From contig NC_081373.1 in the NCBI RefSeq assembly GCF_030684315.1, positions 40,525,989 to 40,589,988 on the forward strand: 64,000 nucleotides of DNA, read 5' to 3'. Shown piece by piece: positions 1 through 64,000 of this stretch. Positions within the stretch are counted from its first letter, which is position 1. Each line of letters opens with the position of its first letter. The position numbers and the translations under genes were made by a program. A model generated the notes under the pieces. The model saw only the letters and a program-made list of their open reading frames with translations, had not been told where the DNA came from and did no database searches. This DNA is from Stegostoma tigrinum (taxonomy: Eukaryota).

Positions 1-745
1 GAATCTTATTCAGTAAATGAAGCAAATTCATAAACAGAAGGAAAAAACTGTTCCAAGTTTTCAGAAAATTGAGGATGAACATAAGTGCTAAACCTACATG
101 TCTTTATAGGCCCAGAAAAATACCACAACAATTAATGAAGCAATTGAATAGTGAACTGGAAGAGCTGAGAAGATTAGAAATCCTTTTCCCAGTCTTGCAG
201 CCAACAGCAGAGTACTGGCACAAAATCCCTGACAGTATTGTTCTTTTTTTTGTTGATCTCACAAAGAAGTCAGTAGCAAGAGAAATCTACAGCAGATGAA
301 AATTTAGCACAATTATCAAAATACAGAGTATTCACATAGCTTGATGCCAATATTGTTTTTGATTGGTCCCATTAAACAAACAAGCAAGGCAGCTAGCAAC
401 TTTAATAAATCTACTTGGAAGATTTTACTTCAATTGCTTACCATTTGGTATGGCATCAGCACCAGAAATCTTCCTAAGGACAATGTTCCCTTTACTTGAA
501 AGACTTAATGGACTAATGAACAGACCAATTCTAATTCATCAACAGGAAGAAAGCCTTGCATTTAATGATGTGTGACTTCTCCATGATGTCCATTCACTTT
601 TTGGGACACATTATCAAAAATAATGAACCACAAAAGACAATAACCATTACAGAATTTTCAACTCCAGAAGTGGTCCAGCATCTTCAAAGTTTTGTGGGGA
701 TAGCCAATCATTTTGCAAAGAGGTGGTTGATCTGGATAGACCACT
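1..745 (+). mobile_element. Ty3/Gypsy LTR retrotransposon pol (RT) relic
   Basis: Broken frames give PRKIP..L...EL, VDLTK..V.RE.Y, LDAN, GRF.FN.LPFG..SAPEIF.RTM, FLGHII, LQ.FVG..N..AK: Gypsy RT motif order, with frameshifts and the YxDD region missing. Confidence 0.8.
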
Positions 746-1789
746 GACTATCATTGGTAGGCAACTGTGGTCACAACACCAGCTATGTCTTGCATCTTTA
801 ACTTTTCCCAGTTCCGGTAAAACATCACGGTTTGGTTTACCTCTCTACGCAGATCTTGCCTAACCTGCTGAGCATTTTTCTAGCATTTTCTGTTTTTGTT
901 TCCGGATTTCAACATATGAAGCACTCTGCTTTCAACAGTAACAGTACTGAGTCAGTTTCCCTTATTACCGTGAAAACTTTGATTAATTCACCCCAACTTT
1001 CAAAATTCCAGGGAATACAACTCAAGTAGGAAACGCCTCCTGATAATTTAACAGTTGGAATCCAGAAATCATCCTGATAAACATATATTCCGCACACTCT
1101 GAGATATTCAGCCCTTATGACATTCCATAAATACAATGATGGGGTCTTTATCTGCAGGATATTTATGCCTGATGAGCTAGTAATTATGTTGATTCCAAGA
1201 ACATAAGAACTAGATGTGGACAATGTCGTACTGATGGGTTCAATTGGTGTTTACTACAGCTCCTGATATTTACATACAGTGCAAAACAGCCAACTTGATT
1301 GGCACCACATCCACCCACCATCGACGCTCAGTAGTAGCTAGTGTGTGCTAACTACAGGATGGACTGCAGAAATTGACACAGGGTTCTGAGTCAGCACCTT
1401 CCAAACCCACAACCACTTCCTTCTAGATGGACAAAGGCAGCAACTGGAGTCACCACCACCTGCCAGTTTCCCTCCAAACCACTCACCAACTTGACGTGGA
1501 AATATCTCACCATTCCTTCTGTGTCACTGGGTCAAAATCCACCCTAACAACACCATGGGTCTACCTACAGCAGCTAACTAGCAGCACCCATGTTCCACAA
1601 GTGAATGAAAAGAAAACCAGGCACAGCCATGTCTAGGATAATATGTAAACTGCTGCATGCTTCTCTCAGCATGTCACGCTGCAACTGCCTCCAATAAGAT
1701 CGAGACTGAGACCTGAATACAGTCCGGTCACGTGCTGTGATACAATGATGAAATCATGAGTATGTCTGTTCAAGGCATATTGCAAACTA

Positions 1790-3030
1790 ATATCTCATGA
1801 GATACAGCACAACACCCTCTTAGATCAGTATATCCACCCTAAGGTGTGGTGCACAATATCACTCCCAGTACTCCGGGTTTGCTCTAACTAGGACTTTGTA
1901 CAATATAAAATAACTTTGACTCCCTTGTGTTCAAATCCATGAGATATAAAAGTAAGAATTCCATTAACCATTTTAAAAACAATTTTCAACACATATTCAT
2001 GATATTTTTAACAATGTGTAGAACCCCTAAGTCTGTTTGGACCTCCATTGTTTTTAGATTTTCCATCCTTATGAAAATTCAAAGCGGATAACCTCACATT
2101 TGCCATTTTGACATTTATTTGCCGCAGTTTTACCCATTCAATTAATCTCTTAATATTTCTTTATAACTTTGTCCTTCTACTGATTACAATTTTTATGTCA
2201 TTGGCAAACTTAAATATATGGCTCATTATTCTGTTACTTAGCATTTTAATAAACCTAGTGAATACTGAGGCCCCATTATAAGTCCTCGTGGGAGACCACA
2301 CTCTCAGTTCGAGCACCTAAATATTATCTCTACTTTCTGTAATTAGCTACTCATTCAAGGCTCCTAAGCCAGCCAACAATTTGTCTTCTGTTCCATGAGT
2401 TTATCTCAAGGAAACAGTTTATTTTGCGGGATGTTATTCAATGCCTTTTGAAGTCCAAATGAATAATGACCATTGACATTCCACTGTAAACCATTTTATT
2501 TGCATCCACAAATATTCAGATTCATCAGACATAATTCACACTTTAAAAACCCACACTGGCTATCTCTCAGCAGCTAAAAAAATTCCAGGTGATTTATCAC
2601 ACTATCCTTAATTACAGACTATAATAATTTCACATCAACAGATGTTAAGCTAACTGATTGAAAATTCCCAGGGTTTCCACACTAAACTTTTCTCAAGTAA
2701 CGAATGATACCTGTAAGCTTTCAAACTGAAGGAATGTTTCCTAAATTAAATGCATGTTGGAAAATCATTGTTAGGACATTTGCAATGTTCTCATCTGCCT
2801 CACTTGAAACCCTGTGATGAAAATCATCTGGTCTTGGTGACATATCCCTCTTCAGTGTCATTAGTTTCTAGATTGTTCCATTATTCTGACACAAAATTTG
2901 ACAAGTCCCTGATTCTGGTACAATTGCTAGATTTCTTGGAAAGTTTAGTGTACTAGTCTCTCCCTCTACTGCAAAATACTTCTGCAAAGTAATAACTGAG
3001 CATATCCAGCACTTCTGAATTTTCATTTTT
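1790..3030 (-). mobile_element. CR1 LINE ORF2 (RT) relic
   Basis: Minus strand remnants of PGNYRPVSLTS (~2640-2680) and LDFQKAF (~2440-2460); heavily decayed. Confidence 0.65.
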
Positions 3031-3429
3031 GTTCATTGCTTATCATCTTAAAACCAATTACGTTGCTAACAGTTACTATGGGCAGAATCATATGGCCTGA
3101 ACAATGTGGGAAATGGTGAGACACTTGACAGAATCAGATGAGTTCTCATGAGGCCTATCCCAATGTTAAGAGCAACCTACTACATATTATAGCTCAACTC
3201 CAGATGTTTAAATGCGATTTTTGCCAGTCTGCAGTGAGTTACTTATTAAGGGGGATTATAGCTTGTTAGCAATCTAATCAAATGCCAATCCATGCTCATT
3301 AATATGCAGTTTCCCATTGTGCCAACTGAAGCAAGCAAACTGGATGCTGTGAATTCTTGACATGGAAGTCAGAATGGGTTCTTGGTAGCTTTAGCTACCC
3401 ATCACTGATTTTATAACCAACCATGCCCT

Positions 3430-4610
3430 CCTTGGTAAATAATGGTGCAAAGTGCTTATTAAGGACCTCACCCACTTGGTCTGGCTCCATGCATAAAATC
3501 CATCCTTTGTCCTTGAGTAGACCTACCGTCTCTCTTGCTTCTAATATACTTATAAAATGTCTTGGGATTTTCCTTCATCCTTCTTGCCAAAGACATTTCA
3601 TAGACTTTATCCCTTCTAATTCCTAATTTATGTTCTTTCTTGCTTCCTCTATATTCCTCAAGGGCTTGTCTGATTTCAGTTTCCTAAACTGTACACATTT
3701 CCTTTTTCTTTTTGACCAATATCTTACAATATCCCTTGTCATCTGTGGTTCCTGAATCTTGCCACCTCATCTTTCATCCGTGCAGGAACATACTGGCTTT
3801 GAACTGTGGTCATTTGGCATTCAAAAGACTTTCACATGCCAGATGTAGATTTACTCTCAAACAGCTCTCTAATTTCTCCTGTTCCTGCCTAATGCTACTG
3901 TAATTAGCCTTCCCCAATTTAGCACTATCACCCGATGACCAGTGTTCTTATCCAAAACTACCATAAAAAAACTTACTGAATTATGATCATCATTCCCAAA
4001 ATGCTCTCCTACTGGCACTCTGATCACATGGCCAGGCTTATTCCCTAATACAACATCTAATATGACCCCTTCCCTGTTGTACTACCTACATATTGTTTCA
4101 AGAAACCCTCCTGGACATTCCTAACAAATTCTGCTCCATTTAAGCCCTTGGAACTAAGCGACCCCCCAGTCAAAATTGGGAAAACTAAAACCACCCACTA
4201 CAAAATACTTGGTCTTTTTACTTTCTTCCATGGTCTGCTTACATACCTGTAACTCTATTCCCTGCTGGCTGTTGGAAAGTCTACAGTATAACAGCATCAT
4301 AGTGAATGCACCTTTCTTATTCCTGGGTTCTACCTTTATGACCTCTCTGGATGAGCTTTCAAGATGTCTTCACTTGGTGCAGCTATGGCATTATCTGCAA
4401 ATCAACTGTGCAACTCCCTCATCCCTTCTACATCCCTCTTTATTACACATGAAACATCTAAAACCTGGAATGTTGAGCTGCCAGTCCTTTTCCACTCTCA
4501 ACCAAGTTTCTGTAATGGCTACAATTTCAAAACCATGTACTAATCCAGGCTCTAAGCTTGTCTGCCTTTCCTGTTATACTCCTTGCATTGAAACAAATGC
4601 ACTTCAGACT
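3430..4610 (-). mobile_element. CR1 LINE ORF2 endonuclease/tether relic
   Basis: Minus strand VAITETWL-like (~4500-4525) and FNFDWG...FLE/QYV-like segments; decayed. Confidence 0.65.
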
Positions 4611-4754
4611 GCCAGTCCTACCGTGTTCATTAACTTGGACCTGCCTATTCTTCCAAATAAACTTGTTTGGCTTAACCTCGACATTCTCCTCAATCTTGTC
4701 CATGCTGACCTACAGCTTTGGTTCTCACACTCCTGCTATACTGCAGAAAGCTAC

Positions 4755-5478
4755 AACACAAAGGGATTTGGGAATTCTTGTCCATGAATCACAAAAAGCT
4801 AGCATTAAATTTCAGCGACATAGTCAACACAAATGGGGTGTTGGCCTTTATTTCAAAAGGAATGGAGTGTTAAAATTGGGAAAGTTTTCCTGGAACTATA
4901 CAAAGCACCAGCTAGCCCATAGCTGGAATACTGTGAACAATTTTAGCCCTCTTATCCAAGGAAAAAACAATGGCATTCAAAGCAGCCCAGAGAAGATTCA
5001 TGAGCTTAACATGAGGTATAGAGGGATTGTCTTTTAAGGAAAGGTTAAATAGATTGGGCCTGTACTCATTGGAATATAGAAGAATGACAGATAATCTTAT
5101 TGAAACATACAAGTGTCTTAGAGGACTTGTTGGGCTAAATTTGGAAAGTTGTTACACTTTACGGGAAAGTATAGGATCAGAAGGCATAATCTCAGAATAA
5201 GGGGTCTCACATTTAAGACATTGATGATAAGGATTTTACTTTTCTCTGAGAATCTGTTGAATTCTTTATTCAGTGGGCTGTGGCGGCTAGATCATTAAGT
5301 ATATTCATTCCTGAGAGAGACGCATTTTTGATCAGTAAGGGAATCAAGGATTTTGGGGGAAGACAAGAAAGTGGATTTGAGAATTATTAGATATGATCAG
5401 TGAGGTATGATCAGCAAGGCTGGTGGGACAGATTTGATGGGCTGAATGGCCCACGTCTACCTCTCTATCTTATATCCT
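4755..5478 (+). mobile_element. CR1 LINE 3' portion
   Basis: QRDLGILVHESQK, LGLYSLE.RR..LIETYK remnants and the typical 3' UTR ending. Confidence 0.75.
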
Positions 5479-7399
5479 TACCCAACAGTTCCAAGAGGAA
5501 GCCCTGCTTGTTCACAAACCCACCCAGGTACTACTCATTGTTGGTTCAAATAATTTATTTCCCCCAGGCGTAACCAATCAATTTCTGTTTGCCTGTGAAA
5601 ATTTTCTCCAATCCCAGTACGATGTATCTGACACTCTTACGAATGCACTTTTCCTCCGATGGTACATCATTTCTAAAAAGTGGAAATAGCTTGGTTGGGT
5701 GCAGTCTACTGTCACTATCAGACATGGGAGAGATTGAAAGAAAATGGCACATTTCATAATAACTATTAAACACTAACATAATGTCCCAGGCAGAGGTCCT
5801 ACAATTCCATGCTCCAAAACACTGCCAGTCAATTTGTCCCACATTTACTGTGTTTCTAAAGCTAGCCTTCAAACACAGTTTCAGCTCTGTTATTGCATTT
5901 CACACATACTGGTTTCTCAGGAGGGTAGTCATTGTAAGATGCAATGTAGCTGTACAGCTAGAGTTTCAAGCATGAAATAGTTGCAACAAAGTTGAAGCAC
6001 ATGATGCCACAGTCACGTTCGGCTTCACTGATACATATATACCCTTCACTCTTTTGCTGGCAAATTAAGGTAGCACAAAATTCAAAAGCTCTCTCAAGCC
6101 ATCAGTTCTGACTCCCTGATGAAACTACCCTGGATAATGAGAGAAAGTATAGCACAAATCAAATGAAGGTGAAGCTACAAATCTCCCTTAAACTCAGATT
6201 TATTCCTAAACTCAGGCATCATTTCCACAACAAGTGCTCTAATTTTTCAATATTTTTATGCTGAGACCAAGAACTTTCCTATAATTGCTCAGGAAAATTT
6301 TGCTCTTAGTTCTGTAAGTTGCATTTAATTATGGCTTTCACTATTCGTCCCTCTAATTCAGCATGTTATACTTCAAGCAACTGGGGTAGTTTGGATTTTA
6401 AAAAAATCTTCAAATCATTCCAGGAGATTACCAATATTTGATTCTGTATATCTTTAACATCATCAAAAATCAGTCTTGTATTGTCTGGGCAAACAAATAC
6501 ACAGCCTCACATAAACCTTTTGACTGATAATTTAATTCAGAGTTGCAGCTTTTGAATTCTAAATTAACAAAAAATTTAAAAATCTGAAATATATAAGTTA
6601 CCCAATCCCCATACCATTCCTCTCCCAGTACAACATTTAGTCTTCACTCATACTTTCCTTGGCAGATCAAAGCCCAGTTTTGGACAAAGAGAATCTGAAT
6701 GAAAAATTTATATTTTGAGGTAAAAATGCTCTAATTATCTAATTTAACTATTTCCAATGAAGATCAGGTTGATTCTACTCATTTTTTTTTCAAATGTCAA
6801 CTATATGTAGTTACATATGAAGCCAGACATAAAGGACTTACACCTGGCAAAGACTGTGCAATCAACTTTCAACAGAAGTACTAAATCGATAATCCTGAGG
6901 TTCCCAGTATCCTAGATATCAATCTTTAGCCACTTGGATTCACTGAAAATGATATCAAGACCCAAACGAAGGCTCGGGATAATGCAAGGACTCCGTGCTC
7001 TGGTAACATCCTAGCAATACTTCTGGAGACTTAGTAGCGATAAGCTGCATTCATAGCCAAGCTGAGAGTAACTCAAAATCAATAGGGGGAAAGGGCTATC
7101 CATCACCTTGTCCACCAGCACCAGACAGTGTCTGTCTTAGAAGCAAGGAGTTTGGTTGCCTTTCCTCTGCAACATCTTTAAACTTAAGATCAAGCACCTC
7201 CTGGTTTTCAGTGCATGAAGTGATAGGCAGCTGGATTTTAAATGTGGTGTCAGAGGTATCTAAGTCAGAGGTCTTACCAGTGGTGAGGACTTCCACCTCT
7301 GGGCATGTTACTCTGAGAAATACGCCCAACAACTTGGTTGTATAGATCAAGATATAAACAGAAGATTGCACATGAAAATGAATCCTGGGCCATGGCAGA

Positions 7400-8340
7400 C
7401 TAGACTCCTTGAATGCACTGTCTACCATCCTTACTGGAAATGGAGAAATCCAGCCCTTTCTCATCAACATAGCAATGGTTAATAGGGTGCTTAATATTGT
7501 TCATGCCGTTTCTCAAATCTCTGCTCTGTGGTCACCCTTCCAGAACCATAATAAGGCACGTATTGTCCTCAACTTTCATCCCACCAGCCTCCTCACTCAA
7601 CAGATCAGCTTCCACCAGCTTCAAAGTGACATCAGCACTTAACATGTCTTCACCTAATCAGCAGAGTCTGAACCATGCTTTCCAGATGAAATAGTGTTTT
7701 GCTTACACTTCTTTCAATATATTATACTGTAATTACTGCTTACATTGTGGCTTTCTCTTCTTGGGGAAACCAGTTGCAGAATAGGTGACTGTCTTGCAGA
7801 ACATCTGCATTCAGACCGCAAGCAAAACCCTGAATTAGGTCACTTGTCATTTTAATTCCCCTCCCACTCTCATTCTGACATCAATATCTTCAGTTGTGCC
7901 AGTGAAGAACACCACCTCAGTTTTTAACTAGGCAATTTACAGCCTGCTGGGTTCAACATTGAATTGAAGAATTACACGCTGTAATCTCTAGTCCCATTTT
8001 GTTTCACAATTTCCTGCTTATTGAGCTTCTTTTTTTCCTCCTCTTTGGATGTCAGCTGTTCATGACCTTACCATTCACACCTCCTCCAGACAGATCATTT
8101 GCTTCTTTATAAGAATCAATTACAATCTCCCTTTGCCTTGTACCAATCCTTTGTCATTTGATTGCTTCTGCCGTCCACCCCCACCCCAAAGGTTTCACTA
8201 TTATTTTCTTCATCTAAAGCAAGCCCATCTTTTCATAATTACTTGGTTAAAACTTGTTATGCTTCTAATGTTTATCAGTTCTGATAGACATTCAATCCCC
8301 TGATAAATTAACTCACTTTATGTTTCCACAGATGCTGCTG
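7400..8340 (+). mobile_element. Old, degenerate Penelope-like element (endonuclease region and terminal repeat)
   Basis: 7735-7825 resembles C..CG.LYIGET..R.GD..AEHL of the young PLE; ends in a decayed cagttctga...cacagatgctgc repeat. Confidence 0.65.
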
Positions 8341-9229
8341 TCAATAGAAACTTTAATTAAGACCAGGCTGCTGTACCACCAGCTTCATAATAACTAAGCA
8401 ACATCAGTGCTAAGATAGAAAGGAGAATCAGTATAACAAATATCTTCATTCAGACCATCAGAAGTAGACAGAGGAATTTCATCAGTTTACTTCGGCTTTC
8501 AAAAAATCTTCGACAAGATTGTGTCCAAGATCAAGTTCTTAATAAGACTAAAATCCACGGATGATGAAGTGCAGTTGGTTAAGAAGCTATACATGAAAAA
8601 TAAGGGAAGAGAACATTCATGAGATGCATTATGTCGGACTATAGAGAAGCTGAGTGCAATGTATTTCTTATTTTCGTGCATGACGTCAAAAAGTAAGTGA
8701 AACTGAAGCAGAGACTGTAGAAAGGTTAGAGGATGCAACTGATACTTTTCAGAAAGATTCAAACCTGTTACAAGTGTGAAGCCAAATGGAGAATAAAAAA
8801 AATTATCAGAAAATTCACAAAATATTAACCCAATGGGGAGAAATGAGTGATGCAGATATACAATGTTGTTAAGACAATCACTTCCTCATGTATTTAGAAG
8901 AAATTTAGAAAAAAATGAAGAAAATAATTTCAATATTAAGGGAATACAAAGTATCTATTAAATAAATAAATTCTATTTTGGTATAAATAGCTGTACAGTG
9001 CAATATGAATCTACAGATTTATAGTATGAGCTGGCAATGCACTGATCAGTTATGAAGATTCTACCAATAACATGAGCAATAATCCTTAGTTAAAACAGAT
9101 AGTCACAATAGATGTCACACAGCCTCCTCTCCTCCATCCCTTAAGCTCTACCATGCCAATTTTTTAAAGATTATATGTTTCAACTGGGTATTAATTCAAG
9201 CTTCCATAAGGAGACACAGATTAGAATTG

Positions 9230-9411
9230 TTTCGGAGATAGTAGGAACTGCAGATGCTGGATAATCTGAGACAACAAGGTGTAGAGCTGGACGAGCACAG
9301 CAGGCCAAGCAGCATCAGAGGAAGAAGGATCTAGGCCCGAAACATCAGCTTTCCTGCTCCTCTGATGCTGCTTGGCCTGCTGTGCTCGTCCAGCTCTACA
9401 CCTTGTTATCG
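9230..9411. mobile_element. Palindromic PLE-terminal mini-element
   Basis: Perfect 50-bp inverted repeat 9273-9322 / 9358-9407; TSD cagattagaattg at 9217-9229 and 9412-9424. Confidence 0.85.
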
Positions 9412-11006
9412 CAGATTAGAATTGCGGCCATTTGTTTAGAAAGTGTGTTCTTGTAATCTCTAATTCTATGAATAAAAACAGAAATGAGTAGAAATTTGGT
9501 CCAGGATGATGCTTTATTAATTGACTTTCTGGAACAGAGCATGGTGGTATAGAATTATTGCCTAAAAGGTGAAGTTTGGAAGCTAAGAAAAAGAAAAGGT
9601 AGACAGAAAACTGCAATCCTAACTAATGGCAAAAAAGTAAGTGTAAATTGACAGGACACTAATAACCTCTAATGTTTATAAAGTCTGAATTTTGTAATCA
9701 ATGGAATAATGTTGTGGATATGTGAACTTGTTAGATTTCTACTAAAGAGGAACAAAGATATGACTTTGCTATTGACACTTGCCACCATGTGAAGCCGGCA
9801 ATATTTTATGAGTTGGATGCTGATAGGGAATTGAATTTTCTTTTAAAGCTTTTGGATTAAATTTGCAGGTAAGATGATCTGTTCAATGCCTACGGAAACA
9901 TGACCAGACTTCGATAGATATCTGAAAACAGATGGTCATTCCATGGAAAACTGTATCATAGCTTTTAACAGATTGTAGACAAGACTGATGGAATTTGATT
10001 TGGGTCCCTGGCTCAGTACCAGCATTTAAATTGTGACATTGTGTTAAGGCAGCTTCAATGAGCAAGCTCCCAGTTCAGTTGCCAGAGAAGGAGACCTAAT
10101 TGAATCAGTTGTCTTCTGCCTTGAAAGAATTTCTGAGGAAACAGCCATTACTTTCGGTCTTCATGGAATAAATTGGATGTCTTACGGTGGCACAAATAAT
10201 AGACAACTCAACAATTGCAAATTTCTAGGCCGTCCAAATAGTGTACTCCAAATTCAATATCATGAAAAGAATAAAGGCGAGAGTATCTTCTACAGATTTG
10301 GTTATTTCAGCCACGGACAGAATTGGTATCTAATAATATACAAATGAATCATAGTTCTGGCTGTTGGGGCAAAGTACACAATAGCTAGTCAAGGAAAGGT
10401 GATGCAAGGCAGGGATGCTGTGAACATCCAGCTAGGCCTGGAATGAGTGAGCACTTAGACAAGAGCAAAGAGACTGAAGATGCAGTCTTGGCCACTCCAT
10501 GAGCTAGGCGCATGTCCCCTGAGTGCAGTGTCCTTGCTGCAGCATTACAGTCATAGTGAGTGCAGCCCAAGTGCAGAAGAATTCTGTAAGTAGATAACAG
10601 ATGTGCCATGAGAGTACTTCATGTTTGCACTTTAGATGCTAATGTTGTCAACGTGAGATGTGTGTGACCAGTGCCAATGGAGCATGTCTGAGATACTCTC
10701 ATGTCGTGTCAAATATAGTGGTCCTTCAGAACAAGCAGCAAGCTGAATTTGCCAGGTACCTGTTCTGATTTCCAACTCATGTTTTCTTCTTGCTTGTTTG
10801 GTGTATTATGTAAAATAGAAAGCTGAATATTAATGAGATGAGTTGTGCCAACAATAGGGCATTTAACAAGCAATAATCCTCCTTAATAAGCATCTCACTG
10901 TTGCCTGGTCGGAAAGTTTTCACGCCACTTGTCAAAAATATAAAGATGCAGTGAGATACTTGGCAGATCTCTCATTCAAATCTGCTGTTATTAGACCATG
11001 TTGCTG

Positions 11007-11575
11007 AGAACATAGAATACAGAACAGAACAATTAGCACGGGAACAGGCCCTTTCACCCACCATGTCTATGCTAATCATGATACCATTCTAAATTAATCC
11101 ATCCGCTTGTACACCATCTATATCCCCCTATTCCCTCCCTGGTTACGTGTCTGTCTAAATGCCCCTTAAATATTGCTTTCATATCTGCTTCTACAATTTC
11201 CCCTAGCAGTGTGTTGCAGGCACTTACCACGCTCTGTGTAAAACATTTGCCTTGCACATCTCATCCCACTCTCACGTAAAACTATGCCCCCTCATATTCG
11301 ACAATTCCATTCTTGGAAAAAGACTCTGATTATCCACCATATTCATGCCTCCCATAATTTCATATATATCTATCAGGTCGCCCCTCAGCCTCCAATGCTC
11401 CAGTGAAAACTACCCAAGTTTGCCCATTCTCTCCTTACAGCGCAGGCAACATCCTGGTAAACCTCTTTGCCAATCTTTCCAAAGTCCACCCATCCTTCCT
11501 ACAATGTGGCAACCAGAACCGCATACAATACTCCCAATGTTGCCTAAATATTGTTTTATACAGCTGCAGTTGAAA
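11007..11575 (-). mobile_element. CR1 LINE 3' end
   Basis: LYKT..R.H.EYC..FW.PH.RKD...LER..KRFTRMLP.L; gaacatagaa-type tail. Confidence 0.8.
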
Positions 11576-12840
11576 AGTTAACTCTGTCTTCTCCCAACAT
11601 TTGCTTCCAGACGAGCTGAGTTTCTCCAACACTTTCTGTTTTTAAATTAAGATCTCCAGCATCTGTAGTTCTTTATTTTGTTGTAACTTTATTTAGACAG
11701 TGTCACACCCTACTTGTTTATACTGGGTCATCACAGAAAGTTTCTGTCCTCACTGTTGTGGTGGCAATAAATAAACAACTATGTTTGTCACAAATGCAAT
11801 GGGATTCATACAATGGGCACACTGAAGAGAGTGCATCCATTGCATGTAATGTAAGGAACCAGTTATTGTGAGCTACCATTCTCTGTGCAAATGCTATGGA
11901 TGAGAAAAGGTTATGAATTTCATCATGCTGACTTGAAACAATGTTGAAGGAAAGGAAATTTCTAAAATTTAATTTATTTAACTTGACATTTTTGTTGCAT
12001 ATTTTCACTCCATATTTTTATTTGAAGTGAAAGAAGGAAGTCTATTAACTGTACACGAATTGTGTTTACTTTAATGCAAGTAGTAAGTTTTCAAAATAAG
12101 ATTAATTGATCTCATACAAACATACAGACTCAAACAGCGGTTTTTGTTTCAGAAGGTATACATCAGAAATGCGTAACTCTGTAAAATGATATAAAGGTTC
12201 ACCATCGTCACTGTCTACCATAAGATGTTCACAGTATTCCATTTCCTCACACTTGCATGAGACATCATGGACAGACAAAACATGCCTGACTTTCCACAGA
12301 TTGGCAGTTTTTATTAGTGATTCTAACCTACAACAGTATGTTAATACTGTCGTACCTTGACAATTGTTGAGCCCTTATCCACACATGGGATGTGACAACA
12401 TATCATTACCTCAGCTGGACAGTTTAAATCCAGCTCCAAATTAATATCTATCTCAATGCATACAACATCGTAAGATTCACAAGCAGAAATAGGCAATTCA
12501 GCCCCTTGAACCTGGTAAACCATTTGATACAATCATAGCTGATCTTGTCTCAATAAAAGGGGCTCAGCTGCATAACACAGTGGCCATGTGACTGGTTCCC
12601 GCTAACTGATAATGAAAACTAAATTCTTGATTTTTTAAGCATTCGCAAGGATTTAATATCGCACCTGTTAGCCATTACTTTGCTGCTTTATAAATCTGAG
12701 TACATTCAACAGCTGTACGCAAAATGGAAATTATTCTACACTTTTAAACACCTACCATGAATATCACTCATCCAGAATAACTAGAGTTATACCTCTTGCA
12801 AGATAACTAAGATACCCAACCAAACACATACAGACAAATT

Positions 12841-14416
12841 GTTAGAGAGACGAGGGGTGGGGCTAGGGAATGGAGGTGCAATGGTGATAGGTGGGTGCAG
12901 TGGTAGGAATTGGTCAGTGAGGTGGGAGGAGCGGATAGGTGGGAGAGAAGATGGACAAGTTGTGTCAGGTCAGGGAGGAGGGGATGAGAAGGAGGCTTCT
13001 TCATTGGATGAGGCCAGGGTAGGGAGATTATGAGATAGTACGAACTGCAGATGTTGGAGAATCTGAGATAACAAGGTGTCGAGCTGGATGAACACAGGAG
13101 GCCAATCAGCATCAAAGGAGCAGGAAGGCTGATGTTTCGGGTCGAGACCCTTCTTCAGAAATGGGGGAGTGGAAGGGGTTTCTGAAATAAATAGGGGGAG
13201 AAGGGGAGGTGGATAGAAGATGGATAGAGGCGAAGGTAGGTGGAGAGGAGACAGACCGGTCAAAGAGGCAGGGATGGAGCCAGTAAAGGTGAGTGTAGGT
13301 GGGGAGTTAGGGAGGACGGACAGGTCAAGGGGGCGGGATGAAGGGTGGGGGTGGGGATTGAGGTGGGAGGAGGGGATAGGTGAGAGGAAGAACAGGTTAG
13401 GGAGGCGGAGATGAGCTGGGCTGGTTTTGGGAAGCGTTAGGGGGAGGAGAGATTTTGAAGTTTGTGAAGTCCAAATTGATGCCATTGGGCTGCAGGGTTC
13501 CCAAGTGGAATATGAGGTGCTGTTCCTGCAACCTTCGGGTAGCATTGTTGTGGCACGGCAGGAGGCCCAGGATGGACATGTCGTCTGAGGAATGGGAGGG
13601 GGAGTTGAAATGGTTTGCGACTGGGAGGTGCAGTTGTTTAGTGCGAACCGAGCGTGGGTGTTCTGCAAAGCAGTCCCCAAGCCTCCACTTAGTTTCCCCG
13701 ATATAGAAGAGACCACAACGGGAACAGCGGATGCAGTATACCACATTAGCAGATGTGCAGGTGAACATCTGCTTGATGTAGGAAGTCTTCTTGGGGCCTG
13801 AGATGGGGGTGAGGGGGGATGTGTGGGGACAGGTGTATCACTTATTGCGCTTGCAGGGAAAAGTGCTGGGTAAGGTGGGGCTGGAAGGGAGTGTGGACTG
13901 GATAAGGGAGTCACGGAGAGAGTGGTCCCTCCGGAAAGATGTGGGGAGGGAAAAATGTCTTTGGTTGTGGGGTCGAATTGCAGATGGCGGAAGTGTCGGA
14001 GGACGATGTGTTGGATCCGGAGGTTGGTAGGTTGGTACTTGAGGATGAAGGAGATTCTGTTTTGGTTGTTATTGAAACTGGGCAAGTGCGCATGACCAGG
14101 ACATCCATGGCCAATCCCCGCCTCCTTGGCCTGACGCAAGCTGTCCATCTTCTTTTCCACCTATCTGTTCCTCCCACCTTACTGACCACTCCCCACCACT
14201 CCCTACTTGCAATCACCTATCAGCATTCTACCTACCTTTCCCAGCCCCACCCCTCCTCTCTATTTCTGAGGCCCCTTCCCCCTCCCTCATTTCTGAAGAA
14301 GGGTCCCGACCCAAAACGTTATCTTTCCTGCTCCTCTGATGCTGCCTGGCCTGCTGTGCTCCTCCAGCTCCACACAGTGTTATCTCTGACTCCAGTATCG
14401 GCAGTTCTTACTATCT
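12841..14416. mobile_element. Composite/nested Penelope-like insertion: inverted 3' regions of an older subfamily enclosing a minus-strand truncated PLE (about 13031-14075)
   Basis: TSD cagacaaatt at 12831-12840 and 14417-14426; GIY-YIG frame 13397-13768 (VVYCIRCSRCGLFYIGET); 12845-12990 is a diverged inverted copy of ~14120-14260. Confidence 0.75.
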
Positions 14417-14440
14417 CAGACAAATTATAAAATGATCTGC

Positions 14441-14645
14441 CAAAACAGAAGTTGCTGGAAAAGCTCAGCAGGTCTGGCAGCATCTGTGAAGAAAAATCAG
14501 AGTTAACATTTTGGGTCCAGTGATTATTCCTTTGAACTGAGGAAGTTCCGAGGAAGGATCACCAGACCCGAAACGCTAACTCACATTTTTCTTCACAGAT
14601 GCTGCCAGACCTGCTGAGCTTTTCCAGCAACTTCTGTTTTTTGTT
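14441..14645. mobile_element. Palindromic mini-element of a second PLE terminal-repeat family
   Basis: Perfect 55-bp inverted repeat 14442-14496 / 14586-14640 enclosing two decayed, oppositely oriented hammerhead-like motifs. Confidence 0.8.
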
Positions 14646-14737
14646 CCTAATTAGCCTCAGTTCTTTCGGTTGTTAAACGACCCAGCCTGCTCACAATTAT
14701 TATTCAGCTTGAGCCACCGTAAAACATATTTAAATCA

Positions 14738-14845
<108 letters not shown>

Positions 14846-15300
14846 CTAAATAAATAACAAAATTGGAACAAAAATTACTACAATGTACTAAGAGTTTAAT
14901 ACCAAAGCTTGCAAAGTCAGTAACAGAAAAGTTGACCAAATGAACACATTCGTTCACCAGTAAAAATATTTAAAATGTTTCTCTGATAGTTCACGTTTGG
15001 AATACCCTCCATCATGATGTGTGGCAGTATCATTCTGCACAATGGGATAGATTTCAAACAGATTTAGCAACTCAAGACTGGGCATCTACATGGTACTGTG
15101 GGCCATCATTAGCAGAATTTTGCAACAACACAGTATGTATACTTGTGGCCTGGCATAACACCCACTACCATCAAGACCAGGGACCAGTCCTGGTTTAACA
15201 AAGACTGCAGGGGCATAAGCCAGGAGCAGCGCCAGGTATTTGTAAAAATGAGGTGTCATCTGCTGAAGCAACAGCACAGCACTATTTGCAGATCAAACAA

Positions 15301-15670
15301 TGAGGTGACCTTTTAGAAGCTTATAAAATCATGAGGGACATAGATAAGGTGAATAGCCAAGGTCTTTTTCCAAGGGTGAGTAAGTCTAAAACTGGAGGTG
15401 TAGGTTTAAGGTGGAAGAGGACAGATTTATAAAGGAACTGAGAGGCAAATCTTTCACACAGAGGGTGGTGCATGGATGGAATGAGCTGTGGGGAAGTGTT
15501 AGTGGTGGTAGCAGCTACATCATTTCAAAGACATTTGGACAAATACATGAAAAGGAAAGGCTTGGATTGATATGAACCAAACACAGGACTAGTTCAGTTT
15601 AGGATAACTGGTTCACATGGACGAGTTGGACCAAAGGGTCTGTTTCCGTGCTGTATGACTCTATGACTCT
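15301..15670 (+). mobile_element. CR1 LINE 3' end nested in an older LINE relic (about 15035-17230)
   Basis: RGDL.E.YKIMR..D.V remnant and tail ctgtatgactctatgactct; the host LINE reads QDKS...ANY.P.SL across the 16113-17160 PLE. Confidence 0.75.
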
Positions 15671-16112
15671 AACACCAGCCAACAAACCAGATCTAAGCTT
15701 TCCAGTCCTGCCATACATAGTTATGAATTGTGATGAACAATTAACAACTTACTGGAGCAGGACATTTACAAATATCCCAATCCTCGATGATGAGGATAAG
15801 GCCAAAAAGTTTGCAACAATCTTCAGCCAAAAGTATTGTCTGGATGGTCCATCACGGCCTCCAACAAAGCTAACCAACATCACAGATGCCAGTCTTCAGC
15901 CAATTCCATTCACTTCACTTATTTTAGAGAAACGGCTGAAGCACTTGACACTGCAAATGACATCTTTCTGGCACCTGTACTGAAGACTTATGTTCCAGAA
16001 TTAACTATGCCCCTAGCCAAGCTGTTCCGTACAACATACAGTACTATCCAACACTGTGGAAAATTGCCATGGTATCTCCTGCACACTGAAAAACAACAGG
16101 ATAAATCCAGTC

Positions 16113-17160
16113 AGAGATAATGGGAACTGCAGATGTTGGAGAATCCGAGATAACAAAGTGTGGAGCTGGATGAACTCAGCAGGCCAAGCAGCATCTTAGG
16201 AGCACAAAAGCTGACATTTCGGGCTTAGACCCTTCATCAGAAAAGGCGGATGGGGAGAGGATTCTGAAATAAATAGGGAGAGAGGGGGAGGCGGACTGAA
16301 GACAGATAGAGGAGAAGACAGGTGGAGAGGAGAGTATAGGTGGAGAGGTAGGGAGGAGATAGGTCAGTCCGGGGAGGGCAGACAGGTCAAGGAGACAGGG
16401 TGAGGTTAGTAGGTAGGAAATGGAGGCGCGGCTTGACGTGGGAGGAGGGGATAGGTGAGAGGATGAACAGGTTAGGCAGGCGGGGACGAGCTGGGCTGGT
16501 TTGGGGATGCAGTGGGGGAAGGGGAGATTTTGAAGCTGGTGAAATCCACATTGATACCATTAGGCTGCAGGGTTCCCAAGCAGAATATGAGTTGCTGTTC
16601 CTGCAACCTATGGGTGGCATCAATGTGGCACTGCAGGAGGCCCAGGATGGACATGTCATCTAAGGAATGGGAGGGGGAGTTAAAATGGTTCATGACTGGG
16701 AGGTGCAGTTGTTTATTGAGAACCAAGTGTAGGTGTTCTGCAAAGCGGTCCCCAAGCCTCCGCTTGGTTTCCCCAGTGTAGAGGAAGCCACCATGGATAC
16801 AGCGGATGCAGTATACCACATTGGTGGATATGCAGGTGAACATCTGCTTGATGTGGAAAGTCATCTTGGAGCCTGGGTAGGGGTGAGGGAGGAATTGTGG
16901 GGGCAAGAGTAGCACTTCCTGTGGTTGCAGGGGTAAGTGCCGGGTGTGGTGGGGTTGGAGGGGAGTGTGGAGCGGACAAGGGAGTCATGGAGAGAGTGGT
17001 CTCTCCAGAAGGCAGATTAGGGTGGGAATGGAAAAATGTCTTTAGTGGTGGCATCGGATTGTAGATGGCGGAAGTGTCGGAGGATGATGTGTTGTATCCG
17101 GAGGTTGGTGGGGTGGTAAGTGAGGACGAGGGGGATTCTCTTTGGGCGGTTATTGCGGGC
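16113..17160 (-). mobile_element. Penelope-like element, 5'-truncated (endonuclease + tailed terminal repeat)
   Basis: NVVYCIRCIHGGFLYTGETKRRLGDRFAEH frame; terminal repeat with hammerhead-like motif at ~16211-16241. Confidence 0.88.
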
Positions 17161-18699
17161 AGGCCAATTACCACCCTGTCAGTCTATTTGATCATACCAT
17201 AAAGTGATGAAAGAGTTCAATGTAATCATCAACAATGAAAAGATGCATGAACTATACTTTCTGTTCATTTTTAAAAGACAGCAAGAAGCTGTTTAGTGAT
17301 AGGAGATCCAACAGAGTCCATTACAAAGACATTGAACCTGCTGCAAGTCACTTAAGCACTCAAACAGTAATATCCTGAAACAGGGAGAAGGACACTCCCT
17401 AGCCTATTCCAATTTCAAGCACACTGAGAACTAAATTCATGAGAAATTTGACTACAGCAAGCCTCGCAGATTCCCAAGAATCCTTTACATTACAAGAATG
17501 TCACCCTAGCTAAAGCATACATTTATCTAAGGAACTACAAGTCTGTCACAAAAGAAAAACAAAGACAATTATGCTCTGCAATTGCTTCGTCCTTTTTTAT
17601 CAATCTGCTTCCATTTGAGTGAATGATTATATCAGACAAATGAGTTAGATGTCACATTTATAAACCTCAAGAGCAATTAGGGGTTATTTAAAAACACTCA
17701 GGCCTCATATGCAAAACCCATTGATCCCTGGAAGTAAGAAAATACATATCCTCTGTCCGTGACAGCCAAAATATGCTTAAAATTAATGGCTTAATGCTTC
17801 CACTGAATAGTAGAGATTGTGAAAACACCTCTAAGTAATCAGAGCAGGTGAGTTTTTAGGCTTTGTTATCACTTGGAAACAAATAGCACCTTCAATACGT
17901 TTAGTGATAGTTATATATTAAGGATATTGTTGAATATTATCCATTGTGAACTCAGTTGCAACTAGCTAAGGTTCATAAAGAGTAGTTTCAGCAGTTTTAG
18001 CTTTTTTTGGATTAAATTCCTAGAAACATGCAGAAGGTGTATTTTTTTTAAACTGCAGCATATGTTATAGGTAAGACAGCATTAGAACAGTATGGAACAA
18101 AACACAACTGGAACAAGAACAGATGCCTCATTAAATCAACGCTGGTGCTCAGACAAATATCAAGAAGTCTTGAAAATTTGAGATTGGGTCACAATGGGCA
18201 GGGAACCAGTTTCATTTTTGCAAAGAAATGCTCCAGTAACCCTTGCTCAGCAAACAATGATTAAATCCATATTTGATCTTTGGAATACAAAGCCAGAATA
18301 AAAGCAACTTGTACTGATTAGCAGTCACATGTGCACAAATGTATAGAACATTGCTGCCATTATGTATAGACCATTTGGACAAATGCCAAATACCAAATGA
18401 AGTTATTTTGCACTGATATTTATTTTGTTTAAGCTCTAGCAACTCTCATAGAACTGCTGTAGTTACAATGTTATACAGAACAGACAGTTTGCCTTGGCCT
18501 CTTACAATAGATGGAGCTTAGATATTTCCCTTCAAGAAATCAATGGACTGCACAACATTTGGCCATACTGCATAAACTCCATTATTAGGTGAGTTGTGTA
18601 GGATTGTAATAACGAAAAGAAAATGAGGAAAGTATAATTGTGTTTCCCTCAACTTTTTGAGGTATAGGTTGCATCTTAGAAAGAAAGCATTGGCATTTA

Positions 18700-19020
18700 G
18701 AAGGTACTATTCATGACCTTAGCAAACCTCAAAGCTCTTTACAGTTGATGAAGAATGTATGAAACACACGCCATGCTGTAAGAAACAAATCAGCCAAAGT
18801 GTGCACAGTAAGCTCCGAAAAACAGAAATGTGATCACAGCCAGATAATCTGTTTTAGAAATGTTGATTGAAGAATGGATATTGGCTGTGCGTCAGGGTGA
18901 AATCCCATGCTGTGATCCGGTACCATGGGATATTTCGTGATCACACGAGAAAGAAGAGAGGACTTCACTTTAATGTCTTAAAGGCAGCATCCCCAATAGT
19001 GCAGTGCCCCGGCATATTTA
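18700..19020 (-). mobile_element. Ancient Deu-domain SINE (SacSINE1/AmnSINE-like) relic
   Basis: ccatgggatatttcgtgatcacacgaga...tttaatgtctta.aaggcagcatcccc.atagtgcagtgc resembles the reverse Deu domain. Confidence 0.55.
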
Positions 19021-19344
19021 ACAATTCGACAATACTGATTTTAGCATCTGACAAACGTTTTATTGTGAACGAACGATTGTGAAGCAATTCCTCAGGTTGG
19101 CTCTTGCTTTGCCTGTGTTGCCTTTCAATTAATGCAATATGATTCCTGATTACACATGACACCAGTGTAGTAGGAGCAGGTCTGAGGAATTACCCGACAA
19201 ATATTTGCTTCAGTCAAAAAGTTCAAAACAGGTTGACCGCAAGAGAGAGCAATCTAATGTCAACAACAACTATGCATCCGATGTGAAGAATCTCGGTGAA
19301 GATTTTTCAGATGGCAGGACTTTAATTCCCTCCACCTGAACAGT

Positions 19345-19875
19345 CAGCAATATCTGGGCCCTGTATCTAAGGAAGGATGTGTTGGCCTTCTATGGGGTCC
19401 CTAGGTTTACAAGAATGATCCTGGGGATGGAGAGTTTGTCATAGGTGAAGTGGTTGAGGACTCTGGATCTGTAACTGACGGAGTTTAGAAGATTGAGAGG
19501 GAGATCTGAGTGAAACTTACAAGATAGTGAGAGGCCTAGGTAGAGTGTGTGTGGAGAAGATGTTTCTACAAGTAGGAGAAACTAGAACTTGAGGAGTCAG
19601 CCACAAAGTGAAGGGGCTACCCTTTACAATTGAGATGAAGAAGAATTTCTTCAGCCAGAAAGTGGTGAAGTTGTAGAATTCATTGCCACAAAAGGCTGTG
19701 GAGGTCAAATTATTGAGTATATTTAAGACAGAGATAGATAAGTTCTTGATTAGTAAGGGGATCAAGGGATAAGGGGATAGGGCAGGAGAATGGGGTTGAG
19801 AAACATATCAACCATGATTGAATGGCAGAGCGGGCGTGATGGGCCAAATGGCCTAACTCTCCTCTTATATCTAAC
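19345..19875 (+). mobile_element. CR1 LINE 3' end
   Basis: YLRKDVLA...FTRMI.G, EFRRLRGDL.ETYKI, NFFSQ.VV remnants and 3' UTR. Confidence 0.8.
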
Positions 19876-20829
19876 ATTTTATATGCACTGAGTTATGCTT
19901 AGATTCTTTAAAAATAGATTTAAAATGTAAGACTTCTTTGCACTGTTCTTCATGAGTGACTGTGATTATGTAAATAGTTAATATTGATTGTCTAAATTAT
20001 GCAGGCATGTTCATCTGAAAACATCAGATTCTCTCACGTCCACCCAGCCAAGTTAAACTCTGCTTAATTGAAAAGACCTACAGCTGCCTGTAGTGCCTGC
20101 TGCTGAAACTTCATTGACATCCTAGAAGGGCCTATAACAGTACATTTAGAATTTAACATTAAAATAACCAGTTTCATAGCCCTGAATTTTCAAAGAAGGA
20201 TTTCACTATTTCACACCAAAGTATAGAAAGATACAACCACCTCAGCTTCTGACATTAGTTTGCATTGGATTACATAACTTTGTTTGTATGGGTCTATACT
20301 TACTCATCCAAAAATGAAAAAATATTGTGATTTAGTGAAAGAAAAACCCAGGTTTATTTTCAATTAGATTTTTAGAAATCCTTTTGCCCCTGAAGAGAGT
20401 GTGCATACATGGTGCATCATCCACCTTGCATGCAGACCCAGCACATCTGAGCATATTGGCCCAAGCAGATTTGGCATCGCATTCTCAGCTTCACAAAAGA
20501 TCATTTGTTGATCTACAGCCATGCTTCAAATGTGTATTAGCATCGTTACTTTCCGCAAAATTGTTATAATTACACAGGAGAATCCACCGAAAATGTATCT
20601 CCCCATAGTTTGAAGTGTATCAATATAGAAATGTCATTGGGAAGCCTCCCCATTGGTCTTTATAGAACAATACTTGTTCAGGCTTCTCTTCAGTTCTTCC
20701 TTTTACTTAGGTCAAATTAATTTAAAGATAATACAACATATTTTTGACTATTTATTGTTGTTTTCTGTAATTATTGCTTCTTTATCTTTCCACTTCCAGC
20801 ACAATATTCAAGTTGCCACTAACTGAAAT

Positions 20830-21270
20830 TCATGACAACAGCACACAGCATGGGTATTCCTCATGATCCCCAGTTCTAAAGGTACAATTAGTGGTACATG
20901 GGTATGATCCAATTGCCACTGAGAAACATGGCTGCAAGGTGACCAGGACTGGGAATATACAAGGATACCTGACATTTGGGAAGGTCACAAAAGAAGAAAA
21001 AGGAGGTTGAGTTCTGCTAATAATAAGGGATAATATCATAATGTTCATAAGGAGGAATCTCACAACAGAAGAACAATGTGGGGAATCTGTTTGGGTGGAT
21101 CCAGGGAACAGCAAGGGCCAACACATTGGTTATAGATTTTTATAGACCAGCCAATAGCAACGGTAGCATGGCCTGGTATGAATGAGGAGATGACAAAACC
21201 TTGTAGCTTCAGCAACAGAGTCAATAGACAGCATACTCTTTTAGATCTATTATTGTATAATGAAAAAGGG
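20830..21270 (+). mobile_element. CR1 LINE endonuclease fragment
   Basis: YD.IA.ETWLQGDQDW..QGY, KGG..L.I, ES.WV, YRP.NS remnants. Confidence 0.65.
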
Positions 21271-21863
21271 CTTAAATATCCTTCTCTCCAAGGAAAAGAG
21301 ATTCAACAGCTCCAATCTCTCTTTACAAGAAAGTTTCTCATCCCTAGAACCTTCCTCATAATTTTTTTTCTGTACTGAGCTCCCTAGCTGTCCTTCTATT
21401 TAAACACACTCAGGTGAATGCCTTGTTCAAGTCTTTGCATTGGTCATTGACATGGGAAACCCTGCAGCATTATCATAGCCGCAGGTCTGGGACCATTCCA
21501 ATGTCAATGAGGTATGAGGTAACGGATGGGGTCATTCAAGTCACACTTGTAATACGGGCCGACTCTTTCAAATCATCAAGCATTTTGTTCCAAGAGAAGG
21601 GGAGCGTGTACTCAGCACTGAGACTGAAGGATCATTAGATAATAAACAGGGTAACACCATTTGTTGTGTTGAAATGGACCAATCACCAACACCCTTTTCT
21701 TTTTGGCGATAATTTAACCTTCTGTATGTAATAATTTAACTGCCAAAATATACATTGCATGGAGGTTCCGACAACACCCTTTTGACTAGAGACCATACCT
21801 TGGCACCAGGGACAGGCATGTCAACGCTAGCCGGAAGCTGGGCTCTTGATGTTACAAGATGAT

Positions 21864-23640
21864 TCACCTGTTGCTGAAAATTTGCAGGAGCTCAAGCCTG
21901 AGGGATATTGTTAGCCTGGAAATACGCTGTGAGAAAGATTTGTACCTTTTAATATTAAGGACGCCCATCAATGTGTTATTGAGCTCCAGCCACTTCCCTC
22001 TTGCTCCCAGAACAAATCCAAAATATTTAGGCTCGAGACTTCCCATCAATTTTTGTAATTGCAGATTGAGATGTGATACTTTTGACTTTTTTTCCTCCCA
22101 CACCATCTCAAGCACCTTGTTATCACCTTCGTTATGAATGGTAACATGTGCCACTGCTATCTTGCTTTCTTTCTTGAAAATGATATCAGGCTTCCAAACA
22201 GAATGATCCAAAACCACCAATCTTGGTTGTTGGTAAGCTGTCCAGACCTAGTGACATACAGGTGTTATTGGTCTGATATCTTATTGTGGCATTTAATTCT
22301 TGCATCCTTGACAAATGGGCACTCTCTCCCCACGCTGCATATTGATCGGCTAGTTTTACTTCGCTTCACGCTTGGTCTCCCCATATGGGCATGAATTCCT
22401 CGATGCTGTCTGTAAGACCTCTTCCTTCTTTGCTGCACTGTTGCGTGCTTGGCAGGAAATCATTTATTTCCTTGAGGATTTTGATCTCTCTCAATCCTTT
22501 AATCTTATCGGCATTATTTTCGCCCCGGAACTGGAAGGAGGCTTCTGATGACAACATCATTGGACATGTCCAATGCTACACATTTCCTACTTACACTTTA
22601 AGTTGGACAAACCCACCATTCCTGTTGCTGCAGTACAGGATGTTGTCAGTAGTATGGGGCAGGAGGTGTAGGAATTCCTTCATGGAGTTGCAGGTGACTT
22701 GGTCCAACTTAACCCATTTCTGAAGAAGGGTCCCAACCTGAAACACCAACTTTCCTGCTCCTCTGATGCTGCATGGCCTGCTCTGCTCCTGCATCTCCAC
22801 ACTGTGTTACCTCTGACTCCAGCATCTGCACTTCTTACTATCTCCAGTTTAACAAGCGTGTTTTGTGACACTTTGGAGAGGATCAAGTGAAAGTACAATC
22901 TAGGGATGACTTGGGTTTTGAGTATTTCCACCCTCTGCATGGGACAAACAGCCACTATCTGAAGGCTGTTCAACTATGTTTTCAGCTTCTCCTCCCATTC
23001 ACCTTCTGCACGCCTGCCCATGGGTCTATCTGGGAACCAAGGTAGCTTTCGGTGTCACCAGGATGGATATAGGCAGCAGGTTTGTTCCTCAGCTGTAACC
23101 ATCTCTTTTTCACTCCAGTGTTAACCACATGATTTCAAACTGCCTTTTATCCTTCTTACCAGCGGCAGGATCTTGCTACTCTTTGGGGGGCTTGCCCCTG
23201 GTCATTAGTAGTTCAGTGATACTCTTCATTAGCTCAATCCCCAGAAACCAACTTTCAGGCTCATCCCCAGCATCCAGGGGTCCTTCAGCTTGAGTCAGCT
23301 GGTCATCAACATCCCTATGAGTTGAGATGGAAGTTGGAGGTCTAGGGACTTTTCCAGAATGCGGTGCTGTTTTCTTGGGGTGGCCGACTTCCCCTTGAGG
23401 TTTGGTTTCCGGGGCACAGTCTGATGGAGCATCTTTCGCTGCTTCCATGGCCTCCATCTGGGTGTTCTGCAAAGCCCTGCATTTGCCGGAGATTTGTTTT
23501 GCAGTTTTTGATTTAAGGATGCTTGCTATTTCCATATTAATGTATCTGCATCCAGCAAATCTCATTTCCAGCTTTCTGAGGAGTGCAACCTCTTCCTCAG
23601 GCCATAGGTAGGCTCTCCTCCTCAACTTTCACGTAATTTC
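21864..23640 (-). mobile_element. R2-like non-LTR retrotransposon relic (restriction-like endonuclease class), internally deleted; 3' UTR probably extends below 21864
   Basis: Domain order on the minus strand: Myb (WPEEEVALLRKLEMRFAGCRYINMEIASILKSKTAKQIS), late RT (GDTESYLGSQIDPW), thumb (PMQRVEILKTQVIPRL...KEFLHL...ILY.SNRNGG), CCHC tail (GECPFVKDARIKCHNKI), endonuclease (KPDIIF...VT...K..K...GFVLGARGKW). Confidence 0.85.
22714..22842 (+). mobile_element. Solo PLE terminal-repeat fragment inserted in the R2 relic
   Basis: ctgaagaagggtcccaacctgaaac...tail; imperfect TSD tccaacttaac (22703-22713) / tccagtttaac (22843-22853), duplicating the R2 codons VKL. Confidence 0.8.
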
Positions 23641-24090
23641 CAACATTTGAAGGTGTTTCTCTTTCCTCAATATACTAGAGCTCTTTGAAGAGCTAACAGA
23701 GAGGGTTGATAATGGTAATGTAGTTATTTTTATTATTTACTCATTTGTGGGATGTGGGCATCGCTGGCTGGCCAGCATTTCTTGCTCATCCCTAGTTGCC
23801 CTTGAGAAGGTGGCAGAGAGCTGCCTTCTTGAACCGCTGCAGTCCACCCTACTCCTACTCTCACCACACTTTTACTGTTGATGTGTCAACATAATACTTT
23901 ATCTTTGCTGCCAGTCTTTTTTTCCATAATCCCTCATTATTTGCTTTATTTGACTTTTTTAACTTCCTTTCTGAACACTTTATATTCCTCTCAGTTCTCA
24001 CTTGTATTTTCTACCTGACACCTCTCACAAGCTTACATTCTCTCTTTGTCTTAAGTGCTTCCTCCTTTTTCAGTAGGAAACTCTAGATTT

Positions 24091-24434
24091 CATAGAATCA
24101 GTTGTAGAATCCCTGAGAATCCATAGAGGGCATTTGCCCCATTGAGTCCAAACCAAACATCTGAAGAGCATCCGACTCAGCTCCTGACCTTATTTCCATC
24201 GCCCTACTTTCCTCATGGTTAATCCACCTAGCCTGCACATCCTGAACAATATTGTACAATTTAGTATGGTCAATCGACCTAACCTGCACATCTTTAGACT
24301 GTGAATGAAAACCCATGCCAACACAGGAAGACATGCAAACTTCACACCGACAGGCAGTCACCAAAGGCTGGATTCAAACCTGGTTCCCTGGTGCTGTGAG
24401 GCAGCAGTGCCAACCATTGAGCTACCATGCTCCC
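24091..24434 (-). mobile_element. HE1-type tRNA-derived SINE (V-SINE)
   Basis: A/B-box head, central tgtgaagtttgcatgt domain, CR1-like tail. Confidence 0.75.
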
Positions 24435-24849
24435 AATTTGTTTTGCCAACTTTGCCCTTCTAAAGTAATATTCCTTGACTGCATCTGGCCCATCATTTCT
24501 ATAGATGTAGCCCATTGATCAGCTATAGTTTCCTTTGCCAACCTTTGCTCCACTTTATCCAGCCAGTTCTATTCTTGCCCCATAGAAGTTAGTTCTCCCT
24601 TAGTTAATTAATTATTCTTACTCTGAAATGTCCATGGCTATGCCATGCTGTTGCTTGACTTGTCTATGAGACAGCTCTCTCAATATTGGCACAAGCCCCA
24701 TGATATAAATAAGGAGGACTTTGCATGTACTGATAGGGCTGTATTTACCATTGTTGTTTCAGGTCCACACAATTTCATTTCCTTTTTGACACTTGACTAA
24801 CTTCTCTGTTTTGAATTTACTTTCTCTCTCACTCTATATGTATGACATG

Positions 24850-25700
24850 TTTGAGATTGTCCCATAAAAGGGAATATCTGTTCAATGTCTATCTTATCAA
24901 ATCACTTTTAGTTTTAGAAATTTCATTTACCTCAATCAGATTCTCCCCTTATTCTTCTGAACTCCAATGAGTACAAGTTGAAGCTATTGACAGCCCTTTT
25001 GTTTCTGGAACCAACTTTGTGAGCCTCCTCTGAACTGCCTCCAGTGCCACCATATTCCTTCCTCAAGTAAGGAGACCAAAACTGGATACAATATTCCAGA
25101 TGTGGTCTCACCAACTCTTTACATATTTGGAATAACACATTACTTTTATAATTCAATCCTTTTGCAATAAATGCCAACTGGAGACCTGTCTATGCCTCAA
25201 AAATGACTATCTATTCCCCTAACTAATGAATCCCCTTTCTGCACAGTACTACTGTTACTCCACTCATCTTGATTCCCTCCAGTACAGATGGTTTACAGTG
25301 GTGCCACTGGCCTGGCATTGCTGCACTTCTCTGTGGAACCAATGCCAATCCCAGAATCCACAATGGAAAACTAATTCTCCAGTGGGACCTCAGAGGATTC
25401 TCATATGACCTGCTGGTACTCGTGAACTGTCTGGTGGTCTCCCGTTCCCCATCTGCCTGCATAAACCTAACTTGTCGTGTGGCCACCTTTTTGAACATAG
25501 TATCCATAAAACTCCCAACATTGCAAATGCACCATAGTGAAGTCTATTCACTAATTGATTCCTGACCATAGGGCTCAGGTTTCTGCAGTTGAAGACACTT
25601 CTTCCACATATCTTCATCGGCAGTTATGTGGAATGTTCACAATTGCTCACATACCACAGGATGGGCATTCCTCATGGCTGAGCTGCCCTGCGATAACTTA
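24850..25700 (-). mobile_element. CR1 LINE fragments (ORF1 N-terminus ~25180-25695; ORF2 C-terminus ~24850-25180)
   Basis: LVRPHLEYCIQFWSPYLRK; ORF1-like AGQLS.EECPSC.M...KCLQLQ. Confidence 0.65.
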
Positions 25701-26449
25701 AGCTTACTTCATACAATTAACTATTAAGTGGTTAGAGATCAGGGAGCCCTACTTTGTCATATGATGTCACACTTTTTTTTAGAACATACAGCTCTTACAT
25801 GTACCTTTTCAACTCCTGGTCTCCTAAATAGTGACAAAGATAGAAAAAGAAAAAAAAACTCTCTCCCTTCATCACCAAACTTGCAATGACTCGACTCCAC
25901 CTCAGTACACTCCATGCATTGCACTAAATTTCTGTTCTTTATTCCACAGAGTTTCAGATGAGATTCTACTAGCTGGCAGTTGAGGAAGCTGACATGAGAT
26001 TTCCTTAATTAACTATTCTCATCATTTCTGCAGCAGAGAGCTTGATTAGCCCATCCAGTCCTGAAAGAAGTTTAAAACTTAAAAGCAGTAAATTCATTTA
26101 AAATCCTAATTGCAAACCAGCAAAACCAGATTTAAGAAAACAGGAATTATACCTTAAAGTTTAAAATTACTATTATTCACCACCACAGTATCCAATACAA
26201 AAGAATACAATCGTCTAATACTAGAGTTTGATCAAAACACTAGAAAATGAGCTCCAGACAAATAGTTTTGCTCAATTCAATGGAAGTCATCATTACATTA
26301 AACCTTTGAGACACTTCTTTGGTTCATTTTAAAGCATTGCACGTAATGTTTTCCAGATAAGGCAGTCCTTGGTTCCCGATGACGTCAACAAAAGAGGTTG
26401 TGGAGCCTGTACCATGTGGCTGGATTTTCTGAAACACAATATCTCATAG

Positions 26450-26528
26450 TCTAGGCCCAAAACATTAGCCTTCCTGCTCCTCTGATGCTGCTTGGCCTGC
26501 TGTGTTCATCCAGCCCTATGCCTTGCTG
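26450..26528 (+). mobile_element. Solo tail-less PLE terminal fragment
   Basis: Begins inside the hammerhead stem II; TSD tctcatag at 26442-26449 and 26529-26536. Confidence 0.75.
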
Positions 26529-28546
26529 TCTCATAGGTAATACCCATTCTGGCACTCGAAAGCCCACATTACATGTATGAATCACATTGGGTTCCATTTC
26601 TTTAAAGACCAAATTGTCTTGAAGTCCAACAAAAATAAAATTTGAAGGCAATATGAAACAAGCTGATTGCTCACTATCACAACTTTCACGGAAGTCTTGT
26701 GACTCAGCAGGTAATAAATCTGCTTGTAAACCAGAGTTCAAATTCCACATTAGAACATGTTGGACAGAGAAGGAGCAATCATGACACAGTTTGAACAGGT
26801 TGATATTCAGCCTCTAATATTTCCAATGCTCCTGTTATTCACAAAAGGGAATATGTGTATGCAAGGATAGGAAACCAACAAACATATTTTACATATTGAC
26901 AGTGGAAAAGTGTAACATGAACTTGCTGGATAAACGTTAAAATAAAAAATACTTGGTATGTTTTGAATATATCCATAAATTATTGCATTTATGGCTAGAA
27001 ATTAATAGACAACTTCATAATTGATTTATACAATATTCAGCTGTTTAATATTCTAATATTCCAAGCTTTAATCTGTTTGAATATTGCACATTTTACGTAT
27101 TCAGTGACATTTCACTGAGTCATTCCTAGTCTCTGTCTTTTATTTAGGCAGTTAATAATCAGAAATCATCTTAATTTTTATCATTCGTGAGTGAACTCGA
27201 TTTTAAAATATCCATGTCTGAGTTACTTTATTGTTATTCTAGCGGTGCATACTTTGCTGACCCTGAGCTACATTTAAGATAAAATCCTCACTGCTGGTCT
27301 GACCTCTTTGATTTCTGTTGATACTCAGGGCCTGCGGTCATCGAAGTCTTTAAAATCTTTTTAGTACTTTGAGGGGCGTTTCCGACGTTATCGCTTTTTA
27401 AACACCAAACTAAAATGAATCCTCCTCCACCCATTGTACAACCTGGGCACCTCTGAAATTGATAATGATGCACTTGCACAAGATGGCAAAGAACATGATT
27501 TCAGAGGAATCATAAACATGGGTCTAGTTTATATCAGTATTCTGTGATAGCAAGCATTTCAAGGTGGTATAATGAGTTTTTGCTGTGTTCTAAGCAAAAA
27601 AAAGGGAAATGGGGATCTGATTAAAATGGAAACCTAGTTAATGGTTGTAATATGCTCATGGGCATCCAAACCAGCAAGGCAGACTGTAACAATCATTATG
27701 TGTCAGCAAAAAGATGGATTAGTTCTCAAATAAATGTTATTTTTATTTACTAGCTGATAAATTCTGTCCTTTCATGCTCAACATTTCTATCCGATAAGTT
27801 AGAGTAGAAACCAGGATTAGTTGTTTGTGATGCCACTGTGATCAATTAGTCGTTTTTTTCTGGGCTCTCCCTTTGATTGTTCAATTTAAATCAACAAATG
27901 TAGACTATTAATGTAGCAGGGTCACAAACATTCAACATCCTAGCTAATAAAATTAATTAAATTCATTTTAACAGATAATAATTTACTTTTTATGGATTGC
28001 ACCTAGTATAAGACTGAAAGGTGAAGTAGAGAAGTACATACCATGTCATTATTCAAGGTCTACAAGTCCCAAAGCAATCAAGGACTTAAAACATGTTAGT
28101 ACTTCATTCCTTGGCCATCTGTTGTGTCATCTTATAGATATTTTCTCCTTTGTTGCCTTTGCAAAATAAAAGTGATCCAAAAATAGGATGTCAAGATGAG
28201 CTGACTGGGCAATCTGTATACCTAGCAACTGTCCCAATTTTTGCAACAATCTCCAAATTTATTGAACCACCTCCATAAGTCTTTTGTACTTCGAAATAAA
28301 GTCTTATTTGTCAATTTCTGTAATGTCTGCATGGAAAAAGTCTGGCTATTCATGAAGATCTAAGTTAAGGAAACTCTCAGGGACCATTTAAGTGCCCCAG
28401 AGATTCCCAGTTTGCAGTGTAGCATGATCTGTACGTCAGTGACGTTTATCATACACTTTAAAACAACTTGTGTGTCTGGATCAACTGAACGAAAATAAAG
28501 TGGAGGAAAAAGCGAAGAAATAAGAAAGCAAAGAGGCAGAGAAAAG

Positions 28547-28772
28547 GGATATTGGGAACTGCAGATGCTGGAGAATCCAAGATAACAAAGTGTGAAGCTG
28601 GATGAACACAGCAGGCCAAGGAGCATCTCAGGAGCACAAAAGCTGATGTTTCGGGCCCAGACCCTTCATCAGAGCCTCTCTGATGAAGGGTCTGGGCCCA
28701 AAACGTCAGCTTTTGTGCTCCTGAGATGCTCCTTGGCCTGCTGTGTTCATCCAGCTACACACTTTGTTTTCT
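28547..28772. mobile_element. Palindromic PLE-terminal mini-element centred on two opposed hammerhead motifs
   Basis: About 95-bp inverted arms meeting at cttcatcagag-cct-ctctgatgaag; TSD aggcagagaaaag at 28534-28546 and 28773-28785. Confidence 0.9.
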
Positions 28773-31700
28773 AGGCAGAGAAAAGATATTTGTCAAAACA
28801 ATATGGTAAAGAAAAACATAAACAGAATCAAATGTAAAGTCAATCATGACATTTTTGAAGGGAGACTGAATAGTTGGCAAACAGAAAGAAATCTGTGTAA
28901 AGAAATAAGATGGACGACAAAGGTAAACAAAGAGGAAACAAAAGGAAGAATTGAGAGTGAGATTTTAAGCCTGCAAACAGCTGGTAAAATTGCAAGGGTG
29001 ATGGGGGGACAGATCAATGTGTGAATACAGAATTGAATAAGAAAACATAGGCGAGGAAGTTAAAGCCTATGAAAGAATATATAAATATAATGTATAAAGG
29101 AAATTATAAGATTTTTCCCAACTCCCACCTGTCTGAATTCACCACATTCTGCACATTCACCTGCTGAGAACGTCAGAAGGTGAACTAGTCCGAGTTTCAG
29201 TTTGTTACTCTGTATCTAAGCTTTTGGATGTAATTGTACATTGAAACATTTTGACTTTTATGGGGTTTGATATAATACTACCTGCCTGGCATAAAATTGG
29301 TGGTAAGCTGTTAAAGATCTTATATTCCTACAGAAAGTCTAATCTTCACAAGCCATTTGCACAGTTAACCTTCAGGCTTTTGCATTCAGATGAAACACCC
29401 ACCTAATGCAAACGAAGTCATCTCATAAATCTTTGCAAATTATAATCCCAATATTTATATGGCTCCCCAATACAATTTTAACTGGGGTCTAAGTTACGCT
29501 GGAATAGAAGTGGGCCATTCAGTCCCTCAAGCCTGTTCCACCATTCAATGAGATCACGGCTGACCTGTGGCCTAACTCCTCTGGTCCATATCCCTTCATA
29601 CATTTGCTTAACAAAACTTTAAATCTGAGGTAGATTAATTTAACAGCAGGTCCTGCATCCACTGCTGTTTGTGGAAGAGAGTTCTAAACACCTCCTGCCC
29701 TTTGTGTCTAGCAAAACTACTTGATAGCCTATGCGCCATGTCTAAAATTTGTGTGGTCAGGCAGAGTGCGAGTGGTCTTCTGGGCCAGATGAGGAAGTTT
29801 GTGATTTCCTTGCCTATGTACTCTCCTCCCTTACTACGCCTGAACCCTCTGAACCCTTGCCCTATCAATTACTTGGAAGATGGGCAACAACGCTTTGCTT
29901 ACTATAGAAACACATCAAGTGGACATCCCAGTGGCTACTAAATGAGATCTTCTCAACCTGTCAGAACTAAAGGCCCTTAAACTGGCAATTAATGGCCTCA
30001 ACTCACCAACTGCCTGATGACATGCCATCCTGGTGAATGAGAAAGTTAGCCAGCTTCCCAGACCAACCCTCCTGTGGAGATAGGGGTGGCCTCTAATCTG
30101 GGAGCAGTTGGAGCCTTGGATGGAGTGGTGGCAGCAGTGGTTAAGGAGGTGGCCTCTGAAAGCAACCCTTATGTTCTTGCCTCTAATATACTCTCTCCAA
30201 AAACTTGACCCTGCAGAAGCCTATAAAAATGACTTCCCTCTTGTCACCAGATCCTTTAAGAAGTAGGCCTTAACACCCAGGACCTGTAGGCCTTTGATGT
30301 ACTACCAGCTTCTGATAACCCAGCAAGCCAGTCTTAAAACCTGCAATAGGTAGAGAACCGTGCCTATGCTCTGCCAACAGCTCTGGATGTGCTGAATGGC
30401 ATGTGGCACATGGAGTTTTCTTGACATTGGCATATATCATATTGGCATATAAATCATCACCCAACAGACCAGCCTCTGCACTTAAAATAGTGGGAAAATC
30501 AACGTCATTGTCTCTGTGAGCAAGCGCTCATTGTGTACTTGATGTCTGCCCACAATGGTCTATATGGAGTTTATGATGTTGTGCATACAGGGCAGCCAAG
30601 CAATGTTTGGGATCATGTCTGCCAACAATCCTCTTTTCTGGATGAAAATTGACAAATAGGTATTTTCCTGAATCAACCTGTTCATAGATGTTATTATATA
30701 CCTCTGGAGCAGTTAGGACCTGAATCCAAGACACTTGGTCTACAGGTAGGCACAATACGACTACAACACTTAAGGTCTAAGGGCTTATTTGGTTAACAGT
30801 GGTGGAGAACAAACACTATTAACTCTAAATGGGAAGTGTCACTTGTCTTACAAGATGCAATCTATTACTTGGTGGTAATAAATACAAATTACATTGGCTA
30901 GTTAGACAGCAATGTTATCCATCACGATCTTGAGCTAGACTTCTATTTTCCTTACCCAAAACTGTTATCATCAGACTGAGTGGAGCTTAATGCAGTCTCC
31001 AACATTCACCTTTTCATACTTGTTAACTTATACAATATGTAATTCCCAATATGTAAAATTATTGTCACATTCCTATAACTTGGGATGGCCAAATAAATTA
31101 GCAAAGGGAATTCCGTCAAAAGATAATGAATACCTTCTAATGTCAGAGGTGCAGGAAAACACTAGAGTGTCATCTTTGATTTTTGTGTTCAAGCCCAGGA
31201 CAGAGTCTTGAACATACACAAATGTGTGGCAGTGAAACATTTCAAATTATTAACAGGTTTCTCAACTTAGGGGTCCTTTCCTCAGTTGAGGGTCATCCAC
31301 AACAAGGGAACAAAGTTTCTGGGGCTGGTCATTTAGGACAATGATGAAAAGAAATTTCTTCACTCAGAGGGGCGTGAGCCTTGCACAACTCCAGCATTGA
31401 GGATACACCATTATAGAACATAGAACAGTACAGCAACAGAACAAACCCTTTGGCCCACTATGTCTGCACTCACAATGGTGCCATTTGAAACTAAGCCTAT
31501 CTGCCTGTGCCTGGTCCTTATTCCCATTTTCCCTGCCTGTTCATGTGTCTGTCTAAATGCCTCTTAAGCATAGCCATCATATCTGCTTCTACCAACTCGT
31601 CTGGCTATTTAGGGTTTAGATGGACAGATTGTTTTGTCAGGATTTGATTGGGAATCAAGGGATTTTGGGAATGGGGGTGGGAGCAAAGTGAAGTTGATTC

Positions 31701-32157
31701 TGAGGTTTGTCATGATCACTTTGAGAGGTAGGGCAGACCTGATAGGCATATGGCCTTCTCCAACTCCTGTTTCTTATGTTCCTATATTTGGCAATTGATC
31801 TATGTCTGGCAGTGCAGCTCAGGTACTCAATCAATCAATGTGGCTGGCTGCATTACAATTATTTACATCAAATTATTTGATGTCGCTGTCTGCCTTATGT
31901 AGATTTTTACCGTTGTTTCAATTCATGCCCAGCTGTTAAAAATTGCCAATTTTACTGGGATTGCTCGTTCTGTAAATCTGACTGGCAGTCTGAAAATGTA
32001 ATTTACTCTGGTGTTTGAACCAGACGAGCTGGAAGGAGGGAAGCACCAATTGAGAAAAGATACATTTCATGAGCCATTAATGTGTTTATTGACTGTGATG
32101 CGAGAGTGCTTGGGATCTACTGGTTAATAACAAGTTCCAAAGGAAGAGAGGTATCTA

Positions 32158-32613
<456 letters not shown>

Positions 32614-33704
32614 TTAATGTGTGAAGAAAGTTATACCTGTACATGACCTTCAGTTCAACATTTTTACCGCAGCTGTCAAGCCAGTGAAACTCATTTTTTT
32701 CCTCCATACTTGTGACAGTTCACATTTTGTGATTTCACAAAACAGTGAAAAGAAGAAATGGTTTTCGAAAAACATCCCAAGTGACAAATCTCATCTTCCA
32801 AATAGAAGGCCAGTGCTGCAGTATCAAGCCATCCTAATTGCCAATGCTAAATCCTTTCAAGATGTTAGTTCCTATGACAAGGTTACGATGCAAACAGTCA
32901 ACCTGTGCCTCCTTCACTTTATCATTGGTTTCCAGACCTGCAGAGGACTGTCACACTCTGAGCTGACTGCAAAAAGGCATTGTTTTTCACAGCAATGCAG
33001 TTTGAGCAAAGAGCACAATGGTGAGATTTCTGCAGTTCAGATGCAATATGAATAAAATAGTTTCACCTCACTTAATCTTAAATCTATTTATAGTAACTAT
33101 ATAATCAGGCATGAAAACTCATGAGTGAATTAAATGGTGGATGTAAAATTTCCTAGAATTAAAGGTAAAATAATTTTCAATACGTATCCATGAACACTAT
33201 CCATATAATTAACATCTTGAGGTTTGGTGAAAGAATATTGAGTTGCAATTAGATTAGAGTCTATGTTTTTTAAAACCTGAAAAGTACTTTTGAATAATAA
33301 AAACAGAATATGTTGGAGAAACTCAGCAGATTTGACAGTGTCTGTGGAGACAGAAACAGTCAATATTTTGAAACAACGATTCTTCTTTGGAGCTTCACTT
33401 TAGGATGCTTTTCTATAGTGAGGAGCTACAAATTGCTATGATATATAAATCCTGTTGATGGCTCAACACACTCACAAGAATAATGGGCAAAATGAATTCC
33501 TTCTGTGTTGTAAATTATATCATCTCTGATTCTCATGTCCTTTAACTTTTATACACAGACAAGAATGGTATAGAATGTAGTCTGCCAGAATGAACATGAA
33601 CAACACCAAAAGAGAGAATGGAAATTGGAAAGAAAAAAACCTACATTCTATTTATAAAGTGTACATTCTTATAAAGGACAAATAACATGATGCTTTGAGC
33701 TTTA

Positions 33705-33900
33705 ACTTGGTGATGGCTAGTCGGCAATGCAGAATGATGCCAACAGCACAGATTCAATTCCTGCATTGGCTGAGGTCACCATGAAGATCCCATTTCCTCA
33801 ACCTTGCCTGAGATGTGTTGACCGTCAGCTTGAAACACCACCAACCATCTCTTACTAATGGGAGAACACCCTTATCGTTCTCTAGGACTTTGGGAACTTA
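33705..33900 (+). mobile_element. Degenerate tRNA-derived SINE
   Basis: A-box-like start and B-box-like gattcaattcc. Confidence 0.45.
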
Positions 33901-34130
33901 CCTCTCTTTGGTTTCAAATTGGGACCATACAATATGAAAACAAACTATCAGCAAGAACAATGTAAGTGAACAGCTAAAATGGTGTAAAATTTGCCTACGA
34001 CTGGCTTCCTATTGGAAACCCATTGACTATGGCTTATTTTTACAGTGGAGCTGATCAATAATAAACTTCCTCAGCAAAAAGCAATGGAATTAGTTTCATA
34101 AATCTGATGTGACTGCTATCTGAAGCTGGG

Positions 34131-34478
34131 GGAGGCAATGGGTTCGTGGTATTATCACTGGGCTGTTAATCCAGAGACCCAGATAATATTCTGGGGACCC
34201 AGGTTCAAATCCTGTTTTGGCAGACAGTGGAATTTGAATTCAATAAAATATCTGAATTGAGATTCCAATGACAACCATGAATCAATTGTCAGTAAAGACA
34301 ATCTGGTTCACTAATGTCCTTTAGGGAAGGAAACTGCCATCCTTACCTGGTCTGGCCTACATGTGACACCAGACCCACAGCAATGTGTTTGACTCTGAAC
34401 AGCCCTCCAGGCACTTAGCAATAGGCAATAAATGGCTGCCTAGCCAACCACATGCTCATCCATTAATGAATAACGGGA
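34131..34478 (+). mobile_element. tRNA-derived SINE (same family as 56045-56270 + and 61065-61412 -)
   Basis: B box ggttcaaatcc; shared core tctggttcactaatgtcctttagggaaggaa...cctggtctggcctaca; LINE-like tail ggcaataaatg...aatgaataa. Confidence 0.75.
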
Positions 34479-34499
34479 AAAAATTAGAATCTGTGTTCA

Positions 34500-34592
34500 A
34501 GATAACAAAGTGTGAAGCTGGATGAACACAGCAGGCCAAGCAGCATCTCAGGAGCTCAAAAGCTGACGTTTCGGGCCTAGACCCTTCATCAG
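34500..34592 (-). mobile_element. 93-bp solo PLE terminal insertion ending at the hammerhead core
   Basis: TSD agaatctgtgttca at 34486-34499 and 34593-34606. Confidence 0.88.
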
Positions 34593-34594
34593 AG
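34563..34594 (-). ncRNA. Minimal hammerhead ribozyme motif (intact core)
   Basis: Identical CUGAUGAAGGGUCUAGGCCCGAAACGUC on the minus strand. Confidence 0.78.
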
Positions 34595-36539
34595 AATCTG
34601 TGTTCAGTTGTGATTAATGCATTTCTAAGATAGATTTGAGCTTCTTTGCTACTTTCTGATTATTTCCATCCTAAACACTCACTATTTAATATGAGCATCT
34701 TCTTGGTTTCACTTATTTGGACAGATGAAGAATTGGAAGAGGAGGAACAGCTGCTTTAGAACTGGGGCTTGAAGCAAGTGGGCCTCTTAAAAGGCTGCGG
34801 CTAAGGGGAGCTGGTCACAGCTCATCTTACTTTCTACCCACATTGTCTATAGGCTAAGAGGTATGTTCCTGGATATTTCTGAGACGTAGTGCTCAAGGAT
34901 GCTGCAATTTTGCAGGGAGGCATTGCCAATCTTTGCAATCTGTCATAACAGGACTTGTTACCAAATATAATATTATCATATGTGCTTTGCCCAAAGGGAA
35001 GTCTTTGACTCAATGTAGTCTTTCCATAGATCTCCATGCTATACCTTGAAAATAGCTTCCTTCAATGTTCAAGCCAGCCAGCATTAATATTCTCCTCCTT
35101 CATCATCTTTTTCATTGAAATCTTTCCACCATAACGTCTCTTACAGGTCTGTTTCCTTCAAAATGTGCCCTGCCTAGTCTCCCTCCTTCTCCTAATTGCG
35201 TTCATTTCAACATTTGTTACTTTTGTGGAAGCAGATCCTTTCCAATCTCTTCCAATCACACATTTCAAAGCTATTTAATTACATGTTTTCCTCCTTCTGC
35301 AAGCTCTAGTCTTAGATCCATCGAAAAATAACACTCCGACTCAGGGGGTCTACATGTAGCTTTTTCAAATTGTCTATTCAACTTTCTGATTAGCAACTGC
35401 CTCTTACTAAATATCATTTTATCCATTGTTATCTTTGATCTTACTTGTTTATTGCATCTTCCATCTGCAGAGACTATGCTTCAAAAATACTTCAATTCTT
35501 GCACCTGTCCCAGTTCTCTTCCTCCCATGAATATATGAATATTTCTTGTTGATTTAACACTTACATTATTTTGGTTTTGCTAAGGCTCATTTTCATTCCA
35601 AAGGTCTTGCCTGCTGTTACTCGTCTATCCTTTCCCTGTGCTTGCTTCAAGCACTTTGTCATTAGCAAATCTAATTGAAGTTATCATTTGCTCCCCTTCC
35701 CCAATCTTAAAACTAGTTTTCAAATGCTTCTTTGATCTGTGCTTCTGCAGAGACATTCAAGATGACTGGTGACAAACAACACCTATCAAACACACTTGCA
35801 ATTAGAACACGGTTCCGACTCCCCATTGCCTACACTCACTGTTGCTGTTTGTCCCATGCATGGATTTAGTGACTCATCTCTCTCTCCGTATTGTTCCAAA
35901 GTATTTCTGCTAAGACAATGGCTGTAAATTCACCACTGTCTTTAAGCTTTTTATAATGGGTTCTTGTCAGGCTGTTATAATGGGACATCACCTGTTCATT
36001 TTTATTTATTCAGTGGATGAGGAGGCTCACTGATCAGGCCAGGATTTTATTATCCACCCTTAGGTGAGAAAGTGATAATGAGCTGCTTTGTTGAAACATT
36101 GTAGTCCTGTTATGGAGGGAGTTTCAGGAATTTGACCCAGCAGCATTGAAGGACTGGCAATGTATTTCAAAGTCAGGATGGTTTGTGGCTTGGAATCATC
36201 ATCAAGGCACCAGAGGAGGTCCAGCTCAGCTGTGCAGGCGACATTTCCACACCATCAGTGTCTGGCTGGTGCCTGACCATTGATAAAGTGGATATTGTCA
36301 TGTTCACCAATTTCACAGGCAACAAAATTCAGCCATTGAGTAGTGTGGCTCTCATTGGCTGGGCACTGAAATCATTAAAATGAGCAGAAAACTACGCAAA
36401 ATTAGTTTGTTTCCTTGGTCCAAACATCATTTTAGGATGAACATCTCATTGTGATCATGGCACCTATTTTCATGAGATAATGAATTTAGCATTCGAATCT
36501 GTCATTAAATCATAAACCTATGGAGCATATTTAGGGCTG

Positions 36540-37250
36540 GTGATTTCTGAGGGCAGCCAAGAACAGAATCTATGACTAAGCCAATAAAAAAGGAACAGCT
36601 ACATTGGTCAGTGAAGTGTTTAGGTCACTAACTAGTGGGAAAGAAGTAGAACAAGTTAGCAAGGAAATCACAGAGAGAGAGGTGCACGTTACAGAATAGT
36701 TAAAATGGGGGACTTTAATTATCTAAATATAGACTTGGATAATAGCATAAACAATGAAAGAGAGTCAATAGTTCCTAGAGTGTGTTGAGAAGCAATTTCT
36801 ACAGCAGCAAGCTTCCAGTCCAATGTGAAAAGAGGCATTGCTGAACTTGGCATTTGTGAATCAGGTGAGTCAAATAGTCAAGTATCAGTACACAAATATG
36901 TTGAACATAGTGATAATTTTATAATAAGGTTTATGATAGAAATTGACAAGGAACAATCCGATGCACAACAGCAGGGTGTAAGCGAAGAAACTGTTTAGGC
37001 ACAGTCAAGTTGAAAGCCCATGGAGCGAACAGCTAAGGCAAACAAATACAGAGACATGTGGGTGAAAAAGATATAAACATGAAGATGAATATGAAAAGTA
37101 TACTAAGATTAAATGGATTTTAAAGGTATTTGGAGAAAGCAAGAACAGGGTAATGAATTGGCTGATCAACCATGATCATGTTGATTTGCAGAGCTAGCTT
37201 GAAGAGCAAAATAGCCTCCTTCTGCTCCTATTTCTATCTTTATGTAGATA
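36540..37250 (+). repeat. Decayed CR1 endonuclease fragment with a close paralogue at ~40850-41088 plus 42305-42690
   Basis: Long shared strings such as gtcactaactagtgggaaa and catttgtgaatcaggtgagtcaaatagtcaagtatcagtaca in both copies. Confidence 0.75.
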
Positions 37251-37807
37251 CTAGCAGTTCTGCAGCACCATGAGCATGTGTGACTGTTGATATTTCATTG
37301 TTTCATATTTCCTATGCAAGGAATCTGCAATGAGAGAGAGGTGAATGTGGACAGGACAGGTGTGGCAAGGTGGGGTATTTGCAAGTGTGGACAGTAGGGT
37401 GTCAAGAGCAGAGAGGTGGCATCCTATGGCCTTCCCCTTTCCGATGTCAGATCCCACAATCAAGCACATAACCCTAAAAGACCACAAGAAAACTAAACAG
37501 TGTTTATTGGTCAGCCTCCTTGGACAGTGAGCTCCCCACCACTGCTGGTTGAATGGGATAGAGTGAAGCTCTTAAATTGCCACTTAAGGTGTTGTACCAC
37601 TGAGCAGAAAGGTAGCCCAAAAGGCTTTCTGACCTGACTTAACAGGGCGAAGGCATTGGGATCTCTCAGTCAATTACAATGCATCCCTCTACCAACGCAC
37701 CTTGGCAGAGGACATTAGATTGCACTTAACACTTAAATACACCTATAAGGCATATTCTCAGTAGCAAAGCTGGTGCAAGATTGATGATCACTTTGTGTAA
37801 TGATTGG

Positions 37808-38118
37808 TTAGATTCCCTACAGTGTGGCATCAGGCCCTTCAGCCCAACAAGTCCACATCACCCCTTGAAGCATCCCACCCAGACCCATCTGTCTATAACC
37901 CACATACCCCTGAACACTACAGGCAATTTAGCATGGCCGATCCACCTAGCCTGCACATCTTTGGACCGTGGGAGGAAACCGGAGCACGCGGAGGAAACCC
38001 ACGCAGACACGGGGAGAACGTGCAAACTCCACACAGACAATCACCTGAGGCAGGAATTGAACCCGGGTCCCTGGTGCTGTGAGGCTGCAGTGCTAACCAC
38101 TGAGCCACCGTGCCGCCC
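37808..38118 (-). mobile_element. HE1-type tRNA-derived SINE, near full length
   Basis: gggcggcacggtggctcagtggttagcac (A box), gggttcaattcc (B box), V-domain tgtgtggagtttgcacgttctccccgtgtctgcgtgggtttcctcc, CR1/HER1-like tail. Confidence 0.9.
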
Positions 38119-38627
38119 CAAGACTTTTCACATTTCCTAAGCCTTTGAGGGTGCCATGAAGAAGTCTGCTACGAAATTGAAGTTGTTTCACTGTGATTTG
38201 AGTGGGAAAACTGCACTTGAAATTTTGATGAAGCCTAGGGGGTAAAATGCCCAAGTCTGTTTTCTGTACCAGGAGGTAAGATCTTTATTGAAGTCACGTT
38301 ACCCACCTTTGACCCAGAACAAGCCTGGAGTTAAAATCAGAGCTAATATAATTCTTCCTTTTGCTAATTAGATTCAAAGGTTGAATCTCAAGGTAAATTA
38401 ACTTTTATTCTTAATATAATTGCAATTATAAATCTGTTCTATCTTTAATCACTTGAACAAACCTTCCTGATGCGTAGCTGATTTTTTGGCTAATTTTTAA
38501 CTTGTGGTGGCTCTTGTTTTTCCATTAGATGTTGCTATTCGCATAAAATCAATGACATATACAGAGGATAACTTTAATTACAGTGGCTTAACAATAAGCA
38601 ACTTGATCGATCAGAGTTGATATCTAC

Positions 38628-38727
38628 CCGAATGTCCAGCTTATTGACTATCTTACGAAGAAAGCTTTCATCCGTGGTTTCTGGGCAGCTGATCAAAAAG
38701 TCCACATCATGGCCAGTCTCCTTACCT
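38628..38727 (-). CDS. DNTT: Terminal deoxynucleotidyl transferase, internal exon (equivalent to human exon 8), catalytic HDVD motif
   Basis: Minus strand ttattacag|A GGT AAG GAG ACT GGC CAT GAT GTG GAC...ATT CGG|gtagat; 100 bp; translates (R)GKETGHDVDFLISCPETTDESFLRKIVNKLDIR, matching the family-X GHDVDFLI motif; ends in phase 0, in frame with the next exon. Confidence 0.93.
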
Positions 38728-39504
38728 CTGTAATAACAAAAAGATCAAAAGTAAGAGTTGCAAGTAATCAGCTATATAATTTTAACACAGATAATCTTCA
38801 TGAATGAAATAATCTTAAATGCTTCTCCAAAAACAATAAATGGAGCAACATTGAGTTCACTATTTGGAACCAAGAAATTTCAAGAGTTTTTGCGCTCAGT
38901 AATGACTTTGTGTGAATAGACAACTGATCATTGATACAATGATGAAACACAGCCGTTATCTTAAAACTAAGTGTTCTACCTTTCATCCCAATGGACACAG
39001 TTCAGATGTTTCAACTGATATGAGAAACTCATATGAGTAATATTACTTGTCATGAATCTGATTCAGTTGTGTCATAAAGCATGAGCAATATCAACAACAC
39101 ACTGAACATTAGCAAGCTCTGCTGCCTACTTTCTCCACAAGCTATGTCACAATTGTGGCATGATTATAAAATAAAATGCTACAGACTTCAATGTCTCAAA
39201 CTGTGACACTGATATGAAAAGCATTATCAAGAGAGAGACAAAATCAATAACATCACAACAACACTGCTTCCCCATCTTTCCATGATGTTGAAATTAAATT
39301 ATTTAGACTGACCGTTAAATGAATTTATCACTAGGATTTATCATTTGCATTTTTTGAACACTTATCTTTTACTGTTGATAAATTTGTTAAATTTCAACAT
39401 TTCAATACATTTACAAAAACAGGTTTTTTGACTCAATGCATCTATACCAACATTTAAGCTTCACACTGGCCTCCTCTCTAGCTTTTTCATCTAATAGTTC
39501 CTTG

Positions 39505-40485
39505 GGTGTGGACTCACAGGTAGACAGTGTAGTGAAGACAATGTTTGGCACGCTTGCATTCATTTGTAAGGTTATTGAGAATACGGGTTAGGATGTCATA
39601 GAACATAGAACTTTACAGCGCAGTACAGGCCCTTCGGCCCTTGAAGTTGCACTGACCTGTGAAACCAATCTGAAGCCCATCTAACCAACACTATTCCATT
39701 ATCATCCAAATGTTTATCCCATGACCATTTAAATGCCCTTAAAGTTGGCCAGTCTACTACAGTTGCAGGCAGGGCATTCCAGTTGGTACATCACTCATAA
39801 GACCAGGAAGAAATTCTGCAATGCAACTATATCCCAGTTAATCTGTTCCTCAGCTCTAGTTCTGGACCTTCTCCACAACATTTTATCTGATAGCAGCTTC
39901 ATTCATGTTGTGGCTGTATAGGACATTGGTGAAGCACTGTTATAATACTGTGTAAAATTCAGGGCATCCTTCTTTCGGAAGGATGTTGTTAAACTTGAGA
40001 AGATGCAGAAAAGATTCACAAGAATGTTGCCAGGACTGGAGGGTTTGAGTTATAGGGAGAGGCTGAATATGCTGGGACTTTCTTTTCCCCTGGAGAGACA
40101 GAGCCTGAGTGGTGACCCTTATAGAGGTTTATAAAATCATGAGGGGCATAGACAAGGTGAGGAGCAAAGGTCTTTTCCTAGTGTGGGGGAATCCAGAACT
40201 ACATGACATAAGTTTAAGGTGAGGGGAAAGGTTCATAAAAGGACCCGAGAGGCATCTTTTTAATGCAGAGGATGGTGCATGTAGGAAACAAGCTACCATA
40301 GGAGGTGGTGGAGGCTGGTACAATTACAACATTTACAAAGTATCTGGATGGGTATATGAATAGGAAGCGTTTAGAGGGATATGGGCCAAATACTGGCAAA
40401 TGGATCTAGGTCAGATTGGGATATCTGGTTGATGTGAATGAGTTAGACTGGAGGATCGGTTTCCATGCAGTATGACCCTACAATC
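39505..40485 (+). mobile_element. CR1 LINE 3' portion with an inverted CR1 3' fragment nested at ~39598-39800
   Basis: RKDVVKLE.MQKRFTRMLPGLEGLSYRERL, EVYKIMRGID.V; 3' UTR. Confidence 0.75.
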
Positions 40486-40504
40486 CCAACAAGTTTCAAC
40501 ATAG

Positions 40505-40724
40505 ATAACAAAGTGTGAAGCTGGATGAACACAACTGGCCAAGCGCCATCTCAGGAGCACAAAAGCTGACGTTTCGGGCCTAGATCATTCATCTGATGAA
40601 GGGTCTAGGCCCGAAACGACAGCTTTTGTGCTCCTGAGATGGTGCTTGGCCAGTTGTGTTCATCCAGCTTCACACTTTGTTATCTTGGATTCTCCAGCAT
40701 CTGCAGTTCCCATTATCTCTGATC
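40505..40724. mobile_element. Palindromic PLE-terminal mini-element
   Basis: About 90-bp inverted arms meeting at ttcatctgatgaa; TSD acaagtttcaacatag at 40489-40504 and 40725-40740. Confidence 0.9.
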
Positions 40725-41088
40725 ACAAGTTTCAACATAGGGCAGGATTGAGCAGTAAATATTCCAGGATATAAAGTGTTCAGGGAAGATGGGGAAGGAA
40801 GGGAAAAAGGAGAAGTTGTTGATTCAGGGGAACATAAGGAAACAGTAGATTTCCCAGAGCAGCCAAGAACAGAATATAGAACTAAGCAAAAGAAAATGGA
40901 ACAGCTGCTTCGGTCAGTGAGATCTTTACGTCACTAACTAGTGGGAAACAAGTAGAACAAGTTAGCAAGGAAATCACAGAGAGAGATGTGCACATTATAG
41001 AATAGTTATTATGGGGTACTTTAATTATCTAAATACAGACTTGGATAATAGCATAAACAATGAAAGAGAGTCATGAGTTCCTAAAGTG

Positions 41089-42291
41089 TATAAAATGTGA
41101 GGCTGGATGAACACAGCAGGCCCAGCAGCATCTCAGGAGCACAAAAGCTGACGTTTCGGGCCTAGACCCTTCATCAGAGAGGGGGATGGGGTGAGGGTTC
41201 TGGAATAAATAGGGAGAGAGGGGGAGGCGGACCGAAGATGGAGAGAAAAGATGATAGGTGGAGAGGAGAGTATAGGTGGGGAGGTAGGGAGGGGATAGGT
41301 CAGTCCAGGGAAGACAGACAGGTCAAGGAGGTGGGATGAGATTAGTAGGTAGGAGATGGACGTGCGGCTTGGGGTGGGAGGAAGGGATGGGTGAGAGGAA
41401 GAACAGGTTAGGGAGGCAGAGACAGGTTGGACTGGTTTTGGGTTGCAGTGGGTGGAGGGGAAGAGCTGGGCTGGTTGTGTGGTGCAGTGGGGGGAGGGGA
41501 CGAGCTGGGCTGGTTTTGGGATGCGGTGGGGGAAGGGGAGATTTTGAAGCTGGTGAAGTCCACATTGATACCATTGGGCTACAGAGTTCCCAAGCGGAAT
41601 ATGAGTTGCTGTTCCTGCAACCTTCGGGTGGCATCATTGTGACAGTGCAGGAGGCCCATGATGGACATGTCATCTAAAGAATGGGAGGGGGAGTGGAAAT
41701 GGTTTGCGACTGGGAGGTGCAGTTGTTTATTGCGAACCGAGCGGAGGTGTTCTGCAAAGCGGTTCCCAAGCCTCCATTTGGTTTCCCCAATGTAGAGGAA
41801 GCCACACCGGGTACAATGGATGCAGTATACCACATTGCCAGATGTGCAGGTGAACCTCTGCTTGATATGGAAAGTCATGTTGGGGCCTGGGATAGGGGTG
41901 AGGGAGGAGGTGTGGGGGCAAGTGTAGCATTTCCTGCGGTTGCAGGGGACGGTGCCGGGTGTGGTGGGGTTGGAGGGCAGTGTTCGCTCCTACCTACTAA
42001 CCTCATCCCACCTCCTTGACCTGTCCGTCTTCCCTGGACTGACCTATCCTCTCCCTACCTCCCCACCTATACTCTCCTCTCCACCTATCTTCTTTTCTCT
42101 CCATCTTCGGTCCGCCTCCCCCTCTCTCCCTATTTATTCCAGAACCCTCACCCCATTCCCCTCTCTGATGAAGGGTCTAGGCCCGAAACATCAGCTTTGG
42201 TGCTCCTGAGATGCTGCTGGGCCTGCTGTGTTCATCCAGCCTCACATTTTATTATCTTGGATTCTCCAGCATCTGCAGTTCCCATTATCAC
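41089..42291 (-). mobile_element. 5'-truncated Penelope-like element with an inverted terminal repeat at its 5' side
   Basis: GIY-YIG frame 41579-41878; inversion junction ~41985; TSD agttcctaaagtg at 41076-41088 and 42292-42304. Confidence 0.92.
41148..41179 (-). ncRNA. Minimal hammerhead ribozyme motif (intact core)
   Basis: Identical CUGAUGAAGGGUCUAGGCCCGAAACGUC on the minus strand. Confidence 0.78.
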
Positions 42292-44379
42292 AGTTCCTAA
42301 AGTGCGTTGAGAGGCAATTTTTACAGCAGCAAGCTTCCAGTCCAATGTGAAAACAGGCATTGCTGGACTTGGCATTTGTGAATCAGGTGAGTCAAATAGT
42401 CAAGTATCAGTACATGAATATGTTGAACATCGTGATAATTTCATAATAAGGTTTAAGGTAGAAATTGACAAGGAACAATCCGATGCAATAAGAATAAGAT
42501 GGAAGCAAATTTCAATGTTGTACGAATCAGATCCAGATAAATTGAAGCCAAAACTATAACTTAAGATACTGTTTGGGCACAGTCGAGGTGAACACCCATG
42601 GAGGGAACAGGTAAGGCAAAAAGTATAGGGTCATTTAGGTTAAAAAAAAATACAAAGCTGAAGATGAAAATGAAAAACATACTTAGGACAGATGCCAGGT
42701 TGAGAAAACAATGAGCGGCCAGCCTGATTACAAAATTCAAGAAGATTGAAACAGCAGGTAACAGAAACAAAGAGAATATGAGAATAAACTGGCAGCTAAC
42801 CAAAAGCGCATTCTGAAGTCTTCTATTAAGAAAAAAAGGAGTGAGCCTGAATAGGCTTCAAAAAGAAGTTTTACATATGGAGCGAAGAGGCATGCCTGAG
42901 ACAATTAACTGAAAGGTTTGCATCTGTCTTCACCAAGACAAAAGATAATGACACAGGGTATGCTGACGCAGGATATTTTTTAGATAATTGAGGCATTTAG
43001 AATTGATAAGGCAGAGGGTTTTTTTTACAATCATTCATGGGATTTGGGCAAAACTAGTTAAGTCAACATTTACTGCCTATCTCTATACACCCGCAAGTAA
43101 GTGGTGGTGAACTGCTTATTAGACTGTAATGGATAGGCTGCGAAGTGTGGAGTGATCAATTCATTTTGGTGGGAAGTGTGTGAAGAGACAATATGAAATA
43201 AAGTATACAATTCTAAAGAGAGTACAGTAGCTGAGAACCTGGACATTTGAGTGTATAAATCAATGAAGGTGGTAGGAGAGATCAAGAGTATGGTTAATAA
43301 ATATTCAGTATCCTGGGCTTTATTATTAGCAACATATAAAAGCAAGGAAGTTGCATTAAACCTGTAGAAATTATAATGGTTCTGGGAACTACATTAAATA
43401 GATGAACACTTGAAAGGCTATAACATACAAGGTTACAGCCAAGTGCTTGAAACTGAGATTCAAATAGATGGACATTTAATGACCAAAGTGTAAATGATGG
43501 GCCAACGGGTGTTTTTCATGTTGTAAAAACTCTATGAATGATATGAAGGTCTAACTGATGATGCAGATAACATTCATGGCAATGGCTCCAGGGTTGAGGA
43601 ACTTCAGTTATGTAGATAGATGGAGAAGCTGGGATTGTTCTCCTCGGAGAAGAAAAGTTGAGAGGAGGCTTGTTTGAGGTGTTCAAAATTATGAGGAGTC
43701 AGGACAGAGTAGAGTGAGACAAACTGGTTCTATTGTTGGAAAAATCGAGAAACAGAGGGCACAGATCTGCGATAATGCAAAGCAATGACAACACGAGGAA
43801 TGGATTATTCTCAGCAAGTGAAGGAGGGTCACTGGACCCGAAACATTAACTCTGCTCTCTCGCCATAGATGTTGCCAGACCTGGTGTGTTGCCCGAGCAA
43901 TTTCTGGGGTTTTTTTTGTTTTTAATCTCGAGCTCTGCAATTCATTGTTTTATTTCATTGTTAGCTGCTGCCTGAGAGTGTGATGGAGGCAGGGTTAATG
44001 TATTCAAGAGGAAGGAACTGTGATAATTTAAAAAAATGAAGAAGGTGCAGGATAAGTCAAGGAGCAACACCAGGTGAGAGGGAACACACACAGTAGGTTG
44101 AAAGATCTTCTTCTGTGCCTATACTCGTTCTGTGACAAAGGCATGATCACCTAGACACAGGTGCAGGCTCTCAGGATTCACGGAAAGCCAGTTGTTCTTA
44201 GGCCAGCAGCAAGAGCTGTTGGAGCTCCCTGGGACTATAAGATCATGGGAGACGAAGGGAAGAACTCACAGCATGTGTGTGTGTGCAGCAAAGGGTCAGG
44301 GTTTTGAGCAAGAGCTCTCTATTGGGAGATTGGCCACCTCAAGACTGACGCTAGGCTGCAGCACTCTGAGCAATTAGAA

Positions 44380-47300
44380 GAATATTTCACTGGAGAGGAT
44401 GCAGAGGAGATTTGCCAGGATACTGCCTGGGTTGGAGTGTTTTAGTTATTGAGAGATTGGACAGACTGGGGTTGTTTCCCTTAGAGCAGAGGAAATTGAG
44501 AGTGGACGTGATTGAGATTTATAAAATAAGGAAGGGCACAGGCGGAGTAGACAGGAAGAAGCGTTTCCCATTTGTGGAAGAATTATTGACAGGGGGCATA
44601 GATTTAAGGTAAAGGTCAGAAGGTTTAGAGGAGATATGACAAAAAGCTTTTACACCCAGAGGGAGGTGGGTCTGGAATTCACTGATGGTAAGGGTGTGAG
44701 AGGCAGAAACCCTCATAACATTTTAGAAGAAATATTTAGATGTGTATATGCATTGCCAAGGCATATAAGGATATGGACCAAGTGCTGGAAAATGGAATTA
44801 AAATAGTTAGGTGGTTGTTTTTGTCCCGCATGGAAGTGATGGGCTAAAGGGCTTTTCTCTTGTGCTAGGAATCTTCATGGCTCTATAAAACAGACTAATA
44901 GGAAAATCAGTGGATTAGCAATGGATGACATTTAAAGCAGGTATTTCACAATGCCCTCAAAAATTTAGTCCATTCAAAAGAAAAGGACTCCATGAGAAGG
45001 ATGAGCAACTTGTGGTTACCAAAACGGTGGCCAAGGAGAGTATCCAATCAACACCTAAGTCATACAGAGAGAATTGGGAATCTTTTAAGGAAGCAGCAGA
45101 TGCCTAAAAAGCTACTAAAAAGGGAGGAAATAGATTATGAAAGTCAATTGGCAAGAAATAGATTTTAAAAAATCAAGAGCTTCTATGTGTATCCAGAAAA
45201 AAAGGAGTAGCAGTTAAATAAGTGTGGAATCTTTATGGATTGCAACTGGGAAATTAATAATGGAAAATAGGGAAATGACAAATAGTTCACCCAATATCTT
45301 GCATTTGTTTTTATGGTGAAGCACATTATAAATATCTCAAAGACAATAGATAAGCAAGATACGAATGAGTGGAAAGAGTTTGTAACAGTTTCGAGGGAGA
45401 ATTATTTGACAAGCTAATGAGACTAAAGGCAGGCAAGCCACCAGGACCTAATGACCTGTATCAAAGTAAGTGACGGCAGAGATAATGGAGGCATTGGTTG
45501 AAATAATCACTAAATTCTGAGAGGGTTCCAGCAGATTGGAAAACTGTCCATTCAAGGAGAAATGGAAACCAAAAACATGAAACTGTTGGCTAGATAGTGT
45601 AATATCTGTCACTGGGATAATGTTATTGATTTCGGAAGAAAAGCAGGACAGTTAGAAAAGCTTAATATAATGAAAATGAGTCAACGTGATTTTGTGAAAA
45701 GGGAAATCATTTTTGATAAATTTTCCAGAATTCATTGAGGGAATAACATGCTGAGTTGATAAAAGGTAACCAGCAGATGCAGAATATTTGGATTTCCAGA
45801 AAGCATTCAATAACATACGACGTACAATGTTATTGCACATGATAGGCACTCACAATATTGATAGTAATGTATTTTCATGAATTGAAGATTGCTTAATATA
45901 CAGAGTATCAGTAGTCGTGTATCTTTTCCAAATTGGAAACATACAAGTACGGATTGCACCTGAACTGAAAGGGGACTAATATACTGGTGGAGATATTTGC
46001 CGGAGCTGGTTGAGAAAATTTAAATTTGAATGAGATTGGGGGAGCGGAGACCCAGGGTGATAGTGAAAAATGAGAGATCAGTCTGAGGCTGATGTAGTTG
46101 GGAAAAGGAGCAAGTCAAACAGTCAGGGCAGGCAGGAACAAAGCAGAGAACAAGGTAGGACTGATAAATTTAACAGCATTTATTTCAATGCAAGAGGCCG
46201 AACAGGTAAGGCAGATTATGGTTATGGAAGGTTATGGAGAATCCAAAGGGATCCTAATAATACTTTAAGGGCAAAAGAGTAGCAATGGAGAGAATAGGGC
46301 CCCTTAAAGATCAGCAAGACTGCCTATGTGTGGAACCGCAGAAGAAGGGGGAGAAATTAAATGAATAATTTGCATCAGTGTTTACTGTGGAGAAGGATTT
46401 GGAAGCTAGAGAACTTGGAGAAATAAATAGCAGCATCTTGAAAAATGTCCATATTATAGAAGAGGAGGTGCCAGACACCTGAAAGCACACAAAAGTGGAT
46501 TAATTCCAGGGACCTGATCAGGTTACCCTATAACTCTGTGAGAAGCTAGGGAAGTAATTGCTGGCCCCCTTACTGAGACATTTGTATCATCAATAGTGAC
46601 AGAAGAGGTGCCGGAAGACTGAAGGTTAGCTAACATGGTGCCATTATTCAGGAAACGTGGTAAGGAAAAGTCAGGGAACTATAGGCCAGTGACCCTGACA
46701 TCAGTGGTGGGCAAGTTGTTGGAAGAAATCCTGAGGGACAGGATTTGTTTGTATTTGGTTGGGCAAGAACTGATTGGGGCAGTCAATATGATTTTGTGTG
46801 TGGGAAATCATGTCTCACTAACTTGATTAAGTTTTTGGAAGAAATAACAAAGAGGATTGATGATTGCAGAGTGGTGGATGTGAGCTATTTGAACTTCAGT
46901 AAGGCATTTGACAAAGTTATGCATGGTACACTACATGAAATACAGGGAGAACCACCTATCTAGATACAGAACTGGCTCAAAGATAGGAAACAGAGGGTGG
47001 TCATGGAATGTTGCTTTTCAGACTGGAGGCCTGTGCCCAGCGGTGTGACACAAGGATCTGTGCTGGATCCACTGCTTTTCATCATTTATATAAATGACTT
47101 GGATGTGAATGTAGAAGGTAGAGTTTAGTAAGTTTGCAGATAATAACAAAATTAATGGTATCATGCAGAGTGAAGACAGTTACCTCAGAATTCCAATTAC
47201 AACCCATCCTTGGGCTGTGGGGGGAAACCAGAGAACACTGCAGAAACCCACACAAACATGGGGAAAATGTCTGTGTGGAGTTTGCACATCACCTGAGGTT

Positions 47301-47800
47301 AGAATCAAACCCAGGTCCCGGGCATGTAAGGCAGCAGTGCTAACCGCTGTGCCACCGTGCTGCCCAAGGTTAGGCCTTTATTCAGTCGAGTTTAGAAGAA
47401 TGAGGGGTGATCAAAGTAAAACATACAAGGCTCTGAAGATTCTGAAGGGGCTTGACAAGCTAGGTGCTTGCACTTGAGGGGAAATCTCAATCTAGAGGAC
47501 ATCGTCACAGAACAAGGGGACATTTATTTCAAATTGAGATGCAAATCAATTTCTTCTCTCAGAGTGTAGTGAATGCCTCAAATTCTGTACCCCAGAGAGT
47601 CGTGGGAACTAAATCACCAAAAATACTTACAGAGGATGGAGATGGGTTTCTGTAATTGTGGAATTGAGGGCTATGAAGAGCTGGCAAAAAAAAAAGTGGC
47701 TTTGAGGCATGGCGCAGATCAACCATGATCTTTTGAATAGCAGGGATGGCTAGAAGGGCAGAATAGCCTATTGCTGCTCTTGTTTTCTTCTGTTCGTATA
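44380..47800 (+). mobile_element. Cluster of nested CR1 LINE fragments, with a partial HE1 SINE on the minus strand at ~47209-47365
   Basis: VPLFRK..KEKSGNYRPVTLTSVVGKLLE, GKSCLTNLI.F.EE.TK.ID...[30 protein letters not shown]. Confidence 0.8.
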
Positions 47801-49332
47801 TCTTAACAAAGGCAAACACAGGAGTTTCTCCTACTTGTAATCAGGCAGTTTTTCTCTTTATGAGCATCATGTTAATATTACAAACTCTAACAGGGAACCA
47901 TAAAGCAATGGAACCAAATAAGCTCCCAACTTAACCAGCTACAGTTCACATTTTGATCCAAGCAGGTTTGCATTGGAAGATCTTATTTTTGTGATTAAAC
48001 ATTCTCAGGTTCTACCTGTCACTTGTTAAAATGTCCACAACTAGGTGATTTTTAGAAACTTGATGTTCTTCTATATTAGAAACACATTTTGATAACTGTC
48101 ATGTAAAAATTAATGATGAAAGAAAATGGGATTAATTTATCAAACTTGGGCGTGTGTGAGTCCTTATTGAGCATCTGTGGTTCTGGAGTTCAAGGAAGCA
48201 ATCCCTGCTCTCAGTTAATTCATTCTCAGATAAACGTAAACATAAATATGCTTTACATTTTCACATTATCAAATGCTTTTGATAAATAAATATTGATCAC
48301 TCACTGTAACTTCCACATTGTCATCCTTTCTAACAAATCTGGTTAAAATAGCAGTAGGAAACATTTCCTTACTTTGCTTGTCATTAACATTAAATTTATG
48401 CTTTGTTGCAATAACTCTATTCCCTGGGTTAGGTTTTCTCTTGGATTGTCACCTCTACTATAGACTAACATGTCATTGGCAAACCATCTATATAGTTGAC
48501 AGGGTAGATGAATGAAAGGTGTCTTCGCTGGCCTATGGCGATGAAACCGGGGGAGAGAAAGTCTCAAACAAAGAAGTGACCAAGCTGATGAATAATTTCT
48601 TCATTCAAAGAGTGTTGAATCTTTGGAATTCCACACGAGAGGCCTGTGAATGCTCAGTCATTCAGTATATTCAAGACAAAGGTCAGTATATTTCTAGATA
48701 TTAAAGATATCAAGGTGTATTGGAATAATGTTGTAAAATTGGCCTGAGGCAGAAGGTTTAACCATGCTATAATTGAATGATGGAACAAGGTCAAGGATCT
48801 GAAAGGTCTACACCTGTTCTTTTTCTTACATTCCTAAATCGTATTGGAAGTACAGACAAGAGGCCTAATTCTTTATCTAACATACCAAAATTGATCCTTC
48901 ACAGTTAAAACTTCCAATATTTTTGTTTTTGGCCGTAAAAGCAGAACAGGTCTCATGGTTTGCAGTATGTGACATGTCACTTAACAGTTTTGTTATTGGG
49001 TTCGCAATAATACAAAACAACATGCAATCAATCTCTTTCAATAGCATTACCACAACCACTGAGCAATGTGAGCAGTTCCATTGAATGTGTAAACATCAAT
49101 CTTGATAAAGTCACTTACAGATTGAGGCAGCTTTCTGAATGATTATTGGTATGCATTTAGCTACAGGACCTGACCAAAATTTCAGAGATATACACTTTCA
49201 TATAGATTACTCCCTTTCTCCAATTGAGCCTAATGTCTTTTTCTCATACCATAAACTTTTGAATTTGTTATTGTACTTACATTCTTCAATGCAATCAGTT
49301 ACTCTGTACAGTGGATACAAAAAAAACAGATA

Positions 49333-49526
49333 GAGATAGTGGGAACTGCAGATGCTGGAGAATCTGAGATAATAAAGTGTGGAGCTGGATGAACACAGCA
49401 GGCCAAGCAGCATCTCAGGAGCACAAGAGCTGACGTTTCGGGCCTAGACCCTTGCCAAAACATCAGCTTTGTGCCCCTAAGATGCTGCTTGGCCTGCTGT
49501 ATTTATCCAGCTCCACACTTTACTAT
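49333..49526. mobile_element. Palindromic PLE-terminal mini-element (older, hammerhead cores deleted at the centre)
   Basis: Tailed left arm and tail-less inverted right arm; no convincing TSD. Confidence 0.8.
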
Positions 49527-49579
49527 GTAGACTAGGCCTGGTATTGCTAAATGAAATAGGATGAACGTATGACGTCAGT

Positions 49580-51905
49580 GAAAGTAGTCCACAGTGGCAG
49601 CATTCATAATATGATTGAATTTTACACACAGTTTGGAGGTGAGCAGAGCAAATCCAAGACTAGTATTTGAAATCTAAATTGAGGCAATTATGAAGGCATG
49701 AAAGCAAAGGTAGCTGAAATGTACTGGCAAGTTGGGTTTAGGGATAATCATTAGAGAAACAGAGGCAAACATTTAAGGGATATTCCAGATTACACAGAAG
49801 AAAAAATCTAATTGTGCATGTGCCATCACTGTTAACTAAAAGAAAAATTAAGGATAGTATCAGACTTGGAGACAAACACATAATTGTACAAAAATAGTTG
49901 GCAGGTCAGACGATTGGACAGAATATTAAAAATTTAAAAATGCAAAAAAATGAATAAAAGATTAATAAGGTGAGAAACAGAGTTCTAGACAATAACAGCT
50001 AGAAATAAAAATTGAAAGTAAAAATTTCTATATATACTTAAAGAGGAAAAATTAACAAGTGAGCATTGACTCTACAGAATGTAAGCCTAGGAAATTAAAA
50101 GTGGGAAATACGGAGATTGCAGATTAATTGAAGAGGTATTTTACATCCATCTTCACCATATAGGGTACAAATAAAACTCCAAAAATAGCTCCAATTCAAG
50201 AAATGGAAGGGGGCAGAAACACTAGGGAATTACCATTTGAGTAATTGGGAAAATTAGAGCTGTGGGCTGACAAATCCCTGAGTCCTAATGTATTTCATTA
50301 TCAAGTCTAGTGAGTAGTGAAGGTTGATGTGTTGGTTTTAATTTTTCAAAATTTCTTCCGTTTGCAAAACATGTCATTACGTTAAAAAATAATGACTGTA
50401 ACACCATTATTTAAGAAAGGAGGGAGACAGAAAGCAAATAATGACAGGCTAGTTTGCTTAACATTTGTTAGAAGGAAAATGGTAAGAGCATTTATTAAAG
50501 ACATTAGGGTAGGGCACTTGAAAAATTTTAAGATAATCAGGCAGAGTTGACATTGTTTTGCAAGAAGAGAATTCATGTTTAACCCATTTATTGGATTTTT
50601 CAGGAAGCAACATATGCTGTGGAGAAAGGAGAATTCATTGATACACTATACCTAGATATTCAAACCATTTGATAAGGTACTCAATCGATGTTTATTGCAG
50701 AAAATAACAGGTCATCACACAGAAATAACATATTGGCATGAATAGATATTTGGTTGTTAACTTGATCCAAAGAATACCCTAAAACAAGTCATTTTCTGGT
50801 TGGCAAGATTTAACAAGTGGTGTACTACCGGGATCAATGCTGGGTCCTCAACCAAACACAGTGAAGTGCCAGAAAAACTCAACAAGTCTGACAAATCTGA
50901 GGACAGAGAGACATGGTTAACCTTTCAGATCCAGTATGATCTCTTCTTCAGAGCTTAACATTTTATGTCTTCAGAATCCTCAACATTTTATAGTTAATAC
51001 AAATATAACTTGGATGATGGTGTTAAAGGTAAGGTTGCAAAATTTGCAGATTACGCAAACATTGATAGAAACGTAGGCTGTCAAGAGGACATGAGGAGGC
51101 CTCTAGCAATATGAATAGTTTAGGTGGGTGGGCAAAGGTCTGTCAAAAGAATTATAACAGGAAAATGGGAAGAAAAAGTATGTTATCAAAATGGTGAGAG
51201 ATTCTAGGCTCAGAGAAATATGGGGACCTAACTTATGAATTGCAAAAGGTTAGTCTGGATGTATAGCAAGTAATTAGGAAAGCTAATAGAATTCTCTCAT
51301 TTTTTGCAAGAGGAATTGAATACTAAAGTATAAGTGAAATATAACTTATCCAAAAGAGCATTAGTGCACAATGTCTGGAGTACTATATACAGTATCAGTG
51401 TCCTTATTTAAGGAAGGATGCAACTGCATTGGAAACAATTCAGAGAAATTTTAATGGATTACGATCCAAAATGTCCAGGTTGCCTTATGAAAAATGGTTG
51501 GACAGACTAGGTTTGTATCCACTGGAGTTTAAGGTGACATTATTGACTTGTATAATTCTGAGGAACCATGACAGGGTGGCTATGAAGAGCATGTGTCCCC
51601 TTGTGAGAGATTCTGGAGCCAAAGATCACTGTCTAAAAAAAGTAAGGGGCTGCCATTCAAGACAGGAGAAAGGAGGATATTTTTTCCTCCCAGAGGATTG
51701 TGTGTCTTTGGAACTCTCATTCAAAAAGTTGTGGAAGAAGAGTCTGAATATTTTTTAAGTAAGAAATTGATACATTTTTGACAAGCAAAGAGGTGAAAGT
51801 TTATGGGGCAGTGAGGGAATAGACATGAATATGGAGTGAGCCACAATCTCTTTGAATGGCAGAGCAGACTCGAGTTGCTGAGTGGCCTATTCCTGCTCCT
51901 AATTG
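49580..51905 (+). mobile_element. Long decayed CR1 ORF2 and 3' UTR, interrupted by a PLE terminal fragment at ~50855-50975
   Basis: VTPLFKKGGRQK, VSL, FDKV, SGV..GS.LGPQ, KFAD.., LGLYPLEF in the expected order. Confidence 0.8.
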
Positions 51906-53564
51906 ATATACCACTGGAAAATACACAACATTGTATTTCATTATAAATATGAACACGAAAACTGACAAAGTGGACCATTTTCAGCAAATAATTATGAGCT
52001 AAGTTTTTACTCCGTTATGTTCCAATACACATCACTCTCATCACAAAATAGAATGACAAACCAGTCAACTTACACACAATGTAGACAAGCTCTCGAAGAC
52101 AAATCAAACAGATATCAGGACACAGGAGCGCATAAAACATAAGCAAAAAATACATTGAAACTATGATATTCAGCTGCTGATGTGACATCTGTACACTCAA
52201 TGAGAAACAACAGCATCATAGAGATGTTAATACACAACAAACCTGAAAATTCTACTTCTGCTTTCCGCCCACACAAAATACTAAAACGTTCAATATAAAT
52301 CAGTGTGTTAGCTGTACACCTTGTTTTCAGAGTTCTATAGATTGGACCAGAAGCTACTAAAATCTAGAAGACAAATGCAAAGCATTTAGAAAAGTCAAAG
52401 AAATGGATTTTATATAATTTCAGAAACAACGATGCACAATTGGCCAGTATAATATCTTAAAATGAAAATTAAAAAACCGTTAACAGATAAACAGAACTGA
52501 GCAGAAAAGAAAGCCTCTGAAAGCAGATTTCCTTGTCTTGTTGGAAGAGGTATTCCAGAGTATATCGAACATTCTGGTGGCAGAACAGGGGGAATACTGA
52601 AGCTCCAGGGTCTGGGCTTCTTCTGTTTGACGAACACTACATTCATCTCAAGACACTCACTGCAAACTTTTTACTGGACATAGATTCCCTGTACTTGTGT
52701 CCAATGTTCTTCTGCAAGTGACAGTTACGTCTCCCATGCATTCATACTATTTTAATCACTGTCAATTATTTATTGTATGAAATGATGAAACGTACAAATT
52801 CTGTGTACTAAAAAATGTATACAATTAACATTGTTTCAGGGAAAAAAATCTCTGCATGTTGTTGATTTTATGTAAATGAAACATATAGTCATGGAACCAT
52901 TTATATAGCATGAAGCAGATCAGTTGCCCACTGCTTTAATGCTGGTTCCTTTGCAGCAATTCAATTCGCCTAATTTCTCTACTCTATTCCAATAGCCCTG
53001 TGAGTTTATTTTCTACAAGTGTTCATCTAACTTCAATCCACAATCACTGATTGTTTTTGGTTTCAACCACCCTCATGTGCAGTACATACCATGTCATTAC
53101 CACTCATTGGAAAAAAAAGCCATGCTTAACTTATAGAAACCTTAAACCTGTCTCCCTAAGTCCTCATACCATCAGCCATTTGGAACAGGTTTTCCCTGTC
53201 TAACGTATCTGAACCTGTCATACATTAGTGGGGGGATGTGTACAAGATTATATTCAATTCATTTTGAATACTTTTCTATCCCATTCTTTTCTGCTATTTG
53301 CTTTCCTTTTCTTCTGGAGGCCTTGATTTCTTGCTGATTGATCTTCCATGGTATTATAGTGTGAATGGGATCAACTTCTTTCAAATCAATGGTAGTTTCA
53401 GAAGCCTATAATATAGTCAGATTGAAATTCCAGCAAAGTTGCCAGATAGTTTAAAGGTCTTACAGATGCAATTGGACACTCATAGAACGAGGCAAGAATA
53501 ATGTATCTATTTAAAAGCTATCTACAAAAAGTTCATCTCAGTTCTTAGAATTAAAGGTGAAAAT

Positions 53565-55310
53565 TGGGCAAGATCTAAAAACGAATGGGATTTGTGATAC
53601 ATGATTAACTCACGTCATTTGTGACAATGCAGGCAAGTTATGTATCACCTGCTCATTTACAGGATACAGCATGCAACAGCTTTAAATGTATAGTTGAGTG
53701 GTTACATTGTGAGTAGGGGGCACGGGAACTGGAGAGGCAAGCATGAGTACAACGTAACCTAAGGAGTAAGCCAAGCACTCAGTGCCAGGCATGTAACCCT
53801 AAGTATCTGGATAAAATGCTTAAACAGGTTCAATCTCCTTGAAAGTGGTCAAGATCAGTGAATACACATCCAAGGCCACAACCCACCAAATGCACCACAA
53901 CCTTCATACATTGAGCAATATACCATAGACCCCATCACTAACCTATCAAAATTACCAATTACACCTGACACAGTACAAGCCTCACTACCAGATCCTCAAA
54001 TTGATCACATTTCAATCCATTCAATTAAGAGAACATCATCCAAACACATTGGGCCACACTCACTAACACACTTCCCTCCATCTGGCAGGAAAAGCTATTG
54101 CAGAGCCAATGATACCAGCACTTATGCAGCAGTGCATCGACACAACTGCAGCTGAAAGAAACAGCTGTAACTGGCTATCTCCAGCCAAGAGGATGAAAAT
54201 GACAGCATATTCCTGTCTAATTGTCTTGTCATAGTCTGTTTCTCTCTCAACGTACAGTTTTTTCTAATCTGCGGCTGCAAACATTGCAAACCTACAGCTC
54301 TTCCCTCACCACAAACCTATAATTGTACTTTTCCCCTTTCAGATACACAAGAACTAACCTGACAATGTTGCAGGAGTTTAAACCCCAAGATGATCAATTG
54401 GTTACACGCCTATAGACCCTAGCTCAGATACTAGCACTCTTAGAGAAGGTAGTACAGAGGCAGGATCCGCACATGGTGAGTCTTTGAACATGAATGCTTT
54501 GTTTGGTAAATATTGTGTGTTTTATACAAGGTAGACAAACAGGAAGCTGGAAGAACATAGCAAGCCAGGCAGCACCTGTACAGTAGGAGAAGTCAACGTT
54601 TCGGATATTACCCTTCTTGCTGGTTAGGAGGGTTTTTTTTGGTGGTGATGATGTTTAATTTTACAATTGTGGCCAAGGGGATGCTATGATAGCCTGAGGG
54701 AATGTGCTGGACTCTGACTGAATCGGGACATGTTCACCAGTACCACAACCAAATGAGCAAATCACAGATAGGCCAACCGGAAAGTGGATATGTTGTAGCC
54801 TCCTCTTCTTCCTGCTTCTGGTCTCAAATCAGTATGTATGAAGTCAATAATATCCTGAAATCAGAATGTACAGCACCATTCCCTTCCAGTATCACCAACT
54901 GTCAACCATACTGGAGAACTGTAACAAAGCCTGAGTCAGTCAAAATCAATTGTCATGTAAACTCAAGGAATGTCATGATTCCTTTAAATAGCATTGGGTG
55001 GCCAATTCCTACAACTGCTAGTACATGTTCAATAGTGCATGCTTCAAAGAAGGCCTGAGTCAAAACAATAAAGGTTGAGAATGACAATGGTGTCAAATCA
55101 GCATCACAATCTGCCTACTCTGTGTACTTCCAGCATTCAACACTAATGCCCACACAAATGTCTTGCCAATGGGCTGTGCCACATGGGCTGGAGTGGAAAC
55201 TGGCGCACTCAGCACAAGGTAAATTTTTCACCAAAAGGGAATTCCAAAAGTATTGTCTAATGCAATTGAATTTTACTGCTACATAATGAGTTACTTGCAA
55301 AGTTGCCCAT
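53565..55310 (+). mobile_element. Possible ancient PIF/Harbinger-type DNA transposon relic (Myb/SANT gene remnant)
   Basis: 53760-53853 reads *GVSQALSARHVTLSIWIKCLNRFNLL, resembling W.EVA..VSA.....R.W.QC.KRFNDL; weak gggcaa/ttgccc ends. Confidence 0.35.
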
Positions 55311-56489
55311 TATAAATTCATCAGTGCATTATCGTATTGTTTCTTTTGTGTTTATTTAACTTTGCAAAGTAAATTGATATCTAAATGACAAGCAAGGTCT
55401 GAAATAACACATTGTTATCTTTAAGGACAAAAGTGGGATATTACGAAGGCATAAATCCAGTACTAAAAGCAATTGCCCAGGCTGCACTTGCTGTCAATAT
55501 CCAAAAGCTTAGCTAAATCTCAGGGTAAAGCCAGACAATGATCACTGTTAAGGGATTTGGGACAGAAAAGAGAGCACAACACCTTAGGATAAGGAAGGAA
55601 ATGACTCAAAGAACTCTTGGGCCCTTTGATGAAAAAGAATGTTTGACTAAAACTATGGCTTTTTCAGCTTCTGATGCTAACCACCAGGATGTAGTAAATG
55701 ACAAGGATCTCAGTTTGCTCTATTGGTTCTGCCGATGTGATTTCAAAGAAGTCTTTTCCACTTGATTGGGATCAGGGGAACTGTGGCAGCTTTCCAGGAA
55801 ACAGTGTTATTTTTCTTCTTCTTTAGAATCAGAAAAGGCCACCGCAAATTGCAAATCAGTGAATTGAACTTTTGTATTTAAGAAAGGAGAGCATCAGAAA
55901 GCAAAAACTATTAGCCATTTGGTCTATTATCTGTCATTGTGAAAATACTAACATATATTATGAAGAATGTATTATCAGGACATTCAGAACATCATAATAC
56001 AATCAAGCAAAGTATGATTTGGTGAAACAGAAACCATGCTTCTCATGGTGGTGGTGTAGTGATCTTGCTGCTGGACTAGTAACCCAGGGACCAAGGCAAA
56101 CATTTTAGGGACATGGGTTCAGATCTCCCCATAGCAGAGAGTGAATCTTGATTCCGGAATATAAAACTAGCTCAATATGGGCTGCGTGCACACAGTAAAT
56201 TGCTGAAACTGTCTGGTTCACAAATATCCTTTAAGGAATGAAATCTGCCATCTTTGCCTTGGAGAAATGGCCCAGCCTGCACTTTTTTCTAAAAACATAG
56301 AATTCTTTAATAACGTGAGCCCTCTGAGAGAAACAATCCTTCCTCATCTGGGTTTTAAATGTGTGATACATTTTGAAATCTGTAGTCTTATAGTGTTTGA
56401 CTTTCCACAAGGCATTCAATTAGGCATCATATGAAAGATTACTGCCAAAACAGGTGTTCATGGTGTTGAAGTTAATATAGTGGAGGAAA

Positions 56490-57050
56490 ATCAGAACTTG
56501 TTGGAGAAACTCAGCAGGTCTGGCAGCATCTGTGGAATCAGAGTTAACTTTTTGGGTCCACTGACCCTTCATCAAAACTCAGTTTGGTTCAGAAAAGGTT
56601 GGTATATTTGCTGAAAATGGGGTGGTAGGAGAGGGAAGGAGAAAAGGATAGGTGGAGATGGAGCCCAGAGAGAGAGAGAGGGAGAGAACACCATATGGCC
56701 AGACAAAGAAATGGGTAAAGGTCAGCCTGAGGGATTCAAAAGCTGCGAATCGGGTCCATTAGGAGCTGACAATGGGTTGTTAGTGGAAGCATCCCATGTG
56801 GTGACAAGGTCTGGGGTCTGGGGATTGTGATAAGGATGTGGGAGAAGGTGCTCAGTCCCTAATATTATTGAATTTCCAGAAGGTTGCAATAGTACATACA
56901 TGCTGCCTTCTCCACACTTCACATCAGCTCTGATGAAGATTCATCTAGGCTCAAAACATTAGCTCGCTCTCTCGTCATGGATGCTGTCTGACCTGCTGTG
57001 ATTTCCAGCAATTTCTGTTTTCGGTATAGATTCCAGTATCTGCAGTAAGT
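56490..57050. mobile_element. Second-family PLE 3' fragment with inverted terminal repeat
   Basis: ggagaaactcagcaggtctggcagcatctg at the left; ctgatgaagattcatctaggctcaaaac...gacctgctg at the right in opposite orientation. Confidence 0.7.
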
Positions 57051-58199
57051 TGCTCCTCCCTGGTAATAAGGTGGAGTTGGGAATATAGCGCAAGAAAACT
57101 TGCTAAGTCTCATGGAAAGAAACCCTCTATAAAACTTGCCAAAATAATCTTTTGCTGATTTCTGGTAAATTTCTGCCCAAAGTCCACCCCATTGATCACA
57201 GTTCTCAAAGTGCAGTTTGATGCCCTTTGCAACAGCCACAATAGGATCTGTTTGAGCTCATGCCTTAAAGAGTAGGATAAAGTCAAGATCTGTGTATAGC
57301 ACATTACTGGTACAAGTGGTCTGCAGCAATTACAGGACAAATAGATAACTCATCAGAGGTGGAAGTCACTATTGTCTTTTGCTATAGATACAGCTGGTCA
57401 TGGGGTTGTTTATAGAAAAGTTGCTGATAGATATGCAAAGAGATAAACTGCCTTGAAAACACTTAAGTCATTGGAAGCTCCAAACAGTCCTACAAGTTTA
57501 CCATGGGAAGGTGGAGAGATGATAATTATATATCTAGCAGTGAAAAGATTTAGATGGGAAAATAAATAAACTTGTGTATTGGTATGTCTCCTGGGAAAAA
57601 CTGTCAAAGAACGTGGAGCAGTCCATCATCAACTTGATCAGACCTCGGCAGGCAGCTTGGAAATAGTCATCAACTCCATAGCTGCACATATTAACTCAAC
57701 CATGATATCTCAATTGACATTGCAGCACAAATAAAGCTGTTCTGCTTGCTGCAATGTGCAAGACTGGAGTCATGTGAACTCAGACTATTGCAGACAACTG
57801 GGTGCAAAATTGTTTGAAGGCTCTCACAGTTGTCCAGTCATTAATAGACTACAAGAGCTGCAGAGGTACAGCCACAGAGGGGACACATTTGGGGTGGGAA
57901 GGAGGGTTTTTGTTACGGTCATTCCTCAGAGCACATACTATAGTGGTCTCTGAGGATGGCAATGTTCAGTCTCTCAGCAAGTGTCCTTACTGTTAGCCTG
58001 CCAGCCAACACCACTGTCAATCAAGATTGTAATGCATTCTGATATCAGGCATTCTACATCCAGTGCTATGCAAAGGTGTCTTGCGGGGCCATCTGCTGCT
58101 TCCTCCATGAAACCTCAGCAGTTTCCCAGCTACTGGCCACCATTTATTGCTCATCCCAAATTGCCCTGGAGAAGCTGGTGGTGAGCTATTTTTAAGACT

Positions 58200-58730
58200 G
58201 AGAGACACAGGAGCAGCCATTCAGCTCATTAGGTCTGCTGCACCATTCAATGAGATCATGACTGATCCCAATGATCCTCAACTCCACTTTCCTGTTTTTG
58301 CCCATACCCTTGATCCCCTTATTGATTAAAAATGTGTCTATCTCAGCTTTGAATAAAATTAATGACCCAACCTCTGCAGCCTTCTGCAGTAAAGAATTCC
58401 AAAGCCCTCTGAGAGAAACAATCCTTCCTCATCTGGGTCTTAAATGTGTGATACATTTTTCTAAGATTATGCCCTCTGGTCCGAGATATTCCCACAAGGG
58501 GAAGCAACCTCCCTACATTAACTCTGTCGAGTCCTGTAAGAGTTTTGAATATTTTATAAAGATTGTCTCTCATTTTTCTATATTCCAAAGAGTACAGGCT
58601 CAATCTCTCACCATTAGACAGTCACTTAGTTTCTGATATTGACTTAGAGAATATTTTCTGGACTGTCTCCAATGTCAGTATAACTTTCCTTAGATGCGGG
58701 GCCCAAAACTGTTCATAGTATTCCAGCTTT
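58200..58730 (-). mobile_element. CR1 LINE 3' end
   Basis: LYSLEYRKMRDNL.KIFK.L.GLDRV...SRTRGHNL. Confidence 0.8.
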
Positions 58731-59849
58731 CTTGAAGTCTTTGGGGAGCAGGGATGTCTACCATGCTGTTAGGAAGGGAGCTCCAGGATTTCCATCCAGG
58801 GACAGAGAAGGAATGGTGACTTAACTCTATGTCAGGATGTTGTGTGGACTTGAAGTGGAACTTCCATGTGGTGGTGTTCCCATGTGTTTGTTGCTCGTGT
58901 CCTTCTACACTGCACTGGTCATGGTTTCAGAAGGTGCTATCAGAGATGCTTTGTCAAGTTTATTTATTTCAGATCACAACTCCTTCCCCTTATCTGTTTG
59001 GACGTTGTGGATGATTTGCTTTCCCACTTATGCCTCTTCTATTTTTTTATTTCTTTACTTGTCCTATTACAACAGGTCTTTGCTTGTCATTCATCTCCAT
59101 TTTGTTATTTAACCCCTCCTGCCATCCACCCAAATATCTTTCCCTTTATTCTTTTCTTCCTTCTCTCCTCTCTTTAAAATCGGCTACGTTGCTGTTTTTA
59201 AAGCGAAGATTTTTAGATGAAGGATCAACAATTTCAAACAATGGCCCAGTTTCCAGGAATTCAGAGACCAGCAGTACAATCAGAGAAGGGTGTCAGTCCG
59301 CTTTTGAGTCCCATCGCAGTGACTCAGTGGAAATTGGCTAGGACATCTGAACTTTCAGTGGACAAACCCCTTGCTCTCGAGGACACTGCGAAAAGTCTAC
59401 GATTCTGCATTGGACACTTCCAATGCATTTAAGCTGACACACAACACCCTGCTACTCTACCCACTTGTCACCTTCCTTACACCCTATCCCTTGCCCAGCT
59501 GCCTCACCATGTTACCAGTCTCCACTTTCACCCTCGTATACTCATTCACTAACAGAGAAAAGCTGCTTGAACGTTGCAAAGGTTTTCAGTGTGTTAACAA
59601 GTGAATTTAACTGGTCAGGAGTTCTCCCAAACTGGGGAACCATTGTCATCATCAATGAGAATAGTTCTAGGTGGTTATGGAAGTCTGACAACATTCAGGT
59701 TAATGAACATCAATGGGCTTTATTGAATATAACACAAGAGAAGGTAGGAGAGGGCATATCAGAGACTGTACACACTAGGCTCCTGCTTCCAAATAACTTG
59801 ATGGCATTGTCCACTAATTATCACAGCAACCCACCATACTATGGTCTAT

Positions 59850-60120
59850 TAGATGAGAGGGAACAGATTTAAAAGGAACCTAAGGGGCAACTTCTTCACG
59901 CAGTGGATTGTGTGTGTGGAATGAGCTGCATGAGGAAGCGGTAGAGGCTGATACAATTACAACATTTGAAAGGCATGTGGATAGGTATATGAATAGAAAG
60001 GGTTTAGAGGGATACGGGCAAATGCTAGCAAATGGGATGAGATTAATTTAGGATATCTGGTCAGCATGGACGAGTTGGACCAAAGGGACTGTTTCCATAC
60101 TGTACATCTATCATTCTATA
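59850..60120 (+). mobile_element. CR1 LINE 3' end
   Basis: LRGNFFTQ..V..WNEL.EE.VEA.TI.TF remnant and 3' UTR. Confidence 0.8.
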
Positions 60121-61064
60121 TCCAAAACCAAAATAGTACGTTGTCTCTGTGAAATGTGTGTCTAAATTTCACAAAAAGCTCTTTTTCCGATTTTATGAAA
60201 ACATTGTGAAAAAGAAAGAAATTCAGCCCTGAAGATGTTAAAACAAAACGTAAAAAAAAACTTTGCTCTCAAGTACTTAGCAGCCTTTTCCAACAAATTT
60301 ATTGTAGTAGGAGACAACTATTCTATAGTGTTGATTAATGACCTCGTTTACTTCCTTCCAAAACACGATGAAAAGATTATTCAATCGAAAATCCAAAGAT
60401 AGAGTGGAAGCCCATTGTAAGACAGATGTGTCCAGAAATATCTGCAGCAAAATGGACTTACCGCTGTAATTTATAACAGAGACTGCCGCACTTAATTCTG
60501 GACGGAGTGTAGTGTAGAGTTCATTCAACTCCCAGAGCAAATACTTGAAATGAAAGGATTCCACCTGTAAAGTACTTCACCACATCGTTCAAAAACATCT
60601 CAAAGCACTTCTCATACAGCTAATTAATTTTGAAGTGGAAAAAGTGCTATTCTTTACATTGTTGTTGTTGTTCCTTGAGGAAGAACTAATGCCATCCAGA
60701 ACACAAGGAGAAATCAGTACTTGTTTACAAAAAGTGCCATGGGATTGTTAACATGGGCCTGAAACAGTGGAACCATTCCTGTTTCAAATTAAAGACTGAG
60801 CTGAGGAGATGTCCATGTTTGGGAATGTTGTCTAGGGAGGGTCTGCTCACTGTGTTGTATGAGCTGCTGCTCATGATGGACGTTGCTGCCACCATCTTCC
60901 TTAAGTGTAGAAAAGTAAAGGGCTTGCTCGTCTAATGCGGTGTAAGGAAACAATTTCCTGGTCCAACAGAAGAATCTTTTGTGGATAACAAGATGAAGTT
61001 GTTGTGTCCAGATGACATGAAGAGAAAGTTGAAACAAAAGCAGAAGTTTTTGTTTTAAAAATTT

Positions 61065-61412
61065 ACTCATGGGATGATGGCATCATTGGCAGGCCAGCAT
61101 TTATTACCCACCACTAATTGTGAGGGCTGTTGAGAGTCATTGCTGTGTTCTGGAGTCACTTGTAGGCCAGACCAGGTCAGGATTTCCTCCCCTAAAAGGA
61201 CATTAGTGAAACAGATGGGTTTTTCCCTCAACATTTGACAATGGAGTCATTGTCATCGTTCGGCTCTTAATTCCATATTTTTTTAAAAATTGAATTTAAT
61301 TGAAGTTAAATTCCACCATCTGCCATAGCCAGACTTAACCTGGATCCTCAGAACATTACCTGGGTCTCCAGACTGATATTGTAGCAAAAATACCACAAGG
61401 CTATTGCCTCCC
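61065..61412 (-). mobile_element. tRNA-derived SINE (family of 34131-34478)
   Basis: Reverse complement of the same core and tail. Confidence 0.7.
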
Positions 61413-61414
61413 CT

Positions 61415-61610
61415 TGCTGGGAAAGCTCAGGAATCTGGCTGCATTTGTGGAGAGAAAACATTGAGACCTTTTTCTGAAAAAGGGTCACTGGACTCAAAAC
61501 TCTAACTCTGTTTTTTCTCTCCACAGATGCTGCCAGACCTGTTGAGCTTTTCCAGCAATTTCTTTTTATGATTCAGATTTCTAGCATCCTTGCTCTTTGT
61601 TTTATTTTAA
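61415..61610. mobile_element. Decayed palindromic mini-element of the second PLE terminal family
   Basis: ttgctgggaaagctcag..tctggc.gcatttgtggagagaaaa followed by the inverted ttttctctccacagatgctgccagacc..tgagcttttccagcaa. Confidence 0.7.
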
Positions 61611-61721
61611 AGAAGAGAAAGATCTTAACCCTTGAAAAAAAAGACAGTATCGTATTTAAATTAATAAAATGTGAGGCTGGATGAACACAGCAGGCCAAGC
61701 AGCATCTCAGGAGCACAAAAG

Positions 61722-61753
61722 CTGACGTTTCGGGCCTAGACCCTTCATCAGAG
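61722..61753 (-). ncRNA. Minimal type I hammerhead ribozyme motif in PLE terminal repeat
   Basis: Minus strand CU-CUGAUGA-A-GGGUCUAGGCCC-GAAAC-GUC-AG: core boxes, stem II, palindromic ACGU in place of stem III; minimal hammerheads are an established feature of PLE pLTRs. Confidence 0.8.
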
Positions 61754-61975
61754 AGGGGGATGGGGGGAGGGAACGGGAATAAATAGGGAGAGAGGGGGAG
61801 GCGGACCGAAGATGGAGAGTGAAGAAGATAGGTGGAGAGGGTGTAGGTGGGGAGGTAGGGAGGGGATAGGTCAGTCCAGGGAAGACGGACAGGTCAAGGA
61901 GGTGGGATGAGGTTAGTAGGTAGCTGGGGGTGTGGCTTGGGGTGGGAGGAAGGGATGGGTGAGAGGAAGAACCGG

Positions 61976-63910
61976 TTAGGGAGGCAGAGACAGGTTGGAC
62001 TGGTTTTGGGATGCAGTGGGTGGGGGGGAAGAGCTGGGCTGGTTGTGTGGTGCAGTGGGGGGAGGGGATGAACTGGGCTGGTTTAGGGATGCAGTAGGGG
62101 AAGGGGAGATTTTGAAACTGGTGAAGTCCACATTGATACCATATGGCTGCAGGGTTCCCAGGCGGAATATGAGTTGCTGTTCCTGCAACCTTCGGGTGGC
62201 ATCATTGTGGCAGTGCAGGAGGCCCATGATGGACATGTCATCAAGAGAATGGGTGGGGGAGTGGAAATGGTTTGCGACTGGGAGGTGCAGTTGTTTGTTG
62301 CGAACTGAGCGGAGGTGTTCTGCAAAGCGGTCCCCAAGCCTCCGCTTGGTTTCCCCAATGTAGAGGAAGCCGCACCGGGTACAGTGGATGCAGTATACCA
62401 CATTGGCAGATGTGCAGGTGAACCTCTGCTTAATGTGGAATGTCATCTTGGGGCCTGGGATGGGGGTGAGGGAGGAGGTGTGGGGACAAGTGTAGCATTT
62501 CCTGCGGTTGCAGGGGAAGGTGCCGGGTGTGGTGGGGTTGGAGGGCAGTGTGGAGCGAACAAGGGAGTCACGGAGAGAGTGGTCTCTCCGGAAAGCAGAC
62601 AGGGGAGGGGATGGAAAAATGTCTTGGGTGGTGGGGTCGGATTGTAAATGGCGGAAGTGTCGGAGGATAATGCGTTGTATCCGGAGGTTGGTAGGGTGGT
62701 GTGTGAGAACGAGGGGGGTCCTCTTGGGGCGGTTGTGGCGGGGGCGGGGTGTGAGGGATGTGTCGCGGGAAATGCGGGAGACGCGGTCAAGGGCGTTCTC
62801 GATCACCGTGGGGGGAAAGTTGCGGTCCCTCAAGAACTTGGACATCTGGGATGTGCGGGAGTGGAATGTCTTATCGTGGGAGCAGATGCGGCGGAGGCGG
62901 AGGAATTGGGAATAGGGGATGGAATTTTTGCAGGAGGGTGGGTGGGAGGAGGTGTATTCTAGGTAGCTGTGGGAGTCGGTGGGCTTGAAATGGACATCAG
63001 TTACAAGCTGGTTGCCTGAGATGGAGACTGAGAGGTCCAGGAAGGTGAGGGATGTGCTGGAGATGGCCCAGGTGAACTGAAGGTTGGGGTGGAAGGTGTT
63101 GGTGAAGTGGATGAACTGTTCGAGCTCCTCTGGGGAGCAAGAGGCGGCGCCGATACAGTCATCAATGTACCGGAGGAAGAGGTGGGGTTTGGGGCCTGTG
63201 TAGGTGCGGAAGAGGGACTGTTCCACGTAACCTACAAAGAGGCAGGCATAGCTGGGGCCCATGCGGGTGCCCATGGCCACCCTCTTAGTCTGTAGGAAGT
63301 GGGAGGAGTCAAAAGAGAAGTTGTTGAGTGTGAGGACGAGTTCAGCTAGGCGGATGAGAGTGTCGGTGGAGGGGGCCTGGTCGGGCCTGCTGGACAGGAA
63401 GAAGCGGAGGGCCTTGAGGCCATCTCCATGCGGAATGCAGGTGTACAGGGACTGGACGTCCATGGTGAATATGAGGTGTTGGGGGCCAGGGAATTGGAAG
63501 TCCTGGAGGAGGTGGAGGGCGTGGGTGGTGTCACGGACATAGGTGGGGAGTTCCTGGACCAAAGGGGAGAAAATGGAGTCCAGATAGGTGGAGATGAGTT
63601 CGGTGGGGCAGGAGCAGGCTGAGACGATGGGTCGACCAGGGCAGGCAGGTTTGTGGATTTTGGGAAGGAGATAGAAACGGGCCGTGCGGGGTTGGGGAAC
63701 AATGAGGTTGGAGGCTGTGGGTGGGAGGTCCCCTGAGGTGATGAGGTCATGAATGGTGTTGGAGATGATGGTTTGGTGCTCGGGTGTGGGGTCATGATCG
63801 AGGAGGCGGTAGGAGGTGGTGTCGGAGAGTTGGCGTCTGGCCTCGGCGATGTAGAGGTCAGTGCGCCATACTACCACTGCGCCACCCTTGTCTGCGGGTT
63901 TGATGGTGAT
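61976..63910 (-). CDS. Penelope-like element RT + GIY-YIG endonuclease ORF, 5'-truncated (no native start), Neptune-like Cys-rich linker
   Basis: Frame stays open upstream of the called GTG through ITIKPADKGGAVVVW; motifs FYLLPKIHK, GRPIVS, TMDVQSLYT, AMGTRMGPSYA, FLRYIDD, FLDL; linker CNRRKCYTC; endonuclease VVYCIHCTRCGFLYIGET...RFAEH...HF...E...NV. Confidence 0.93.
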   Translation of the reverse strand: MTIKPADKGGAVVVWRTDLYIAEARRQLSDTTSYRLLDHDPTPEHQTIISNTIHDLITSGDLPPTASNLIVPQPRTARFYLLPKIHKPACPGRPIVSACSCPTELISTYLDSIFSPLVQELPTYVRDTTHALHLLQDFQFPGPQHLIFTMDVQSLYTCIPHGDGLKALRFFLSSRPDQAPSTDTLIRLAELVLTLNNFSFDSSHFLQTKRVAMGTRMGPSYACLFVGYVEQSLFRTYTGPKPHLFLRYIDDCIGAASCSPEELEQFIHFTNTFHPNLQFTWAISSTSLTFLDLSVSISGNQLVTDVHFKPTDSHSYLEYTSSHPPSCKNSIPYSQFLRLRRICSHDKTFHSRTSQMSKFLRDRNFPPTVIENALDRVSRISRDTSLTPRPRHNRPKRTPLVLTHHPTNLRIQRIILRHFRHLQSDPTTQDIFPSPPLSAFRRDHSLRDSLVRSTLPSNPTTPGTFPCNRRKCYTCPHTSSLTPIPGPKMTFHIKQRFTCTSANVVYCIHCTRCGFLYIGETKRRLGDRFAEHLRSVRNKQLHLPVANHFHSPTHSLDDMSIMGLLHCHNDATRRLQEQQLIFRLGTLQPYGINVDFTSFKISPSPTASLNQPSSSPPPTAPHNQPSSSPPPTASQNQSNLSLPP

Positions 63911-64000
63911 TTGTTTTTAAAAGAAATGGACTCTTGCCAAATTGAAAAAGTCCGCAACTGAAAACAGAATAGTCCAGTTGGCTATTTTTAGAAATTATCA

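Follow-up and report, generated by a model that had tools for sequence, protein, structure and literature searches.

The focal insertion

Near the middle of the window, by which we mean the whole 64,000-nucleotide stretch of Stegostoma tigrinum DNA analysed here, a 226-bp insert (28547-28772) is flanked by exact 13-bp direct repeats, taken as a target-site duplication (TSD) and matched as well by 8 of 3000 random site pairs. The insert is made of two head-to-head 3' ends of a Penelope-like element (PLE), each arm measuring 95 nt and the two differing by 4 mismatches (Table 1); folded as DNA, the arms reach -120.5 kcal/mol (z -27.7). The first-pass annotation had recognised the insert, its exact duplication and the two opposed PLE ends, all of which our analysis bears out. 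It had also taken the unit to consist of the two opposed ends alone, meeting at the CUGAUGA core of a hammerhead motif, and here it has to be corrected: the unit is asymmetric, with a 33-nt tail on one side only, and the real junction lies 2 and 5 nt upstream of the core. The bounds of the tail are supported by genome-wide contigs, in which loose ends peak at 28548 and 28579-28581. Two samples from the same species each have the left junction of the insertion inside a single contig that shows 0 differences, and the left end is therefore not an assembly artefact. A relative (organism A) possesses the left flank at ~5% divergence, with no contig spanning the insertion point, and a 24-nt pattern search of metagenome contigs gave no match. 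The focal palindrome belongs to a familiar type of mobile element, a Penelope-like retrotransposon of carpet sharks, and represents a stump-sized version of its ordinary insertions, the shortest form that they take.

Table 1. Features of the focal palindrome and of related element copies, with positions in the window
Feature	Position	Strand	Remarks
Opposed pair, older subfamily	9230-9411	.	13-bp TSD; ~35 nt less in the tailed arm; microhomology of 2 nt; one private allele common to both arms
Opposed pair, second terminal-repeat family	14442-14680	.	degenerate tail on right arm, by eye; TSD not found
Left TSD copy, 13 bp	28534-28546	+	identical to 28773-28785
PLE tail, 33 nt, this arm alone	28547-28579	-	spans gap between two 3' end classes
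Left arm, tailed, 5'-truncated PLE 3' end	28580-28674	-	
Minimal type I hammerhead motif, left arm	28645-28672	-	broken by CpG change at 28647
Centre, 3 nt	28675-28677	+	equals element body just upstream of right arm; no microhomology
Right arm, tail-less, 5'-truncated PLE 3' end	28678-28772	+	
Minimal hammerhead motif, right arm	28680-28707	+	G12 lost by CpG change at 28700
Right TSD copy, 13 bp	28773-28785	+	
Solo tail-less 3' end	34498-34595	-	14-bp TSD; intact hammerhead motif
Opposed pair	40503-40724	.	16-bp TSD; three private alleles common to both arms, confined to 13 bp; none of the four CpG positions lost in either arm
Long opposed unit, ~1.2 kb	41090-42291	.	894-bp tail-less arm (with ORF end) and ~300-bp tailed arm; 13-bp TSD
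Opposed pair	49333-49526	.	no TSD or private shared allele; arms unequally diverged
Opposed pair, second terminal-repeat family	61414-61605	.	degenerate tail on right arm, by eye; TSD not found
Longest family copy	61662-63917	-	5'-truncated 646-aa frame; DKG, YIDD RT, CX4CxxC linker, GIY-YIG; same terminal repeat

The parent element and its family

The focal arms match the 3' end of the longest family copy in the window (61662-63917) at 93%. This copy, which is tail-less and has no clear TSD, retains a frame uninterrupted from the reverse transcriptase (RT) to the GIY-YIG domain, with the motifs DKG, YIDD and VYC..CxxC..YIG and the linker CNRRKCYTC at residue 469. In Pfam searches on the family, RVT_1 matched below its cut-off and GIY-YIG above cut-off on copy 16475-16984; homologous proteins carry both domains. 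The closest named relatives of the protein come from zebra shark (94% identity) and whale shark (88%). The family thus combines the traits of EN+ PLEs, namely an RT with C-terminal GIY-YIG and CCHH-type cysteines, an optional 30-40-bp tail at one end (33 nt here, on one arm, with two end classes genome-wide), an inverted 5'-truncated head-to-head copy inside a TSD and, judged by sequence pattern, a terminal repeat bearing a putative minimal hammerhead. Each of the features listed for the Neptune and Nematis clades in the available part of PMC8557442 (DKG, RT, a CX2-5CxxC linker and, at the C terminus, a GIY-YIG with two internal cysteines) is present, and on these domain criteria the family appears to be a Neptune- or Nematis-type PLE, the linker being common to both clades. 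The reading frame of the tail has no match among 120 homologous proteins.

The arm aligned with 96,578 and 102,507 contig pieces in the window's species as against 11,672 and 7,408 in a relative, tallies that are not equivalent to copy numbers; at 99% identity or more, the corresponding figures are 5,870 and 6,503 against 76 and 16. The excess in the window's species suggests, and points to, a recent lineage-specific expansion of the family. The family is young, with the 646-aa frame at 61662-63917 still uninterrupted. Two further open frames of ~150 aa in the window (32155-32613 and 23176-23628, minus strand) have no Pfam match.

Hammerhead motifs

A strict minimal-hammerhead pattern recovers 3 intact motifs in the window and 0 in 30 shuffles, and the same pattern finds 23 motifs, with covarying helix I, in 18 of the 86 loci of related invertebrate-type PLEs described below. 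Common traits with the minimal PLE hammerheads presented in the available part of PMC4209133 are the CUGANGA core, an unpaired base before helix II, GAAA, the palindromic ACGU and a covarying helix I; the shark motifs, which are predicted ribozymes, differ from them in a helix I of only 2 bp and in the mutation of both focal copies. In the left focal arm, a C>T change at 28647 disrupts the ACGU helix III, and in the right arm a G>A change at 28700 abolishes G12, each change being private to its arm. The identification of minimal hammerhead motifs made in the first-pass annotation stands, with the qualification that both focal copies are now broken. Rfam assigned no hammerhead family and gave no match at the gathering score, its E-value scans returning only generic hairpin matches, among them microRNA matches below cut-off; folded single-stranded, the hammerhead segments did no better than shuffles. 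Dual hammerhead motifs on opposite strands, ~100-700 bp apart, are described from Schistosoma in PMC4209133, as far as available. At 28640-28677 (minus strand), the 3-nt centre lengthens helix I of the left arm from 2 to 5 possible pairs, probably by chance (about 1 in 16).

Other inverted pairs in the window and in related elements

The same architecture had been reported at 9230, 14441, 40505, 49333 and 61415. All five are indeed opposed pairs, but only those at 9230 (13 bp) and 40503 (16 bp) have a TSD, a scan of the other three having detected none; a long, ORF-bearing unit at 41090-42291 had been missed. Units range from ~150 bp to 1.2 kb, with TSDs of 13-16 bp and 6 short units in 64 kb, and the centre junctions of all 7 window pairs differ. 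At the junction of the 41090 unit (41976-41995), a 7-nt inverted piece from beyond the end of the long arm lies between microhomologies of 3 and 4 nt. Its tailed arm gains 10 nt that lie just past the end of the long arm, ~800 nt in, which indicates that both arms turn at one point. The 49333 pair may represent two events. Just ~20 bp before the start of the 14441 pair, two tailed copies of older subfamilies (13031-14419) face outward with ~210 bp of other sequence between them and no TSD found; they are probably separate insertions.

Alignment-based scanning for related PLEs of invertebrate type gave 86 loci (80 retained out of 484, plus 6 from a second scan), in 31 of which there is an inverted repeat of at least 40 nt. 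Eleven of these 31 were chosen by hand as repeats apparently involving the element, and 5 of the 11 have a 12-15-bp TSD; the TSD scan was without success in the remaining 6 pairs, 3 of which run off the contig. All 5 TSD-flanked units (L020, L039, L066, L067 and L083) carry an extra segment of 42-57 nt on the inverted arm only. In a comparison with second copies that covers L020, L066, L067 and the TSD-less L044, this segment is conserved among the four. The loci come from several samples, 5 of the 6 in the L020 family having a common contig-name prefix. Six contigs that encode PLEs (L081-L086) belong to two bacterial MAGs of a prokaryote genome collection, where they are probably contamination from animal hosts.

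Tails, arm ends and a stop hot spot

Exactly one arm is tailed in each of the 7 window pairs, 4 of 4 among those flanked by a TSD, the tails of the second family being identified by eye; solo copies in the window comprise 4 tailed and 4 tail-less ones. For the TSD-flanked units of window and invertebrate loci together, the count is 9 of 9 with exactly one tail. Where the arms of a TSD-flanked unit are unequal by more than 30 nt, as is the case in 7 units (9230, 41090, L020, L039, L066, L067 and L083), the tail always sits on the shorter arm; the tailed arm is the longer one at 40503 (by ~4 nt), 49333 and 61415. These are small numbers, with arm ends read by hand. Palindromes and solo insertions with a TSD (34498 and 26449) have their tail-less end at one place, to within ~3 nt, and, as solo copy 34498 combines such an end with a TSD, it can serve as an insertion end by itself. 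The two end classes, 31-33 nt apart, each coincide with a copy of a repeated TATCTC-like motif (e.g., 16116-16160 and 40676-40724), and the tail end has TCTCTGAT in common with the hammerhead start.

The 5' ends are also concentrated. The hammerhead is reached by 14 copies, and 8 of them have their 5' end no more than 10 nt from the start of its core (e.g., 28674, 34595, 40592 and 9321), a stop rate ~30 times that further in (p=2e-6, with arms collapsed and ends read by hand). Candidates for the cause are the 5' end of the RNA itself, a tract immediately upstream that is 88% pyrimidine and the TCTCTGAT word. We rejected ribozyme cleavage, the ends lying at the core start and the cleavage site 28 nt further on, as well as a splice acceptor of the kind that the available part of PMC4209133 describes in D. 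virilis, as no AG precedes the core.

Genome-wide contigs contain recurrent joints (35 and 18-22 contigs per run; window positions 28548 and 28581-28583) in which a tail-less end sits directly on an opposite-strand tail end and target DNA is absent from the contact. They could be tandem or circular inverted units, insertions into older ends, or template jumps; among the joints listed (15 of 38), none corresponds to a palindrome centre.

Alleles shared by the two arms

We aligned 18 terminal copies, one of which, a diverged copy (54524), was then set aside. The focal arms have two changes in common, at 28621/28731 and 28658/28694, that are absent from the other 15 family copies compared, as the first-pass annotation had maintained. 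Private shared alleles number 1, 2, 3, 1 and 0 in five window pairs, 7 in all; among the 131 non-arm pairs, such alleles are absent from 122, whereas 8 pairs have a single one and one pair has three (permutation p=0.00046). Sharing of alleles between arms is thus real, and these alleles are rare and may belong to minor donors: at 28621, at least 95-97% of depth-weighted contig letters are C in four runs, the G allele reaching at most about 3-5%, and no donor copy with the shared alleles was found. The proposed test of arm-to-arm distance did not set the arms apart from near-consensus copies: measured by simple distance, one focal arm is as far from the other (4/90) as the left arm from solo copy 34498 (also 4/90), and the excess resides in shared derived alleles only. 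In the 41090 unit, 3 of the 4 alleles that the arms share in the terminal 90 nt are also present in copy 61662, and the arms of the older, short-spacer pair 49333 show 11 differences in 74 positions and no private shared allele. CpG decay accounts for 0 of 7 shared and 6 of 36 own changes, small counts that do not differ significantly (Fisher p=0.57).

Two of the invertebrate families had enough copies for the same test. The TSD-flanked units L020, L066 and L067, with spacers of 986-1194 nt, have 6, 3 and 5 private shared alleles, respectively, and TSD-less L044 has 0; non-arm pairs have 0-2, with one pair at 3. The presence of arm-shared alleles in ORF-bearing units with spacers of ~1 kb implies that such sharing is not special to mini-palindromes.

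Origin of the inverted units

We lean slightly towards a reading in which a single RNA is the template for priming from both target strands, at the two start sites known for PLEs. Priming on both strands from one RNA or donor had been the first of three options raised for this locus, and it is now the best supported of them, through the one-tail rule, the position of the tail on the shorter arm and the shared alleles. Each start site is present once per RNA, and this would account jointly for the one-tail rule and the shared alleles. According to the available part of PMC11167929, a PLE protein, predicted to act as a dimer, nicks and extends both target strands in vitro, and RT starts at two adjacent RNA sites that bound the tail. 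The strands did not differ there in their start site, which speaks against our reading, and the steps after priming are left unvalidated. That element, PAc (Poseidon of the anole), resembles the shark family in these two respects, nicking and extension of both strands and paired start sites around the tail, and comes from a different clade.

The reaction would begin with staggered nicks 13-16 bp apart. One 3'-OH would prime at the tail-less site and usually extend further, and the other would prime 33 nt downstream, at the tail site of the same RNA, copying the tail as well. The second cDNA would have to displace the first, a displacement that we assume, and would usually stop earlier or jump. 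The two cDNA 3' ends would then join head-to-head through 0-3 nt of microhomology, followed by fill-in. The arms would share variants already carried by the donor copy, minimal units would arise when both cDNAs halt at the hot spot beside the hammerhead core, and the 41090 junction could reflect a jump of the second RT to the first free RNA past the first cDNA. The palindromic products are likely dead ends.

This scheme has a counterpart in the twin priming of L1 elements, where two target-primed cDNAs on one RNA are joined by microhomology and leave an inversion inside a TSD. The second L1 primer lands internally and the pieces have no overlap, whereas the two PLE cDNAs both start at the 3' end and the same sequence is copied twice. 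That inverted PLE insertions arise by such an overlapping twin priming, on one RNA with two homologous sites 33 nt apart and a 3' end copied twice with strand displacement, is a proposal to which we give an even chance.

Fold-back is the next reading, possible but rather unlikely in our judgement. One cDNA, or an antisense RNA as in PMC3846280, would fold on a micro-palindrome and copy itself, the endonuclease would resolve the product at the tail boundary, as suggested in PMC8557442 (both papers as far as available), and later central deletions would make the arms unequal. Arms formed in this way would share donor variants together with first-strand errors, and each unit would again have one tail and arm-shared alleles. 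The turning of the arms at nearly one point at 28547, 40503 and 41090 agrees with it, as does the centre of 41090, where a 3-bp stem and a 7-nt loop occur naturally and read in the right sense along the tailed strand; completed by a later deletion at the 4-nt microhomology, fold-back fits that junction equally well. It is the tail that tells against it: all 7 clearly unequal units with a TSD have it on their shorter arm, and a simple fold-back of the tailed strand would require a later, one-sided deletion in every one of them. Moreover, the tail-less end also terminates the solo TSD-flanked insertions 34498 and 26449, and the focal centre has no microhomology.

Alternatively, template switching or gene conversion might have made the two inverted arms alike once the unit was in place, as described for yeast inverted repeats (PMC13100816, as far as available). 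The focal unit can form a near-perfect 95-bp hairpin, its 3-nt centre could be an inverted spacer, and at 40503 the three changes that both arms have are confined to 13 bp. We nevertheless find this option, also put forward earlier, improbable: sharing extends across spacers of 631-1194 nt, the older short-spacer pair 49333 is unconverted, and the one-tail rule is left unexplained. The TSDs of three young units, furthermore, have 0 mismatches in 42 bp, against a rough expectation of ~2.8 under conversion and 0.9 under an origin at insertion, a rough likelihood ratio of ~6 against homogenisation.

Double priming on two RNAs from one dominant donor locus, with the shared alleles being those of a minor subfamily, would agree with the predicted protein dimer of PMC11167929 (as far as available), with the occurrence of 3 of the 4 alleles of the 41090 arms in copy 61662, with a G allele at 28621 that might make up 4-5% of the family's depth and with the 49333 pair, which looks like the product of two templates. 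Two RNAs would, however, permit units with two tails or none, of which there are 0 among the 9 TSD-flanked units, and give no reason for the arms of 41090 to turn within 10 nt of each other ~800 nt in; we hold this to be very improbable.

Least credible, and most improbable in our estimation, is a non-autonomous hairpin retroelement that propagates itself, the palindrome being transcribed and inserted anew in one piece, since, despite the abundance of short units (6 in 64 kb), direct repeats with periods of ~95 and ~125 bp elsewhere in the genome and recurrent opposed tail-less/tail joints such as tandem or circular palindromes would give, all 7 junctions in the window differ, neither a centre junction nor arm variants recur among the 7 pairs, the shared alleles are private to their loci, sizes from ~150 bp to 1.2 kb and allele sharing reach into ORF-bearing units, the focal ribozymes are broken, and an RNA copy would be one long duplex hiding both start sites and both ribozyme folds. 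There is a very small chance that some palindromic units are re-mobilised in tandem or circular forms, which the recurrent joints would allow.

Relation to known elements

Miniature inverted-repeat transposable elements (MITEs; class II) have inverted repeats at their extreme ends, ends that are alike, a uniform size, a recurrent interior and a fixed TSD length. The earlier label of MITE-like is not tenable, with a 33-nt one-sided tail in place of symmetric ends and 7 different junctions, sizes of ~150-1200 bp and TSDs of 13-16 bp in place of uniformity. Nor is the system undescribed, as had been claimed, and the focal palindrome fails as a new class of mobile element, its architecture being known. 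Inverted pLTRs, tails, TSDs and junction palindromes are reported in the available part of PMC3846280, where self-priming is proposed; PMC8557442, as far as available, notes that an adjacent inverted truncated copy is frequent in PLEs and that their cycle, including tandem and inverted insertions, is undefined. The units of EN+ PLEs in these two papers resemble ours in the inverted 5'-truncated head-to-head copy, the 30-40-bp tail usually at one end, the TSD and the junction palindromes, and differ from the focal unit in that both focal copies are cut to ~95 nt, the hammerhead-to-end segment alone. In their available parts we found neither arm-shared alleles nor the rule of the tail on the shorter arm. 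Likewise, neither arm-shared alleles nor double priming on one RNA in PLEs came up in our literature search, although PLE papers of 2004-2006 may hold such a model.

The value of the locus lies in mechanism, the rules observed here providing a testable clue to PLE insertion. One tail per unit, the tail on the shorter arm and donor alleles shared by the arms separate priming on one RNA from fold-back, two RNAs and conversion, and any carpet shark assembly, or the in vitro system already established, would allow all three rules to be checked. If overlapping twin priming is true, the thousands of shark mini-palindromes would constitute a genome-scale record of the reaction. In annotation, such units will be mislabelled as MITEs or, given the microRNA matches below cut-off, as microRNA hairpins.

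Non-LTR retrozymes (bioRxiv 10.64898/2026.07.22.740005, as far as available) are, like the focal units, non-coding, hammerhead-bearing derivatives of PLE pLTRs. They are direct tandems with intact ribozymes, whereas the focal units are inverted and their motifs broken, and the window contains no direct tandem with intact type I hammerheads. Elsewhere in the genome, the hammerhead-to-end segment forms direct repeats with periods of ~95 and ~125 bp (28672-28674 joined to 28579-28580 or 28548), an arrangement that is retrozyme-like and that insertion into older ends or template jumps would also explain.
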